A stretch of DNA of 64,000 nucleotides, taken from positions 1 to 64,000 of IMG/VR virus record IMGVR_UViG_3300006735_000022; one strand, written 5' to 3'. Each line of letters opens with the position of its first letter. Positions within the stretch are counted from its first letter, which is position 1. The notes under the pieces are model-generated. The model had not been told where the DNA came from and did no database searches. It was given only the letters and a program-made list of their open reading frames with translations. This stretch comes from a virus. Made by a program: the position numbers and the translations under genes. This document shows, in pieces, positions 1 to 64,000 of the stretch.

Positions 1-6
1 TATACA

Positions 7-13
7 CTAAATA
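7..13 (+). promoter_or_regulatory. T4-type late promoter (CTAAATA)
   Basis: TAAATA core about 100 nt upstream of the ORF at 113. Confidence 0.55.
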
Positions 14-17
14 GGTA

Positions 18-88
18 TTCGTGCCTATGTCACGAAACTTTACAGAGACACGTCGAGTCTCTTCAAATCTGCGGGTAACCATTCCGCA
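18..88 (+). promoter_or_regulatory. structured 5' leader with three hairpins
   Basis: TTCGTG/CACGAA (18-36), AGAGAC/GTCTCT (44-62), TGCGG/CCGCA (70-88). Confidence 0.5.
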
Positions 89-112
89 AGTAACTAAAGG
101 TATTTTATTCTC

Positions 113-484
113 ATGATCAAATCTGTATTCGCAGTTCTGTCTGCTTCCGCACTCTCCGCAGGCGCTGCCCTTGCAGGTCCCTACGTCAACGTAGAGGCCA
201 ATTCTGGTTTCCAAGGAACTGATTATTCCGGAACCACCACTGACCTTCACGTGGGCTACGAAGGCGCTCTTGGCGATGCTGCTTCTTACTACGTTCAGGC
301 TGGCGCTAGCGTAGTCTCACCTGATGGTGCCGAATCCGACACCGTTCCTTCTGGTAAAGCAGGTCTCGGCGTTGCTGTGACTGACTCCCTGTCTGCCTAT
401 GGTGAAGTTTCCTTCATCGGTTCTGGCGACAAGGACATCGACCGTGGTTATGGAACCAAAGCAGGTCTGAAGTACAACTTCTGA
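113..484 (+). CDS. small outer-membrane beta-barrel protein, cyanobacterial type
   Basis: Sec signal peptide ending ALA-GPY, amphipathic beta strands, C-terminal KYNF beta-signal. Confidence 0.75.
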   Translation: MIKSVFAVLSASALSAGAALAGPYVNVEANSGFQGTDYSGTTTDLHVGYEGALGDAASYYVQAGASVVSPDGAESDTVPSGKAGLGVAVTDSLSAYGEVSFIGSGDKDIDRGYGTKAGLKYNF

Positions 485-522
485 TCTACACCTCCTAGCA
501 AAATATAATTTTACATTTACAG

Positions 523-891
523 ATGAAAGCATTCGCAATTGCCCTTGCTGCTGGTGCAGCTGCCCTCTCTGCTGCTCCTGCCCTCGCTGGTCCTTACGTA
601 AAGACCAAGCACGAATTCGTCGGCACTGACGACGACTACTCCAAAGGTACCCATCAACTTCGTATCGGTTACGGCACGAAGCTTGGTCGCTTCTCTCCCT
701 ATGTGGAAGGTGGCGTGGGTCGTGCTTACAGCGACAACACCGGAGCAGAAGAGGACTTCAGCGTGATTCAAGTCGGTAGCGGTTTGAAGATCACTGATAA
801 TCTCTCTGGTTATGGTAAGTGGATCAACACCTTCAAGGAAAACGATACTCGTGCCTGGAAGGTTGAACTCGGAACGAAGTATTCGTTCTGA
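523..891 (+). CDS. second small outer-membrane beta-barrel protein
   Basis: signal peptide ending ALA-GPY, C-terminal KYSF, same architecture as 113..484. Confidence 0.75.
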   Translation: MKAFAIALAAGAAALSAAPALAGPYVKTKHEFVGTDDDYSKGTHQLRIGYGTKLGRFSPYVEGGVGRAYSDNTGAEEDFSVIQVGSGLKITDNLSGYGKWINTFKENDTRAWKVELGTKYSF

Positions 892-906
892 TAACTGATA
901 ATGCTC

Positions 907-932
907 AAGGGGGACTTCGGTCCCCCTTTTTT
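907..932 (+). terminator. rho-independent terminator
   Basis: GGGGGAC-TTCG-GTCCCCC followed by T6. Confidence 0.9.
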
Positions 933-966
933 CATGCCTATATAGAAAGCATACTATTGGTCTGTC

Positions 967-1635
967 ATGGTCTTCCCAAACAAAGGGAATGAACCAGTAT
1001 CTAATCAGGCACCTGAGAAACGTGGGTCTTCCCCTATCAAATGGTTTGCCGTTGGACTCGGCGGACTTATTGGTCTTTCTCACTTTGCCATGATTGGAAT
1101 GCTTGTGAATAACAAGCAGATGGTTTACCCCAATCTCAATCTTCCAGTCAGTGAGTATTCGTCCTATGAAGCAGAAGTAGGACCACAAGGTTACCGAGTA
1201 AGATATAACGCTAACGATCCTAAAACTCTAAGTCGTATTCAAGAACTTGACTTAGACAAACATCAACAACGACCGAGTGGTCTATTTGGTACTGGTAACC
1301 CCAGAACATCTTCAGAGAGACGTAGACAACGTACGATTGAAGAATATACTATGGAGGGGACCCTCAATATGGATAATGCATCCGCTGAGTCTCTCCCAAA
1401 GATCGGAACAGCATCGACGATCGGAGGAGCCGATGTCGCGTGTATAGAGGCGGTAGGTGGTGGAAAGTCTCAGGGCAGGTTCCTGGGTGCTAGTCTCGGT
1501 GCTGTAGGTGCGGGTACCCTAACGGGTATTCCTTTTGTTGGACCGCTTCTAGCGGGTGCTCTTACCATGTTCTCCAGTGATAAGGCATCAGAAATCGGTG
1601 GTAACATCGCAGAGAACTTCTCAAAAGACTGTTGA
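967..1635 (+). CDS. membrane protein with C-terminal glycine-zipper-like region
   Basis: N-terminal TM segment; C-terminal GASLGAVGAG...IPFVGPLLAG. Confidence 0.6.
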   Translation: MVFPNKGNEPVSNQAPEKRGSSPIKWFAVGLGGLIGLSHFAMIGMLVNNKQMVYPNLNLPVSEYSSYEAEVGPQGYRVRYNANDPKTLSRIQELDLDKHQQRPSGLFGTGNPRTSSERRRQRTIEEYTMEGTLNMDNASAESLPKIGTASTIGGADVACIEAVGGGKSQGRFLGASLGAVGAGTLTGIPFVGPLLAGALTMFSSDKASEIGGNIAENFSKDC

Positions 1636-1667
1636 CTGTGTTATGATGGTCGGGTCTACTGCCCATC

Positions 1668-1850
1668 ATGAAACGTATTATTGAGAATCCGGTCACGCAA
1701 TTCAATTTGCTGTTGATTGGTACTCTGATGGTTATTCAGCTTGTGCACATTCATGCCCATCACAAGATGGATGTGGATGTGCATTCGTATGTCTTCAATT
1801 TCTGCAGGAACAACCCTGATCAGTGCAAGAGGATGCTGTCGGAGTATTGA
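1668..1850 (+). CDS. small membrane protein, His/Cys-containing
   Basis: TM helix followed by HIHAHH and CRNNPDQC. Confidence 0.6.
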   Translation: MKRIIENPVTQFNLLLIGTLMVIQLVHIHAHHKMDVDVHSYVFNFCRNNPDQCKRMLSEY

Positions 1851-1875
1851 CAAAACTTCATCTTTCCTATATAAT
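1847..1875 (+). promoter_or_regulatory. host sigma70-type promoter for hli
   Basis: perfect TTGACA-N17-TATAAT. Confidence 0.85.
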
Positions 1876-1903
1876 TATGTAACAGTTCGCAACACTCCAA
1901 ACA

Positions 1904-2134
1904 ATGACTCGTTCAAGCACCGTGACAATTGAAGACGGCGGACGTACAAACATGTGGGCAACAGAACCACGTATGTACATCGATCAGACTGCAGCAGAAC
2001 GCTACGGTTACGAAACCCATGCCGAACGTGCAGAGAAATTGAATGGACGCACTGCTATGCTTGGATTTGTTGCTGCTGTTGTTTCTTATAGTTTCAGTGG
2101 TAGTCTATTTTTCTTTGGTATCTTCGGATTCTGA
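1904..2134 (+). CDS. hli: high-light-inducible protein
   Basis: AEKLNGRTAMLGF chlorophyll-binding motif. Confidence 0.92.
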   Translation: MTRSSTVTIEDGGRTNMWATEPRMYIDQTAAERYGYETHAERAEKLNGRTAMLGFVAAVVSYSFSGSLFFFGIFGF

Positions 2135-2136
2135 AC

Positions 2137-2415
2137 ATGATTGAACTTTTGACGCAGACTGAGTTTACTTGGGCTGCCAACCATACCATTGCAGAATTCC
2201 TTGCGGGTTATGTATTTGGTGCGGCACTTATTATTGGAGCACCAGGAGTATTTTTCTTCATTGCTTTCATGCCTGCACTGCAGCGCACCAAAGGAGCAAT
2301 GGTTGGGTATAGTGATCACAAGACCTATGGCGATTCCTCTACCTACGAGAACACACCTAGTTCACAACTGGACTATTCAAAAGCATACTTACAACTATCA
2401 ATTCTAGAACAATGA
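2137..2415 (+). CDS. small membrane protein of picocyanobacterial type
   Basis: hydrophobic segment then FMPALQRTKG; tightly packed between hli genes. Confidence 0.6.
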   Translation: MIELLTQTEFTWAANHTIAEFLAGYVFGAALIIGAPGVFFFIAFMPALQRTKGAMVGYSDHKTYGDSSTYENTPSSQLDYSKAYLQLSILEQ

Positions 2416-2519
2416 ACGAAAGAGCAGAACGCTTCAATGGTTGGGCAGCAATGATCGGCATCATTGCCGCATTCGGTTCCTACGCAACGACAGGTCAACT
2501 GATTCCTGGACTCTGGTGA
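2412..2519 (+). CDS. hli: high-light-inducible protein, 35 aa (not in ORF track)
   Basis: MNERAERFNGWAAMIGIIAAFGSYATTGQLIPGLW with AERxNGxxAM and TGQxIPG motifs. Confidence 0.92.
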   Translation: MNERAERFNGWAAMIGIIAAFGSYATTGQLIPGLW

Positions 2520-2584
2520 TGGGATTCTTAGTAGCAGCTTTGCTGATGCTAATACCTATCGCAGTAGTAGCTGGAAGATCATGA
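2519..2584 (+). CDS. 21-aa hydrophobic microprotein
   Basis: MGFLVAALLMLIPIAVVAGRS; start and stop overlap both neighbours. Confidence 0.45.
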   Translation: MGFLVAALLMLIPIAVVAGRS

Positions 2585-2727
2585 CTTACGATTGGACATT
2601 GCTTCAAACACTAATCTTTGTCATTACTCCCTACTTCGTCATGCTTGCCTTGGCAAACAAAGACGATGAAGACGACGGTCCACCAGACGGTGGACTCATG
2701 ACACCAATATTCCAAGGGGCTACTTGA
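2581..2727 (+). CDS. 48-aa single-TM microprotein with acidic tail
   Basis: MTYDWTLLQTLIFVITPYFVMLALANKDDEDDGPPDGGLMTP. Confidence 0.6.
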   Translation: MTYDWTLLQTLIFVITPYFVMLALANKDDEDDGPPDGGLMTPIFQGAT

Positions 2728-2742
2728 GTAGTCCCTTTTTTT
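2714..2742 (+). terminator. rho-independent terminator
   Basis: GGGGCTAC-TTGA-GTAGTCCC followed by T7. Confidence 0.75.
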
Positions 2743-2771
2743 ATGCTATACTTGAGCCAGTAAACTTCATC

Positions 2772-3458
2772 ATGAAACTACGAGACCCAATGAGACTGTC
2801 CGACAAGACTCTGAAGATTCTTCAAAACTTCACGACGATCAATCAGTCTCTCTTTTTCAAGGAAGGCAACAAACTCCGTACGATCTCTGTAATGAAGAAC
2901 GTCCTTGCAGAGGCGGAGATCGATGAGTACATTCCTAGGGACTTTGCGATCTATGATCTGCCTCAGTTCCTGAATACACTGTCCCTGTATCAATCTCCAG
3001 AGGTAGACGTGTCTACAAACACGTCACATGCTCTGATCAAGGATGGAAACAATCGTGCTAAGTTCTTCTTTAGTGATCCTAGTGTGATCATTGCTCCCCC
3101 TGAGAAGGAGATGCAACTCCCTAGCGAAGATGTTTCTTTCAAACTGACTGAAGCAGACCTGACTCGTATTCTCAAGTCCTCCTCCATCATGCAACTGCCA
3201 GACATGTCGGTTGTAGGTGAGAACGGTGCTGTAAGATTGGTGGTGTCTGACCGTAAGAACGACACCTCTAACGAGTATTCGATTGCTGTGGGAGAAACTG
3301 ACCGCGAGTTCTCATTCAATTTCAAGATTGAGAACATGCGTTTGATTCCTCGCCCTTATGAGGTATTGATTTCTTCTAAGAACCTTGCTAAGTTCTACAA
3401 TCCAGACTTCAAACTTACCTACTTCATCGCTCTTGAACCAGACTCCACGTGCGACTAA
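2772..3458 (+). CDS. gp45: sliding clamp
   Basis: LSDKTLKILQNFTTINQS, FAIYDL, YFIALE; start at 2772 or 2790; extended -10 TGCTATACT at 2744-2752. Confidence 0.93.
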   Translation: MKLRDPMRLSDKTLKILQNFTTINQSLFFKEGNKLRTISVMKNVLAEAEIDEYIPRDFAIYDLPQFLNTLSLYQSPEVDVSTNTSHALIKDGNNRAKFFFSDPSVIIAPPEKEMQLPSEDVSFKLTEADLTRILKSSSIMQLPDMSVVGENGAVRLVVSDRKNDTSNEYSIAVGETDREFSFNFKIENMRLIPRPYEVLISSKNLAKFYNPDFKLTYFIALEPDSTCD

Positions 3459-3510
3459 TCATATCAACCGGAACCCTAGTTCCGAGTTAGATAAACCTTT
3501 CCCCAAGAAG

Positions 3511-3669
3511 ATGTATCTACAGTTGATGCGTCGCCCACCATTCTGGAGACTCTGTATCCTTCCTGATGAGGTACAGAAACTAACTCTCCAGCAATGGATG
3601 GACATCTGTCCAGACCTTCCTAAGTTCAAAGAGATTTTCTTTTGTGACGACCCCGAATCCCACTACTGA
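3511..3669 (+). CDS. hypothetical protein
   Basis: short ORF packed into the operon; start uncertain. Confidence 0.35.
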   Translation: MYLQLMRRPPFWRLCILPDEVQKLTLQQWMDICPDLPKFKEIFFCDDPESHY

Positions 3670-3823
3670 ACCGTGGCGTACTGCTACGAATAAAATTATT
3701 GCTAGACAACAACTAGACAATGTTGCCTCCTTGCTCAATGGGAAGTGGTATCAGGTTGAAGTTGTTGATTCTTATGGTAAGAGAACCACACGACTTATTG
3801 TTGAATACACTCCTGAAGAATGA
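3644..3823 (+). CDS. hypothetical protein, 59 aa (not in ORF track)
   Basis: GTG start, MTTPNPTTEPWRTATNKIIARQQLDNVASLLNG; stop overlaps next ATG. Confidence 0.55.
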   Translation: MTTPNPTTEPWRTATNKIIARQQLDNVASLLNGKWYQVEVVDSYGKRTTRLIVEYTPEE

Positions 3824-4092
3824 CTATGCACAATGCCTGGGAAGAAAATGGTCTCATGGATCAGATTCAAGAAACCATCAAAGATCTTGGTTGGAAGGAA
3901 GGTGATGATATCGTAGTAGAGATTGGTGGTACATCCATCTATGAAATTGATGGAGCAGGTACCAAGTGGGCACCTTTGAAAGGCACCCGTAAGTACAACA
4001 AAGATGCCTTCATTGTCATCAAACAAAAAACCCCTGTAATTTCCAGTAATGCACCCGTTTCGTCAGAACAAGAAAGACCTGATCAAAAATAA
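3820..4092 (+). CDS. hypothetical protein with AbrB-like LGWKEGD motif
   Basis: coupled ORF; DLGWKEGDDIVVEI. Confidence 0.55.
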   Translation: MTMHNAWEENGLMDQIQETIKDLGWKEGDDIVVEIGGTSIYEIDGAGTKWAPLKGTRKYNKDAFIVIKQKTPVISSNAPVSSEQERPDQK

Positions 4093-4366
4093 TATCTTCA
4101 AATATAACGAGTTATTTGAGGAACACATTGGTGCCAAAGATGATTGGGTTGCTCTACAACAGCAACGCCAACTTTTTCAAGAGAAGAAGAAAGAATATGG
4201 ATACTTCTGTCATGAGGATGACTATGATGTCAATGCATATTTTGATTTTATTCAAAAAGTAGATGCTCTCCTTCCAAGGAGTAGGGCAAAGGTTGCCTTC
4301 AGAGCTGCTATACTTGACGCACGTCTGATTGACATCGAGCATATGGTTGAGGTTTCTTGTGAGTGA
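4049..4366 (+). CDS. hypothetical protein
   Basis: fills the gap before gp44. Confidence 0.5.
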   Translation: MHPFRQNKKDLIKNNIFKYNELFEEHIGAKDDWVALQQQRQLFQEKKKEYGYFCHEDDYDVNAYFDFIQKVDALLPRSRAKVAFRAAILDARLIDIEHMVEVSCE

Positions 4367-5303
4367 GGACTTTCTTTGGGTTGAGAAGTATCGACCCAAG
4401 ACAATTGATGAATGTATTCTGCCTAAGTCTGTAAAGCAAACGTTTGCAGATTTTGTAAATAGTGGTGAACTCCCTAATTTGTTACTGGCAGGACCACCTG
4501 GTGTTGGTAAAACAACAGTTGCTAAAGCACTTTGTAATGAACTTGGGGCAGACTATTACGTCATCAACGGGTCAGATGAAGGACGGTTTCTGGACACGGT
4601 TCGTAACCAAGCAAAGAATTTTGCTGCAACTGTATCTCTTACGTCAGAATCTAAGCACAAGGTCATCATCATTGATGAGGCAGATAACACTACGCATGAT
4701 GTACAACTCCTTCTCCGAGCTAACATCGAAACCTTCTACAACAACTGTAGGTTCATCTTCACCTGTAATTACAAGAACAAAATTATTGAACCTCTCCACA
4801 GCAGATGTGCGGTGGTCGATTTCGGACTTACAGGGAAAGACAAGCAAATAATTGCTGCCGCTTTCTTCAAGCGTCTGACACAGATTCTTACCCTTGAGGG
4901 TATTGAATACGAACCCAAGGTTGCAGTAGAACTTATCAACAAACACTTCCCTGATTGGCGACGTGTGTTGAATGAGTGTCAAAAACACTCAACTAGTGGT
5001 AAAATAGACGTAGGTGTTCTCGCATCGTTTACTAATGTTCAGACTGATGAGTTAGTCTCGTACATTAGTAAGAAGCAGTTCCCTAATGTCCGTAAGTGGA
5101 TTGTCCAAAACTTAGACAATGATCCTAATACTATCCTTAGGAAATTGTATGATTCAATCTATGATCATATGAAACCAAAGTCTATCCCTGAAGCGGTATT
5201 GATTATTGCAAAATACCAGTACCAGTCTGCCTTTGCTGCAGACCAGGAGATCAATCTACTAGCAGCAATGACTGAAATCATGGTCAACTGCGAATTCAAG
5301 TAA
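4359..5303 (+). CDS. gp44: clamp loader large subunit (AAA+)
   Basis: LWVEKYRP, Walker A GPPGVGKT, IIDEAD, SRC motif; GTG start. Confidence 0.96.
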   Translation: MSEDFLWVEKYRPKTIDECILPKSVKQTFADFVNSGELPNLLLAGPPGVGKTTVAKALCNELGADYYVINGSDEGRFLDTVRNQAKNFAATVSLTSESKHKVIIIDEADNTTHDVQLLLRANIETFYNNCRFIFTCNYKNKIIEPLHSRCAVVDFGLTGKDKQIIAAAFFKRLTQILTLEGIEYEPKVAVELINKHFPDWRRVLNECQKHSTSGKIDVGVLASFTNVQTDELVSYISKKQFPNVRKWIVQNLDNDPNTILRKLYDSIYDHMKPKSIPEAVLIIAKYQYQSAFAADQEINLLAAMTEIMVNCEFK

Positions 5304-5326
5304 ATAGAACGTCTGATTTTTTTCTT

Positions 5327-5410
5327 ATGACTGCTGTCATCATTGTTTACGGCTCACTCTTTCTTGCCGTTATCCTCTGTTCAGTTTGGTTGATTGGTAA
5401 AGGTAAATGA
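5327..5410 (+). CDS. 27-aa hydrophobic microprotein
   Basis: MTAVIIVYGSLFLAVILCSVWLIGKGK; ATGA overlap with the next gene. Confidence 0.45.
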   Translation: MTAVIIVYGSLFLAVILCSVWLIGKGK

Positions 5411-6294
5411 AATGTCTGGTCACAGGCGGTGCTGGATTTATCGGATCCCATATTGTATCTCGCCTATTGCATGATGATCACGAAGTAGTTGTCATTGACA
5501 ACGAATCAGCAGAATCTAATGATGCCTTCAACTGGTACGAAGATGATGCAGAGAATCACGTAGTTGATATCAGAGACATTGATGCTTGCCGCCCTGCATT
5601 TGAAGGTGTAGAAGCAGTCTTTCACCTGGCAGCACAGTCCAGAATCCAACTTGCTATGAATGACCCGTTTGATTGCGTTCAGACGAACGTGATGGGCACT
5701 TGTAACATGCTTGAATTGGCACGTGAGGCAGGCGTAGAGCGGTTTATCAATTCATCAACGTCATCCTGTTATGGATTGAACAATACTCCACCCCTTGTGG
5801 AGTCCATGCCTACAGATTGTTTGAATCCATACTCTGCAAGCAAAGTATCTGCAGAGAAGTTTTGCTATATGTACTACCGTCTGCATAAACTGCGGACAAT
5901 CACCCTAAGATACTTCAATGTCTATGGTCCTAGGCAACCTTTGAGGGGTGCGTATGCCCCTGTAATCGGTTTGTTCCAGGAGCAGGCACGGAGAGGCGAA
6001 CCACTGACGATTGTCGGTGACGGAACACAGCGTAGAGACTTCACCCATGTTGATGACGTGGTAGAAGCAAACATGTGTGCCCTGAACAACACGCTCTCTG
6101 GCATTGCTGTCAATATTGGAACGGGAACGAACTACTCAGTAAACGAGATCGCTGCCATGATCTCTGACAACGTGACGTACATCGCTCCACGTAAAGGTGA
6201 GGCACACGAGACTCTTGCCGATAACACAAAAGCAAGAAACATGCTAGGATGGGAACCTACAATCGACCTTAGGTCCCAACTTTCCAATGTTTGA
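5407..6294 (+). CDS. NAD-dependent sugar-nucleotide epimerase/dehydratase
   Basis: TGGAGFIG, YSASK, LRYFNVYGP, RDFTHVDD. Confidence 0.92.
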   Translation: MKCLVTGGAGFIGSHIVSRLLHDDHEVVVIDNESAESNDAFNWYEDDAENHVVDIRDIDACRPAFEGVEAVFHLAAQSRIQLAMNDPFDCVQTNVMGTCNMLELAREAGVERFINSSTSSCYGLNNTPPLVESMPTDCLNPYSASKVSAEKFCYMYYRLHKLRTITLRYFNVYGPRQPLRGAYAPVIGLFQEQARRGEPLTIVGDGTQRRDFTHVDDVVEANMCALNNTLSGIAVNIGTGTNYSVNEIAAMISDNVTYIAPRKGEAHETLADNTKARNMLGWEPTIDLRSQLSNV

Positions 6295-6805
6295 CATTGA
6301 CCGCATCAACCTCGAAGAGTTCTTTGGTTGTGTAGCAGCAACCAATACGACTCAGATGAAGTCGAATGCCTTCAAGACCATCCGCACTTGGTTGCAGGAG
6401 AAATCCTTTGCCAAGTGGAGTGATGGTCAGTTGCGGTATGTGGGTGATTATAAGGACGGTATGGACTTTGAGTCTGATGAGCATGCCTATGAGATGAAAG
6501 GCAAACTCAAGATGTTCAATAAGAATGGCAGCACTTCTGCTGTAGACTTGAAGAACTTCCGTGGTGAGAGTAAGGTAGTTGATAAGACCTTCGACTACAT
6601 GATCCTTGTGGACACCTTGTCCATGAGTATTGCTATCACTGATTGGGAGACTATCGAGAAGCGTGTTTACTTCACTGAGAAGTCACCTGTTGCTAAGTTC
6701 AAACTGCAACCAGGCGAGTACACTATGCTTGCAGAGAACATCACCCCTTCAGAGAAAACCATGTCGTCCTCTGAAATTCTGGAAAACCTTCAGCAGATCC
6801 TTTGA
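6287..6805 (+). CDS. hypothetical protein, possible PD-(D/E)xK nuclease
   Basis: GMDF...YEMK spacing; coupled to the methylase. Confidence 0.45.
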   Translation: MFDIDRINLEEFFGCVAATNTTQMKSNAFKTIRTWLQEKSFAKWSDGQLRYVGDYKDGMDFESDEHAYEMKGKLKMFNKNGSTSAVDLKNFRGESKVVDKTFDYMILVDTLSMSIAITDWETIEKRVYFTEKSPVAKFKLQPGEYTMLAENITPSEKTMSSSEILENLQQIL

Positions 6806-7626
6806 TGGCACTTGCCAAAACTCCTCTTCGATATCCAGGTGGCAAATCCCGTGCAGCGACCAAGATTTATTATCACATGCCTCGTCTGTCTGAGTACAGC
6901 GAGTATCGTGAACCTTTTCTGGGAGGTGGATCGATGGCAATCTACATATCCCAGATGTACCCCACCCTCCCAGTCGTCTGCAGTGATCTGTACGAACCCC
7001 TAGTCAACTTCTGGATCCATTTGCGTGACGATGGTGAGCAAATGGCAGAGGATCTATTGAAGATCAAGCGAGAGCACAACACACCTGACGCTGCTCGCGA
7101 ACTTTTTATTGAATCTAAACGTCTTATCAATGAAGAATCCACCTCCAACAAAGATCGATCTCGTTATTTTTGGGTTAGCAATAAGTGTTCTTTCAGTGGT
7201 CTCACTGAGTCATCTAGTTTCTCAAAACAAGCAAGCATCTCCAACTTCAGTGAACGCAACATCATGCGTTTGCCCACAATCAGCAAAGTAATTCGTAACT
7301 GGAAGATTCTACATCAGTCTTACGACAAACTATTGCAGGGAGATGACAAAGCATTTGTCTATCTTGACCCGCCGTATGATATCAAGGATAATCTATATGG
7401 CAAACAGGGTAACATGCACAAAGGATTCGACCATGATCAATTCGCTATTGACTGCCAACAGTCTTCTAATGACTGCATCATCAGTTATAACGCTGATCAG
7501 TTTGTCAGTGATAGATTCCCTGACTGGAGGGCAGCAGACTTTGATCTGACATATACTATGCGTTCGGTTGGAGAATATATGAAAAACCAAACAAAGAGGA
7601 AGGAACTTCTTCTAATGAACTACTAG
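6802..7626 (+). CDS. dam: DNA adenine methyltransferase (Dam/D12 class)
   Basis: LRYPGGKS, EPFLGGGS, YLDPPY. Confidence 0.92.
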   Translation: MMALAKTPLRYPGGKSRAATKIYYHMPRLSEYSEYREPFLGGGSMAIYISQMYPTLPVVCSDLYEPLVNFWIHLRDDGEQMAEDLLKIKREHNTPDAARELFIESKRLINEESTSNKDRSRYFWVSNKCSFSGLTESSSFSKQASISNFSERNIMRLPTISKVIRNWKILHQSYDKLLQGDDKAFVYLDPPYDIKDNLYGKQGNMHKGFDHDQFAIDCQQSSNDCIISYNADQFVSDRFPDWRAADFDLTYTMRSVGEYMKNQTKRKELLLMNY

Positions 7627-7648
7627 ATAGAATGGTATATACCTGACC

Positions 7649-8164
7649 ATGAGAAGACTGAATTCGTTTTTCCTAAACGTAACTGTCGCGATCCTGGACT
7701 ATCTCTACAAAGGTAGAGACTATCAACGATTTTGGGTGCTTGAGGAAATTGCTCGTGCACCCTATTTTGCTTTCTTGAGTGTGTTGCATTTCCGAGAAAG
7801 CATGGGTCTCCGAGGTCCAGATCACTTATACTTGATGAAGCAGCACTTCGAGCAAAGCGTCAATGAAACCGAACATCTGGAATACATGGAGAGCAGGGGC
7901 GGTAATTCTTATTGGATTGACCGTTTTCTCGCAAGACACCTGGTCCTTTTATACTATTGGACCAATGTGGTGTATTACTGGTTGGCTCCTAAGTCAGCGT
8001 ACCATCTATCGTATGAGGTAGAGGTCCATGCTGCCCATACCTATGAGAAGTATATTCGGGACAATGGAGAAGATGAAAGGATTCTAGAGATCCTGAACGA
8101 TGAAATTGAACATTCTCTTGAACTGAAAGACGCAATGGAAAAGTCCCTAGATAGTAGTGTCTGA
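7649..8164 (+). CDS. ptox: plastoquinol terminal oxidase
   Basis: RFWVLEEIARAPYF, NETEHL, EVHAAHTY, DEIEH di-iron motifs. Confidence 0.93.
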   Translation: MRRLNSFFLNVTVAILDYLYKGRDYQRFWVLEEIARAPYFAFLSVLHFRESMGLRGPDHLYLMKQHFEQSVNETEHLEYMESRGGNSYWIDRFLARHLVLLYYWTNVVYYWLAPKSAYHLSYEVEVHAAHTYEKYIRDNGEDERILEILNDEIEHSLELKDAMEKSLDSSV

Positions 8165-8173
8165 CTCAATAGT

Positions 8174-8473
8174 ATGCTGTCAACTCAGTACCGCCTGCGA
8201 CTGGAAGAAATCTGCAGGAAGATTGTGAATCGGGAAGAGGTTCCTTTAGCAGATATGATATGGGCAAACAAACTTGCTAAAGCAAACACTACTGCTAGAA
8301 CATGGTTGAACCGTGCTAGGAGGGAGGTGTTGAATCCTAAAGACGATTTTTTCAATGATCTAAATCTTGGTTCACCGGACCCGACCGAGCACAAGCAGAC
8401 ATTTGATGGGGCAGATGATATAATGGAATGGTTCCGCACTGATCGTTGTGATGACTGGCGTCAAAGAGACTAG
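8174..8473 (+). CDS. conserved cyanophage hypothetical protein
   Basis: MLSTQYRLRLEEIC...DWRQRD. Confidence 0.65.
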   Translation: MLSTQYRLRLEEICRKIVNREEVPLADMIWANKLAKANTTARTWLNRARREVLNPKDDFFNDLNLGSPDPTEHKQTFDGADDIMEWFRTDRCDDWRQRD

Positions 8474-8906
8474 ACTCCAGAATTGGTTTGAGATGCTAAC
8501 CAAACCTAGTGCGGCGTTTGGTGGGTTTCCTCCATGCCCATTTGCTAAGTCTGCTTTTTTGAGGAAGAAGGTGGAGGTAATAGACTATGATAATTTTTCT
8601 CAGATAACTGGTTTGATGTCACAACCCTGGACTAAGGAGGTTGTGATTTTTGTTATTGATAATCAATCTGCAGACGATGTTACTAAACTTGCGGAGAAGT
8701 GTAACACGATCTACCCAGACTTCTTGTTCCTAGAAGAGCATCCTGACCTCGTAGAAGAGGTGGGAGGACAACACCTGAACAGTGGAATGGTTTTGCTGTT
8801 GGTACAGTTGAGGAAGGAGTTAGAGGATGCTAGGAACGAACTAAAGGGAACTCCATATTATGATAAGTGGACAAATGAACTGAAAGAAAGAATTTTCAAC
8901 CGATAG
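8448..8906 (+). CDS. hypothetical protein with CPFA motif (DUF1415-like)
   Basis: PPCPFAK, EHPD. Confidence 0.55.
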   Translation: MMTGVKETRLQNWFEMLTKPSAAFGGFPPCPFAKSAFLRKKVEVIDYDNFSQITGLMSQPWTKEVVIFVIDNQSADDVTKLAEKCNTIYPDFLFLEEHPDLVEEVGGQHLNSGMVLLLVQLRKELEDARNELKGTPYYDKWTNELKERIFNR

Positions 8907-8941
8907 ATAATGTGGTATACTGTTGGAATTCATTGTTCCTA

Positions 8942-9085
8942 ATGGAAAAACCAACCGACCTGTGGCAAGACATGGCGACCCTCAATACTTTGTATGAGGA
9001 GTTATGTTGGGATCCGGATGAAGTTTTAGAGTTCGTCCCAGACTACGACAACGATTGTATTATTATTCGTAAGAAGAATGCCTGA
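8942..9085 (+). CDS. 47-aa hypothetical protein (not in ORF track)
   Basis: MEKPTDLWQDMATLNTLYEELCWDPDEVLEF; extended -10 TGGTATACT at 8913-8921. Confidence 0.55.
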   Translation: MEKPTDLWQDMATLNTLYEELCWDPDEVLEFVPDYDNDCIIIRKKNA

Positions 9086-9461
9086 ATTGAAAGATTGGTT
9101 GAAGTCAATCAACGAGACCAAGACCAATCTAATTGAAGAAGATCCACTCCTAGAGTCCAAGTATCTTCCCTACATTATCAACCGCTGTTTGTCTGGGCAC
9201 ATCGACTCCTTGATGTACGCCAATGAGATGAATATCTACCACCAACTTGATAATAAGTTACAATACGACTTTTTACTAAATACTCTGAGATCGAAGAAGA
9301 GATTCTCTCCTTGGGTCCGCAAAGATGAGCTAGTGAATCTCCAACTCGTCAAAAAATACTACGGTTATTCTGACGAAAAGGCGAAGCAAGTGCTCCCTCT
9401 TCTTTCCAGTGAAATGCTGGATCATATTACTAAAAAGCTTGACACCGGAGGGTTGCAATGA
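9078..9461 (+). CDS. gp62: clamp loader small subunit
   Basis: YLPYIINRCLS, QYDFLLN, KKYYGYS; position before regA. Confidence 0.9.
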   Translation: MPELKDWLKSINETKTNLIEEDPLLESKYLPYIINRCLSGHIDSLMYANEMNIYHQLDNKLQYDFLLNTLRSKKRFSPWVRKDELVNLQLVKKYYGYSDEKAKQVLPLLSSEMLDHITKKLDTGGLQ

Positions 9462-9892
9462 ATAGTAGTGAACCCATTTATGAATGGTCATCTGCTAAGA
9501 TGATTGAAGTGGTTCTTCAAGAACCAGATGATTTTCTAAAAGTTCGTGAGACTCTAACTCGCATTGGAGTTGCATCTCGTAAAGAAAAGAAACTGTATCA
9601 GTCCTGTCATATTCTTCATAAGCAGGGAAGATATTTTATTGTCCATTTCAAAGAACTGTTTGCTCTGGACGGTAAGAGAGCAAACCTGACTATCAATGAC
9701 GTTCAACGTCGTAATAGAATTGTAAATCTCCTCGTAGATTGGGGATTGGTTTTGATTTCTGATGAGGCACTGCAAAATATTGCTGATGTATCCCCATTGA
9801 ATCAAATCAAAGTCATCTCATTCCGCGAGAAGTCTGAATGGACACTAGAGACGAAGTATAACATTGGTAAGAAGAGGGTCCAGGAGAACTGA
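9458..9892 (+). CDS. regA: translational repressor RegA
   Basis: DDFLKVRETLTRIG, LYQSCHILHKQGRYFIVHFKELF. Confidence 0.97.
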   Translation: MNSSEPIYEWSSAKMIEVVLQEPDDFLKVRETLTRIGVASRKEKKLYQSCHILHKQGRYFIVHFKELFALDGKRANLTINDVQRRNRIVNLLVDWGLVLISDEALQNIADVSPLNQIKVISFREKSEWTLETKYNIGKKRVQEN

Positions 9893-9926
9893 CGGTTCTC
9901 CGAACCTCTAAAATTCCCAGATGTGC

Positions 9927-9960
9927 TATAAATAAGTGTGGATGCCTTCGGGGTCCACAC
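9927..9960 (+). promoter_or_regulatory. late promoter TATAAATA plus leader hairpin
   Basis: TATAAATA at 9927-9934; GTGTGGA...TTCG...TCCACAC at 9936-9960. Confidence 0.75.
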
Positions 9961-9989
9961 AACACAATCTGCCTATTAGGGGATTTACC

Positions 9990-10418
9990 ATGTCTAACAT
10001 CGAGAAATTTCGTGCAGCTGGTCTGCCGGATCTGATTGATCGTATCAACAAAAATTCTATTGGTTGGGACACACACTTCAACCAATTCTGGGAGTCCAAC
10101 ACTGTTGGAAACTTCCCTCCATACAATATCCTTCAACTCAGCAACCACGAGACACGCCTAGAGATCGCACTGGCGGGGTTCAAGAAGGATGAGGTCAAAG
10201 TATACTCCGAGTACGGTAAACTTATCGTAGAAGGGAAGCGTGAGAAAGCATTGGATGGTGAATACATCCATCGTGGAATGGCAAACCGCGACTTTGAGCG
10301 TGCTTGGACCATCGCAGAGGATGTCAACATCGACACAGTGTCCTTTGAAGACGGACTTTTGATCGTGACGTTGAAAAAAATCGTCCCTGATCACCATGCC
10401 CGCAAGGACTACCTCTAA
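9990..10418 (+). CDS. hsp20: small heat-shock protein
   Basis: FPPYNI, EIALAGF, YIHRG, FEDGLL. Confidence 0.93.
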   Translation: MSNIEKFRAAGLPDLIDRINKNSIGWDTHFNQFWESNTVGNFPPYNILQLSNHETRLEIALAGFKKDEVKVYSEYGKLIVEGKREKALDGEYIHRGMANRDFERAWTIAEDVNIDTVSFEDGLLIVTLKKIVPDHHARKDYL

Positions 10419-10443
10419 ATAATACGATGACAGTCGTAAATTA

Positions 10444-11184
10444 GTGTACAACAGGGTCCTTCATCATATAAAAGCGTCAGATTTGCGGGAAACCGCAGGT
10501 CTGACTTTGCGTTTTCGGGAAGATTTGAACCCTAAGTTCTGGTTTGGGACTAAACTCAAACCAGAAGTGCGTAAAGCACTGATGAATTTTGCGAAAGCGT
10601 TCGCAGATTTCGTTGAACTGGATGATTCTGCTGTCACTGACGTGCTTATGTTGGGCGGCAACGCCGGATACAACTACACACAGTTCAGTGACATCGATGT
10701 ACACCTGGTAATTGACCCTGCACTTGTCCCAAAATGCGATCCGGAACTAATTTCGGACTATTTTATGGACAAGAAGACGCTTTGGGAACTCACACATGAT
10801 GTAAAGGTCTATGGTGCACCCGTAGAACCATACATTGAACGTCCTGGGGTCACTAGAAAGAAGAGTCAGGGTGTCTATAGTGTCCTGAAGAACAAATGGG
10901 TGCAAGAACCAGAGAAGAATGAGAGTGAGATCGATGAATTTGAACTCACTAAGAAGACAAACAACTTGAAGGCGAAGATTGACACGCTTATTCAGACAGA
11001 AAAACCTGAAGCACTCAAGTCAATCGTCAAAAAACTCCGGGCGGGACGTGCCTCATCCCTTGAGAAGTTCGGAGAGTATGGGTTTGAGAACCTGGTGTTC
11101 AAAGAATTGAGAAATTCTGGGTACATCGACAAGATTCGCAAGTCCATGGTAGAATTGAAGAACCGAAGACTGTCGCTTCCATGA
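10444..11184 (+). CDS. Pol-beta-superfamily nucleotidyltransferase
   Basis: LGGNAGYNYTQFSDIDVHLV (hG[GS]-x-DhD) and later VEPY; CTAAATA at 10415-10421. Confidence 0.75.
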   Translation: MYNRVLHHIKASDLRETAGLTLRFREDLNPKFWFGTKLKPEVRKALMNFAKAFADFVELDDSAVTDVLMLGGNAGYNYTQFSDIDVHLVIDPALVPKCDPELISDYFMDKKTLWELTHDVKVYGAPVEPYIERPGVTRKKSQGVYSVLKNKWVQEPEKNESEIDEFELTKKTNNLKAKIDTLIQTEKPEALKSIVKKLRAGRASSLEKFGEYGFENLVFKELRNSGYIDKIRKSMVELKNRRLSLP

Positions 11185-11447
11185 TCCAGATTTTATTATT
11201 GAAGAACGAAACAGTTCTAATCTCACGAGTCGAGGAAGTTGGTTCTGAGATGGGAGAACCAGACTGTAAACTGATCAAACCCTATAAGATGGTGCTGCAT
11301 GACGACTGCACCGAGAATGTCACGTTCGAGTCTTGGCCTTCTTTCACTGATCAAAACGAACTGATGATCCATTCTGATAGTATTTTGACTATCGTAGAAC
11401 CAAACAAGTTTCAACTGGAAAAGTATCAATCGGTCACCGCTGAATGA
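11181..11447 (+). CDS. conserved hypothetical protein upstream of gp43
   Basis: GEPDCKLIKPY; ATGA overlaps on both sides. Confidence 0.7.
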   Translation: MIQILLLKNETVLISRVEEVGSEMGEPDCKLIKPYKMVLHDDCTENVTFESWPSFTDQNELMIHSDSILTIVEPNKFQLEKYQSVTAE

Positions 11448-13939
11448 GATTTTACACGAATATCCAGATGGTCGGCAACGACTTTCTGGTGCGTGGGTAT
11501 GAAAACGGTCGCCCGATCAAAACCAGAGAGAGTTACCAACCCACATTATTTGTTCCGTCGCGTAAGAAAACCAAATTCAAAACACTGGACGGCAAATATG
11601 TCCAGAGTATCCAACCAGGCACAGTCAAAGATTGCCGTGAGTTCTACAAAACTCATGGTGAAGTAGAGAACTTCGATATCTACGGCAATAATAGGTACGT
11701 CTATCAGTATATCTCTGATAAGTATCCTGAGGATGAGATCAAGTTTGACATCAAAAAGATGAAGGTGGTTACCATCGACATCGAGGTGTCTGCTGAGAAG
11801 GGATTCCCCACGGTAGAGAACTGTGATGAGGAAATGCTCTGCATTACCCTGCAGAACTATGCCACAAAGCGTATTCTTACCTTTGGTGTGGGTCCTTATA
11901 ACAACAATGACCCTATGGTCAAGTACGTGCAGTGCAACGATGAGTATGATTTGTTGCAGCACTTCATCAACTACTGGTCAAGTGACACCCCTGACGTGGT
12001 AACTGGGTGGAACTGTCAGTTATATGACATTCCGTACCTGTGTAAGCGTATCACTCGTGTACTGGGTGAGAAGGCATGCAAGAAGATGTCTCCATGGGGT
12101 CTAGTGACTGCTGAGGAGATGTTCATCATGCACCGTGAGCGTCTGATCTATGACATTGCAGGCGTCACTGTCCTTGATTACCTTGATCTGTACAAGAAAT
12201 TCACCTACAAAGCACAAGAAAGTTATAAACTTGATTACATCGGTGAAGTCGAACTAGGTGAGAAGAAGTTAGATCACTCAGAATACGACAGTTTCAGGGA
12301 GTTTTACACTAAAGACTGGCAGAAATTCGTTTCATACAACATCCAGGACGTTAGACTGGTTGACTCCCTTGAGGAGAAGATGAAACTGATTGAACTCGCT
12401 GTCACTATGGCATATGACGCCAAGGTGAACTTCACAGACGTGTTTTATCAGGTCCGAATGTGGGACATGATCATCTACAACGACCTGAAGAAGAAGGGTA
12501 TCGTCATTCCACCCAAGGCAGACGAGGTAAAGAATGAAAAGTATGCCGGTGCTTACGTAAAAGAACCAAAACCAGGCATTTATGACTGGGTTGTGAGTTT
12601 TGACTTGAACTCACTGTACCCACACCTCATCATGCAGTACAATATCTCACCAGAGACTTTGTTAGACGACAGATATCCCTCTGTAAGCGTCGATAAACTG
12701 CTGGATAAGGAGGTAGATCTATCTGGTCTTGAGGACGTTACTGTGTGCCCTAACGGTGCCATGTTCACCACCAAAACCCGTGGATTCTTGCCCAAATTGA
12801 TGGACAAAATCTACAGTGAGAGGGTGGTCTTCAAGAAAAAGATGCTCCAAGCAAAGAAGGAGTACGAGAAGACGCCTACAAAGGCGTTGGAGAAGGAGAT
12901 TGCCAGGTGTAACAACATCCAAATGGCAAAGAAGATCCAACTCAACTCTGCTTATGGTGCCATTGGCAACAACTACTTCCGGTATTACAAACTAGAGAAC
13001 GCTGAGGCAATCACTATGGGTGGTCAGTTCAGCATTCGCTGGATTGAGAACCGGATGAACCAATATCTAAACAAACTACTCAAAACTGAGGACCACGACT
13101 ATGTTATTGCTTCCGATACTGACAGTATCTATCTGTGTCTTGATCTACTTGTCCGTAGTGTATTTGATGTACACAAAGTTTCTAAAGAGAGGATTGTCGA
13201 ATTCCTCAATGATGCCTGTGAGAAGCGATTTGAACCATACATATCGAAATGCTACGCGGAACTCGCGACGTATGTGAATGCATACGAGCAGAAGATGTTC
13301 ATGAAGCGAGAAACCATCGCTGAGCGTGGCATCTGGACTGCTAAGAAGCGATATATTCTCAACGCATGGGACATTGAGGGTGTGAGGTTTGCTGAACCGA
13401 AACTCAAGATCATGGGTATCGAAGCAGTCAAGTCATCCACCCCTGCACCCTGTCGTCAGATGATCAAAGACGCTCTGAAGATCATCATGAGCAAGACTGA
13501 GGATGATGTTATCAAATACATCGATGACATGCGTCGTGAGTTCAAAAAGATGGACCCTGCTGCTGTTGCATTCCCACGATCCTGCAACAATTTGGACAAA
13601 TATAAGAGTAGTTTGTCCATTTATAGTAAAGGTACACCTATCCATGTACGAGGTTCACTTCTCTACAACCATTACTTGAAGAAGCATAACCTTGACTCTA
13701 AATATAATGCGATCAACAATGGCGACAAGGTAAAATTCTGCTATTTGACTAAACCGAATCCAACCCAAGAGAATGTAATCTCATTTGTCGGTGATTTCCC
13801 CAAAGAATTGGGTCTAGCAGGATATGTTGACTATATGTTGATGTTCGATAAGTCTTTTGTAGAACCGCTTAGGGCGGTTCTGGACGCTATCGGCTGGTCA
13901 GTAGAAAAGACAGCAACTCTGGATCTTTTCTTTGTCTGA
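11444..13939 (+). CDS. gp43: family B DNA polymerase
   Basis: DIE exonuclease motif, SFDLNSLYP, KIQLNSAYG, SDTDS; no intein. Confidence 0.98.
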   Translation: MRFYTNIQMVGNDFLVRGYENGRPIKTRESYQPTLFVPSRKKTKFKTLDGKYVQSIQPGTVKDCREFYKTHGEVENFDIYGNNRYVYQYISDKYPEDEIKFDIKKMKVVTIDIEVSAEKGFPTVENCDEEMLCITLQNYATKRILTFGVGPYNNNDPMVKYVQCNDEYDLLQHFINYWSSDTPDVVTGWNCQLYDIPYLCKRITRVLGEKACKKMSPWGLVTAEEMFIMHRERLIYDIAGVTVLDYLDLYKKFTYKAQESYKLDYIGEVELGEKKLDHSEYDSFREFYTKDWQKFVSYNIQDVRLVDSLEEKMKLIELAVTMAYDAKVNFTDVFYQVRMWDMIIYNDLKKKGIVIPPKADEVKNEKYAGAYVKEPKPGIYDWVVSFDLNSLYPHLIMQYNISPETLLDDRYPSVSVDKLLDKEVDLSGLEDVTVCPNGAMFTTKTRGFLPKLMDKIYSERVVFKKKMLQAKKEYEKTPTKALEKEIARCNNIQMAKKIQLNSAYGAIGNNYFRYYKLENAEAITMGGQFSIRWIENRMNQYLNKLLKTEDHDYVIASDTDSIYLCLDLLVRSVFDVHKVSKERIVEFLNDACEKRFEPYISKCYAELATYVNAYEQKMFMKRETIAERGIWTAKKRYILNAWDIEGVRFAEPKLKIMGIEAVKSSTPAPCRQMIKDALKIIMSKTEDDVIKYIDDMRREFKKMDPAAVAFPRSCNNLDKYKSSLSIYSKGTPIHVRGSLLYNHYLKKHNLDSKYNAINNGDKVKFCYLTKPNPTQENVISFVGDFPKELGLAGYVDYMLMFDKSFVEPLRAVLDAIGWSVEKTATLDLFFV

Positions 13940-13968
13940 TGCTATAATCAAAACACTACTGGGGTACT

Positions 13969-14139
13969 ATGGAACTTCCTATCAACGATCAAGAACTTGA
14001 AACCATCGTAAAGGCACTGAGACTGGGTGGTGACACGGCTCTTTATCAAAAACTCAACAGGGTCAAGGATGTTCGTGATGCTAATCCTGGTGGACCATAC
14101 AAAAGGATCGTTAGAGAGCAGTTTGGTTACGTCATCTGA
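13969..14139 (+). CDS. 56-aa hypothetical protein (not in ORF track)
   Basis: MELPINDQELETIVKALRLGGD; extended -10 TGCTATAAT at 13940-13948. Confidence 0.6.
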   Translation: MELPINDQELETIVKALRLGGDTALYQKLNRVKDVRDANPGGPYKRIVREQFGYVI

Positions 14140-14597
14140 TGTTTTTTGAAAAAGTGAGCCTGGTTACAGGCGGATTTGACCCTATTCATAGTGGTCATCT
14201 ACATTATTTTGGTCGTGCCAAGGACTTCTCTGACTACCTCGTGGTAGGACTGAACGGTGATCCTTGGTTGAAGCGTAAAAAGGGTCAGTATTTCCAGTGT
14301 TGGACTGAACGTGCCGACATTGTGAGGCATCTTGACATGGTTGATGCTGTTATTTCCTGGGATGATGCAGATGATAGTGCTTGTGGTGCTATCGAGAAGT
14401 GTCTGGACATAGCAGAGACTGTTGTCTTCTGCAATGGAGGGGACAGGGGTGCATCTAACACTCCAGAACTAGAGAAGTATAAAGATAACGAACGAGTTGT
14501 CTTTGAGTGGGGTGTTGGTGGACAGAACAAGATGAATAGCAGTTCCTGGATCCTTCATGGATACTTTGAAAGGCAACGAAAACTACTAGGTATTTGA
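14139..14597 (+). CDS. cytidylyltransferase-family protein (RfaE/TagD-like)
   Basis: TGGFDPIHSGH HxGH motif, NGGDR, NSSSWIL. Confidence 0.88.
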   Translation: MFFEKVSLVTGGFDPIHSGHLHYFGRAKDFSDYLVVGLNGDPWLKRKKGQYFQCWTERADIVRHLDMVDAVISWDDADDSACGAIEKCLDIAETVVFCNGGDRGASNTPELEKYKDNERVVFEWGVGGQNKMNSSSWILHGYFERQRKLLGI

Positions 14598-14598
14598 C

Positions 14599-15609
14599 AT
14601 GGATTTTTTCAAGGACATTATCAAGGAAATCGGTGATGATTACACAAAACTTGCATCGGATGTAGATGATACAGAGCGGTATGTTGACACTGGTTCTTAC
14701 ATTTTCAATGCTCTTGTTAGTGGTAGCATTTATGGAGGTATCAGTGGGGACAAGATCACCGCTATTGCAGGAGAGACCTCCACAGGTAAGACCTTCTTCT
14801 CCCTTGCGGTAGTAAAGAATTTTCTTGAGAAGCATCCTGACGGTGGTGTCATGTATTTTGACACTGAGTCTGCTATCAAGAAAGGTATGCTGGTTGAGCG
14901 TGGCATTGACTTGGAAAGGTTTGGTCACGTGCAGGTGGTCACTATCGAACAGTTCCGTAACCGGGCACTGAAGATTGTTGACAAATATCTTGGTTTGGAT
15001 GAAAAGGATCGCAAACCCATGATGTTTGTACTAGACTCTCTGGGAATGCTCTCCACTGAAAAGGAGATCAAGGATGTCCTTGAGGACAAACAGACCCGTG
15101 ACATGACAAAAAGTCAACTAGTCAAGGGTGCATTCAGAATGCTTACACTCAAACTCGGTCAAGCGAATGTTCCACTCATTGTCACCAATCATACATACGA
15201 TGTCATCGGAGCTTACGTACCAACTAAAGAGATGGGAGGAGGTTCGGGACTCAAGTATGCAGCGAGTACAATCATCTATCTCAGCAAAGCAAAGGAGAAG
15301 GATGGAACGGAAATCGTCGGAAACATTATCAAGGCTAAGACAGTCAAGTCACGTTTGAGTCGTGAAAATAAGACTGTTTCTATTCGTTTGTATTACGATG
15401 AGCGTGGTCTTGATCGATATTTCGGTCTTCTTGAACTCGGTGAGAGCACTGGGGTAATCAAGAAAGTCGGAAATCGATATGAGATTGACGGCAAGAAAGT
15501 TTATGGTAAAGAGGTCTACTCTAACCCCGAGAAGTATTTTACTGAGGAGTTGATGGCAAAGATTGATGATGCAGCACAGAGTGAGTTTACTTACGGCGGT
15601 GGTGAATGA
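14599..15609 (+). CDS. uvsX: RecA-like recombinase
   Basis: AGETSTGKT, FDTE, DSLGML, MGGGSGLKYAAS. Confidence 0.95.
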   Translation: MDFFKDIIKEIGDDYTKLASDVDDTERYVDTGSYIFNALVSGSIYGGISGDKITAIAGETSTGKTFFSLAVVKNFLEKHPDGGVMYFDTESAIKKGMLVERGIDLERFGHVQVVTIEQFRNRALKIVDKYLGLDEKDRKPMMFVLDSLGMLSTEKEIKDVLEDKQTRDMTKSQLVKGAFRMLTLKLGQANVPLIVTNHTYDVIGAYVPTKEMGGGSGLKYAASTIIYLSKAKEKDGTEIVGNIIKAKTVKSRLSRENKTVSIRLYYDERGLDRYFGLLELGESTGVIKKVGNRYEIDGKKVYGKEVYSNPEKYFTEELMAKIDDAAQSEFTYGGGE

Positions 15610-16994
15610 GTGAAAGGATCCCACTAACGATCCTCAATAACTTGGTACATGATGAGAGCTATGCTAGGCAGGTTCTCCCGTTTATTGAACCCGATTACTT
15701 TGAAGAAAGGACTGATCGGGTAGTCTTTGAACAAATTGCCACGTTCTTGTCTCAGTATGATGCTCTCCCTAGTCCGGAGATCCTTCATATTGAGATTGAT
15801 AAGAGGACTGACATCACTCAGGATGAACTCACCACTATCACACAGTTGGTTTCTTCCCTTGAAGAGAGTGAGTCAGAGACTCAGTGGTTACTTGACACCA
15901 CTGAGGACTGGTGTAAGCAACGTGCCATTTACTTGGCACTAATCAAGAGTATCCAAGTCGCTGATGGTGGTGATGACAAACTTACTCCCGATGCCATTCC
16001 AGGTATCCTTTCCGATGCTCTTGCGGTCGGGTTTGACCAGAGTGTGGGGCACGATTACCTCGATGATTCCGAGGATCGCTATGCATATTATCACCGGGTC
16101 GAGAATAAAATCCCCTTTGATCTTGAATACTTCAATAAGATTACTTCGGGTGGACTCAGTGATAAAACGCTCAACGTCGCTCTCGCTGGCACTGGCGTCG
16201 GTAAATCTTTGTTTATGTGCCACGTCGCTGCCAGTGTTCTCCTCCAAGGAAAGAACGTTCTATACATCACAATGGAGATGGCTGAAGAGAAGATTGCAGA
16301 AAGAATTGATGCTAACCTTCTCGATGTCAACATCCAGGACATACAGGAACTACCTGAACAAGTCTTCTCAAAGAAGATTGCAAAGATCGCCGCGAAGACT
16401 ACGGGACACCTGATCGTCAAGGAGTATCCTACTGCTTCTGCCCACGTGGGTCACTTCCGTGCCTTACTGCAGGAACTGAAGTTGAAAAAGACGTTCATTC
16501 CTGATATAATATTCGTGGACTATCTCAATATCTGTGCCTCTTCTCGGTATAGGGGTGCAGCAAACGTGAATTCTTATTCTTATGTCAAAGCAATCGCAGA
16601 AGAGCTCAGGGGTCTCGCGGTCGAAGCCTCTGTCCCAGTGGTCTCAGCTACGCAGACTACTCGCTCTGGTTTTTCTAGTTCAGATCCTAATCTTACTGAT
16701 ACTTCTGAATCATTTGGCCTTCCAGCTACCGCTGATCTTATGTTCGCTTTGGTTTCTACCGAAGATATGGAGAACCTTAGCCAGATAATGGTCAAGCAGT
16801 TGAAGAACCGCTACAACGATCTGAACATGAACAAGAGGTTTGTAGTGGGCATTGACCGTGCTAAAATGAGACTGTACGACTGCGAACAAACTGCTCAGGA
16901 TGACCTGATGGAGGACATCGTAGAAGTACAGTACACGTCTAAAGAAGACAACAACAAATCCAAATCCAAATTCGACGATTTCAAATGGGAGTAG
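15606..16994 (+). CDS. gp41: replicative helicase
   Basis: AGTGVGKS, VDYLNI, SESFGLPATAD, KQLKNRY. Confidence 0.96.
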   Translation: MSERIPLTILNNLVHDESYARQVLPFIEPDYFEERTDRVVFEQIATFLSQYDALPSPEILHIEIDKRTDITQDELTTITQLVSSLEESESETQWLLDTTEDWCKQRAIYLALIKSIQVADGGDDKLTPDAIPGILSDALAVGFDQSVGHDYLDDSEDRYAYYHRVENKIPFDLEYFNKITSGGLSDKTLNVALAGTGVGKSLFMCHVAASVLLQGKNVLYITMEMAEEKIAERIDANLLDVNIQDIQELPEQVFSKKIAKIAAKTTGHLIVKEYPTASAHVGHFRALLQELKLKKTFIPDIIFVDYLNICASSRYRGAANVNSYSYVKAIAEELRGLAVEASVPVVSATQTTRSGFSSSDPNLTDTSESFGLPATADLMFALVSTEDMENLSQIMVKQLKNRYNDLNMNKRFVVGIDRAKMRLYDCEQTAQDDLMEDIVEVQYTSKEDNNKSKSKFDDFKWE

Positions 16995-17386
16995 ATTTTA
17001 CAAACTATCAACGTTTTGTCAACGGAGTGACAAGCAAGGAATCTCAGGATTCTGATGCCTTTATCTACCGTTTGCAGGAACTCGGTGGTGAGATTGCAGT
17101 GCAACGCCTTCTTACTGCTGCTGTTGGTATGTCCGCAGAGGCAGGTGAGTTCACTGAAATCGTGAAGAAGATGATCTTCCAAGGCAAACCTGCCAGCGAA
17201 GAGAATTTGTTTCACTTGAAACGAGAACTGGGTGACATCATGTGGTATGTTGCACAAGCATGTATGGCACTGGAAGTTGACATGGATGAGGTGCTAGATA
17301 TGAATATCAAGAAACTGGAAGCACGTTTTCCTGAAGGCACTTTCAGTGAGTTCTACTCAGAGAATCGTAAAGATGGAGACATCTGA
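16985..17386 (+). CDS. mazG: MazG-type pyrophosphohydrolase
   Basis: EAGEFTEIVKK, ELGDIMWY. Confidence 0.92.
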   Translation: MGVDFTNYQRFVNGVTSKESQDSDAFIYRLQELGGEIAVQRLLTAAVGMSAEAGEFTEIVKKMIFQGKPASEENLFHLKRELGDIMWYVAQACMALEVDMDEVLDMNIKKLEARFPEGTFSEFYSENRKDGDI

Positions 17387-18062
17387 CCTTTGCATCACCT
17401 GCATCAAGATTGGAGACAAGTTTGATGCAGAGTATGTAAACAAACTCTACAACATGGTGCGTCGTCAAACCGATGCACCATTTTTTTGCTTCACTGATAA
17501 CCCTAGTGGCATCAAAGAGGGTGTCACTGTGGTAGAAATCGATGTCTCTAAGTATGCTCAGTGGAAAAACTGGTGGGCAGCATGGTGGAAGATCAATATG
17601 TTTGTTCGTCCTGAAATTCAGGGGTTCAAACGTAAGTTGTTCTTCGATCTGGACGTGATTATCCATGGTGATATCACTAAGATTTTGGAAATCAATAGTC
17701 CATTTGCTCTAGTCTACTCCTCTTGGAAAGGACTCCCCTTTCAGGTCAAAAATCCAACCAAATCCTTGTTCAATTCCAGTGTAATTGCCTGGGATGATGC
17801 GAAGCACATTTATGATTACTGGGCACAAGATGCTAGGGGGTTTGTCGCTAAGTATGCTGGCACTGATGACTTCTATCACAACGAAAAGATAAAAAGATAT
17901 CGACTTCCTCCAATCATCTACTCATATAGAGATGGTTGTGCTCCAAAGCAGGAGAGTTCTTTGACGTTCAGACCTAAGATGGCACTTGCTATCCTACATC
18001 AACGTCCTAAAAACCACGAACTAGATCCTAGTGTTCACCCTATTGTAAAATACTGGGCATGA
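17373..18062 (+). CDS. GT-A fold glycosyltransferase
   Basis: CIKIGDKFDAEYVNKL, FCFTD, FFDLDVII (DxD), FNSSV. Confidence 0.7.
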   Translation: METSDLCITCIKIGDKFDAEYVNKLYNMVRRQTDAPFFCFTDNPSGIKEGVTVVEIDVSKYAQWKNWWAAWWKINMFVRPEIQGFKRKLFFDLDVIIHGDITKILEINSPFALVYSSWKGLPFQVKNPTKSLFNSSVIAWDDAKHIYDYWAQDARGFVAKYAGTDDFYHNEKIKRYRLPPIIYSYRDGCAPKQESSLTFRPKMALAILHQRPKNHELDPSVHPIVKYWA

Positions 18063-18063
18063 T

Positions 18064-18070
18064 CTAAATA
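18064..18070 (+). promoter_or_regulatory. late promoter CTAAATA
   Basis: 22 nt upstream of ATG 18092. Confidence 0.6.
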
Positions 18071-18091
18071 ATTTGGACAAGAGGAACTACT

Positions 18092-19153
18092 ATGGGATAT
18101 AAACCACCAGCACACCCCGAATCATACACTGTGAACTGGTTGATTTTGGATAATCAACCTGTAGATTATATTAGGAGGATTGCTGAGTCTTTTGAGGCAC
18201 AGATGACCCGGCGTATGCCAGGTAGAGTATCGTTCAATGTCCTTACCCATGATCAGTTTGAGAAAGAATATGGTAAACCCGCTAATTTAGACACTGCATT
18301 AGATTTTTTATATAAAAACACCATCCAGATAGTTGTTTACCCCACTGCTGTGTTGGGTGAAAAGATTAGGGAAGCAATTCATAGAAAGATGAATAAAATT
18401 CCAGAGAAAATAACCCCTTGGTTTACTGGTGAGACTGATTATACGGCACTTGATATGCCATATGCTTTCAGGAGTGAACAGCATGCCAACTCGTTCTTCC
18501 AGAGTGGACCAGGTGAAAAAGTTCTCTACTATAATAACTTTTTGAACATAAAATCCATGGCAATTGTGCCTTGGGGATCTCGTAGAGTCATCGCTGGAGA
18601 TAAACCATTCACAACTCCAGAAGATTTTGAAGGTGCCAAGATCAAAACTCAGTATGGGACTGCATTAGAGCAGGATATCTTTGAATCTCTGGGTGCTGAG
18701 GTTAGTGGCGATGCTGATGCATATGAAACTGATTTGGTGAACTTGGACTCGTCTAAGAAATATGTTACTGAGTTGAATCACAGTATCAATGGGTATGTTG
18801 TGCTAGCATCTCACCCATTCTGGAGACATTCTGTCAAGTGTGAGTGTGACTATAGAGATCACACCCCAGAAGAAGAGGATCATTGCTTGAGAAAGCAGAT
18901 GAAGCGAGCATGTAATGAAGCAGCACGTGCCACTAGTATTTGGAACGATAGTGATACAGAAAACCTGAGGAATGATCTGAAAGAGAAGGGTGTTCAATTT
19001 TTCTCGATCGATGACATTGATGCGTTCAAAGAAAAGACTAGGGGTGTATATGATAAATACATGAGCAAATTTACTCCAACTCTTTTCGATAATATAAATG
19101 AAACATGTGACCAAGAAGAGTCGGTATGGTGCGATAAGATGACAGTCACTTGA
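18092..19153 (+). CDS. divergent TRAP solute-binding protein (DctP-like), no signal peptide
   Basis: ALDMPYAFRS, TPEDFEGAKIK, FESLGA, YVTELNH, AFKEKTRGVYDKY. Confidence 0.75.
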   Translation: MGYKPPAHPESYTVNWLILDNQPVDYIRRIAESFEAQMTRRMPGRVSFNVLTHDQFEKEYGKPANLDTALDFLYKNTIQIVVYPTAVLGEKIREAIHRKMNKIPEKITPWFTGETDYTALDMPYAFRSEQHANSFFQSGPGEKVLYYNNFLNIKSMAIVPWGSRRVIAGDKPFTTPEDFEGAKIKTQYGTALEQDIFESLGAEVSGDADAYETDLVNLDSSKKYVTELNHSINGYVVLASHPFWRHSVKCECDYRDHTPEEEDHCLRKQMKRACNEAARATSIWNDSDTENLRNDLKEKGVQFFSIDDIDAFKEKTRGVYDKYMSKFTPTLFDNINETCDQEESVWCDKMTVT

Positions 19154-19178
19154 CTTTGCCATCTCAACATCTTATAAT
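19150..19178 (+). promoter_or_regulatory. host sigma70-type promoter
   Basis: TTGACT-N17-TATAAT. Confidence 0.8.
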
Positions 19179-19244
19179 TACAGTGGAACGACGCCGCCAC
19201 CCAAATAAAAGATCGTCGGTAATATATTCAGTAAAACATTCAAA

Positions 19245-19499
19245 ATGTCTTTTGCATCCCCTAAGTGGTTTGAGCGTTTCCCTCGGACCATCGCCAAAGC
19301 CGTTACTTGGCGTTCCTGGATGATGGTCACCAACTCCGTGATTGGTTGGATCGTTGCCGGTAACCCTTGGAAAGGTCTTACCATCGGACTTATGGCACTT
19401 GTGATCAACTCAACGCTCTATCTGCTGCACGAGCGTCTGTGGAACCGTAACGACTGGAACCGTCGTACGACTTCTGCAACGGATCGTGTGGTCATCTGA
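19245..19499 (+). CDS. DUF2061-like small two-TM membrane protein
   Basis: RTIAKAVTWR ... LYLLHERLW signature. Confidence 0.75.
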   Translation: MSFASPKWFERFPRTIAKAVTWRSWMMVTNSVIGWIVAGNPWKGLTIGLMALVINSTLYLLHERLWNRNDWNRRTTSATDRVVI

Positions 19500-19518
19500 G
19501 CCACATATCTAGCAGGGA

Positions 19519-19526
19519 TATAAATA
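19519..19526 (+). promoter_or_regulatory. late promoter TATAAATA
   Basis: perfect T4 late consensus upstream of ATG 19555. Confidence 0.75.
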
Positions 19527-19554
19527 CTTCTAACTGTTCAAGGATAACCTACTA

Positions 19555-20550
19555 ATGAAAAAAGTACGTTGGGTGCTAGCACACGAACCAATTGAGCTCT
19601 TCCTGAGAGCTGCAAGGAAGTTTGCCCATATGATGGAGATGCTTGATCCTGGTTATCTGGAAGTGGAAATTCTTACACTTTCCGAGTATGCCGACAAGTA
19701 TAATGATGGAGTTGCAATCTCCAAGCATGATATCTTGCAGTTGATGAAGGATGGTAAGATCGAAATGTCACAGATGTACACGTCCACTCTTGGACGTGAG
19801 CATAATACAGACCTTCGGGTCCTCGACATGCCCTATCTGTTCCGTGATCATGAGCACGCACAGAAGGTTCTAGAGGGTGACATTGGTCGCGAACTTCTCA
19901 GTGGTCTCGATGACGAGGCTAAGGGGCATCGTAGCGTTCATGGTCTGGCATTCACCTATTCAGGTGGATTCCGCATGATCCCTGCTAATAAAAAGATTGA
20001 AAAAATTGAAGATTTCCAAGGGCTTCCCCTTCGCTGTAACAACTCTGACATTGCCAAAGAAACACTGAAGGCAGTCGGTGCTGTTCCTGTTCCTATTGAA
20101 CTTGAGCAAATCAACGAAGGCGTGCAAGACGGCGACATTATTGGTGGTGAATCCACATACCCTCGTTTCTTCGGTTTGAAGCAAAACGAGTGCATGAACA
20201 CTATCAATGATGCAGAGCACTCTCTCTTCCTGACGACTATCATTGCAGAGAAGGATTTCTGGACATCTCTGCCCAGAGAAAAGCGCCTGCATATCAAGAG
20301 AGCATCAATTCTTGCAGCACGTGCTGAGCGTATCTGGTCTGTCGAAGACATTGATGTTGTAAAGAGTAAGTGCGTTGATGAGAACATCGAAGTTGTTACG
20401 ATGTCCGACTCCGAAAGAGCACGTTTCAAAGAGGCTACACTGCCCCTCTATGACCAGTTCAAGGACAGCTTCCCTGCCGGTATGGTTGATCGCATCCGTG
20501 CAGAAGAAGGTTGTGGCATGGAATTTGGTCTAGATGACGACGATTGTTGA
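19555..20550 (+). CDS. dctP: TRAP solute-binding protein (DctP family), no signal peptide
   Basis: VLDMPYLFRDHEHA, GGFR, IEDFQGLPLR, GAVPVPI, FWTSLP, RFKEATLPLYDQF. Confidence 0.85.
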   Translation: MKKVRWVLAHEPIELFLRAARKFAHMMEMLDPGYLEVEILTLSEYADKYNDGVAISKHDILQLMKDGKIEMSQMYTSTLGREHNTDLRVLDMPYLFRDHEHAQKVLEGDIGRELLSGLDDEAKGHRSVHGLAFTYSGGFRMIPANKKIEKIEDFQGLPLRCNNSDIAKETLKAVGAVPVPIELEQINEGVQDGDIIGGESTYPRFFGLKQNECMNTINDAEHSLFLTTIIAEKDFWTSLPREKRLHIKRASILAARAERIWSVEDIDVVKSKCVDENIEVVTMSDSERARFKEATLPLYDQFKDSFPAGMVDRIRAEEGCGMEFGLDDDDC

Positions 20551-20567
20551 TCACAATCTGAGTGACC

Positions 20568-20596
20568 AAAAGGCAGGCGTTATGCCTGCCTTTTTT
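20568..20596 (+). terminator. rho-independent terminator
   Basis: AAAAGGCAGGC-GTTAT-GCCTGCCTTTTTT. Confidence 0.9.
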
Positions 20597-20618
20597 ATTG
20601 TTTACGTAAGGCCCCCCA

Positions 20619-21755
20619 ATGAGTTTGAAGCGAGATTATAGTCAACGTATATGGGCTAACCATGATTGGGACCATAAGTATTGTCCTGACCCTATTAGAT
20701 TTCCTCCCGACATTCAAAAACAGAGAGATACATTCTTTGATAAAGAGAATGCTCTGAACACTTACTTCATGACACGCATGATATGTCGTGCAGGTAGACT
20801 TCGTACTCGAAAAAAATATACAATCCTATCTCCTATCCTTCCCCGTGATGACCGCCATACTGATATGGACTTCGGGGATTGTGCAGATGAGTCAGCACTA
20901 GAGTGTATTAGAAAGGCAGATAATAGAAATGTAAATGTCCTGTGGTCAGGTGGTATTGATAGTACCGCAGTATTTTGGGCACTACAAAAAACTGGTCACC
21001 CATTCAATCTGCACTTTGATCCTGTTGCAGAGACAGAGCATCCTTTTTTGTGGGATCTTCTCCATAAGAATAAGTTTCCCCAAGTAACTTTGTGTAATAA
21101 TTATGGGATGGGACTCATTGATGATTATGCCGATGACCCAGACCATTACTTTGTTATGGGTGAACCTGGAGATAATATACACGGTGCAGGTAGGTCATTT
21201 ATCTTCAGTAAAGAACAAAGGAATGCTCCATACCATGAGAATGTTCCAGAGTATATTGACAAGATGTTGTTTCAGTCAGTAATGGAGGTACTCAATAAAC
21301 CTGATGCTAATTTGAAGCAATGGCATTGGGCAATGAGTTACACGTGTAAATATCAATATTGTATGCTTCGTTCTATTAGAAACTTTCATCTGTATTGTTA
21401 CGACCGTCCTGGTATCCCGGCAAACCTTCATCTTTTTTATGACACCCCTAATTTCAACAGGTGGTCTATTACAAATCAAACAGAGAATAGTGCATGGCAA
21501 GAACATCGTGAGTATAAGATGCCCGCTAAAGACTATTGTCTAGTAAATGGTGACTCTCAAGATTATAGGGATAATAAATTGAAAGTCCCATCATCTAACA
21601 GGGAACGTTTGACTATGTTTACTAAACCTTGTTCTGGTATGGTTGTAGATGAGGATTGGATGTTGGTTATCAAAAGAACTTTTGGTTCTTCAGCACCTGA
21701 TATTGAATACGGTGGTAGAACTCTAAGGAACGGAGAAGTAAGTAGACTACCATGA
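20619..21755 (+). CDS. N-type ATP pyrophosphatase, asparagine-synthetase-like synthetase domain only
   Basis: PP-loop VLWSGGIDST plus MGEPGDNIHG (compare AsnB SGEGADELFG); no N-terminal Cys glutaminase domain. Confidence 0.7.
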   Translation: MSLKRDYSQRIWANHDWDHKYCPDPIRFPPDIQKQRDTFFDKENALNTYFMTRMICRAGRLRTRKKYTILSPILPRDDRHTDMDFGDCADESALECIRKADNRNVNVLWSGGIDSTAVFWALQKTGHPFNLHFDPVAETEHPFLWDLLHKNKFPQVTLCNNYGMGLIDDYADDPDHYFVMGEPGDNIHGAGRSFIFSKEQRNAPYHENVPEYIDKMLFQSVMEVLNKPDANLKQWHWAMSYTCKYQYCMLRSIRNFHLYCYDRPGIPANLHLFYDTPNFNRWSITNQTENSAWQEHREYKMPAKDYCLVNGDSQDYRDNKLKVPSSNRERLTMFTKPCSGMVVDEDWMLVIKRTFGSSAPDIEYGGRTLRNGEVSRLP

Positions 21756-22759
21756 AAAGATCTAACACTCGGTTAGCAGATGTCAATGAAATTTTTTGTA
21801 CATTTCTTCTGAATAACAGACAATTTCCTGACCCTGCTACCGAAAGGGAATTCAAAAGGAAAGTTACTTTACTATCTGATAAAGAAATTGCAGAGCAGAC
21901 TGGTCGTGCTCGTGTGATGGTAAAGGAGTTCTTGAGGATAGCAGGTGCTAAGGGATATCAGTTTCCCAAAGCAGTTTATTGGACTGCTAGACCTGGTTTC
22001 AACTTCCAACAATTATTGGGTGTCAAAATAAACCAGAACAAGTTCCCTGCTGACATCCTAGTGGAGTTTAGGGGTGGTGGATTCCTTGGGTTCTCTGCAA
22101 AATCAACTACCAGTGGTGATGTGGGATTCAAAAACCCTGGTATGGGAACAGTTGATAGGGAATTGGGTATCAACAATACAGATTACGTCACAAAGCAAGA
22201 GCAAGTTATACGAAACGTGTATAAGGACTTTGGGCGTTTGAGTAATGAGTTGAGATCAAACCAAATGAGAAAATGGAAAGAGGCTGCAGACCCTAAGTTC
22301 CTTGATATATCACGTAGGGGATCTAAAGTAGAGACATACTGTAGGAATAGGTTGCTTACACGTCTCAATCAAATGGTTACTCAAGAAGAACGCAGAGATT
22401 ATATTATTGGTAGTTGGTTAGATGCCACTGATGCATATCCTCCTTATCTAAAAGTGACTGGTAATGGTACAGCAGAAGAAGTTCAATTGCCCATACCACT
22501 TCCTCCTGTTCCGTTCGCTCAACAAATTCTAAATTTAGTATTTCCTCCTGGTTGGGGAGGTAGGTTCACTGCAACGGTGTATGATCCTATGCAGAACAGT
22601 AAGATGGATGCATTGAACACTAAAAAGATTACATTCACCAAAGCAGGTAGTAATAGTATTGCGGTGAAGGCAGGACAGAAACCTCTGTTCAATATGAGAT
22701 ATAAGTTTTCCGGTTACAAATTTGCTAGTAGTATGAAACTCTCAGGAGACCCACGATGA
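21752..22759 (+). CDS. probable PD-(D/E)xK-fold endonuclease
   Basis: N-terminal NE, PADILV...GFSAK, FKNPG; basic protein. Confidence 0.5.
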   Translation: MKRSNTRLADVNEIFCTFLLNNRQFPDPATEREFKRKVTLLSDKEIAEQTGRARVMVKEFLRIAGAKGYQFPKAVYWTARPGFNFQQLLGVKINQNKFPADILVEFRGGGFLGFSAKSTTSGDVGFKNPGMGTVDRELGINNTDYVTKQEQVIRNVYKDFGRLSNELRSNQMRKWKEAADPKFLDISRRGSKVETYCRNRLLTRLNQMVTQEERRDYIIGSWLDATDAYPPYLKVTGNGTAEEVQLPIPLPPVPFAQQILNLVFPPGWGGRFTATVYDPMQNSKMDALNTKKITFTKAGSNSIAVKAGQKPLFNMRYKFSGYKFASSMKLSGDPR

Positions 22760-23058
22760 ACGAACTAATCGATTCCTTTATCGAAATTTATAGAGCAACA
22801 CCAGAGGGAAACCGAAGGATGTCGAAGAAGAGACAGATGGAAAGTTTCATGAGGTTTATACTCATGCTAACAGACAACAATAAATATAAGCAGTATCGCA
22901 CACCAATTTTGGTGTGGGTTCAGAACTATCAAAACCAAATTTACAGTAAACTCAGTGAAGAAGTTCTCGACCTTCATAACAGAAGCCAGAATAACAAAGG
23001 CATCGCAAGAAGCGAGGCGTTTGGGACTCGTCGGAGACGGTCACGGAGACTGGTATGA
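22756..23058 (+). CDS. hypothetical protein
   Basis: ATGA-coupled to the upstream gene; overlaps the next gene. Confidence 0.4.
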   Translation: MNELIDSFIEIYRATPEGNRRMSKKRQMESFMRFILMLTDNNKYKQYRTPILVWVQNYQNQIYSKLSEEVLDLHNRSQNNKGIARSEAFGTRRRRSRRLV

Positions 23059-23851
23059 TCGTCAGGGCAACCTGAAAGCGAAGACTGTAAAGGGTGAACT
23101 GGAGATGTTCTCTGGTCGCAATTCTGATGATGATGAACTAGGTACTGCTGGATCAAAAGCTGCCTCTGTTGTTGCTAGACGCACCAAAGGGGACGGTGAT
23201 GATTACGCTAGGAAGGTTGCTACTGGTGGTCCTTCTTCTGCAGAACCCAATCCTAATTCCGCAAATGGTCAAGCTAAAGCGGCACTGCAGCAGGTGAGTC
23301 GTGAGAACCCACTCACCATTGCGTTCGATAAGTTTGACAAGGATGAAATTACTGCTAACATACTAACCACAGTGGAAGAAATTTCCGGTGGTACATACTA
23401 TTATGTGTTCCCTAGCAGGGACACGAACATTCAGGAACTAAAAGATGCATATCCTGAGGTTGGCGATGCCTTCGTTGACGACCCCAATGCCGAGACCATC
23501 TACGATGTCCTCTCGTCGCTCTATGAAAACGGTTTTGATGCAATTAGTATCGTTGTACGACAGTCAAGAGCAAAAGAAATCTCAGAGTTAGCACTCAAAG
23601 CTAACGGACAACTCTACAATTATGTGATGTTGAATGTCATCCCAGTAGATGAGCGTACTGTTCGTGAGCAGTACATCGCTGGAGACATTTTTCAGAACGG
23701 AACCATGATTGAATCTAACGGTAAAGTGGGTCAAGTTTTCCGTAGAGGTGCCAATCATTTGATTTGTATGGGAGAAAATAAACAGGTTTTTAGGGCATGG
23801 ATTTCTGATGCTAAGCAGGTAGATAAGTTTCTGTTACCCCAAGACTTCTGA
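22955..23851 (+). CDS. cytidylyltransferase-like protein with degenerate active site and capsid-targeting-like N-terminus
   Basis: MKKFSTFITEA; GLVGDGHGDWYD; TIAFDKFD in place of FGRFNPPxxGH; C-terminal REQYIAGDIF...RGANHL. Confidence 0.6.
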   Translation: MKKFSTFITEARITKASQEARRLGLVGDGHGDWYDRQGNLKAKTVKGELEMFSGRNSDDDELGTAGSKAASVVARRTKGDGDDYARKVATGGPSSAEPNPNSANGQAKAALQQVSRENPLTIAFDKFDKDEITANILTTVEEISGGTYYYVFPSRDTNIQELKDAYPEVGDAFVDDPNAETIYDVLSSLYENGFDAISIVVRQSRAKEISELALKANGQLYNYVMLNVIPVDERTVREQYIAGDIFQNGTMIESNGKVGQVFRRGANHLICMGENKQVFRAWISDAKQVDKFLLPQDF

Positions 23852-23856
23852 GCACA

Positions 23857-23878
23857 CTAAATAATTGAACGGTAAATA
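23857..23878 (+). promoter_or_regulatory. tandem late promoters
   Basis: CTAAATA at 23857-23863 and GTAAATA at 23872-23878. Confidence 0.6.
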
Positions 23879-23889
23879 ACGTTCGTAAG

Positions 23890-25590
23890 ATGAGCAACCC
23901 TTGGGCACAGTCTTTTGATGACTTGCGTCGTCCTTATCTTGAGGAGAAAAAGGATCGTGACGGCGACGGTAAAGTAGAGTCAGATTCTAAAGAGCATGCT
24001 GGATTAGTTCACAATGCTATTCAGCGTGCTAAGGGTGGCAAGCCTGACGGTAAGGACACTCGTAAAGAAGCCTTTACTATGGCTGCTGACCCTGAGAAGA
24101 GGGCAATTCCTCGTCCTACTAAGAAGGCAGAGGATAAGAAAGGTAAGAGTTTGAAGTCTCGTGCCATCAAGGCAGTGGGAACTCAGCGTCGTCAAGACAA
24201 AGAAGTTGGTATTTCTGGTACGAAGAAGGAAGAGACTGAGTTCGCTGGTAATTACGAAGGTCCCCTTTACGCTCCCTGGACTAAAGTAGAGGAAGGTAAG
24301 AAGAAAGGACTCTGGGACAACATCCATGCCAAGCGTAAGCGTGGTGAGAAACCTGCCAAGAAGGGTGATAAGGACTATCCCAAGACTCTGAACGTTGAGA
24401 ATCAGCAGGTGGATGAAGATCTGGCAGGTATGGTTGATAAGGCAACCAAAGCAGGTCAAGCTGGTCTAGAGAAAATTGGTGTAAAAATCAATCGCACTCC
24501 GAGATCCACTGCTCGTCCTTCTCGCAAAGCCAGCGAGGTGATGCGTCAGAATAAGATGAGTAATGAGGAGCAAGAGCATGCTGATCAGGTAGAACTTCAG
24601 GGTGAGGCATACACCATCACCAATGCTGATGTAAAGGGTAACACTCCTGCATACCGCAACTACAAGGCGGGTATGAAGAGCAAGACCACCGGCAAACCAA
24701 TGTACAACTTGGCACCCCATGTAAAAATGGCTGACTCAGTTGAGTTGGAAGGTGATGCAATTGAAGAAGGCAGCATGAAGGCAGCACGTAAGAACGTGGG
24801 CGCTAGCACCTGCTGGAAAGGGTACAAGGCAAAGGGCACCAAGATGAAGGGCGGTAAGACTGTCCCCAACTGTGTCAAGGAATACTCCGACTGGCGGGAG
24901 GAGATGGGCGAAGGTTTTTTTTCCGAAGCCGCTAAGCGTCAACAGTCACTAGACATCAAGACGAGCGGCGTAAAAAATAAGGTTGAGATCAATCCCGAAC
25001 TCAAGACCGAAGGTGCATGCTCCGATAAACCCATGGAACGTCTGAAGACTGACCGTGATGGTTATCGTGTTCCTCAAAAAGATGCCGATGCTGCTAAGGC
25101 ACGGATCATGGCGAAGACCAAGAAGAAGCGTGAGCAGGCAAAGGAAAACATCATGAAGGGTCCTCTCCTTCCTGGTGAAGGTCGCAAGGTGTACCCCAAA
25201 GGTGCTGCTCCCAAGGCAACTGGTGCCAAACTTCCTCTTGCTAACTCCTACAATCCAATGCTGGACTCTGTAGAAGAGCAAGCACTCCAGATGATTGAGC
25301 GTACTCGTTTCGCTAAAGAGAAGGGTACAGATTCTCAGACTGGTAAAGAGTCTAAGAAAGGTGGTAAGAAACCATCCGGTGCATTTGCTGCAGTCAGTGC
25401 TGGTCTTCGTAAGTCCGGTGGCATGATGTCCTCTAGGGGTAAAGCAATCGCACCTCAAGGAAAGAAAAAAGAAAAAGGTGCCAAGGGTCCTAAAGGTGTA
25501 ACTCCTGTGGATAAGATCAAGGGTCAACTTGCTAAGAAGAGAGCACCCAAACCCAACCCATACAAGGCACGTGCTGGGGAGTCCGACTGA
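23890..25590 (+). CDS. Lys/Glu-rich modular protein, probable internal head protein
   Basis: short modules such as GLWDNIHAKRKRG and CWKGYK...VPNCVK separated by x-x-E sites; late promoter. Confidence 0.6.
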   Translation: MSNPWAQSFDDLRRPYLEEKKDRDGDGKVESDSKEHAGLVHNAIQRAKGGKPDGKDTRKEAFTMAADPEKRAIPRPTKKAEDKKGKSLKSRAIKAVGTQRRQDKEVGISGTKKEETEFAGNYEGPLYAPWTKVEEGKKKGLWDNIHAKRKRGEKPAKKGDKDYPKTLNVENQQVDEDLAGMVDKATKAGQAGLEKIGVKINRTPRSTARPSRKASEVMRQNKMSNEEQEHADQVELQGEAYTITNADVKGNTPAYRNYKAGMKSKTTGKPMYNLAPHVKMADSVELEGDAIEEGSMKAARKNVGASTCWKGYKAKGTKMKGGKTVPNCVKEYSDWREEMGEGFFSEAAKRQQSLDIKTSGVKNKVEINPELKTEGACSDKPMERLKTDRDGYRVPQKDADAAKARIMAKTKKKREQAKENIMKGPLLPGEGRKVYPKGAAPKATGAKLPLANSYNPMLDSVEEQALQMIERTRFAKEKGTDSQTGKESKKGGKKPSGAFAAVSAGLRKSGGMMSSRGKAIAPQGKKKEKGAKGPKGVTPVDKIKGQLAKKRAPKPNPYKARAGESD

Positions 25591-26651
25591 TGAAAAGTTT
25601 TAGGGAATTCCGCGAAGACGTAGAACTTACTGATGCATATGGTGATACCTTTGCCGTCATTCAGGATGTGGTAAAGGTAGAACCAATGAAACCCACATGG
25701 CAGGGCAACACAGACCTGCCTTATGCTCCAGTTTTTGACGATGGTCCTCCTTTGCAGGAGAACAACCCTCGTCGAACCGGAATCCCTAACAACCCTAATA
25801 TCCTACAGAGAATTGATGCAATGCTTCCGGGCAATGCAATGACATATCAGGGTTTCAGACAGCAAACTTACTCTCCCACCCCCTATAAAAGTCCTTATAC
25901 TGGACCAAACTATACGGGTAATAGGGTAGACGTTGATAACTATCGTGCTGGTGGTGGTAATGCTGCCATGGCAGGTGGTCAGACTGCTGATCAAGTTAGA
26001 GCACAGGGTGCTAAGAATTTGAAAGCAAGACCTAAGCAACCCAATGTTCATAATTGGACAGACAATGGCGTAAAAAATTATGCCGGTAGTCCTCCAATGA
26101 GATTCAAAGTGGGTGAATCTATCGTCCGTGAAGGAGTTGCCAAGTCACTTCAAGAAAAACCAGGTGATGGTTATCTTGGACCAACGATGAAGATCGGTGG
26201 CAAACCATATGGGATTCCAAATCCTATTCGTATCGCTCAAGATTACTCAGATACTAGACAAAGTATAGACCAAGCAAAGGTAGATTTCGCCAGGCGTCAT
26301 CGTGTTGGCAACGCATCAATGCCAAAATGGAAACCTTATAACAAACAAAACAGCACTGCTACTAAGGTTCTGCTTCCTGGTTTTGAGAAAGCTCGGCAGA
26401 AGGCATCGCAATATGAATCTGCTGCATGGCAGCGTAAGGAAGGTAAGAATAAGAAGGGTGGATTGAATGAAAAAGGACGCAAATCCTACGAACGCGAGAA
26501 TCCTGGTTCTGATCTCAAGGCTCCTCAACCTGAAGGGGGTCCTAGAAAGCGATCCTTCTGTGCGAGAATGGGTGGAGTCAAAGGACCAATGAAAAAACCT
26601 AACGGTGAACCTACTCGTAAGGCATTAGCACTTAGGAAGTGGAAGTGCTGA
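25590..26651 (+). CDS. modular protein, probable internal head protein
   Basis: MKSFREFRE N-terminus; C-terminal AWQRKEGK...RSFCARM...LRKWKC domain. Confidence 0.6.
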   Translation: MKSFREFREDVELTDAYGDTFAVIQDVVKVEPMKPTWQGNTDLPYAPVFDDGPPLQENNPRRTGIPNNPNILQRIDAMLPGNAMTYQGFRQQTYSPTPYKSPYTGPNYTGNRVDVDNYRAGGGNAAMAGGQTADQVRAQGAKNLKARPKQPNVHNWTDNGVKNYAGSPPMRFKVGESIVREGVAKSLQEKPGDGYLGPTMKIGGKPYGIPNPIRIAQDYSDTRQSIDQAKVDFARRHRVGNASMPKWKPYNKQNSTATKVLLPGFEKARQKASQYESAAWQRKEGKNKKGGLNEKGRKSYERENPGSDLKAPQPEGGPRKRSFCARMGGVKGPMKKPNGEPTRKALALRKWKC

Positions 26652-26683
26652 GTTGATATATAGTTTGATGTCCGCATCAATGA

Positions 26684-26887
26684 ATGATGGGTTTCCTACT
26701 TCCTTTAGCATCTAAAATTGTGATGGATGCTGTTGCCAAGATCCCCGAGAACGAGGAACTGGGCGAGATGATGATCAACGTTTGTGTCGCTATCCTTCGC
26801 AAAGCAGTTGCAATGACTAAAACTGAGATGGATGACATCCTTCTCGAACAAGTTGTTGCTGCTATCAAAGCAAAGGACGAGGACTGA
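26684..26887 (+). CDS. small conserved hypothetical protein
   Basis: FLLPLASKIV...TKTEMDD. Confidence 0.6.
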   Translation: MMGFLLPLASKIVMDAVAKIPENEELGEMMINVCVAILRKAVAMTKTEMDDILLEQVVAAIKAKDED

Positions 26888-26921
26888 CATAAATATCTAA
26901 ACGACTAACCACGAGAAACAC

Positions 26922-27488
26922 ATGGCACTTTGGGGAGCATCGGACGCAGACGAATCTAAGCCAAAGAATTTGACTGCTACCGAGAAGAAAGAAGTTTATG
27001 CTACCGACGCAGGTTGGGTCCTTCGGGGTGGGTCTGCGCTGACTGGTTGTGACAATACTGATGCTACTCCTGAATTGCTCGTGGCAATCAGTGGTCTGTC
27101 CGTGTCCGTTGGTGCTGCTGACATCACTAACATTGATCTTCTGACTACCTCCTTCAGCAAGGCTGCTGGTGGTACGTTGTCTGTCCGTGTGACATTCAAC
27201 GAAGAAGTCGATGTTACTGGTACACCTCAACTCGAACTTGACAACGATACCAATAGCAACCACACCCTGTCTTACGCCTCTGGTACAGGTACCTATCGTC
27301 TCCTGTTCACGCTTGCCCTCGGTGCTGGTGCTGCTGCAACGGATGCAGATGACGTTCTCTCCGTTGGCGCTGATGCTATTTCCTTGAACGGTGGCACAAT
27401 CAAGGACAAAGGTACTAACACTACCTCTACTATCACTAACTCCGCCGCTATTGGTACTGCTGCAGGGTCACTTACCGTTGCTGCATGA
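26922..27488 (+). CDS. probable virion structural protein, Ig-like beta-rich
   Basis: MALWG start, VTFNEEVDVTGTPQL, YASGTGT; ATAAATA at 26889-26895. Confidence 0.65.
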   Translation: MALWGASDADESKPKNLTATEKKEVYATDAGWVLRGGSALTGCDNTDATPELLVAISGLSVSVGAADITNIDLLTTSFSKAAGGTLSVRVTFNEEVDVTGTPQLELDNDTNSNHTLSYASGTGTYRLLFTLALGAGAAATDADDVLSVGADAISLNGGTIKDKGTNTTSTITNSAAIGTAAGSLTVAA

Positions 27489-27495
27489 TTACTAA

Positions 27496-27870
27496 ATGCG
27501 ATTTGATGAACTAAATGATGATAACTATTTGTTATTTGCCATAAAATATTACGAAAATCCTCTTGCGGCAACAATGGAGGATTTTCAAAACGATATGAGG
27601 CGATTCAAATATATCAAAAGGTTATTGAAGAAGTATCAAACTCAAGGTGGTGAACTAAAGTATCATCTAATCTTGAATCACTTGATCATTTGCTTCAACA
27701 TCTTTGATGAAGGTGCTGTTCCCTTGTTATTCTACAAAATTGATCAGGAATACTGGTCAATGCTCAAGACATTTCTGCTTTTCCTGAACAGAATTCCAGA
27801 GTATCCTAAGTCTGGATTGGATGATCTACCAATCGATCAGGAAGTATACGACATTCTGAACACAATCTAA
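27496..27870 (+). CDS. conserved T4-like phage hypothetical protein
   Basis: FAIKYYENP, RFKYIKRLL, LILNHLII. Confidence 0.7.
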   Translation: MRFDELNDDNYLLFAIKYYENPLAATMEDFQNDMRRFKYIKRLLKKYQTQGGELKYHLILNHLIICFNIFDEGAVPLLFYKIDQEYWSMLKTFLLFLNRIPEYPKSGLDDLPIDQEVYDILNTI

Positions 27871-28052
27871 TGGATGATTCTAAGTTAGAACGTATACTAA
27901 ATATTATCCGAGAGGATGTTCCCACGAATAGTATTTCGGGGGGAAAGATTGCAGGTTCTGAGGAAGCAGGTGATGATCCTCCGGTAAGGAGAAAGAAAAA
28001 AAAGTATGCTTACCTTGGTCCCCGTTCACGTAAGACCTGGATGCCAAAGTGA
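27870..28052 (+). CDS. small basic hypothetical protein
   Basis: IIREDVPTNS...DDPPVRRKKKK. Confidence 0.55.
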   Translation: MDDSKLERILNIIREDVPTNSISGGKIAGSEEAGDDPPVRRKKKKYAYLGPRSRKTWMPK

Positions 28053-28429
28053 TCAACGATCAGGTAAACACAGCCATACTTGAGAGACTGGAAAAAGTTG
28101 TAGAGTCACTTCAGGATAACTCCGTGAAGATGGGTCAACTTCTTGCTGTTCATAATGAAAAATTAGATAAACAAGATAGAATTGATGCAGTCCTCTTTGA
28201 TAAAGTGGAGGAACTGCGAACTGAATTTCATGCTGAAGCAGATATTATAAAGAAGGGGTGTGAGCGAGACATACGCCTCATTGATGTTCGCTTGAGAACT
28301 TTAGAAAAGAAAATGTGGAGTATTGCAGGATCGCTAGCAGTGATCAGTGTCCTGGTATCTCCTATAGGTCAGAGAATGGTGGGAGCTTTGACTGGACAGA
28401 CCTCTAGTGCTATAGTGAACCCGAAGTAA
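28049..28429 (+). CDS. coiled-coil protein with C-terminal TM helix
   Basis: LLAVHNEKL, RLRTLEKKMW followed by a hydrophobic segment. Confidence 0.6.
   Translation: MINDQVNTAILERLEKVVESLQDNSVKMGQLLAVHNEKLDKQDRIDAVLFDKVEELRTEFHAEADIIKKGCERDIRLIDVRLRTLEKKMWSIAGSLAVISVLVSPIGQRMVGALTGQTSSAIVNPK
28388..28416 (+). promoter_or_regulatory. sigma70-type promoter for primase
   Basis: TTGACT-N17-TATAGT with extended TG. Confidence 0.65.
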
Positions 28430-28440
28430 CTCTAAGCACC

Positions 28441-29412
28441 GTGCTACACATCGACAGCAAGTATATCGCGTTGGTGTCTGCTCGCTTGAAGAAGTTCAAG
28501 AAGACTAAGGACGACCTGTATACATTCAGGTGTCCTTATTGTGGCGACTCCAAGAAGAATAAGAATAAGACTAGGGGATACCTCTACAAGATAAAGACCG
28601 ACTTCAACTTCAAGTGTCATAACTGTGGTGAGTCAAGGTCTTTTACATACTTCCTGAAGCACATGGACTCCAGGTTATATGATCAGTATGTGATGGAAAG
28701 GTATAAGCAAGGCATCACAGGTATAGCATCAAATACACCTGATCCTGTCTACACTGGTAGGAAACCGGTATTCAAAAGGAAATTAGATCTACCTAAAGCG
28801 TCAGAGAATGCCACAGCAGTAGCGTATTTGACCAAACGTTCTTTGGATCCTGACAAATATTTCTACGCTGAAAATTTTCAAAGATTTTGTAATACATTCA
28901 AACCAACGTATGAAAAAATCTATAAAGATCATGCAAGAATTATCATTCCAATGTATGATGTAGACAAGAAACTTATTGGGTTTCAGGGGAGGGCGTTGGA
29001 CAGCAATGTACAACCTAAATATCTCACCATGATGCTCGATGAGGACCATCCTAAAGTATATGGCTTAGAAAAAATTGACAAAGAAAAGACTGTATTCGTT
29101 ACAGAGGGACCGTTCGACTCCGACTTCCTTGCCAATGCTATTGCTATGTGTGGTAGCGATGTTGACCTTAGCAGTATGGATTATAGATTCGTATTCGTAT
29201 ACGACAACGAGCCCCGTTCCAGGGAAATCGTCTCTAAAATTACTAAGACCATCGACAAAGCCTTACCGGTGGTAATCTTCCCCTCAAATGTGCATGAAAA
29301 AGATCTGAACGACATGGTTCTCGCTGGACACGATGTCCAAAACCTGATAGAATCTAATACTTACAAAGGATTAGAAGCAAAACTAAAACTTCAAACGTGG
29401 AAAAGAGTATGA
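28441..29412 (+). CDS. gp61: DNA primase
   Basis: CPYCGDS...CHNCG zinc finger, EGPFDS, DNEPR, KDLND. Confidence 0.95.
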   Translation: MLHIDSKYIALVSARLKKFKKTKDDLYTFRCPYCGDSKKNKNKTRGYLYKIKTDFNFKCHNCGESRSFTYFLKHMDSRLYDQYVMERYKQGITGIASNTPDPVYTGRKPVFKRKLDLPKASENATAVAYLTKRSLDPDKYFYAENFQRFCNTFKPTYEKIYKDHARIIIPMYDVDKKLIGFQGRALDSNVQPKYLTMMLDEDHPKVYGLEKIDKEKTVFVTEGPFDSDFLANAIAMCGSDVDLSSMDYRFVFVYDNEPRSREIVSKITKTIDKALPVVIFPSNVHEKDLNDMVLAGHDVQNLIESNTYKGLEAKLKLQTWKRV

Positions 29413-31730
29413 CGAACGGTACAAAGGTGGTCAAGCGTAATGGTTCTATTGAACCTCTTGATCTTGATAAGATGCACATTATGGTAGAACGTGCATGTGA
29501 AAACCTTGCAGGTGTATCTGCTTCTCAAGTAGAGATCCAATCAGGCATCCAGTTTTTTGATGGTATCACAACAGCAGAGATTCAGGAGATTCTGATCAAG
29601 TCTGCTAGTGATTTGATTGATCTTGATCACCCCAACTATCAGTTCGTCGCTGCTAGATTGCTATTGTTTAGTGTTCGTAAGCAACTGTATGGTCTTATTG
29701 AGGACATCCCACCACTATCAGAGCACATCAATGATTGTATTGAGCGTGGTGTATATGATTCCGGCATCCTAGATAAGTACAGTGAAGAAGAAATTGCTAC
29801 GCTGAGTGGTTATATTGAACACTCACGTGATTATTTGTTTACGTTTGCTGGTCTCCGTCAGGTTGTTGATAAGTATCTTGTACAAGATAGAAGCAACGGG
29901 ATGGTCTTTGAGACCCCGCAGCAGATGTATATGATGATTGCTGCAACTCTGTTTGCTAATTATCCCCAAGAGAATCGCCTGTCATATGTCAAACGATACT
30001 ACGACGCAATCTCCCGACACCGAATCAACATCCCAACGCCAATCATGGCAGGAGTGCGAACGCCCCTTAGACAGTTTGCTTCTTGTGTCCTTGTTGATAT
30101 TGATGACACCCTCGATAGCATCTTTAGCAGCGATATGGCTATTGGTAAATATGTTGCACAGAGGGCGGGTATCGGCATCAACGCGGGTGCAATCCGTGGC
30201 ATCAACAGTAAGATCCGAGGCGGAGAGGTTCAACACACAGGTGTGGTCCCCTTCCTCAAAAAGTTTGAATCAACTGTACGATGCTGCACACAAAACGGTG
30301 TCCGAGGTGGGTCAGCGACTGTCCACTTTCCAATCTGGCACCAAGAGATAGAGGACATCATTGTCCTGAAGAACAATAAAGGTACAGAAGATAATCGTGT
30401 CCGGAAACTGGACTACTCTATCCAGTTCAGCAAACTATTCTACGAACGGTTTATCAAGAACGAAACGATTTCATTGTTCAGTCCTCATGTTGTTGAGGGT
30501 CTGTTTGATGCATTTGGCACGGATGAGTTTGATCAACTTTATGTACACTACGAGCAAGATGAGTCCATTCCACGGACTACTATCAATGCACAAGATCTTA
30601 TCCTTGCAATCCTAAAGGAAAGGGCAGAGACTGGTCGTATTTACATCATGAATATCGACCACTGTAATACCCATTCCTCGTTCACTGACAAGGTGTCGAT
30701 GAGTAACCTGTGTCAGGAGATTACCCTGCCCACAGACCCCATCCAGCACATCGATGGAGCGGGTGAAATCGCCTTGTGCATCCTGTCTGCTATCAACGTG
30801 GGTAAGGTGAGGTCTGACGAGGAACTGGAGGACTTGTGTGAGTTGTCTGTCCGTGGTTTGGATGAACTGATCGAGTATCAGGAGTATCCTGTCAAGGCAG
30901 CAGAGATCAGCACAAAAGCACGTCGCTCACTGGGTGTTGGGTTCATTGGTCTGGCACACTACCTTGCTAAACTTGGTTACAACTATGACAGTCAAGAGGC
31001 ATGGGATGCAGTTCACCAACTGACTGAATCTTTCCAGTATTATCTTCTCAAAGCATCCAACAAACTGGCACAGGAGAGGGGTGCATGTGAATACTTCTCT
31101 AGAACTAAATATTCTCACGGTCAACTTCCGATAGACCATTACAAGCGAGACGTTGACGAGATCACAACTGCTGAGTTGCAACATGATTGGGATAGTCTTA
31201 GGTCATCTATCTCCGAGCATGGACTACGGCACAGCACACTGTCCGCACAAATGCCTTCGGAGAGCAGTTCCGTTGTGTCAAATGCCACAAACGGAATTGA
31301 ACCACCCCGTGACTTCTTGTCCATCAAGAAGTCGAAGAAAGGTCCACTCAAGCAAGTGGTCCCACAATACCAACGATTGAAGAATAATTACACGTTGCTC
31401 TGGGAGATGAAAGGCAACCGAGGATACATCAATGTAGTCTCGGTCATGCAAAAATTCTTCGACCAAGCAATCTCTGGTAACTGGTCTTACAACCCTATCG
31501 ATTACGACAACAACGAAGTACCCGTGTCCGTCATGGCGAACGATTTGTTGACAACATACAAATACGGTTGGAAAACTAGTTACTACCAGAATACTAATGA
31601 CCTCAAGTCGGACGAGATGGAAGAACCGGCACACTCCATTGGATGGAAAGATGATGTACCTGAAAAGGATGCACTCATCGCCTCTATTCAAAACGAAGAC
31701 GAAGAAGCCTGCGAATCCTGTGCAATTTAG
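29409..31730 (+). CDS. nrdA: ribonucleotide reductase class Ia alpha subunit
   Basis: ATP cone VVKRNG, QFASC, SNLCQEI, C-terminal CESCAI. Confidence 0.98.
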   Translation: MTNGTKVVKRNGSIEPLDLDKMHIMVERACENLAGVSASQVEIQSGIQFFDGITTAEIQEILIKSASDLIDLDHPNYQFVAARLLLFSVRKQLYGLIEDIPPLSEHINDCIERGVYDSGILDKYSEEEIATLSGYIEHSRDYLFTFAGLRQVVDKYLVQDRSNGMVFETPQQMYMMIAATLFANYPQENRLSYVKRYYDAISRHRINIPTPIMAGVRTPLRQFASCVLVDIDDTLDSIFSSDMAIGKYVAQRAGIGINAGAIRGINSKIRGGEVQHTGVVPFLKKFESTVRCCTQNGVRGGSATVHFPIWHQEIEDIIVLKNNKGTEDNRVRKLDYSIQFSKLFYERFIKNETISLFSPHVVEGLFDAFGTDEFDQLYVHYEQDESIPRTTINAQDLILAILKERAETGRIYIMNIDHCNTHSSFTDKVSMSNLCQEITLPTDPIQHIDGAGEIALCILSAINVGKVRSDEELEDLCELSVRGLDELIEYQEYPVKAAEISTKARRSLGVGFIGLAHYLAKLGYNYDSQEAWDAVHQLTESFQYYLLKASNKLAQERGACEYFSRTKYSHGQLPIDHYKRDVDEITTAELQHDWDSLRSSISEHGLRHSTLSAQMPSESSSVVSNATNGIEPPRDFLSIKKSKKGPLKQVVPQYQRLKNNYTLLWEMKGNRGYINVVSVMQKFFDQAISGNWSYNPIDYDNNEVPVSVMANDLLTTYKYGWKTSYYQNTNDLKSDEMEEPAHSIGWKDDVPEKDALIASIQNEDEEACESCAI

Positions 31731-32895
31731 AAAAAGCGCCTCCAATGATATGTCTGTAAAAGGCATGACGGTGTTCAATGACACTCGCGTTGACACCAAA
31801 ACACAACCTATGTTCTTTGGGGCACCCCTTGGTGTCCAACGCTACGATTCATATAAGTATCCACAGTTTGAAAAACTGACCAATCAGATGCTTGGATACT
31901 TCTGGCGTCCAGAAGAGGTGTCTCTTCAAAAAGATCGTGGAGACTATAAGACTCTACGTCCTGAGCAGAAGCACATCTTTACTTCTAATTTGAAGTATCA
32001 GATCCTCCTTGATTCTGTGCAGGGTCGTGGTCCTGGTATGGCATTCTCCCCATACTGTGCTCTTCCTGAACTGGAAGGTGCAATGAACGTGTGGCAGTTT
32101 ATGGAGATGATCCACTCACGTTCTTACACATACATTATCAAGAACGTGTATCCTGACCCTGCTGAGGTCTTTGATACTATTCTTGATGACGAACGTATCT
32201 TGGCACGTGCTAAGAGTGTCACCAGAGCGTACGATGAGTTCCTGCATGTCGCAAACGAGTGGGGTGCTGGTAGTATGTGGACAGCAGACTATGCTGATTC
32301 TCCTACCGCTGTCTACACCCGTAAGGAACTGAAGCGTCGTCTGTATCTGGCAGTATCAAACGTCAATATCCTTGAGGGCATTCGTTTCTATGTGTCCTTT
32401 GCATGTTCGTTTGCCTTTGGTGAACTGAAACTGATGGAAGGATCTGCTAAGATCATCTCTCTGATTGCACGTGATGAGAACCTGCACACTGTGTTGACTC
32501 AGCAGATCATCAAAGCCTGGCAAAAGGGTGATGATCCTGAGATGGTAGAGATCGTCAAGGAGGAAGAGCAGACTGTCATCGATATGTTTGCTCAGGCAGT
32601 GGACGAAGAGAAAGAGTGGGCACAGTATCTGTTCAAAGATGGAAGCATGATCGGTCTCAATGACAAACTCCTCGTCAAGTATGTGGAGTGGATCGCTAAC
32701 AAGCGTATGAGAGCGATTGGTTTGACCCCTCTGTATGACGCTCCAGTGCACAACAACCCACTTCCCTGGACCGAGCACTGGATCTCCTCTAAAGGTCTCC
32801 AGGTCGCCCCACAGGAGACGGAAGTGGAGTCCTACGTGGTTGGTGGTATCAAACAGGATGTGAAGAAGGATTCGTTCAGTGGATTCCAGTTGTAA
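31720..32895 (+). CDS. nrdB: ribonucleotide reductase class Ia beta subunit
   Basis: FWRPEEV, EMIHSRSY, EGIRFYVSF, RDENLH; start GTG 31720 or ATG 31750. Confidence 0.97.
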   Translation: MQFRKSASNDMSVKGMTVFNDTRVDTKTQPMFFGAPLGVQRYDSYKYPQFEKLTNQMLGYFWRPEEVSLQKDRGDYKTLRPEQKHIFTSNLKYQILLDSVQGRGPGMAFSPYCALPELEGAMNVWQFMEMIHSRSYTYIIKNVYPDPAEVFDTILDDERILARAKSVTRAYDEFLHVANEWGAGSMWTADYADSPTAVYTRKELKRRLYLAVSNVNILEGIRFYVSFACSFAFGELKLMEGSAKIISLIARDENLHTVLTQQIIKAWQKGDDPEMVEIVKEEEQTVIDMFAQAVDEEKEWAQYLFKDGSMIGLNDKLLVKYVEWIANKRMRAIGLTPLYDAPVHNNPLPWTEHWISSKGLQVAPQETEVESYVVGGIKQDVKKDSFSGFQL

Positions 32896-33088
32896 AGAGT
32901 TCTATGACTTCGGTGGGCGACCTGTAGAGTGCCAATATCTTCTTTTACTCATCAGTGAGATGGAGGGTACATACCAACATCTCAAATTCATGGGATTCAA
33001 AGAAGATATGGAGACTCTAGAGGAGATGAAGAAGAGGTATTATAAACTCTACTTCAAAACTCTGAAGGAGGAGAAGGCAAAAGCATGA
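32879..33088 (+). CDS. hypothetical protein
   Basis: packed ORF after nrdB. Confidence 0.5.
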   Translation: MDSSCKEFYDFGGRPVECQYLLLLISEMEGTYQHLKFMGFKEDMETLEEMKKRYYKLYFKTLKEEKAKA

Positions 33089-33154
33089 ACCTTTGCAACG
33101 AAAATGGGTTTGCCCTTGTGTGGTAAGATAATATAGATTGTACGGGAAACCAAA

Positions 33155-33322
33155 ATGTATTTTCTAGCAAATCCACCAGTCTATTTCCTGCCTGGTACAT
33201 GGGAGACCGTGCATACCAGCATATATGATCCAGTATTTGGTTTGCTCTCCTTCATGTTGGTCGTTGCATCTGCAACTCTAGTGTCATCACTAGCAATGAA
33301 GAGGTCAAGAAAAAGAGTTTAG
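33155..33322 (+). CDS. 55-aa single-TM microprotein (not in ORF track)
   Basis: MYFLANPPVYFLPGTWE...TM...KRSRKRV. Confidence 0.6.
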   Translation: MYFLANPPVYFLPGTWETVHTSIYDPVFGLLSFMLVVASATLVSSLAMKRSRKRV

Positions 33323-33323
33323 T

Positions 33324-33470
33324 ATGAACACTACATTGACTGTACATGATGATGGTGTGCTTACATTCCCTCCTGAATTCCTAGAAAAAGTTGGATGGCA
33401 GGAGGGAGATGTGTTAGAATGGATAGATAACCATGACGGTTCTTGGACTTTGACTAAGAATAATGACTGA
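33324..33470 (+). CDS. AbrB/MazE-like small protein (not in ORF track)
   Basis: DGVLTFPPEFLEKVGWQEGDVLEWID. Confidence 0.7.
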   Translation: MNTTLTVHDDGVLTFPPEFLEKVGWQEGDVLEWIDNHDGSWTLTKNND

Positions 33471-33675
33471 ATGGAGAGAAGAGTATAAGCAGTTCACTAG
33501 TAATAAAAAAGAACTTGAATTACTAGAGAACGGACCAAAAAGTCTTGCACAGTCATGGCACTTGCAAGCAATGTATAATCAGTGGAAGAAGATCAAGGGT
33601 ATAAAGGATCCTGAACCACCTGATTGCCAAAGTAGCATGAGGGAATGGGAACAATCAATCAAGAAGTATCAATAG
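33463..33675 (+). CDS. hypothetical protein
   Basis: packed ORF; EPPDCQSS. Confidence 0.55.
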   Translation: MTEWREEYKQFTSNKKELELLENGPKSLAQSWHLQAMYNQWKKIKGIKDPEPPDCQSSMREWEQSIKKYQ

Positions 33676-33677
33676 AA

Positions 33678-34382
33678 ATGAAATTTTATTTTGACGGCGA
33701 CTCATTTACCTATGGTGGAGGTTTAGAACGCCTAGCCGTAAGGCGAGAAGATTATAGGTGGTCTAAGTTAGTATGTGATCACTTCGGAGCTGAGGAAGTA
33801 AACCTATCATATGGTGGTGCTTGTAATGAAAAAATTATGAGGCACCTGTTTACTAAACCACCTACTGAGGTTTATGATTTCTACTTTCTTCAAACTACCG
33901 TTCCTATTAGGAATGAGTTTTATGATAAGAAAAAGAAGAGGTGGACAGGATATTCACATGAACGTGATAAGCATGGTAGTGTTTATGACAGATGCATATT
34001 CAGATGGGGAGATGTAGAGGGACCTCGGTTTGCTGAGTGGATAAACTTTGGACTTAGTAGGGTTTACTCTGATGAATATGGAAGGGCTAAAGAGAGTGTT
34101 ACACTCAACGCAATGAAAGCATACGTTGCATCTGTGGGACGATCAAACAGATCTTTTTTTAGCACACTACTAAAACCTATAGAGACTGACAACAAATATG
34201 ACATGTACTTCAAAGGTACACACGATGCTGAACGTGGTGAAACTGAATGGCCTCCAGGACTATTCCGTTATGATAAAATACCCAACGATGGACATCCTTC
34301 TATAGAAGGTCATAAGACCATAGCAAAATATGTTATAGATATTGTAAGTGACAGATTACGTAATGAGGGTTCAGTCTGCTAA
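33678..34382 (+). CDS. SGNH/GDSL hydrolase-like protein
   Basis: FDGDSFTYG, NLSYGG, DGHPSIEGH. Confidence 0.7.
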   Translation: MKFYFDGDSFTYGGGLERLAVRREDYRWSKLVCDHFGAEEVNLSYGGACNEKIMRHLFTKPPTEVYDFYFLQTTVPIRNEFYDKKKKRWTGYSHERDKHGSVYDRCIFRWGDVEGPRFAEWINFGLSRVYSDEYGRAKESVTLNAMKAYVASVGRSNRSFFSTLLKPIETDNKYDMYFKGTHDAERGETEWPPGLFRYDKIPNDGHPSIEGHKTIAKYVIDIVSDRLRNEGSVC

Positions 34383-34698
34383 GGCAAAGGGTAGGAGACT
34401 ACAGCAGTGGGTAAGAACTAAACTTATAGAAATGTTAGAGGTTCACCCTGAGGATGTAGAGTCTAGATCAATGGGTGCAGGTGGTGAGGATATCATCATG
34501 GCACGTGCAGCTAGACAAAAGTTTCCTTTCAGTGTAGAATGCAAGAACACAGAGAGACTAAACGTTTGGGATGCATACGACCAAGCGTGTGCTAACTCTG
34601 GTGATTACGAACCAATTCTCTTCATAAAAAAGAATGGCAGACGACCTCTCGTTGTCCTCGATGCGGAAAGCTTTATTGGATCCCAGCGACATGAATGA
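34363..34698 (+). CDS. PD-(D/E)xK nuclease, Holliday-junction-resolvase-like
   Basis: SAKAKGRRLQ, GEDI, VECKN. Confidence 0.75.
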   Translation: MRVQSAKAKGRRLQQWVRTKLIEMLEVHPEDVESRSMGAGGEDIIMARAARQKFPFSVECKNTERLNVWDAYDQACANSGDYEPILFIKKNGRRPLVVLDAESFIGSQRHE

Positions 34699-34927
34699 CT
34701 GGAGATACTCTGAAGAGCGTATGCAACTTCGTGCTGAAGTATTTCGTGCGTTGTCTCATCACCTAAATGATCATTGCAGACTTGTATATGAGTTTTGTCA
34801 TGACTGGGTGAGTCAGGGTAACAAAACAACCATTGGAGTTGAACAAAGATTCCAAGAGTTCATTCGTAATCGTGCCGAAACTTTGTACACACTAACCCCC
34901 ATGGAGGAACATGCAGAAAATTCTTAG
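34691..34927 (+). CDS. hypothetical protein
   Basis: MNDWRYSEERMQLR...YEFCHDWV. Confidence 0.6.
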   Translation: MNDWRYSEERMQLRAEVFRALSHHLNDHCRLVYEFCHDWVSQGNKTTIGVEQRFQEFIRNRAETLYTLTPMEEHAENS

Positions 34928-35150
34928 TCTCATGTCCATCTTTTCATTCGTAACTAGCGTAGGTGTAGTTGGCACTGCTGGTTATGTGTATGTAAACCAA
35001 GACAAAATCAAAGAGAACATCAAAGAGCAGGTCACCAAAGGCGTTCAAGATGCTGTCGTAAGTAAATTCAATACACCTGCTCTGCCTAAAGCGACTGGTG
35101 GTGTGCTTCCTGCCATGCCTAAGGTCACTGGAGGAGCTATTCCATTCTAA
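34911..35150 (+). CDS. small membrane-anchored protein with Pro-rich tail
   Basis: N-terminal TM; PALPKATGG repeated twice. Confidence 0.65.
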   Translation: MQKILSLMSIFSFVTSVGVVGTAGYVYVNQDKIKENIKEQVTKGVQDAVVSKFNTPALPKATGGVLPAMPKVTGGAIPF

Positions 35151-35174
35151 ATACAGCCAGCTATATCCTGGCGT

Positions 35175-35681
35175 ATGACTGATAAGACACCAGATTCTCC
35201 TCCAGAAAAGGAGGAGAAACGAGGTTTGTTTGGTTTAGGTAAGAAGAAACCTGAGACTAAACTAGATAAGGATAAGAAAAAGGAAGAAGAGGATAAAGAT
35301 CCTGATGAAAGAATGGCAGCGTTGTCTACGCTGGTTCGTCTAGGTATCTTGATTTGGTCAGGTGGTATTCTCACACTGGCATACGTCGATCTTCCAAAGG
35401 CACTCAATTTTCCTAAGCAGGATCTCGATCCGACTTTCATAGCCTCGGTCTTCACTGGGGTTTTAGCTACGTTCGGGGTTCAAACTGCTAAGAAAGGTGC
35501 CATGGCTAATGGTGGTGGTGGCATCACCAAGGCAGATATGGAACGTCTTATCGCTGCTGCAGCACAAACAGCACCTGCACAAACCATTCGTATTGAACAA
35601 GCTCCGTTGACAATCGGAACTCAACCTCCTAATGTATCAGAAGATGGTGCCCCTCCCGTTGTGCCCCCTAAAAAATCGTGA
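35175..35681 (+). CDS. two-TM membrane protein
   Basis: LVRLGILIWSGGILTL, DPTFIASVFTGVLATFGV; CTAAATA at 35147-35153. Confidence 0.65.
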   Translation: MTDKTPDSPPEKEEKRGLFGLGKKKPETKLDKDKKKEEEDKDPDERMAALSTLVRLGILIWSGGILTLAYVDLPKALNFPKQDLDPTFIASVFTGVLATFGVQTAKKGAMANGGGGITKADMERLIAAAAQTAPAQTIRIEQAPLTIGTQPPNVSEDGAPPVVPPKKS

Positions 35682-35809
35682 CTTTCGCTGATGTCCTTCT
35701 TTGGACAGCAATACCCTTTGTTCTATCCACAATATATTTCGGGATACGAAAGGGTCATAATAACTACTACGACTCAGAAGATTATGATGGAAATGGAACG
35801 GCTCACTAG
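35678..35809 (+). CDS. ndhP: NdhP-like NDH-1 subunit, 43 aa (not in ORF track)
   Basis: MTFADVLLWTAIPFVLSTIYFGIRKGHNNYYDSEDYDGNGTAH matches the NdhP C-terminus FGx(R/K)xG..YDxxxYxGNGxAH. Confidence 0.8.
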   Translation: MTFADVLLWTAIPFVLSTIYFGIRKGHNNYYDSEDYDGNGTAH

Positions 35810-37127
35810 ACGCATCGTTATCTTCGGTGCGACTGGTGACCTTTGTAAGAGGAAACTTATTCCAGCACTGTACCAGTTGTGGAAGAAAGATCTTCTCCCT
35901 AAAGAACTTCTGATCGTAGGGTGCTCACGTCGTGAGTATACACGTGATACTTGGTTGGAATATATTGGAGACTACCCTTTAGAGTTTACTCACTGGTTAG
36001 ATTTTCAATGTGCTGACCTTGATAAAAAAGAATCTCTGATGACACTGCACGATAAGAGTGCAGATACAACATATTTCTTATCTGTTCCACCGGAGAGATA
36101 CGAGAATGCAATCATCAACCTCAAGGAAGCAGGGTTTCTGGATGACCCTGACCACTCCAGAGTGGTTATCGAAAAACCCTTTGGATACGACTATAAATCT
36201 GCTGATCATTTACAGTCAGTGGTGGAGCGACATATACGCGAGAAACAAGTTTATCGCATTGACCATTATCTTGGTAAAGATACTGTCAATAACATCCTTG
36301 CCACTCGGTTTGGCAATGTACTACTTGAACCACTCTGGAATCGCCAGTACATAGAAGAGGTTCAGATCTTTGCGACTGAAACTATTGGATGCGAAGGTAG
36401 ATCACAATACTATGAAGACGCAGGTGTTGTACGTGACATGTTGCAGAACCACATGCTACAGGTTCTGTCTCTAATTGCGATGGAAGCACCGTGTCGTATG
36501 AGTGCTGTCGAAATTCGTAGGGAGAAGGTAAAGGTTCTTGCTGCCGCACGTCTTGGTGGTAAGTTTATTACTGGTCAGTACCTAGGATACCGTGAAGAAC
36601 AGGGTGTGGGTCCTGAGTCTATGACCCAAACTTATGTTGCAGGTGATATTTACATTGATAACTGGAGGTGGGAGGGTGTACCTTTCTACTTCATGACAGG
36701 TAAGAAGATGCCTTATCAGTGTGTTGAGGTTGTTATCAAGTTGAAAGCACCACCTGTTGGACTGTTTGAGGGTGAAACTCCTGGTCGTATTGTGATGCGT
36801 CTGCAACCACATGCACACCTCGACATTCAGATTGATGTGAAGTCACCTGGACTTGGTGAAAATGTTGAGTTGGCAACACTCACTCACAGATATCCTGACT
36901 GGTTGGGTGTAGATGGTTATGAAAAACTATTATATGATGCTCTTCATGGGGATCAATCTCACTTTGTTCATGCAGAAGAGGTGTTGGAATCATGGAGAAT
37001 CGTTGACAATCTTCTTTGTACTGGTAAGCAGTGTCCTATCAGGACAGCACCATACGTTTACCATGAAGGACAGTGGGGACCAACTCATAAGACAGACATG
37101 ATTACCAAATGGGACTATCCGGAATAG
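35784..37127 (+). CDS. zwf: glucose-6-phosphate dehydrogenase
   Basis: IFGATGDL, EKPFG, RIDHYLGK, RDMLQNH. Confidence 0.97.
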   Translation: MMEMERLTRRIVIFGATGDLCKRKLIPALYQLWKKDLLPKELLIVGCSRREYTRDTWLEYIGDYPLEFTHWLDFQCADLDKKESLMTLHDKSADTTYFLSVPPERYENAIINLKEAGFLDDPDHSRVVIEKPFGYDYKSADHLQSVVERHIREKQVYRIDHYLGKDTVNNILATRFGNVLLEPLWNRQYIEEVQIFATETIGCEGRSQYYEDAGVVRDMLQNHMLQVLSLIAMEAPCRMSAVEIRREKVKVLAAARLGGKFITGQYLGYREEQGVGPESMTQTYVAGDIYIDNWRWEGVPFYFMTGKKMPYQCVEVVIKLKAPPVGLFEGETPGRIVMRLQPHAHLDIQIDVKSPGLGENVELATLTHRYPDWLGVDGYEKLLYDALHGDQSHFVHAEEVLESWRIVDNLLCTGKQCPIRTAPYVYHEGQWGPTHKTDMITKWDYPE

Positions 37128-37288
37128 CACACAGTGCAGCTAAATTTGCTGCACACGTTCTAAATAACCCTTATACTCTGGGTCTTATGGCGTGGGTATT
37201 AGTTTTCGTTCCTGTCTTAGGTATGTGGGCAGTCCACAAATACGGATGGGAGCACTGGGAACCATTTACTAAGCGTCATGACACATAG
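37109..37288 (+). CDS. 59-aa membrane microprotein (not in ORF track)
   Basis: TM segment then GMWAVHKYGWEHWEPF. Confidence 0.6.
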   Translation: MGLSGIAHSAAKFAAHVLNNPYTLGLMAWVLVFVPVLGMWAVHKYGWEHWEPFTKRHDT

Positions 37289-37532
37289 GTGTACTGAAAT
37301 CATCCCCGAACACACTGTGACAAAAGCAGAAGTACAGGAGATGATTGATGATGCCATCAGGCAACACAATCGTAATGCATCAATGATTAGTATGGTCCTT
37401 GGGATTATATTTTTCGCCCTCTTTGCTGATGGATTCTTTAGAGTCATTGGTATGATTCCTCCCTTCCTGGGAATCGATGTCAATATTATCAAAGAAGTTG
37501 TACGGGAAGTTATTGAAAAAATTCAATCATGA
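37278..37532 (+). CDS. small membrane protein
   Basis: IDDAIRQHNRNA plus TM, IPPFLGID. Confidence 0.6.
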   Translation: MTHRCTEIIPEHTVTKAEVQEMIDDAIRQHNRNASMISMVLGIIFFALFADGFFRVIGMIPPFLGIDVNIIKEVVREVIEKIQS

Positions 37533-38566
37533 AAGTTGGAATCATTGGTCTAGGTAGGATGGGCGAGGGTATGTCTCGCCGCATGCTAGCAGCAGGCATC
37601 GAAGTCCATGGATACAGAAACAACTACTCAAAAGCACAGGAACAATTTGAGAAGGGTTATCTTAGTGGGGTCACCACTTCTATTCAAACCCTGACTGAAG
37701 TAGTTCATCAATCAGATAGTCAGGTTGGCAAGGCACCTGGCATCTTCATGATGGTAGTCCCTGCAGAAAACGTTGAGGGAACCATCGATGAGTTACTACA
37801 GTTTTGTGGTGAGGGTGATATTATTATTGATCACGGCAATAGCAACTTTGCGGATTCTCGACGGAGAGCAGAAAGGCTTTCTAAGTTGGGCATCCAATAT
37901 CTTGACTGTGGCACTAGTGGTGGTGTGTATGGTTTGGACCGTGGATACTGTCTTATGGTTGGTGGTTCAGATCATGCAGTATCCGTCTGCTCTCCAATCT
38001 TTAGAGCACTCGCACCTGGTATTGCCTCTGCACCCCGTACAGATCCACTCACCCATGCAACCTCTGCAGAGTATGGGTGGTTACATTGCGGGGGTCCTGG
38101 AGCAGGTCACTTTGTGAAGATGGTCCACAACGGTGTGGAGTATGGTATAATGCAAGCGTATGCTGAAGGATTCAACATCCTAAATGCAGCAAACGATGGT
38201 AGTTCTTATGTGAAAGAGGGTGATGCAGAGGTCGCTCCGATGGCGAATCCAAAGGACTACCAATACGATATTGACTGTGCTGAGGTCGCTGAGTTATGGC
38301 GTCGTGGCAGCGTGGTTGGTAGTTGGTTATTGGATCTTACTGCGGATGTATATCGAAGCGATCCAAAGCTTGATAAGTTCCCTGGAGGAGTTTCCGACTC
38401 CGGTGAGGGTCGCTGGACTGTTCATGCCGCTGTCGATCTGGGTGTCCCCGCTCCTGTTATTACTGAAGCGTTGTATCAACGTTTTGGTTCTCGTAAACTG
38501 GGCGATTACGCGAACAGGGTACTGAACGGTATGCGTTATATGTTCGGTGGGCACAATGTTAGATAA
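37529..38566 (+). CDS. gnd: 6-phosphogluconate dehydrogenase
   Basis: GLGRMG, DCGTSGG, HFVKMVHNGVEYG, DSGEGRW, FGGH. Confidence 0.97.
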   Translation: MKVGIIGLGRMGEGMSRRMLAAGIEVHGYRNNYSKAQEQFEKGYLSGVTTSIQTLTEVVHQSDSQVGKAPGIFMMVVPAENVEGTIDELLQFCGEGDIIIDHGNSNFADSRRRAERLSKLGIQYLDCGTSGGVYGLDRGYCLMVGGSDHAVSVCSPIFRALAPGIASAPRTDPLTHATSAEYGWLHCGGPGAGHFVKMVHNGVEYGIMQAYAEGFNILNAANDGSSYVKEGDAEVAPMANPKDYQYDIDCAEVAELWRRGSVVGSWLLDLTADVYRSDPKLDKFPGGVSDSGEGRWTVHAAVDLGVPAPVITEALYQRFGSRKLGDYANRVLNGMRYMFGGHNVR

Positions 38567-38750
38567 ATCTATTATATTAGTTGCATGTTTCACCCCACTC
38601 GTAATAATTTTTATCGTTATGAAGTTAGCAGTGTGGGTTAGTGCAACCTGGTCTGAAGAGAAGTATGTCGAAGCAGAATCCAGAAAACAACACGGACCTT
38701 ATGTGGCAGATGCATATGCAGATGTTGACGAGGAGGAAGAGGAATATTGA
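38556..38750 (+). CDS. small membrane protein
   Basis: TM segment PLVIIFIVMKLAVW; acidic tail. Confidence 0.55.
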   Translation: MLDKSIILVACFTPLVIIFIVMKLAVWVSATWSEEKYVEAESRKQHGPYVADAYADVDEEEEEY

Positions 38751-38892
38751 AGTAGCAAGAATTATAGATGATGCGATTACTGATTACTACTCTTCTCTAG
38801 GTCTACCTGTTCCTAATTGGAAGACAAAAAAAGACCCTGAGTGGTGGACTAGATACCTTATAGACTTGGGTATTGAACCCCGTAATCCTTGA
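38641..38892 (+). CDS. hypothetical protein (true start probably later)
   Basis: PVPNWK...DPEWW. Confidence 0.45.
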   Translation: MQPGLKRSMSKQNPENNTDLMWQMHMQMLTRRKRNIEVARIIDDAITDYYSSLGLPVPNWKTKKDPEWWTRYLIDLGIEPRNP

Positions 38893-39032
38893 ACTTATTA
38901 TTACGACCACTTGACAATGTAACTGACCCAGTTTGGAGTGTGATTATATCAATCATACTCCTTCTTGTTGCTGTTTTATATGTTGTGATCTATATACTAA
39001 AGATTGACCAGAAAGAAAGTGGAGATCCCTAA
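38889..39032 (+). CDS. 47-aa single-TM microprotein (not in ORF track)
   Basis: TTG start, MNLLLRPLDNVTDPVWSVIISIILLLVAVLYVVIYILK. Confidence 0.55.
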   Translation: MNLLLRPLDNVTDPVWSVIISIILLLVAVLYVVIYILKIDQKESGDP

Positions 39033-39786
39033 TATATCAGTAAGGGGTTTTGGTATTCCAACCTTACAGGTAGGACAACTGGACATCAGAGATATCAGAA
39101 CGCAGTCACCACCTGCTTGGTCTATCTCTCCACCCACGGCAGTGCCCATCTACCCACCAGTCACTGAGAGTGTGGGTGTTCCCATTGTCAATGTTCCTGG
39201 ATGTGTTGAGGCACACAGGGATAGTGGTGAGAATCAGAATCTAAAGAACGAGGATAAAGAGGGGACCTTAGTATATTGTGATGCTGGCACACCTTCTTTC
39301 AGTCCTATTGACTATGATACAAATAAACTAGACATCAAACAGGGGACACCTCCTCCCCCTATTGTTCCACCTAGTAAGACACCGGAGCAGACGACACCAC
39401 AGACTCCAGGCATACCAAAACGACCCTCATGTAAAGAGGGTGAGCAGTATAATCAAGCAAAGAGAGTTTGTGAGATCATTCAGGTACCTCCTAAGGTAGA
39501 AGAAGAGATACCTTGGACTGAGCAGTACCTACCGTCACCAGCAGCGGTAACTACTACCGCCTCAATCGCTGTAGTTGCGACGACTTCTGCACTGCTCGCA
39601 AAACCTCTCGCTGATCTTCTGTTGAAAGTGGTGAAACCTGTAACGAAGAAGATTGTGAAGAAGATTGCCGCAATACGGAAGAAGAAGATCCCGGTACTAT
39701 CGGTTTCGTCTCGCCGGGCTGAACAACGGGAGCGGAACCAGGCGATTCAGAAGTTGAAGTCCGCCCTCCGCCAGCGGAAGAGATAG
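39019..39786 (+). CDS. Pro-rich, Cys-containing membrane-anchored protein
   Basis: PIVNVPGCVEAH, CDAGTPSF, hydrophobic segment then basic tail; GTG start. Confidence 0.65.
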   Translation: MEIPNISVRGFGIPTLQVGQLDIRDIRTQSPPAWSISPPTAVPIYPPVTESVGVPIVNVPGCVEAHRDSGENQNLKNEDKEGTLVYCDAGTPSFSPIDYDTNKLDIKQGTPPPPIVPPSKTPEQTTPQTPGIPKRPSCKEGEQYNQAKRVCEIIQVPPKVEEEIPWTEQYLPSPAAVTTTASIAVVATTSALLAKPLADLLLKVVKPVTKKIVKKIAAIRKKKIPVLSVSSRRAEQRERNQAIQKLKSALRQRKR

Positions 39787-40580
39787 GTTGTGGAATAGTA
39801 TGACGGTGTGGTCTAATAGCATCAATACTATCTACCATTACATCTGCACAGATGGCAGCATACTTTGTTCCAGGTCTAAAATAAATTCCTGCCTTCTTCA
39901 ATTCGCCACAATTTTTTAGTCTCGCAATCTCAAAGTCGAGACGTTTGTTGGCAACCAACTGTTCCTGTAATGAGATTTGAGTCTCTGCTGCTCTCTTACA
40001 ACGTGCCTGTAATCCTCCATCTAGAGGTAGAGATAGTGTGGCAGAGAGACCAATGCTAGTGCTATAGTTATCTTTCTGTCCTGTGCGAACTGGTTTCCTC
40101 CAGACTTCACGTCCAGGATTGTCTGGGATACCATCTCCTTGCATCTCCATGACAGTGATAGTCATGTCTGCACCATCTTCAAACCACCTAGTACCATCTT
40201 CTTTGGTGGTGGTGTTGTAGTGTGGTTCCCAAGGATAGTTTTTTACATTTCTCTGAACCTCAACTAACCGTCCATCAAAATCGGTCATGTCATATTGAGG
40301 TTCAAAGTACATTGACTCGAACGGATCCTTCTTGGATTGTGCGTGTGTAATGTAAGGTGTAAAGTTGGCAGTGGGACCTTGGCAACTGATCCCTCCGCCA
40401 TAAGTGTTAGTAATATATGGACCTTGTAATACCTGAATGGCTTGGTTGGTCACCGAGCCAGAGCTATTCGCTATCGGATTTGCTGTTGCACTTACACCCC
40501 CGACACCTTCCGCCAGTGTGGCAGGGGCAATCGCAAGTTGAGTTAGACATAGGACTACTGGGTAAAGATACTTGTGGTGT
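39554..40580 (-). CDS. secreted/envelope protein; start codon unresolved
   Basis: signal-peptide-like KYLYPVVLCLTQLAIAPATLA then EGVGGVSATANP; the frame is open to 40849 but no ATG/GTG/TTG lies near the signal peptide. Confidence 0.65.
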
Positions 40581-41007
40581 CGGTTACGCTTGTAACCTCG
40601 GTCACTCTTTGGATGACCGTTTGATTTGAAATGCCCGGACCTCGATACGTTTGAGTGAACTGAAACGCTTCTCCGGGATTTGTTATTTTGAACTGAGGTG
40701 AGTTTGCGAAATCCAAAGCCGACTGGGTTGAGGTTACCTGTCCTTCGACTCCTCCCATTGGACTCACTGTCACTGTTGATGTATTGGCTGGTGGTGCTAG
40801 AGAACTGTTCCCGTTGTCCACGTTCACGCCGGTTACGGAGTATTCCCATCCTGTTGAATAATCTATAGAGTTGATCGTTTCAGTCACCTTTGAAGTGGTT
40901 TCCGTGTGACTAGTCATGCTTCCTTGTGTAAAATTAGGCACAACTGGCACGGAATACCCTGGCGAAGCAATACTAAGCAACGCCAGTGTTGCTAGTATCT
41001 GTTTCAT
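40555..41007 (-). CDS. secreted Ser/Thr-rich beta protein
   Basis: Sec signal peptide then VPVVPNFTQGS. Confidence 0.75.
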   Translation of the reverse strand: MKQILATLALLSIASPGYSVPVVPNFTQGSMTSHTETTSKVTETINSIDYSTGWEYSVTGVNVDNGNSSLAPPANTSTVTVSPMGGVEGQVTSTQSALDFANSPQFKITNPGEAFQFTQTYRGPGISNQTVIQRVTEVTSVTDTTSIFTQ

Positions 41008-41009
41008 TT

Positions 41010-41504
41010 TTACCGTACGGTAACTTCGGTAACAAATTGGCCGGTGGCACTTGTACCAGCTCCACCCGGCGTCAAGGTAACAACACCTGCTGAAGTAATA
41101 GTACCGGCGAGGTCACCTGCAGATCCTGCTGCCGTACTAGTTTGACTAGAGTAAGGACTCACAGCACCAACGGAAGGAGCTGTTGTGGTGATGGCATCTC
41201 CGGCAGTGTAAGAAGAACTGAAGGAGAAAGCACTACCAGCGGTTTGCTGAGTAGCAGTGATAGTTGCAGGAGCAGCAACACCATTCGACCCGATGGTTCC
41301 CAGTCCTCCCACTACACCAGCCGTGGTGCCGTCTGAAGTCGTCACGCCGTTTCCGGAAATCGCAAGTGAGTTACCAATTCGCTGCACATTAGTTGCAGCA
41401 GCATCAACGGTGAGTTGTGTAGAGGTAGTCATGCGGTGCGTTAGGTCTGCCTTTGCGGCACCACCCATAGCCAGCAGAGCTACAATAAAAAGTAATCCTT
41501 TCAT
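41010..41504 (-). CDS. secreted Gly/Thr/Ala-rich beta protein
   Basis: signal peptide ending AKA-DLTH. Confidence 0.75.
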   Translation of the reverse strand: MKGLLFIVALLAMGGAAKADLTHRMTTSTQLTVDAAATNVQRIGNSLAISGNGVTTSDGTTAGVVGGLGTIGSNGVAAPATITATQQTAGSAFSFSSSYTAGDAITTTAPSVGAVSPYSSQTSTAAGSAGDLAGTITSAGVVTLTPGGAGTSATGQFVTEVTVR

Positions 41505-41564
41505 TGATACTCAGATATTATGCTGTACTGTATATATGATATATAGATGGCGCTCTTCATTATT

Positions 41565-42218
41565 ATGAAAATTTTTCTGGACACTGCGGATACTGAAGTC
41601 ATCAATCGCCACATGCACACTGGATTGATTGATGGAGTTACAACTAACCCCACATTGATGCTGAAGAGTGGTAGATGTCCTGACGATGTTTACCAGGAAC
41701 TCATTGACATGGGTCTCACCGATGTCAGCATGGAGGTGGGTGGTAATGCAATGGAGATGCATGAAGAAGGTTTCCGTCTCGCCAAAAAATTCGGATCCTG
41801 TGCTACAATCAAAGTTCCATGTACCCCTGATGGTCTCTGGGTATGTAAGCAACTTTCAAGAGAACTGATCAAGGTCAACGTCACCCTGATCTTTAGTGCT
41901 GCTCAGGCAATCCTTGCTGCCAAAGCAGGTGCTACATACGTTTCCCCATTCGTGGGTCGCTATGATGACAACAGCATTAGTGGTCTCGAACTTGTCCGAT
42001 CTATTAGTGAGTTGTATGCTCGCCAAAGTGTGAGGACTAAGGTGCTTGCAGCATCTCTCCGTGATGTGTATAAGGTTACTCGCTGTTTCTATAATGGAGC
42101 AGACATTGTGACCATGCCGCCAGCAATTTTTGAGAAGATGTATAACCATGTTCTGACTGACGCTGGGTTGGCAATCTTCAACGATAACTTGGACGAAATC
42201 CGTAATGCGAATCATTGA
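41565..42218 (+). CDS. talC: transaldolase (TalC)
   Basis: MKIFLDTAD, GVTTNPTL, IKVP, YVSPFVGR. Confidence 0.96.
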   Translation: MKIFLDTADTEVINRHMHTGLIDGVTTNPTLMLKSGRCPDDVYQELIDMGLTDVSMEVGGNAMEMHEEGFRLAKKFGSCATIKVPCTPDGLWVCKQLSRELIKVNVTLIFSAAQAILAAKAGATYVSPFVGRYDDNSISGLELVRSISELYARQSVRTKVLAASLRDVYKVTRCFYNGADIVTMPPAIFEKMYNHVLTDAGLAIFNDNLDEIRNANH

Positions 42219-42759
42219 TTATCCTGTTTCTGAAGATTTGATCGACCAATGTATTGGAGAGATCAATAGTAAGAAGAAACATGATTGCTGGGGAGTCAGC
42301 AAGTGGAAGTGGGGTGCCACACTCCAGACTCTTTCTATGAAGAGTTTTTGTCTGTCGGCAAAACCATGCACAGATATCTACAAGCGGTTGAGGAATGAGA
42401 CCTCACCTTGGTTACCATTTGTGCCTACTGCTATCAACTACCATGTGTGGTTGCCTGGTTCTGGTATCAACTGGCATAATGATGGTGACTATGTGTATGG
42501 TGCCACTCTCCACTTGACTGATTGGCCTGCTGAACATGGTGGTCTCTTCTTGTGGAAGGATCATGATGATAAGTTGCATACAATTCAACCCAAAAGAAAC
42601 ATCCTAGTAATCAATGAGGGTGAAGAAAGGCATGCAGTGACACCTACATGTGTTACTGAGAAAGAAGCTGGTCTTAGAATGTCAGTACAACTATTCTGTA
42701 CAAAGGAATCTGCTTACCGTATTAGAGGAACTAACACCGGAGGAGGTACGAAGGTCTAA
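42205..42759 (+). CDS. 2OG-Fe(II) oxygenase
   Basis: WHND...GGLF...HAV...RMS. Confidence 0.8.
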   Translation: MRIIDYPVSEDLIDQCIGEINSKKKHDCWGVSKWKWGATLQTLSMKSFCLSAKPCTDIYKRLRNETSPWLPFVPTAINYHVWLPGSGINWHNDGDYVYGATLHLTDWPAEHGGLFLWKDHDDKLHTIQPKRNILVINEGEERHAVTPTCVTEKEAGLRMSVQLFCTKESAYRIRGTNTGGGTKV

Positions 42760-43022
42760 TGGAACATAGATTCAAATGCTTGCAATGTAATAAAGAAATG
42801 GAAGACCTCGGTAGGTTTACTACCTGTGGTTGCCCTAATGTGATGTCGTATTATAATGGTAAGATTACTGCCATGGATCTTGAGATGGTGGTTGAGGTAG
42901 CAATCCCTCAGCGTACCCCTGAGGTCCATAAACCATCCAGTTATCTGAAACCCGAAGACCTCCAGTATCAGGAGCAAAGGAAGCAGAGGAAGGTACGTAG
43001 ATTGCAATATGATGTGCGATAA
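42759..43022 (+). CDS. small Cys-containing hypothetical protein
   Basis: CLQC...CGC. Confidence 0.6.
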   Translation: MEHRFKCLQCNKEMEDLGRFTTCGCPNVMSYYNGKITAMDLEMVVEVAIPQRTPEVHKPSSYLKPEDLQYQEQRKQRKVRRLQYDVR

Positions 43023-43025
43023 ATA

Positions 43026-43054
43026 TTGACAAGACCCCTTGGGTCTACTATACT
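43026..43054 (+). promoter_or_regulatory. sigma70-type promoter at the head of the glycosylation region
   Basis: TTGACA-N17-TATACT. Confidence 0.8.
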
Positions 43055-43075
43055 ATTGTCAAATACGCTCTCCCA

Positions 43076-43303
43076 ATGTCCAGAGGATTATTCCTTTCCA
43101 AGTTCAAAAACTACACTCAAATCTTGGTTGCTGCTGTAGAGGAAAAAACTGATCTAGAATTTGATCACCCCTCCCTCTACGAAAACTTGATTACTCACTA
43201 CAAAGATCAAGAAGTTTACTTCTATGAGGATCAAGAAAAAAACTACGATGTAGTGATCGACAAGTTGGAGTATGATCTTTTGAACTCAGGTGTAATGGGA
43301 TGA
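43076..43303 (+). CDS. hypothetical protein
   Basis: acidic 75-aa ORF after the promoter. Confidence 0.6.
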   Translation: MSRGLFLSKFKNYTQILVAAVEEKTDLEFDHPSLYENLITHYKDQEVYFYEDQEKNYDVVIDKLEYDLLNSGVMG

Positions 43304-43659
43304 GGGAAGATCGCCCTTGGGGTTGGTATGAAACTATTGAGGATGGCGAAGGATACAGAGTAAAAAAAATCCACGTCAATCCAGGGCAACGTTTCTCACT
43401 ACAATTCCATAGAAAAAGATCCGAACATTGGGTCATCATTGATGGTTCAGGTATGGTAACTCTTGGCAACTGTGACCACGATGCTAGACCTGGCAGTTGC
43501 TTTACCATAGGTATTGAGCAACGGCATCGTGCCACAGCAAGTGAGGATGGTCTCACTTTTATTGAGGTGCAAAGAGGTGAGTGTAGTGAGAGAGATATTG
43601 TTAGACTAGAAGATGACTACGGTCGTCACGCACCGACCTTTCTGGAATTGTTGACATGA
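43300..43659 (+). CDS. mannose-6-phosphate isomerase type II cupin domain
   Basis: RPWGWY, SLQFHRKRSEHW, IEVQRG, DIVRLEDDYGR. Confidence 0.88.
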   Translation: MREDRPWGWYETIEDGEGYRVKKIHVNPGQRFSLQFHRKRSEHWVIIDGSGMVTLGNCDHDARPGSCFTIGIEQRHRATASEDGLTFIEVQRGECSERDIVRLEDDYGRHAPTFLELLT

Positions 43660-44600
43660 CATATATGGTGACCGGCGGTGCCGGGTTCATCGGGAGTAAC
43701 TTCTTACACTTCCTTCGTAAGAGAACTGATGAAGAGATTGTTGTTATTGATAACCTGACATATGCTGCTGACCTGAGGTTCATCCCTAGGTCACAGCAGT
43801 TCAAGTTTGAATGGTGTGACATTACAAATGAAGAGCATGTTCACTTCTTATTTGAGAAGTATGCTCCAAGAAAGATATGGCACTTTGCTGCTGAGAGTCA
43901 TGTAGATAATAGTATTACCAACTACAGACCATTCTTAGAATCAAATGTTGTTGGTACTATCAATCTACTCAACGCATCCCTGAACATGGGGATCGAAAAG
44001 TTCCATCACATTTCTACTGATGAGGTGTATGGATCTCTTGAGTATGATGACATAGAACTCTTTACTGAAGAGACTCCATACAATCCTAGGAACCCATACT
44101 CTGCGAGCAAGGCAGCATCAGATCATTATGTCAAGACATGGCACAACACATATGATCTACCGTATCTGATTACCAACTGTAGTAATAACTATGGAAGGCA
44201 TCAGCACGAAGAGAAACTGATTCCTAAGATTATCAAACGTGCCATGAAGGATAACATCACCTACATGTATGGTGGTGGTCAACAGATTCGTGACTGGTTG
44301 TCTGTGGTAGATCACTGCAAAGCAATCTGGTCTCTGGAAGAACACGGTATCATCAACGATCAATTCAATATTGGTGGTGGATGTGAGATGAGAAACATTG
44401 ATGTCACCAAGATGGTGCTTGATATTATCGATAAACCTTATGGTCTTATTGGTATCTCAGATCAAAGACCGGGACAGGACAAGCGGTATGCCATAGATCA
44501 TGGTAAAATAACAAGGACTACGGGGTGGGAACCCGAAATTGAATTTGAACTTGGATTGCGAGCAACTGTATCATGGTACTTAGAAAGATGGGGAATGTGA
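43656..44600 (+). CDS. rfbB: dTDP-glucose 4,6-dehydratase
   Basis: GGAGFIGSNF, HFAAESHVD, STDEVYG, YSASKA, NCSNNYG. Confidence 0.93.
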   Translation: MTYMVTGGAGFIGSNFLHFLRKRTDEEIVVIDNLTYAADLRFIPRSQQFKFEWCDITNEEHVHFLFEKYAPRKIWHFAAESHVDNSITNYRPFLESNVVGTINLLNASLNMGIEKFHHISTDEVYGSLEYDDIELFTEETPYNPRNPYSASKAASDHYVKTWHNTYDLPYLITNCSNNYGRHQHEEKLIPKIIKRAMKDNITYMYGGGQQIRDWLSVVDHCKAIWSLEEHGIINDQFNIGGGCEMRNIDVTKMVLDIIDKPYGLIGISDQRPGQDKRYAIDHGKITRTTGWEPEIEFELGLRATVSWYLERWGM

Positions 44601-45424
44601 AATCATTCAACAGTCCAGTCACTCTCTACGGTCCTGGGTTTGTTGGCGGTAGGTATGCTGAGATGTATCCTGACACCTTGATACAGGAACGTGATGAATA
44701 CAAACCAAAGACTAAGAAGATCCTCTACATGATCTCTACTGTGGACAACTACAACGTCCACAAAGAAGTTGGTTTAGATGTTGATACTAATCTCCGTGTG
44801 TTATGTGATGTCCTAGAGCATTGTCGTAACGAGGACATAGAGTTCAACTTCATTTCATCCTGGTTTGTTTATGGTAAGGGTGGCGAGGTTCCTGCGTTTG
44901 AGGAGTCTCTATGTAATCCTACTGGGTTCTATAGCATCACTAAAAAGTGTGCAGAAGACTTGATCAAGTCTTTCTGTGATGTATACGACATGAAGTATCG
45001 TATTCTTCGCTTGTGTAATGTGTTGGGAGATGATCCCAAAGCATCAAAGCAAAAGAATGCAATCATGTGGATGATCAATCAACTCAAAGTTGACAAACCA
45101 ATCAATCTATATGATGGTGGTAGTCATCGTCGTGACGTTATGCATGTCGATGATGTGTGTCGTGCTATCAAGATGGTGATTGATGACGGGGATTTGAATA
45201 CCACATACAACATCGGGTCAGGTAAACCTACCACCATTGCTGATCTTATTGATACTGCTGCTGCTTGCCTGGGTACTAGATCTCATATAGATAGCATCGA
45301 ACCACCAAAGTTTCACAAGGATGTCCAGACTCAGGACTTCTATCTAGATACAAGTAAACTACAGGAGTTGGGGTTCAAACCCTCCATGGATCACGTTGAG
45401 ATTGTTGAGTCACTATGTCTCTGA
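44573..45424 (+). CDS. NAD-dependent sugar epimerase/reductase
   Basis: GPGFVG, SSWFVYG, YSITK, RDVMHVDD. Confidence 0.8.
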   Translation: MVLRKMGNVKSFNSPVTLYGPGFVGGRYAEMYPDTLIQERDEYKPKTKKILYMISTVDNYNVHKEVGLDVDTNLRVLCDVLEHCRNEDIEFNFISSWFVYGKGGEVPAFEESLCNPTGFYSITKKCAEDLIKSFCDVYDMKYRILRLCNVLGDDPKASKQKNAIMWMINQLKVDKPINLYDGGSHRRDVMHVDDVCRAIKMVIDDGDLNTTYNIGSGKPTTIADLIDTAAACLGTRSHIDSIEPPKFHKDVQTQDFYLDTSKLQELGFKPSMDHVEIVESLCL

Positions 45425-46716
45425 AGAATAAGGTCGCAGAGTTCGTCGAATACTTAGAAGGAGACGGAGAAAAACTATTCCCCTACATGGCAAATAAGGG
45501 GTGGAAGCATGGTGACAATGTTTATTATTCTGGTCCCTATTGGGATGAGAAAGAACCCATTGCTGCTATCACCACCCTGCTAGAGGGTAAGTGGTTGCCT
45601 GCTGGTGAAGAAGTCAACAAATTTGAACGTGCTTTCTCTAAGCAGTTTGGATTTGGTCACTCAATCATGGTGAACAGTGGATCATCTGCCAACCTGGTGA
45701 TGATTGCTGCTCTCAAGAAGTATTTTGATTGGCATGATGGTGACGAGATCATCGTCTGCACCTGTGGTTTCCCTACCACTATCAATCCCATCATCCAGAA
45801 CGGTCTCAAACCAGTATTTGTAGACATCAACTATGATGATCTCAACTGGGACCTTGATCAACTAGAGTCTAAGATCACTCCCAGAACCGTGGCGCTTTTT
45901 TCTTCGCCTGTTCTGGGAAATCCCTATGACTTCGATAAGTTCATCGAGATTGTCGATAGGAATAACCTGAGGTATATCGCTGACAACTGTGACTCGCTCG
46001 GTTCCAAGTGGAGAGGAGAGTTGCTTACCAAACATGCCGTCGCAGCGTCTTGTTCTTTCTATCCAGCGCACCATATCAGCACGATTGAAGGCGGGATGGT
46101 TTCCTCCAACATTGAGGAGATCGTCCAGATCGCCAGGTCTTTTGCCTGGTGGGGGCGAGGTTGTTATTGTGTAGGATCCCAGAACAAACTGGCCGGTGGT
46201 GTCTGCGGTGCCAGATTCGATAGATGGTTGGAAGGGTACGACCAAGATGTCGATCATAAGTATGTCTTTGGCGTTCAGGGATACAACCTCAAGCCTGCCG
46301 ATTTGCAGGGGTCTATTGGGTTGGTACAACTGACTAAGCAAGACGAGATACATCGCATCCGTCGTAGCAACAAAGCTAGACTTCACGAGATCTTCAGTCA
46401 AATTCCTGGTGCTCGGGTTATTGAAGAGAAAGAGCATGCAGAGACAAGCTGGTTCGGTGTTCCCATCGTGTGTGATGATCACAAACACCGTCTTGTAAAA
46501 TATTTAGAGGACCATAAGGTCCAAACAAGAAACTATTTTGCAGGAAATATCCTAATGCATCCTGCATATAGGCACATTGAACCGGCAAGAAACTATCCCA
46601 ACGCATGTAAAGTCCTTGACAATGTATTCTTTGTTGGGTGTAGTCCGGTTATCACTGAACCTATGTTAGAATACATAGGTGAGGTTGTTTCTAATTACGT
46701 ATCTGAAAATTACTGA
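45415..46716 (+). CDS. rfbH: NDP-4-keto-6-deoxyhexose 3-dehydratase (RfbH/DdhC E1 type)
   Basis: NSGSSANL, DNCDSLG, SFYPAHH (His replacing the Schiff-base Lys), GRGCYC...C Fe-S-type motif. Confidence 0.85.
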   Translation: MSLKNKVAEFVEYLEGDGEKLFPYMANKGWKHGDNVYYSGPYWDEKEPIAAITTLLEGKWLPAGEEVNKFERAFSKQFGFGHSIMVNSGSSANLVMIAALKKYFDWHDGDEIIVCTCGFPTTINPIIQNGLKPVFVDINYDDLNWDLDQLESKITPRTVALFSSPVLGNPYDFDKFIEIVDRNNLRYIADNCDSLGSKWRGELLTKHAVAASCSFYPAHHISTIEGGMVSSNIEEIVQIARSFAWWGRGCYCVGSQNKLAGGVCGARFDRWLEGYDQDVDHKYVFGVQGYNLKPADLQGSIGLVQLTKQDEIHRIRRSNKARLHEIFSQIPGARVIEEKEHAETSWFGVPIVCDDHKHRLVKYLEDHKVQTRNYFAGNILMHPAYRHIEPARNYPNACKVLDNVFFVGCSPVITEPMLEYIGEVVSNYVSENY

Positions 46717-47816
46717 TGGCAAGACAAAAGCGAGCTTTGGTATTGGGTGCCGGTGGTTTCATTGGCAGTCATATGGTGGCAAGACTGAAGACAGAAGGAT
46801 ATTGGGTGCGTGGTGTAGACATCAAGTTCCCTGAGTTCTCAAAGACAGAAGCAGATGAATTCGTTCAGGGAGATCTAAGGGATCTCCGATTCGTTGAACG
46901 AATCATTGAGTACAAGGGAACGCAAGGTAACTTCTATGAGTCAGTGCCTTACCAGTACATCGATACGTTTGATGAGATCTATCAGTTTGCTGCCGACATG
47001 GGTGGTGCTGGTTACATTTTCACTGGTGAGCATGATGCTGACATCATGCATAACTCTGCCAGCATCAATCTGAACCTGCTGGAGTCTGTTCATAAATTCA
47101 ATCAGACTTTTGATGGTCGTGAACGGGAGTGGACAGAAGCAAACAGACCTGCTAAAACACAACCTACGAAGATCTTCTATAGTTCTTCGGCATGTATGTA
47201 CCCTGAGTACAACCAACTAGACCCCGACAATCCTGATTGTCGTGAAGAATCAGCATACCCTGCAGCACCAGACTCAGAATATGGGTGGGAAAAACTTTTT
47301 AGCGAACGACTTTACTTTGCTTATAACCGTAATTACGGTATTCCTGTTCGGGTCGCTCGCTATCACAACATTTTCGGACCCGAAGGCACCTGGGATGGTG
47401 GAAGAGAGAAAGCACCGGCTGCGATCTGCCGCAAAGTTGCTTACCTCCCGCTCTCAGGTGGAGCAATCGAGGTGTGGGGAGACGGCTTACAGACTCGTTC
47501 CTTCCTGTTCATTGATGAATGCATTGAAGCGACTCGAAGACTGATGCAGAGTGACTTCATGGGTCCCGTCAACATCGGTTCAGAGGAGATGGTTACTATT
47601 GACCAACTGGTTGATACCGCTGCTGCAGTGGCACGTAAAGACGTGCAGAAGATCCACGTAGATGTTCCTCATACTGGTGTCCGTGGACGCAATTCCAACA
47701 ACGATTTGATCCGAGAGAAGTTGGATTGGGATTACTCACAATCACTTGAAGAAGGGATTGCGAAGACTTATAATTGGATCGTGTCTCAAATCGGAAAGAA
47801 CCTAGAGGGTCAATGA
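46716..47816 (+). CDS. GDP-mannose 3,5-epimerase-like protein
   Basis: AADMGGAG, YSSSACMYP, YGWEKL, GGREKAPAAICRK, GVRGRNS. Confidence 0.85.
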   Translation: MARQKRALVLGAGGFIGSHMVARLKTEGYWVRGVDIKFPEFSKTEADEFVQGDLRDLRFVERIIEYKGTQGNFYESVPYQYIDTFDEIYQFAADMGGAGYIFTGEHDADIMHNSASINLNLLESVHKFNQTFDGREREWTEANRPAKTQPTKIFYSSSACMYPEYNQLDPDNPDCREESAYPAAPDSEYGWEKLFSERLYFAYNRNYGIPVRVARYHNIFGPEGTWDGGREKAPAAICRKVAYLPLSGGAIEVWGDGLQTRSFLFIDECIEATRRLMQSDFMGPVNIGSEEMVTIDQLVDTAAAVARKDVQKIHVDVPHTGVRGRNSNNDLIREKLDWDYSQSLEEGIAKTYNWIVSQIGKNLEGQ

Positions 47817-48475
47817 ATACAACTTACAACTATGAGCGGGACACACTAGTCCATCCCTTCTCAGGTCACACTAAAATCTTTGACAACTTCTCTCAAGCAT
47901 ACCAGGACATCTTTGTCCTCAGTATGCTCAAGGGGAAGCGTAAAGGAAAGTATGTTGAGGTTGGTGCTAACCACCCTCAGGTCATGAGCAACACCTTCCT
48001 ACTGGAGACTGCTTTCGCTTGGCGTGGGTTCTCTGTGGAGATTGAGAAGTCTATGTGTGAGGTGTTCAATGGTGACATGGCAAGGCAGAACCATTGCTAT
48101 GAAGCAGACGCTACCACGTTTGACTTTGCAGATGCTATTGCTAAGGAGAAGTGGCAGGGACGTGTAGATTATTTCTCTGTTGACTGTGAACCACCTGAGG
48201 TTACTTTCAAAGCACTGAAAGCATTCCCACATGATACCTTCCGTGCCAGTGTCATTACGTTTGAGCATGACTCATACAAGGATGGTGATACCATTCGCGA
48301 TCACTCACGTAAGTTCTTGGAAAAACTTGGTTACCAATTAGTGTGTGCCAGTGTATGCAACGGTGGTAATCCATACGAAGACTGGTGGGTTGATCCTAAA
48401 GTTGTATCGGAAGAGATCTGGAAACCATTTGAGTGTGTTGACCAGGAAGCCAAGAGTATTATCATTGGTCAATGA
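47813..48475 (+). CDS. FkbM-like methyltransferase
   Basis: YVEVGA, SNT..LE, DYFSVDCE, ITFEHD. Confidence 0.7.
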   Translation: MNTTYNYERDTLVHPFSGHTKIFDNFSQAYQDIFVLSMLKGKRKGKYVEVGANHPQVMSNTFLLETAFAWRGFSVEIEKSMCEVFNGDMARQNHCYEADATTFDFADAIAKEKWQGRVDYFSVDCEPPEVTFKALKAFPHDTFRASVITFEHDSYKDGDTIRDHSRKFLEKLGYQLVCASVCNGGNPYEDWWVDPKVVSEEIWKPFECVDQEAKSIIIGQ

Positions 48476-49245
48476 AGTTATCTCATTGGTATGGCAGACT
48501 GGGTAATAATATCCAGCAGACAGCGATAGGTTTGATGTGTGCCCAAGCATATCAAACAAAATTTATTCAACCATTGGAGCATGACATCATCGGAAGGTGG
48601 GAGCAACCCTTTGGGGTCAAACCTTCTGGGGTTCAAGGAAAGTTTTTTTATTACAACGGACCTTTTCATGAAGTTCCTATTGATGCTGGAAAAGTTTATA
48701 CTGAGATGCGTGCGTTCTGTAAAGAATACGTTCGTCCGTATCTTTGCTTACCGAGAGTGGATGTTGATCCTGATACTCTTGTCATTCATATTCGGAGTGG
48801 AGATGTTTTTGACCAAAGGGTTGATAACCCTGGTCAATATGTTCCTAATCCTTATTGTTTTTACAGTACATTACTTGAGAGCTTTGATCGTGCAATCGTC
48901 GTTACGGAACCTGACCAATTCAATCCGATTGTTGAGGAACTCAAGTGGGATCCTAAGGTTACGGTCCAGTCTAAAAGTGTTGCGGAAGACTTCGCGACGC
49001 TGATGGCAGCAAAGCATGTTGCAACCTCTGGTGTAGGAACCTTTGCTATGGCAGCAGTATTGTGTAGTGAAAATATCACTGACCTTTACTGCACAAATAT
49101 TTGCATCGAAGAGCATCTAAACTATAAGATGCTTTATAATACTGATGTTACCATCAACATGATGGTCCTGCAGGACTACATCAAGACCGGAGAATGGGCA
49201 AACACTGATGAACAAAGAGAATTCCTCTTTAGTTACAAGGTATAG
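48472..49245 (+). CDS. GT11-like glycosyltransferase
   Basis: GRLGNN, IHIRSGD, EDF, GTF. Confidence 0.7.
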   Translation: MKLSHWYGRLGNNIQQTAIGLMCAQAYQTKFIQPLEHDIIGRWEQPFGVKPSGVQGKFFYYNGPFHEVPIDAGKVYTEMRAFCKEYVRPYLCLPRVDVDPDTLVIHIRSGDVFDQRVDNPGQYVPNPYCFYSTLLESFDRAIVVTEPDQFNPIVEELKWDPKVTVQSKSVAEDFATLMAAKHVATSGVGTFAMAAVLCSENITDLYCTNICIEEHLNYKMLYNTDVTINMMVLQDYIKTGEWANTDEQREFLFSYKV

Positions 49246-49750
49246 ACTCAAGGTTACTCATCAGAAATTGATTGAGAACTTGTGTTATGATATGCCCTAC
49301 TATTTTTTCAAGGACTGTGCCTATGGCAACAAAGATCATGCCTTGAGAAAGGATATGAATCCGTACTTCAGTCATACGTTACTCCATGTCAATGGCACAA
49401 CGTCTGACTTTTTCTACAAGATACCTTGGGATGAAATAGGTAAGGCAATCAACATGCCTAATGCCAAGATGACCAGGGCACACATGACCTTACAGTATCC
49501 AAGACCTGATGCTATAGGTGTACCACACAACGCTCACGTTGATGATCACAGACCACACATAGTGGCACTGTATTATCCCAATGAATCAGATGGGGAGACA
49601 TACTTTTTTGACTCCTCGGGTAACGTGATACATACAGAAGAACCTGAACGTGGTAAGATTGTAGTCTTCGATGGCAAGACTTTACACTCTAGTTCTTCAC
49701 CCTCATCTAATGTTCGATTCTCTTTGAATATAAATTATGGCAATCTATGA
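49208..49750 (+). CDS. 2OG-Fe(II) oxygenase
   Basis: HVD, LYYPNESDGET, FDG..LHSS, R. Confidence 0.78.
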   Translation: MNKENSSLVTRYRLKVTHQKLIENLCYDMPYYFFKDCAYGNKDHALRKDMNPYFSHTLLHVNGTTSDFFYKIPWDEIGKAINMPNAKMTRAHMTLQYPRPDAIGVPHNAHVDDHRPHIVALYYPNESDGETYFFDSSGNVIHTEEPERGKIVVFDGKTLHSSSSPSSNVRFSLNINYGNL

Positions 49751-50582
49751 TGTCTTTACGTTCTACAATGAACTTGATCTCCTGGAACTGAGGATGAACA
49801 TCCTTGGTAATGTAGTAGATTACTTTGTTATCAACGAAGCAAACATTACCTTCACCGGCAAACCCAAACCCATGTACTTTGCCGAGAACCGTAAGCGGTT
49901 CAAGAAGTGGGAAGACAAAATCATCTATCGCGAGACGATTGATGACAATGAAACCCTAGAAAGTTATTGGAAGGATGTTCCTTATCATAGGAGCATGATG
50001 GAGGAAGACATCTACAAACTGCCACTGCCTTATCAGAGGGCATGCTTCCATAAAGACAGTGCCATCTATGCCCTGCTAGGCAAGGCAAAGGATGACGACA
50101 TCATCCTTACGAGTGATGCCGATGAGATTGCTAACCCAGAGGCACTGAAGTGTATTGAGGAGTGGTTTGATCCTGCTCACCACTATGTCCTTACTGGTCC
50201 TCTGTATTACTACTACCTCAACGTCAAGTGTGAGGATCAGTGGATGGGAACACGAGTGTGTGACTTCAAGACACTGAAGACGATGAGTGTTGATAAACTC
50301 CGTCAGTCACACCAGGATGCATACAAACTTGCCAATGCCTCATGGCACTGGAGTTTCTTTGGTGACGCTGACACCGTGCGGCAGAAGATGGATGCCTATG
50401 AGCACCAGGAGAACAACACTGAGGAGTTCCGTTCCAGTATGGAGGACAGGATCAAGCACAACCTTGACCCATATGGACGCACCTATCTCTACCAACCAAC
50501 TGTTGTGGAGATCGACGACACCTTCCCTTCATATGTGAGGGCACAGAAGAATCGTAAACTGAAAAAGTTTGTGAAAGTATGA
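49737..50582 (+). CDS. GT17-family glycosyltransferase
   Basis: FYNELDLLELR, TFTGKPKP, SDADEI, WHWSF. Confidence 0.82.
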   Translation: MAIYDVFTFYNELDLLELRMNILGNVVDYFVINEANITFTGKPKPMYFAENRKRFKKWEDKIIYRETIDDNETLESYWKDVPYHRSMMEEDIYKLPLPYQRACFHKDSAIYALLGKAKDDDIILTSDADEIANPEALKCIEEWFDPAHHYVLTGPLYYYYLNVKCEDQWMGTRVCDFKTLKTMSVDKLRQSHQDAYKLANASWHWSFFGDADTVRQKMDAYEHQENNTEEFRSSMEDRIKHNLDPYGRTYLYQPTVVEIDDTFPSYVRAQKNRKLKKFVKV

Positions 50583-51484
50583 AACTAATTTCGGGACCAG
50601 CGGTTGCAGACCTCTGTGATTATAGTTTTGGTGATCAGGCAGGTATGGTAGGGGGTGTCTACGGTGCCTTTATGAATGATGCAAACTCATCTAACACTGA
50701 GTTCTTGTGTGACAAGGAAGTCATCAAACTATTCATTGACAATGTGAGGTTGTACCATAGACCAATTAGGTGTGGTAATAAAAAAGATCAGGTGTGGATC
50801 AATGGTCTACAGAAACGTAATGATCTTATGAAACTATGTGCACAACATCCTGATAAAAAATTCATAGTCTTCTGTAACAACGAAGATACTCCTGTCAATT
50901 CTGACATCGAAATTCCTGACAATGTGTTGGGAATTTTTGCTGCAAATGCAGTGGGATTCAAAGATAAGTTATATCCATTCCCCTATGGTGTGGGTAGGAA
51001 ATTGAGTGCTAATGATGAACGCCAAAGGATTCTACTCTCTGCTATGGAGAACGATCCGAAACCCAGAAAACTTCTGTACATCAATCATGCAGAGCACACT
51101 AACCTCAGTGAACGTGGTAACATCCGTCAGATGTTCAACGACAGATCCTATGCCACCGTCTCAGACCGAACAGACTACGCCACATATGTCAGATCAATCC
51201 AAGACCACAAGTTCATGATCTGTCCTCAGGGTAATGCCGTGGACTGTCATCGTAACTGGGAGGTTTTATACTTGAGGCGTGTCCCTATCATGCTAAAGAA
51301 TGATTATCTTCAGGAGTTATACAAGGACTATCCTGTCATGTGGGTAGATGACTTTGGTAAAATCAATAAAACTATTCTGACAGATGGTCAAGAACTAGTA
51401 GACCGGGCTAGGAATATCGACATCAATCTGCTAGACTTGTACTCAGTATTCAACAGAGCAGTGAAACGTGCAAAAAATTCCTGA
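50579..51484 (+). CDS. exostosin/GT47-like glycosyltransferase
   Basis: KFMICPQGNAVDCHRNWEVLY..VPI. Confidence 0.7.
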   Translation: MKLISGPAVADLCDYSFGDQAGMVGGVYGAFMNDANSSNTEFLCDKEVIKLFIDNVRLYHRPIRCGNKKDQVWINGLQKRNDLMKLCAQHPDKKFIVFCNNEDTPVNSDIEIPDNVLGIFAANAVGFKDKLYPFPYGVGRKLSANDERQRILLSAMENDPKPRKLLYINHAEHTNLSERGNIRQMFNDRSYATVSDRTDYATYVRSIQDHKFMICPQGNAVDCHRNWEVLYLRRVPIMLKNDYLQELYKDYPVMWVDDFGKINKTILTDGQELVDRARNIDINLLDLYSVFNRAVKRAKNS

Positions 51485-52139
51485 TGTCACACTGCTGATG
51501 CTTGCTGACGTAGACATTCCTGAAGCTGTCTATGCGGTAAATAAGTCATGCGAGTCTATTGAATGGGGTGCTGTCAAATTTCTCGGCAGCAAAGGAAGAC
51601 CGGAAGGTCTTTGTGATCAAGCACAGTATGAGGAAACTTATCCAATTCAGAGCATCAATGATTTCAATTTTTATTGCATATATAACCTTATCAATCATAT
51701 TCAGTCCACGCATTGCCTCCTTATTCATCCTGATGGTTTTGTTATTAGACCTTGGCTTTGGGATAGCACGTGGTTACAGTACGACTACATCGGTGCCCCC
51801 TGGAGAGACGACCCTACCGCCTTCCTCGATCCCTGGGGTAAGAACCAACGAGTCGGCAATGGGGGATTTTCCCTACGTTCCAGAAAACTACTGGAGGTCC
51901 CCAAGCGTGTAGTAATACCTTGGGAAGTCAACGAAGGAAACTTCTACAAGCATATGAATGCCGGACTATATAATGAGGACGGAAACATATGCGTTCACAA
52001 CCGGCATCTTTTTGAGGAGCAGGGATGCGTCTTTGCTCCAGTGGAAGTTGCCGCTAGGTTCTCTAAAGAAGTAGAGTGCCCAGAACACGAAGGTGTTGAG
52101 ACCTTCGGTTTTCATTATCATTTTCAAGAAATCCGATGA
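51468..52139 (+). CDS. DUF5672-like putative glycosyltransferase
   Basis: YDYIGAPW, VGNGGFSLRS, NED. Confidence 0.75.
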   Translation: MQKIPDVTLLMLADVDIPEAVYAVNKSCESIEWGAVKFLGSKGRPEGLCDQAQYEETYPIQSINDFNFYCIYNLINHIQSTHCLLIHPDGFVIRPWLWDSTWLQYDYIGAPWRDDPTAFLDPWGKNQRVGNGGFSLRSRKLLEVPKRVVIPWEVNEGNFYKHMNAGLYNEDGNICVHNRHLFEEQGCVFAPVEVAARFSKEVECPEHEGVETFGFHYHFQEIR

Positions 52140-52927
52140 CAGTCAAATATTATCCTCTGTGGTGGAACCCCTGGCAAGACAAGCATCTTGATCTAGGTTC
52201 AAAGACTGTCAGTATCTCTATTGATAATCTTGATTATGATCCGCAGGCAGACGTAAAGATTCTGTTCCTGGCAGAACCATACTCCATCCTCCCTACAGTC
52301 ACTGAGGGAGCACTCCGTGGTGCTTATCACTTTGATAAGATCTACACGTTTACGGAGAGGATGCTAGATGAATACCCTCAAGCAGAATTGTTTGAGTGGG
52401 GATCTAGTTGGTTGAACTTCCCTGACTTGCTTATCGACAAAGGTAACAACGTTACCTTCGTAACTAGTGAGAAGAATCAGACTGTGGGTCACCGCATGCG
52501 TCTGGATATTTTTGAAATGCTCAAAAATATTGACGTATCAAACGGACTCCAGTATTATGCTCATAAGTCTCCTCCTTTTCACCAAAGGAGAAATGACTTC
52601 TTCGAGAATGCGAAGTTCCATATTGCAGTAGAGAATTCTAGACAAAAGAATTACTTTACTGAGAAGGTCATTGATTGTTTTGCATCTAAGACTGTTCCTA
52701 TCTACTATGGGTGTGACAACCTTGGTGATTGGTTCAACATGGATGGAGTGATTGTCTTCCACGACATGGAAGAACTTGAACTTATCCTGAAGCATCTGGA
52801 TTCAGACAAGTATGACTGGAGGAAGGATGCTATTGAGGAGAACTATGAAATTGCCAAACGATTCCATAGTGACAATGATGTTGTTCCTAGGTTGACTAGG
52901 AAAATAAAGGAATTCGTAGGCAAATGA
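52136..52927 (+). CDS. GT10-like (alpha-1,3-fucosyltransferase-like) protein
   Basis: KFHIAVENS, YFTEKVIDCF, VPIYYG. Confidence 0.78.
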   Translation: MTVKYYPLWWNPWQDKHLDLGSKTVSISIDNLDYDPQADVKILFLAEPYSILPTVTEGALRGAYHFDKIYTFTERMLDEYPQAELFEWGSSWLNFPDLLIDKGNNVTFVTSEKNQTVGHRMRLDIFEMLKNIDVSNGLQYYAHKSPPFHQRRNDFFENAKFHIAVENSRQKNYFTEKVIDCFASKTVPIYYGCDNLGDWFNMDGVIVFHDMEELELILKHLDSDKYDWRKDAIEENYEIAKRFHSDNDVVPRLTRKIKEFVGK

Positions 52928-53610
52928 GGGTAAGCTATTGCATCCCAACGCATGACAAAAACCCAAGGTGTCAGCAGTATCTGTTTGACATCTTTCACAG
53001 TCTGTCACTGCAAAAAGATATGAACTTCAATGTTTGGGTGTCAGATCATGGCACATCAAACAAAGTTCTCCGTGCGTGTGAAGAGTATGATGATCTCTTT
53101 GAGATCAATTACGTTCAGAACCCAACCAAGATCGGTAACATTTCTGCCAATACTAATAACGCTATGCGTTTGGCAGATGGTGATATCTTGAAAATTATGT
53201 TTAGTGATGATATGATTCTAACCAAGAATCTTACATCAGAATTAGACCGTGTGTTTACTGATGATGTAACCTGGGCAGTGACTGGGTATGCTCACACTTT
53301 AGATGATGGTAAGACCCATTACAACCCTAAGATTCCTGTCTATAACAACCGTCTGCTAGAGGGTGTCAACACCCTCAGTTCTCCATCTATTCTTGCTCTC
53401 CGTAATGGTTGTGGTGAATACTTCGATGAAGAACTCACCATGCTGATGGATTGTGACATGTTCTACAGGTTGTATGAAAATTATGGAGAACCTGTAGTGT
53501 TACCCCACTACCACATCTCTAATCGTGAACATCCACATCAAACCCAGAGGCAGTATGAGCATCTGATGGAATCTGAACTTGCATATTTGAAGGAGAAGCA
53601 CAACACATGA
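52924..53610 (+). CDS. GT2-family glycosyltransferase
   Basis: VSYCIPT, SDH, FSDD, FDEEL..MD. Confidence 0.78.
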   Translation: MRVSYCIPTHDKNPRCQQYLFDIFHSLSLQKDMNFNVWVSDHGTSNKVLRACEEYDDLFEINYVQNPTKIGNISANTNNAMRLADGDILKIMFSDDMILTKNLTSELDRVFTDDVTWAVTGYAHTLDDGKTHYNPKIPVYNNRLLEGVNTLSSPSILALRNGCGEYFDEELTMLMDCDMFYRLYENYGEPVVLPHYHISNREHPHQTQRQYEHLMESELAYLKEKHNT

Positions 53611-54395
53611 TTGGATTCAATCACCTAGGTCGTCATGGTCGTTTGGGAAACCAGATGTTCCAGTATGCAGGTCTCCGTGGTATTGCTGCTAAGCATGGGT
53701 ATGATTTTTGCATCCCACCCAGTGACTTCAAAGATGAGTGGACAGACCATCAACTGTTTGAGTGTTTCAAACTCCCTGGTCTGACAAACATCGCAGTTTG
53801 TCCTGGACCCTACGTACAGGAAGGACACTTCCACTTTGATCAGAAATTGTTTGACAACATGCCTGATGGGCATAATGTCTACGGGTATCTACAGAGTGAG
53901 AAGTGGTTCATGCACATTGAATCAGAGATCCGTGAGGACTTTGAATTCAAGAACAATATCAAGGACCCATGTCAAGAGATGATTGGTTCGGTTGACCGAC
54001 CCATTGCTCTTCATGTTCGTCGTGGTGACTACATAACTAACTGCGACAACCATCCACCTTGTACAAAAGAATATTATGATCGTGCACTTTCGCACTTTGA
54101 TGATAGTAGGACTGTTGTTGTTTTTTCTGACGATCCTGCTTGGTGTAACGAACAATTTGTAGATGATCGTTTCTTGATCTCTGAAGGTGGCGACAATGTT
54201 GCTGACCTGTGTATGATGAGTCTCTGTACTGACTTCATTATTGCCAACTCTTCATTTTCCTGGTGGGGTTCGTGGTTGAGCACAAATCCAGACAAGAAAA
54301 TTATTGCCCCGAGTAAATGGTTCGGGACAGGATATACCAAAAACCATAACACCTCTGACCTTTATTGCACTAACTGGGAAGTTATCGATGTCTGA
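53607..54395 (+). CDS. GT11 alpha-1,2-fucosyltransferase-like protein
   Basis: GRLGNQMFQYA, GYLQSEK, HVRRGDY, IANSSFSWW. Confidence 0.9.
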   Translation: MIGFNHLGRHGRLGNQMFQYAGLRGIAAKHGYDFCIPPSDFKDEWTDHQLFECFKLPGLTNIAVCPGPYVQEGHFHFDQKLFDNMPDGHNVYGYLQSEKWFMHIESEIREDFEFKNNIKDPCQEMIGSVDRPIALHVRRGDYITNCDNHPPCTKEYYDRALSHFDDSRTVVVFSDDPAWCNEQFVDDRFLISEGGDNVADLCMMSLCTDFIIANSSFSWWGSWLSTNPDKKIIAPSKWFGTGYTKNHNTSDLYCTNWEVIDV

Positions 54396-55350
54396 AACAA
54401 TTCAACAAGAAGGACTAGAAATTCAAGACTTAGGAATGTACGAGGATCTTCAGATCCAACCTGTAAATTCCTGGGATCTTACTAAGACTACATTCATCAT
54501 TCCTCTGAGGATTGAGAGTGTTGATCGGATGCGTAACATCACGACGACACTGATCTATCTTCTGCGTAACTTTGACACACAGATCATTATCAAGGAGCAA
54601 GATGTTGAGTCTATCTTCTTGAAGAATGTGGTGCCAATGCTTGATCAAGCATTGTCTCCTGAGAAGATGACAAAGATCCATCACATCTTTGAGGAGAGTG
54701 ATGAGGTAGTCTTCCACCGCACTCGTTTGATCAACGACATGTTGATGCTGGTTGAGACTCCTGTGGTCTGCAACTATGACTGCGATGTTCTGTTGCCTAT
54801 GAACAACTACATCCTGGCACAGAATGCTATCCTCTATGGTTGGATCCCACCTAATGATCCTGGTGCAATTCCTGAACCTGTGAAGTGTGTCTACCCTTAT
54901 GGGTATGGTGACTATCAGTATCAACTGCGAGTGACTGATGAAGACTGCACTCGATTCATCAACAGCAACTTCAACTTCAATGCATTCCAGAAGAATGCAA
55001 ACCTGTATGATGCCAAGTTTGGTTTCGTACAGTTCTTTGACACTAAAGAATACCTCCGACTTGGTGGTGAGAATGAAGGGTTCATTGCTTATGGTTATGA
55101 GGATGACGAACGATACATTCGTTTCAACACCTGCTCACAGGTGCTGCGTCTGAATGATCTCATCTACCACATGGAGCACCGTCGTACTCCTAACTCCTGG
55201 TTCAACAACCCCCACATCGAAGAGAACCGTCAACTGTGGGAAGAACTTCGTAACTTTGGTAAGACAAAGTTTGAAGAGTATTATAAGAATCCTGCATACC
55301 TCAAGTATCGTGGTGTTCTCAACGGCAAGCGCCGGGGTATGAATGACTGA
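54388..55350 (+). CDS. galactosyltransferase-like GT (GT2/GT7 type)
   Basis: FIIPLR, YDCDV, GGENEGFIAYGYEDDE, YHMEH. Confidence 0.75.
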   Translation: MSETIQQEGLEIQDLGMYEDLQIQPVNSWDLTKTTFIIPLRIESVDRMRNITTTLIYLLRNFDTQIIIKEQDVESIFLKNVVPMLDQALSPEKMTKIHHIFEESDEVVFHRTRLINDMLMLVETPVVCNYDCDVLLPMNNYILAQNAILYGWIPPNDPGAIPEPVKCVYPYGYGDYQYQLRVTDEDCTRFINSNFNFNAFQKNANLYDAKFGFVQFFDTKEYLRLGGENEGFIAYGYEDDERYIRFNTCSQVLRLNDLIYHMEHRRTPNSWFNNPHIEENRQLWEELRNFGKTKFEEYYKNPAYLKYRGVLNGKRRGMND

Positions 55351-56146
55351 TAGGAACAAGTCTATCGACAAACTCAAAGGGTTCCCTAAAGTTCTTTGGA
55401 TCAACCTAGATCGTGTGCCCCAACGTCGGGCATACATGGAAGAACAACTGAACTACTGGGGACTCAGTGACAACCACCGCATCAGCGGTGTTGATGGTGA
55501 TGAGTATGAAGAGTACCTAAAAGGTTCTGTTCCTCATAACATGAACAAGGGTGAGATTGCATGTGTAATGTCTCACCTGAATGCTTTACGATACTTTGTC
55601 GAAGAGACTGACCTGAATGAAATCTTCATCATGGAAGATGACATCGATCTGTCTACTGTCAAGCATTGGACTTTCACTTGGAAGGATGTAAGGAAGAGAC
55701 TCCCTATCAACTGGGACTGTCTCCAACTAACCATCATCAACCCTAATGGTATTACTCTGAAGTTACACCAAAGGTTTATCAATGACTTCTCTGCTGCTGG
55801 ATACCTGATCACCAGACACCATGCAACTAAAGTTCTCAGGTGTCATCAGCGTGGTAACCAGTGGAAACTGGATCAGAACATCAGACCTCGTGCAGTATCT
55901 GAAGACTTGATCCTTGACAGTGGCAAGTCATACTCCACTCCTCTGTTCAACTATCGTTTGGACATGGGTTCTGCTATTCATGAAGAGCACATTGACATCT
56001 TCCATAAGGGCAGTAACGAAGCACTAGCACAGTTCTGGGAGAGGGATGCTAGAGAGCACACCATCGATCAGATCATGGAACTAGACGAATATTGTGGTAG
56101 AATTCCACCATCGGTTTACCTTGAGCAAGCAGCACAACAACAATGA
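55343..56146 (+). CDS. GT25-family glycosyltransferase
   Basis: INLDR...RR, GEIACVMSH, IMEDD. Confidence 0.82.
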   Translation: MTDRNKSIDKLKGFPKVLWINLDRVPQRRAYMEEQLNYWGLSDNHRISGVDGDEYEEYLKGSVPHNMNKGEIACVMSHLNALRYFVEETDLNEIFIMEDDIDLSTVKHWTFTWKDVRKRLPINWDCLQLTIINPNGITLKLHQRFINDFSAAGYLITRHHATKVLRCHQRGNQWKLDQNIRPRAVSEDLILDSGKSYSTPLFNYRLDMGSAIHEEHIDIFHKGSNEALAQFWERDAREHTIDQIMELDEYCGRIPPSVYLEQAAQQQ

Positions 56147-56877
56147 CAGAGCAACCCGATTTCACATCACCCAAATTCTTTGACCACATCGGTGTGTTTG
56201 AGAACTTTGTCAAGTGGGAGTTCTGTGATTCCCTTGTAGACGTATTTGAATATTGGTATAAGAAAAAGCATTTTGTTGGGGAAGACTCAAGTCATACAGT
56301 AACCACTATTGGAGAGGCAGACTTCACCATTGATCACTTCAATGATGGTGAGTCACAATTTCCTAAAGGTGGCATGGGTCGTAAGGATCATCAACTCTAT
56401 CTTGAGGTGTGTGACACAGCGATGACTGCTCAGGTCAACCAAGCAATTGGTCAGGCGTTTGAGATGTATGTGCAGAAGTATAAAGGTTTGGTTGACTCAT
56501 GTGATCCCATCTCTTCATGGACATGTAAACTCCAACGCACAGATCCTGGCGGTGGATACCATGTATGGCATTGTGAGAATGGTAACTTCCTGTACCGTGA
56601 CCGTGTGCTGACGTGGATGATCTATTTGAATGACATCCCTGCTGAGAATGGTGGCGGCACTGACTTCTATCATCAGGAAAAGACTTTCCATCCCAAGAAG
56701 GGAACCATTGTTCTCTGGCCTGCTACTTACACCCACATGCACAGAGGTGCATTCCTTACGGGTGATAAATCTAAGTACATTGCTACTGGATGGTTCCTGA
56801 GAGAACCAGGTAACGTGACTAACCGTACCGTCAGTGAAGCAATCGGCAAGACACAACCTATTGATAAACTAAATTGA
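56143..56877 (+). CDS. 2OG-Fe(II) oxygenase
   Basis: YHVWHCE, WMIYLND, GGTDF, THMHRG, KY. Confidence 0.85.
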   Translation: MTEQPDFTSPKFFDHIGVFENFVKWEFCDSLVDVFEYWYKKKHFVGEDSSHTVTTIGEADFTIDHFNDGESQFPKGGMGRKDHQLYLEVCDTAMTAQVNQAIGQAFEMYVQKYKGLVDSCDPISSWTCKLQRTDPGGGYHVWHCENGNFLYRDRVLTWMIYLNDIPAENGGGTDFYHQEKTFHPKKGTIVLWPATYTHMHRGAFLTGDKSKYIATGWFLREPGNVTNRTVSEAIGKTQPIDKLN

Positions 56878-59366
56878 TTTTCTATACGTGCATCACCAAC
56901 GGATACGACTCAGTTCCTGACGCATATGTTGAGGATGGTTGTAGGTATGTTCTGTTCCATGATGGAAGCATCCCTACAACCAAGGGACCGTGGGAGTATG
57001 TGCATTTAGAAGATATTGATATGGAGGAACAACTTCCTGACTGCCCTGTCAGGAAATCATATCTCCTCAAGCACAGACCTAATTTATATTTCACTAGAGC
57101 GATAGACTTTACCGTATGGGTAGACGCCTCATATAATATCACCAAAGAGTTGGTAGATTATAGTAAAAAAGTACAAGAGACTGGTGCTTGTGTTGTACTT
57201 CAAGATCATCCTGAACCAAGGAGTTTGTTAGAGGAGTTCAACAAATTATATGCTGATGGATTTTCCAGTGCAGATGAGATACTCCGCATGTCAGAGGCAA
57301 TGCTGTATGGCAGAAATCCATACCCAAAAAAGAATTATAAGCAGTCCATCAACTGTGTCATCTGGAGGCATAACCTCAATGAGACTAGGAAGTGGAATGA
57401 TGCGTGGGCATCATGGTATGAAAGAGGTGTCAACAGAGATCAGATCTCTAGTGAGGTAGCAAGTCATGAGACTGGTCTAGTCACAGGTCGTGTACCTATG
57501 CAGGTGAGTCTTGATAACACTAATAGAACTAAAACATATGATGAGTCTTATGAGATCAATAAACCATCTAACAAAGAAGTATTAGATTTTCAGGAGAGAC
57601 TGACTGTACTGTGGGATAAAGATATATCCTCAGCAAAACTGAAAGCAGCAACACCTACTCTACCTCATGAGTTTGGTGATCCCATATCTCCTAGTGATTT
57701 GTATGTGTATACATGCATCACCAATGAATATGATTGTCCACAGCACGAATATTTCGATTCGGATGCACGTTACTTCTTATTTCATGATGGTTCTATTGAG
57801 GTCCCTGATGGATGCCTAGACAGTAAGACTAGGGGTCGGTGGAATTATGTTGACGTGTCCCACCTGGGTATTGATAACCCAAGGGAGTTGGCATTCTATG
57901 TCAAAGCAAATCCCCATGAGTTTTTTCCACCTGATTCTTATACAGTATGGATTGATGGTTCATTCAATCACACCAAGGATTTTATTGACAACTCCCTGTC
58001 ATGTTTTCCATTCTCTGCACTACATCATGGAGGTGACTTCACGTTCTATGATGAGTTGCTGGAAGGATTTACATGTGCTTTCTACTCCTATAGTAATGCA
58101 ATCAATTACCTCCAAGCATTGAAGAATAGGGGTTACGATTTCACAAAGTATTCTAGTCCTCAGTGCAGTGCTATCTGGAGACAGATGACACCAGAGATTA
58201 TTGAGTTCAATAAGAGGTGGTACGAGGAAGGAACTCAGATAAACAGGGACACCATTCCATTTGATGCTGCCATACAATCCACTGGATTGACACCTAGATT
58301 TTATGACGACAGAGATGATTGTGGAATTGAATTTGGATTCAACAATAAAAAGAATCGACTGAAGAAGCATGAGCAACTGGGTGATAAAGAACAATACAAA
58401 AAGGTAGACCAGTTCCTCAAGGATTGTGATCAGGTCACAGGACTGAATGCCAAATTAGATGTTAGGTATAAACTTCATGAGTTTTACATGAAGTATTATG
58501 GTATTGGTGGTGACTTAGGATTGTCATTCAATTCATATCCATACCAGCAGGGTGTACGTGTTCCTAAGGAGTACGTGGTTATCTACACTGCTATTACCAA
58601 CGGTCATGATGAGATACCTGAGAAGAATTATTATGATCCTAACATCAGGTATGTTTGTTTCCATGATGGTACCATTGACACCACCAAAGGACCGTGGGAG
58701 TACATCAAATTAGATTTACCTATCGATGACCCACGTGATCTAGCATTTTATCCTAAGTGTAATCCACATGAGTTCTTCCCCTTGGGAACCTATACTGTGT
58801 GGGTGGATGGTTGCTTTGTACATACCAGAGAGTTTGTGGAGAAGAGTTTGTACTCCTTCCCCTTCACTACACTCAGGAACATTAGTAAGTTCTCATACTA
58901 TGATGAGTTGCTGGAAGGATTTACATGTGCATTCTTCCCCTACGATGGTGCTATCAAGTTGACTGAGGCACTGTCTAATACAAACTATAAGTTCAGCAAT
59001 TACTCTAGTCCTCAGTGCTCTATAGTGTGGAGATATCTGTATGATGACACGGTAAAATTCAATAAAGAGTGGTATAATTGGAGTCAACAGGGGATCAATA
59101 GAGATAGCATCCCATTTGATGCTGCCATGCATATGACAGGTCTCAAACCACTGTTCTATGAGAATAGATCTGACTCTGGAATCAAGATGGGGTTCCAACA
59201 TAAGGTCGGAAGGATCAAAAAGCATCCTCAACATGGTGACAAAAAACAATACACCTATGTGGATCAGTTCATCAAAGATCTAGAACGCATTACTAAACTA
59301 AAACCACTCCTGTATATCAAGTACAAGTTTCATGAGTTCTACATGAAACACTACGATATTATATGA
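56874..59366 (+). CDS. triple-domain DUF616/TOD1-MUCI70-like glycosyltransferase
   Basis: three repeats of YTxITNxxD...FHDG...WxD...C.IWR...RD; TTG start. Confidence 0.72.
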   Translation: MIFYTCITNGYDSVPDAYVEDGCRYVLFHDGSIPTTKGPWEYVHLEDIDMEEQLPDCPVRKSYLLKHRPNLYFTRAIDFTVWVDASYNITKELVDYSKKVQETGACVVLQDHPEPRSLLEEFNKLYADGFSSADEILRMSEAMLYGRNPYPKKNYKQSINCVIWRHNLNETRKWNDAWASWYERGVNRDQISSEVASHETGLVTGRVPMQVSLDNTNRTKTYDESYEINKPSNKEVLDFQERLTVLWDKDISSAKLKAATPTLPHEFGDPISPSDLYVYTCITNEYDCPQHEYFDSDARYFLFHDGSIEVPDGCLDSKTRGRWNYVDVSHLGIDNPRELAFYVKANPHEFFPPDSYTVWIDGSFNHTKDFIDNSLSCFPFSALHHGGDFTFYDELLEGFTCAFYSYSNAINYLQALKNRGYDFTKYSSPQCSAIWRQMTPEIIEFNKRWYEEGTQINRDTIPFDAAIQSTGLTPRFYDDRDDCGIEFGFNNKKNRLKKHEQLGDKEQYKKVDQFLKDCDQVTGLNAKLDVRYKLHEFYMKYYGIGGDLGLSFNSYPYQQGVRVPKEYVVIYTAITNGHDEIPEKNYYDPNIRYVCFHDGTIDTTKGPWEYIKLDLPIDDPRDLAFYPKCNPHEFFPLGTYTVWVDGCFVHTREFVEKSLYSFPFTTLRNISKFSYYDELLEGFTCAFFPYDGAIKLTEALSNTNYKFSNYSSPQCSIVWRYLYDDTVKFNKEWYNWSQQGINRDSIPFDAAMHMTGLKPLFYENRSDSGIKMGFQHKVGRIKKHPQHGDKKQYTYVDQFIKDLERITKLKPLLYIKYKFHEFYMKHYDII
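58046..58930 (+). repeat. 33-bp exact direct repeat between domains 2 and 3
   Basis: CTATGATGAGTTGCTGGAAGGATTTACATGTGC at 58046-58078 and 58898-58930 (852 bp apart); TCTAGTCCTCAGTGC at 58152 and 59004. Confidence 0.9.
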
Positions 59367-60310
59367 TCCTCTACACTGCTATCACTAACGGATACTTTCA
59401 GTTACCACCCAATACTACTGGTAGAAAGTTCATCTGTTTCCATGATGGCAGTGTAAATCAGCAGGAGGGGTGGGAGTTGAGATACATTCCTGGGTTCTCT
59501 TCTTGCCCAGTCAGGATGTCACGTCTTGTCAAAATGCAATGTCCTTTTGACGAACCCAATGTTTATATTGATGCATCCAAACTCCACACCTTGAATGAAA
59601 AATTCTTTGAGGTTAGTGAGTACATCTTATCGATGGATAAGTTTGTTGTCATGGAACATCCTCATAAGCACAGGTACCTTGAGGAATGTGCTGAGTATGT
59701 GTGCCGTGGACTGGTTCCCTTTGAACAGATCTATGACTTCACAGTTGCTGCTAAAGAGGTAGGATTCAACTTCAAAGATTATTCATCACCTCTCTGTACA
59801 GTTATTTGGAGAAGAGGTAAAGAAAAGTTTGATGAACTTTGGTGGCAGTGGTATTCTAAGGGTGGTAAAAGAGATCAACTCTCCTTTGCAGTGTCACTAG
59901 AGCAGTCTAGGATCGCCTACGAGACCATCCCCGCCCGTGACCTGATCAATGTATGGTCGGATGCATCTGAGGGTGGTTCCTGGTGGTTGAACAAGGGTGG
60001 TAGGTATGGTGCTAGGTTCCATTCCAATCCTGAATGGGCAGTTGATATATTATGCGAACTTACAGGACTGGAAAAGAACTCTAGAAACTATCGCTGTGCA
60101 GTTCAGAGAGAGGAAGGTCAACCTCTACGCTGGTTGTTCGGTGATATGTCTGATGACTTCGACTATAAGTATAGGGGGATTGAAATTATGAATCCCTTCC
60201 ACAGTCTTCTCTGGTATACAAACCGAGACACTGGTGTTATGCGAAGACCTCCACGAACAATTAGATCACACTTCGACGATCCTTTCTTTTTCCCACAAAA
60301 TTCATCATGA
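59363..60310 (+). CDS. DUF616-like glycosyltransferase
   Basis: YTAITNGY, FHDG, YIDAS, CTVIWR, RDQLSF. Confidence 0.72.
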   Translation: MILYTAITNGYFQLPPNTTGRKFICFHDGSVNQQEGWELRYIPGFSSCPVRMSRLVKMQCPFDEPNVYIDASKLHTLNEKFFEVSEYILSMDKFVVMEHPHKHRYLEECAEYVCRGLVPFEQIYDFTVAAKEVGFNFKDYSSPLCTVIWRRGKEKFDELWWQWYSKGGKRDQLSFAVSLEQSRIAYETIPARDLINVWSDASEGGSWWLNKGGRYGARFHSNPEWAVDILCELTGLEKNSRNYRCAVQREEGQPLRWLFGDMSDDFDYKYRGIEIMNPFHSLLWYTNRDTGVMRRPPRTIRSHFDDPFFFPQNSS

Positions 60311-61122
60311 TTATCTACACCTGTGTCACAAACGGATATGACAAGTTTGCTGACGAGCACTACTATGACCCTACTGTTAGGTATATTGCTTTTACAGATG
60401 GTACTGTTGATGTACCGGAGCAATGGGAAGAGTACCCAATCAAGGTAGAGCATGAGTGTCCTCGGAGACTGTCTGCTCACCCCAAAATATGTCCCCACCT
60501 TTACTTTGACATGGGTGAGGCAGTGGTATGGATTGATGGGTGCTATGTAATCACCAAAGAGTTTGTAGACACATCTAAAAGTATCCTGAGTCGTAGCAAC
60601 CAGACTCATATGATTCATCCTTGTCGCTTCAATTTTGTTGAGGAAGTGATGGAAGGTTACGTGTCCTCATTCAACACCAAGGAACAGATGGTGGAGATCA
60701 TGGAGGTATTGAAGGAAGCAAACTATAACTTCAAAGACTATTGCAGTCCTGTACTAGCATCAATTTGGAGACGTATTACTCCTGAGATCAGTAAGTTTGG
60801 TGACATGTGGTGGAAGTATTCTTTGATTGGTCCTAACCGTGACCAGATTTCCTTTGACACCGCACGTCAGTTGACTCACCTGCAATGGAATACAATCAAA
60901 CATCCAGCACAGAACCACTGGCCTGAGGTTGGTATTGATTTCGACCACCGTACAGGTAAGAAGAACCGTCTGGGTAAGCACCCACAGGCAGGAGACCTGG
61001 AGCAGTACAAGCGTGAGGATGAGATGCTGAAGGAGATCCGTAGGTGCACTCGTTTGATTCCAAGGTTGTACTACAAGCACAACTTCCAGTCAATGATTGA
61101 TGCAAACGTATTGAACCGATGA
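60307..61122 (+). CDS. DUF616-like glycosyltransferase
   Basis: YTCVTNGYD, KICPH, WIDG, RDQISF. Confidence 0.72.
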   Translation: MIIYTCVTNGYDKFADEHYYDPTVRYIAFTDGTVDVPEQWEEYPIKVEHECPRRLSAHPKICPHLYFDMGEAVVWIDGCYVITKEFVDTSKSILSRSNQTHMIHPCRFNFVEEVMEGYVSSFNTKEQMVEIMEVLKEANYNFKDYCSPVLASIWRRITPEISKFGDMWWKYSLIGPNRDQISFDTARQLTHLQWNTIKHPAQNHWPEVGIDFDHRTGKKNRLGKHPQAGDLEQYKREDEMLKEIRRCTRLIPRLYYKHNFQSMIDANVLNR

Positions 61123-61979
61123 TTATCTACTCTTGCATCACCAACGGATACGATGAGATCCCGGACGAGAATTACTACGATCCGGATGTCAAGTATGTGA
61201 TGTTTGCTGATGATACTGTTGAAAGGAAAGGACCATGGGAGTTCCGAGAGATCCCATGTGATCATCCCTGTCCTCGTATCCGTTCTTCCTACGTCAAGAT
61301 CAACCCCCATAAGGTATTTGATGAGGGTGAGGAGGTTGTTTGGATTGATGGTTGCTACATCATGAACAAACAATATGTGGAGAACTGTAAGAGATACTTC
61401 GAGGAGAGTTCTTTCACAGTCATCCGTCATGTGAATCGTTACTCATACTATGACGAGATCCTGGAGGGTTTTATGTCCTCCATGAATACTAAGGAACAGC
61501 AACTAGAGATTACCCGAGTCCTGAAGTGGATGAACTATGACTTCAAGAAGTACAGCAGTCCTGTGCTGGGATCTATCTGGCGTCGCCTAGAAAACTATGA
61601 AGAGTTTGGTGATCTGTGGTGGAAGTATGCACAGATTGGACCCAACCGAGATCAGATTTCCTTTGATGCTGCCAAGCAGTTCACCAATAAGCAGATGACT
61701 TTCATCGAGGACGGGTGGCATGAGGTATGGAGAGACCAGAGGGGGAAGTATTTGCATCGACCAGGCAGTTGTGGTATACTTTTTGGGCAACAGGGAAAGA
61801 AGTATCGTCGCAAACGTCATCCACAAGCAGGTCATCAGACTCAGTGGAGAGAGCGACGTGCTATCCTTGAAGAACTTAGAGAGATCACTGGGTTGCACCC
61901 CTTTGTGTTTGCAAAGCATGATCACTCGGAGTTTGTCGAACGTAATGTGATTGCTCCTACTTTGCCTTTACAAAGATGA
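61119..61979 (+). CDS. DUF616-like glycosyltransferase
   Basis: YSCITNGYD, KINPH, WIDG, RDQISF. Confidence 0.72.
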   Translation: MIIYSCITNGYDEIPDENYYDPDVKYVMFADDTVERKGPWEFREIPCDHPCPRIRSSYVKINPHKVFDEGEEVVWIDGCYIMNKQYVENCKRYFEESSFTVIRHVNRYSYYDEILEGFMSSMNTKEQQLEITRVLKWMNYDFKKYSSPVLGSIWRRLENYEEFGDLWWKYAQIGPNRDQISFDAAKQFTNKQMTFIEDGWHEVWRDQRGKYLHRPGSCGILFGQQGKKYRRKRHPQAGHQTQWRERRAILEELREITGLHPFVFAKHDHSEFVERNVIAPTLPLQR

Positions 61980-62000
61980 GAATTTATGTTACGATAAATA
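61967..62000 (+). promoter_or_regulatory. psbA promoter: sigma70-type plus overlapping late-type element
   Basis: TTTACA-N17-TACGAT with extended TG; ATAAATA at 61994-62000. Confidence 0.65.
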
Positions 62001-62025
62001 AATCACGGTGTGGATTTCCACACTT

Positions 62026-62144
62026 TCTGTCGCCTCACCGAGACTAAACAGCGACACTAAACAACAGTCTCTCATACCTCACCTGGAGGGTAGGTGAGGA
62101 ATAATTTACCGGTGTTCCCCGCACTAATACATAACCCTTTTTCA
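62026..62144 (+). ncRNA. structured psbA 5' UTR, probably the PhotoRC-II motif
   Basis: TGTCGC/GCGACA, GAGACT/AGTCTC and CCTCACCT/AGGTGAGG pairings directly upstream of phage psbA. Confidence 0.6.
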
Positions 62145-63221
62145 ATGTCCGCTACTATCTCACGCTCCCGCCAATCAGGTTGGGAATCTTTCTGTGAGTG
62201 GACCACCAGCACAAATAACCGCCTCTATGTTGGTTGGTTTGGTGTGTTGATGATCCCCACACTCCTTGCAGCAGTTACCTGCTTCATCGTTGCCTTCGTG
62301 GCAGCACCTCCCGTCGATATCGACGGCATCCGTGAACCCGTTGCTGGTTCACTGATCTATGGTAACAACATCATCTCTGGTGCTGTTGTTCCTTCTAGCA
62401 ACGCAATCGGTCTGCACTTCTATCCCATTTGGGAAGCCGCTTCGCTTGACGAGTGGCTCTACAACGGTGGTCCTTACCAGCTCGTTGTCTTCCACTTCCT
62501 CATTGGCATCTTCTGCTATATGGGTCGTGAGTGGGAACTGTCCTACCGCCTCGGCATGCGCCCTTGGATCTGTGTTGCTTACTCCGCTCCCGTCGCTGCC
62601 GCATCGGCAGTCTTCCTTGTTTATCCTTTTGGACAAGGTTCTTTTAGTGACGGTATGCCTCTTGGTATTTCTGGCACATTCAATTTCATGCTGGTCTTCC
62701 AGGCTGAGCATAATATCCTTATGCATCCGTTCCACATGCTCGGTGTTGCTGGGGTATTCGGTGGATCTCTTTTCTCTGCTATGCATGGAAGTCTCGTTAC
62801 TTCCTCGCTTGTACGTGAAACCACTGAGAGTGAGTCCCAGAACTACGGTTACAAGTTTGGTCAAGAAGAGGAGACCTACAACATCGTTGCTGCCCACGGG
62901 TACTTCGGTCGTTTGATCTTCCAGTACGCGAGTTTCAACAACTCACGTTCACTGCACTTCTTCCTGGCTGCCTGGCCCGTTGTCGGCATCTGGTTCACCG
63001 CCCTTGGCGTGTCAACCATGGCCTTCAACCTGAACGGTTTCAACTTCAACCAGTCCATCCTTGATGGTCAGGGCCGTGTGCTCAACACTTGGGCAGACGT
63101 TCTGAACCGCGCCAACCTGGGTATGGAAGTTATGCATGAGCGTAACGCCCACAACTTCCCGCTCGACCTGGCTGCTGCTGAGTCAACTCCTGTTGCACTC
63201 CAAGCTCCCGCCATCGGTTGA
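62145..63221 (+). CDS. psbA: photosystem II D1 protein
   Basis: [25 protein letters not shown] (Glu130 form), [14 protein letters not shown]; no intron. Confidence 0.99.
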
Positions 63222-63240
63222 TCTAAAACGTTATAATATT

Positions 63241-63262
63241 GGGGTCTTCGGACCCCCTTTTT
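63241..63262 (+). terminator. rho-independent terminator
   Basis: GGGGTC-TTCG-GACCCC then T run. Confidence 0.85.
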
Positions 63263-63263
63263 C

Positions 63264-63548
63264 ATGAACAATCGTCGCAACATCCTTAGGCACTTGAAAG
63301 AACAGTGCATGATCAAGATCACAAGTCTTGACAAACAACTGGTCAAACTTCTTGACCATACTACTCTGCCACCTCACGTGGCAGCAGTGACACCTAACGC
63401 TGTTGATGCTGAAGTAGTTGACAAAGTTCAATCACTTATGGATCAAATCAGTAGGTACGAAGATCGCCTCAATCTAATTGAGACATATGATCTGGACTCA
63501 CTGAAGGAACACGACGATCTTTTGAATTACGACACTTATAGTAAGTAA
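63264..63548 (+). CDS. hypothetical protein between psbA and psbD
   Basis: 94-aa helical ORF filling the intergenic gap. Confidence 0.55.
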
Positions 63549-63549
63549 C

Positions 63550-64000
63550 ATGGTAGCCTCAACTCTTCAACAACAACGAAGGGGATGGTTTGATGTTTTA
63601 GATGACTGGTTGAAACGGGACAGGTTTGTTTTCGTTGGCTGGTCCGGCATCCTGCTCTTCCCAACTGCCTATCTGGCAATCGGTGGCTGGCTTACAGGCA
63701 CCACCTTTGTTACCTCCTGGTACACACACGGACTCGCGTCCTCATACCTGGAAGGTGCTAACTTTTTGACCGCTGCTGTCTCCACTCCTGGAGATGCCAT
63801 GGGTCACAGTCTCATGCTCCTCTGGGGACCTGAGGCACAAGGAAGTTTCGTCCGCTGGTGTCAACTGGGTGGACTCTGGAACTTCGTTGCACTGCATGGT
63901 GCTTTTGCACTTATCGGATTCATGCTCCGACAGTTTGAAATCGCACGACTCGTAGGAATTAGACCGTACAATGCTATTGCTTTCAGTGGTCCTATTGCTG
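63550..64000 (+). CDS. psbD: photosystem II D2 protein (runs off the window end)
   Basis: [33 protein letters not shown]...SWYTHG. Confidence 0.98.

Follow-up and report, generated by a model that had tools for sequence, protein, structure and literature searches.

Two leaderless DctP-fold genes and a mobile DUF2061 cassette at one locus of a marine phage

In the window (the whole stretch of viral DNA analysed here, 64,000 nucleotides), two genes for leaderless DctP-fold proteins, DctP-A and DctP-B, lie on either side of a small DUF2061 gene. A first-pass annotation had taken the three genes as a single ligand-sensing or transport module. Comparison with other contigs does not support this, since DctP-A occurs alone in ten of them and the DUF2061-DctP-B cassette occurs without DctP-A in all others found. 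The block is best explained as two independent cargoes that lie next to each other, in this particular lineage, at a single variable site. That both cargoes are cytoplasmic ligand binders, most likely of a pathway not described so far, and that neither is part of a TRAP transporter, we regard as an evenly balanced proposition. Textbooks treat TRAP binding proteins as periplasmic receptors. If a whole leaderless DctP subfamily works beside carboxylate-activating enzymes in permease-free genomes (predatory Bdellovibrionota, CPR bacteria and phages), the fold would have a second, intracellular life.

Layout of the locus

The site is best explained as a variable locus of a T4-like cyanophage, with MazG and glycosyltransferase-like genes on one side and conserved genes for 100-aa and 298-aa proteins on the other. 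The features discussed below are as follows.

18092..19153, + strand: DctP-A, divergent leaderless DctP-fold protein, 353 aa (PF03480, E 1.9e-18)
19150..19178, + strand: candidate sigma-70-like promoter upstream of DUF2061, TTGACT-17-TATAAT (11/12 consensus matches)
19245..19499, + strand: DUF2061 protein, 84 aa, two moderately hydrophobic helices (PF09834, E 3.6e-13)
19519..19526, + strand: TATAAATA, T4-type late-promoter-like motif (motif match), ending 29 nt upstream of the DctP-B start codon
19555..20550, + strand: DctP-B, full-length leaderless DctP-fold protein, 331 aa (PF03480, E 5.1e-40)
20568..20594, + strand: intrinsic terminator 3' of DctP-B, 12-bp stem (6 G-C pairs) and T-run
20619..21755, + strand: stand-alone AsnB-type synthetase domain, 378 aa, PP-loop SGGIDS (alignment A2, structure comparison)
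21752..22759, + strand: 335-aa protein with no assigned family (no match in Pfam or NCBIfam)

The initial reading of two DctP-fold ORFs around an 84-aa DUF2061 gene was correct, as all three exceed the Pfam gathering cut-offs. DctP-A scores 67.2 bits and DctP-B 138 bits (cut-off 23.4), both under the TIGR00787 equivalog-level cut-off of 175. The small ORF scores 50.2 bits (cut-off 23.1) over profile positions 1-52, i.e., the whole 52-residue domain. The motifs quoted for the two DctPs are also present, as LDMPYAFR / LDMPYLFR and EDFEGAKIK / EDFQGLPLR. Position 18064, from which the block was taken to start, falls in an intergenic spacer.

The start codon of each ORF is the first possible one past an in-frame stop, which leaves no room for a hidden leader in DctP-A or DctP-B. 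Neither N-terminus is hydrophobic (best 10-residue Kyte-Doolittle window within residues 1-40: 0.56 for DctP-A and 0.91 for DctP-B), and the first strand in the AlphaFold model of DctP-B (pLDDT 94.6) already starts at residue 2. ORF starts, hydrophobicity and the DctP-B model thus agree with the earlier statement that both proteins are made without a leader.

The gene order is not an artefact of chimeric assembly: 98% of sampled words are present in seven marine metagenome runs, and an independent DNA contig (X8) spans GT, DctP-A and DUF2061 (17863-19425). Searching isolated phages with the block by megablast gave no match, and the only tblastn matches were to ordinary DctPs at 21-25%, from records that are fragmentary or mislabelled.

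The element at 19150..19178 is a candidate promoter judged by its consensus match. One relative (L059) has the same TTGAC-N17-TATAAT upstream of DUF2061, and three others (L062, L065 and L068) have TTGACA-18-TAAAAT at the corresponding place. The motif TATAAATA gives a hint, on sequence grounds, of a late promoter of DctP-B; relatives carry AATAAATA at this place, and TAAATA is found 8-60 nt upstream of 8 of 24 long ORFs, compared with 6% expected. The strong terminator noted earlier after DctP-B is indeed there, and two relatives (L010 and L008) have a terminator of different sequence at the same place. The block had been taken to end there, but the unit usually extends beyond it into the ligase gene, as in 39 of 42 viral contigs.

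Two contigs of a marine metatranscriptome are 100% identical to the block (19265-19563 and 20154-20409). This is a weak hint that the cassette is possibly transcribed in situ, as contigs of RNA libraries may be carried-over DNA. For the same kind of contigs, the lack of cover of DctP-A, the ligase or the 335-aa gene in run X20 shows neither silence nor expression. Runs X21 and X22 had no match to the block.

The two DctP-fold proteins and the TRAP family

DctP-B shares the whole two-lobe fold and the carboxylate-binding Arg of TRAP solute-binding proteins (SBPs) such as SiaP, DctP PA5167, IseP (8t9t), 4mx6, 4ovr and 4n8y, and DctP-A fits the same profile more weakly. The DctP-B model has the two lobes and the long spanning helix, and Foldseek aligns it to the mature SBPs 4mx6, 8t9t, 4ovr and SiaP with TM 0.80-0.91 over ~315 residues. 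Sequence matches to TRAP SBPs reach E 2e-25. The tail (residues 325-331), which is acidic and contains Cys, is disordered. In alignments R160 falls on the Arg of 4ovr/4n8y; it is invariant in nine close members (alignment A1) and present in 26 of 35 members of the wider subfamily. In SiaP, the conserved R147 pairs with the ligand carboxylate (PMC4646407).

An N-terminal W-[VI]-[LI]-A-H-E-P motif, together with the invariant R204, distinguishes the DctP-B subfamily from TRAP SBPs. The subfamily has roughly 155 representatives at E <1e-30. In 113 of the 120 closest homologues W-[VI]-[LI]-A-H-E begins at residue 3-17, and all 120 lack a hydrophobic window at the N-terminus. A hydrophobic leader does occur in about half of the subfamily representatives taken at 50% identity, and one clade has real Sec signal peptides, so the fold is also able to work outside the cell. 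The subfamily tree is a quick version without a canonical DctP outgroup and gives no direction of signal-peptide gain or loss. Among 35 diverse members the invariant polar residues are H10, H101, T134-Y135-S136-G137-G138, R204, H222, T227, E258 and R259. The subfamily is also found in Bdellovibrionota and CPR genomes, mostly without DctM. Among 27 genome loci, none holds a close cyanobacterial homologue of the phage proteins.

DctP-A is different. Its fold is known from profile-profile comparison, in which hhalign gives a probability of 99.9% against the DctP-B family. The two proteins, described at first as paralogues, are not recent ones, as they are 23% identical and DctP-A forms a long separate branch in the tree. 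The canonical carboxylate-pairing Arg is absent: K185 occupies its position in the HMMER alignment to 4xfe, and the position varies between K, R, S and H across the eight-member family (alignment A3). Instead, DctP-A has an insertion, C250-x-C252-x4-H257-x7-C265-x8-C274, not found in TRAP SBPs, whose Cys and His residues are invariant in the same alignment. The family is rare, with 8 clusters among 5.8 billion proteins.

Neither DctP carries an export signal or lipobox, and the DctQ and DctM partners of a TRAP system are missing. As stated in the first-pass annotation, dctQ and dctM are lacking; no match to either was found in the 84,935-bp contig (45% complete, CheckV). The same holds for three cassette-bearing phage records (G007, G008 and G010) and for the complete 192-kb phage genome G006, which also lacks DUF2061. 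A fourth cassette-bearing phage, G009, is the exception and encodes a DctM-family permease 2 kb away, but this permease comes with an exported TAXI binding protein of its own. In bacteria, DctM is absent from four of five genomes with the DctP-B subfamily, including a 0.8-Mb CPR genome. Thus, in contrast to TRAP SBPs, the phage DctPs have no signal peptide, neither the phage nor most bacterial carriers encode DctQ/DctM, and the neighbours of the leaderless subfamily are enzymes and not permeases. Since both proteins are leaderless and without a TRAP permease partner, a non-periplasmic role, as proposed initially, is still the best reading.

Gene linkage and the partners of DctP-B

DUF2061 is followed by DctP-B, with a gap of 24-74 nt, in all 50 other viral contigs with room for both. 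In none of the other contigs found (L005-L018 and L059-L109) does this cassette come with DctP-A. DctP-A is found without DUF2061 and DctP-B at the same locus in the ten contigs with the closest backbone (L049-L058), one of which is the complete genome G006. The suggested phage-wide linkage of DctP and DUF2061 therefore holds for DctP-B and fails for DctP-A. In L097 and L124, DUF2061, DctP-B and the ligase lie between gp16 and gp17; the presence of the same three genes at a different site shows that the cassette moves as a unit.

Downstream of DctP-B in the 39 contigs mentioned above is the AsnB-type ligase. Alignment of its family (A2) shows invariant SGGxDS (here SGGIDS), E140, D185 and G189. 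The best structural matches of the model in VIA-align are of the AsnB class, i.e., human ASNS (Z 11.7), the hydroxyamidotransferase TsnB9 (11.4), beta-lactam synthetase (11.1), asparagine synthetase B, AsnB (9.6), and carbapenam synthetase, CarA (9.0), while generic PP-loop ATPases are lower (Z <=8.6). Foldseek agrees. Unlike the AsnB-class enzymes, the protein has no N-terminal Ntn glutaminase domain, as the model covers only the C-terminal synthetase halves of its targets (from ~139-189 onward), and it is paired with a binding-protein-fold gene; no description of such a pairing was found in the literature searched. Residues 1-38 are disordered, and the score is below the Pfam Asn_synthase cut-off (11.3 bits). 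A 7-deazaguanine/QueC-like identity was rejected, as its sole support was a weak phrog_1550 match and the contig has no TGT/DpdA, and a WbuX-type sugar amidotransferase was rejected as there was no NCBIfam match. The 335-aa gene travels with the window-type cassette and follows the ligase in L062, L065-L068, L070 and L072, all without DctP-A.

The pairing extends to bacteria. In a Burkholderiales MAG (L020) the genes for DctP, DUF2061, a protein of unknown kind and the ligase are contiguous, and in 8 of 27 bacterial loci a member of the ligase family is found no more than 10 kb from the leaderless DctP. Other genes near the bacterial DctPs encode carboxylate-handling enzymes (AMP-binding ligases, ACP, BKACE and SDR) and an MFS permease. 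Eight bacterial loci have an MFS permease and a protein of 205 aa as the partners of DctP instead, and DUF2061-DctP-B stands without the ligase in three phage contigs; together, these show that the ligase is not obligatory. The 205-aa neighbour family (c16) is unrelated to a 254-aa one (c18). The latter is unrelated to the glycosyltransferase-like and 335-aa proteins of the window and to a 273-aa protein of its relatives, and the 335-aa and 273-aa proteins are unrelated to each other.

The DUF2061 protein is the better conserved half of the pair, with 83-96% identity in backbone-related phage contigs and 68-72% in the L089-L109 group, compared with 64-80% for DctP-B. Polar residues inside its helices (T21, W22, R23, N30, N55, S56, H62, E63 and R64) are conserved in alignment A6. 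The best 19-residue hydrophobicity window is a modest 1.51, and insertion into the membrane is therefore only inferred. Both tails are basic, and by the positive-inside rule would face the cytoplasm. DUF2061 is a widespread bacterial family, iron/Fur-responsive in Caulobacter and Shewanella (PMC3751524, PMC12442407).

Possible roles of the two cargoes

We suggest that the first cargo is the mobile cassette of DUF2061, DctP-B and the AsnB-type ligase, here extended by the 335-aa gene. Made without a leader, DctP-B would stay in the cytoplasm and, with its Arg intact, bind a carboxylate metabolite. A carboxylate ligand is suggested by the kept R160, by the ligase fold, whose class adenylates carboxylates, and by the carboxylate-handling bacterial neighbours. 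DctP-B would usually partner the glutaminase-less, ATP-dependent carboxylate-adenylating amide ligase, and the DUF2061 hairpin may hold or couple it to the inner face of the membrane. As DUF2061 was not found in any of five bacterial genomes with the DctP-B subfamily, such a tether would be phage-specific at best. The second cargo, DctP-A, is the one resident in the closest relatives of the window and would act alone. This leaderless derivative diverges fast, has lost its canonical Arg and has acquired the conserved Cys/His site, which is probably a metal site; it would bind a different ligand in the cytoplasm than DctP-B does.

A further step can be speculated, although we hold it to be rather unlikely. 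Here, a large TRAP-independent cytoplasmic DctP clade would be the substrate-capturing subunit of glutaminase-less AsnB-type ligases, and T4-like cyanophages would have spread the cassette, with DUF2061 as anchor, to make an amide (or hydroxamate, cf. TsnB9) from a host carboxylate during infection. If true, this would be a binding-protein-dependent enzyme and not a binding-protein-dependent transporter. Alternatively, DctP-B might itself be an enzyme, by analogy with THI5/NMT1, MqnD and cyclohexadienyl dehydratase, which are enzymes of binding-protein fold, and catalyse a step on the carboxylate before or after the ligase. The 35 diverse members share many invariant polar residues other than the usual Arg, and the subfamily sits within bacterial enzyme clusters; both are in line with such catalysis. 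However, ordinary transport DctPs often have the residues of the AH..P and FRD.H motifs too and the model superposes fully on ligand-binding SBPs, and we consider catalysis by DctP-B unlikely. Sequestration or sensing of a host metabolite or signal in the cytoplasm by one or both DctPs would need no coupling to an enzyme. DctP-A stands alone in a complete phage genome and has diverged much faster than the genes flanking it (its identity is 43-47%, theirs 83-94%), as expected in an arms race, and the three ligase-free contigs fit as well. Yet the DctP-B subfamily is widespread in bacterial metabolic clusters and is linked to the ligase in nearly all phage contigs, which leaves sequestration or sensing quite doubtful. 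PADLOC defence models gave no match, but that library holds no anti-defence proteins, so this has little weight against it.

Two readings give DUF2061 a larger part. An oligomer of its hairpin could form a membrane pathway served by DctP-B, as a minimal non-canonical transporter. This would account for the strict adjacency of the pair in all 50 contigs, its survival without the ligase, the stronger conservation of DUF2061 and the polar residues in its helices. Without a leader, however, DctP-B is on the wrong side of the membrane for uptake, DUF2061 is missing from the five bacterial genomes, and no fused DUF2061 forms were found, although this last is weak evidence. We know of no precedent for an 84-aa two-helix protein acting as the solute carrier for a binding protein, and find such a transporter very improbable. 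DUF2061 could otherwise act like a class II holin and let DctP-B into the periplasm late in infection, to feed a TRAP-type permease of host or phage. The late-promoter-like TATAAATA before DctP-B, the DctM-family permease near the cassette of G009 and the exported clade of the subfamily could be read in this way. DUF2061 resembles a holin only in its size, two helices and charged tail; it belongs to a widespread iron/Fur-responsive bacterial family not known as holins, the G009 permease has its own exported partner, and the other four phage records have no DctM or DctQ. Such late release appears to us highly improbable.

Phage PstS is exported, whereas the phage DctPs cannot reach the periplasm via Sec/Tat and have no permease partner. 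The two are alike in being binding-protein-fold cargo of marine T4-like phages (PMC12379486); PstS of cyanophages and pelagimyophages has been modelled and discussed as a substitute for the host PstS on the host PstAB permease (PMC12379486). A second likeness is to the TTT/Bug orphans, as binding-protein genes of that family far exceed, or lack, membrane partners (PMC5812351). One orphan, AdpC, is described as periplasmic, while the general location of Bug proteins is not stated (PMC5812351). The phage DctPs differ from these in fold family and in being leaderless. The literature gave no paper on phage DctP or leaderless TRAP proteins, in a text search where "DctP" collides with "dCTP".

The analysis adds DctP-A, the mosaic make-up of the locus and the bacterial settings to the picture of the cassette. 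For phage biology, the analysis defines an unexplained cargo cassette and a second, fast-evolving leaderless DctP. Both DctPs can readily be expressed and screened against ligands, which makes a direct test of the question possible. The cassette is abundant in marine cyanomyophages, being present on at least 50 IMG/VR contigs and in the metagenomes of 14 studies.

Gene map and N-termini of the two DctP proteins

The window comes from an 84,935-bp IMG/VR viral contig (45% complete according to CheckV), which from its genes is a T4-like myovirus, with UvsX-like, gp41-like helicase and MazG genes just upstream of the block. The gene arrangement is genuine DNA; 98% of its sampled words are present in seven metagenome runs, it is present at least in part in 20 runs from 14 studies, and one independent DNA contig spans the stretch from the glycosyltransferase-like gene through DctP-A to DUF2061. 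The features are:

17346-18062, glycosyltransferase-like gene, 238 aa (phrog_1962)
18092-19153, DctP-A, 353 aa (PF03480, E 1.9e-18)
19245-19499, DUF2061, 84 aa (PF09834, E 3.6e-13)
19555-20550, DctP-B, 331 aa (PF03480, E 5.1e-40)
20568-20594, terminator with a 12-bp stem, directly 3' of DctP-B
20619-21755, PP-loop protein (SGGIDS), AsnB-type ligase, 378 aa (family alignment A2 and fold comparison)
21752-22759, 335-aa protein without a family match

Relatives also have a terminator at this place, in the spacer from DctP-B to the ligase.

For both DctP-A and DctP-B the ORF starts at the first start codon past an in-frame stop, and neither has a hydrophobic N-terminus. In the DctP-B model (pLDDT 94.6) the first beta strand begins at residue 2, and the model superposes over its full length on mature TRAP binding proteins (TM 0.80-0.91). 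The permease subunits DctM and DctQ are both absent from the 84,935-bp contig, itself 45% complete. With no leader on either DctP and no permease in the contig, the first-pass observation of two leaderless DctP proteins without DctQM is confirmed.

R160 of DctP-B, invariant in close relatives, aligns with the conserved Arg of TRAP binding proteins that holds the ligand carboxylate (PMC4646407). DctP-A has K185 at this position, which is K, R, S or H across its family. Where the long helix begins, DctP-A also has an insertion of 15 residues in which C250, C252, H257, C265 and C274 are invariant, and this Cys/His insertion is probably a metal site. The C-terminus of the window DctP-B (20500-20550, residues about 317-331) is an acidic tail with Cys, ...EEGCGMEFGLDDDDC, which is missing from 314-aa relatives; the model shows its last residues, 325-331, as disordered.

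A sigma-70-like promoter candidate, TTGACT-17-TATAAT, is located at 19150-19178, with comparable sites in relatives. Upstream of DctP-B, TATAAATA (19519-19526) ends 29 nt 5' of the start codon, and relatives carry AATAAATA at the corresponding position; TAAATA is enriched 5' of ORFs across the window. A AAAGATCGTC motif is seen about 30-40 nt 5' of the DUF2061 start codon (19208-19217 in the window). It is kept at the same place in the cassette lineages L059, L062, L065, L068, L075 and L097, and the rest of the spacer has diverged (spacer alignment A9). One marine metatranscriptome contains two perfect-match contigs, 19265-19563 and 20154-20409, possibly from DNA carry-over.

DctP-A and the cassette as separate cargoes

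IMG/VR was searched separately with each component of the block. DctP-A is rare, with 8 clusters at 90% identity among 5.8 billion proteins. Ten contigs resemble the window most closely in their backbone (91-94% identity for UvsX, about 90% for gp41). Their gene order is MazG, glycosyltransferase-like, DctP-A, and then conserved 100-aa and 298-aa genes; DUF2061, DctP-B and the ligase are absent from all ten. The set includes a record of 192,351 bp with a completeness rating of 100%, in which DUF2061, DctM and DctQ are found nowhere.

The cassette, i.e. DUF2061, DctP-B and the ligase, is much commoner, and DctP-A and the cassette occur together only in the window's lineage (the window and the 97%-identical L046/L048). 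The two DctPs and DUF2061 had been proposed as one module. This does not hold, as DctP-A is alone in ten relatives and the cassette exists without DctP-A elsewhere. From these DctP-A-only and cassette-only relatives, it follows that the window is a mosaic: a variable site that has one cargo or the other in relatives here has both, in tandem.

DctP-A and DctP-B share 23% identity, hhalign matches DctP-A to the DctP-B subfamily with a probability of 99.9%, and in a quick tree DctP-A is on a long separate branch. On sequence grounds, DctP-A is clearly related to the DctP-B subfamily but is no recent duplicate. Between the window and L049-L057, identity is 43-47% for DctP-A and 83-94% for the flanking UvsX, gp41, MazG, glycosyltransferase-like and 298-aa genes. 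Thus, DctP-A either diverges much more quickly than the genes around it or has undergone allele replacement.

Composition and movement of the cassette

A DUF2061 of at least 63% identity is encoded on 53 viral contigs, and in all 50 of them with downstream room DctP-B starts 24-74 nt past it, which bears out the suggested linkage with DUF2061 across phages. None of these contains DctP-A. Where the contig continues for at least 2.3 kb, an AsnB-type ligase comes next in 39 of 42 cases; it is missing from L092, L093 and L106. The exact window version, with one ligase and the 335-aa gene, lies directly past the glycosyltransferase-like gene in 7 of these viral contigs. In another T4-like group (L097/L124), all three genes lie not beside MazG but between the terminase genes gp16 and gp17; this second site indicates that the cassette is mobile as a whole. 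In the Burkholderiales MAG contig L020, DctP is followed without interruption by DUF2061, a gene of unknown identity and the ligase, and in the more distant phage contigs L110 and L122 DUF2061 and a DctP-B relative are 1.2-2.3 kb apart.

A 69%-identity cassette lineage (L005-L017, e.g. L010:9312-10130) carries two tandem ligase paralogues and then a conserved 270-273-aa protein of no known family; in the window its place is taken by the 335-aa gene, which is unrelated. The 115-kb T4-like contig G009 also carries, about 2 kb from its cassette, a minus-strand TAXI-type TRAP pair between gp17 terminase and gp18 sheath (L124:5202-7464). The permease is a DctM-family protein of 433 aa (PF06808, 192 bits), and its partner, an NMT1_3/TAXI binding protein of 322 aa, has a signal-like N-terminus; the search for DctQ gave no match.

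DUF2061 has two helices of moderate hydrophobicity. Of its N-terminal 23 residues five are basic and one is acidic, and its C-terminal tail is net basic, so by the positive-inside rule both ends would be cytoplasmic. Across backbone-related phages DUF2061 is 83-96% identical, compared with 64-80% for DctP-B in the same phages; in the L089-L109 group it is 68-72% identical. Members of the DUF2061 family are induced by iron limitation or loss of Fur in Caulobacter and Shewanella (PMC3751524, PMC12442407).

The ligase has no sequence match in the PDB and scores only 11.3 bits against Pfam Asn_synthase. Its model (pLDDT 70) best matches the synthetase halves of AsnB-class enzymes, ahead of generic PP-loop ATPases (Z at most 8.6), and Foldseek concurs. 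The glutaminase domain is missing. AsnB-class enzymes adenylate a carboxylate and convert it to an amide, lactam or hydroxamate.

Structural matches of the ligase model
Human asparagine synthetase, Z 11.7
TsnB9, Z 11.4
Beta-lactam synthetase, Z 11.1
AsnB, Z 9.6
Carbapenam synthetase, Z 9.0

Bacterial relatives and proposed function

The DctP-B subfamily comprises 155 representatives (50% identity clusters, E < 1e-30, exhaustive HMMER) with a common N-terminal motif, W-[VI]-[LI]-A-H-E-P. In 113 of the 120 closest homologues this motif begins at residue 3-17, and none of the 120 has a hydrophobic leader. Roughly half of the representatives lack a leader; the rest carry clear Sec signal peptides and group as one single clade in a quick tree. 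The 27 loci in species-representative genomes are mostly from Bdellovibrionota, with two CPR bacteria, a few proteobacterial MAGs and no cyanobacteria. Five bacterial genomes carrying the subfamily are MAGs, where absence is no proof: DctM is absent from four and DUF2061 from all five. The ligase family is found in four.

Leaderless members occur in two contexts. One contains an AMP-binding ligase, SDR, beta-keto-acid cleavage enzyme, 254-aa unknown, AsnB-type ligase, DctP, carrier protein and MBOAT; the other a Crp-type regulator, MFS permease, 205-aa protein and leaderless DctP.

We suggest, holding the proposal as evenly balanced, that neither DctP-A nor DctP-B is part of a transporter. DctP-B would bind a carboxylate in the cytoplasm and work with its invariant partner DUF2061, and would usually pass the ligand to the AsnB-type ligase or couple to it otherwise. 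DctP-A would be a separate cytoplasmic binder, without the canonical Arg and with a probable metal site.

H10, H101, TYSGG (134-138), R204, H222, T227, E258 and R259 are invariant in the DctP-B subfamily. That the DctP fold itself is an enzyme appears unlikely to us. A role of the DctP proteins as sponge or sensor, raised in the first-pass annotation, is slightly less likely again. Its other proposal, a minimal transporter based on the small two-helix DUF2061, we regard as improbable, and holin-like late release as the least probable of these readings.

No paper on the phage DctP/DUF2061 block was found in the literature. New here are the separation of DctP-A and the cassette, the strict DUF2061 to DctP-B statistics with the ligase exceptions, the second genomic site of the cassette, the exported sister clade of leaderless members, and the permease-less bacterial genomes and enzyme contexts of the subfamily.

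The unit with the Crp-type regulator is conserved in L021, L022, L023, L027, L028, L030 and L044 (Bdellovibrionota and a gammaproteobacterial MAG). Its 205-aa protein has no Pfam match and contains an H-x-D...H motif (invariant P-H-T-D ... H-S-V-E), possibly an Fe(II)/2OG-oxygenase-like triad. The exported members L031, L032, L040, L043 and L045 lie amid AMP-binding, MBOAT, ACP, ketosynthase, sulfatase-like and NitT/TauT-type ABC genes, with no DctM or DctQ identified among their annotated neighbours; in L031 the exported member is directly 3' of an ABC permease gene.
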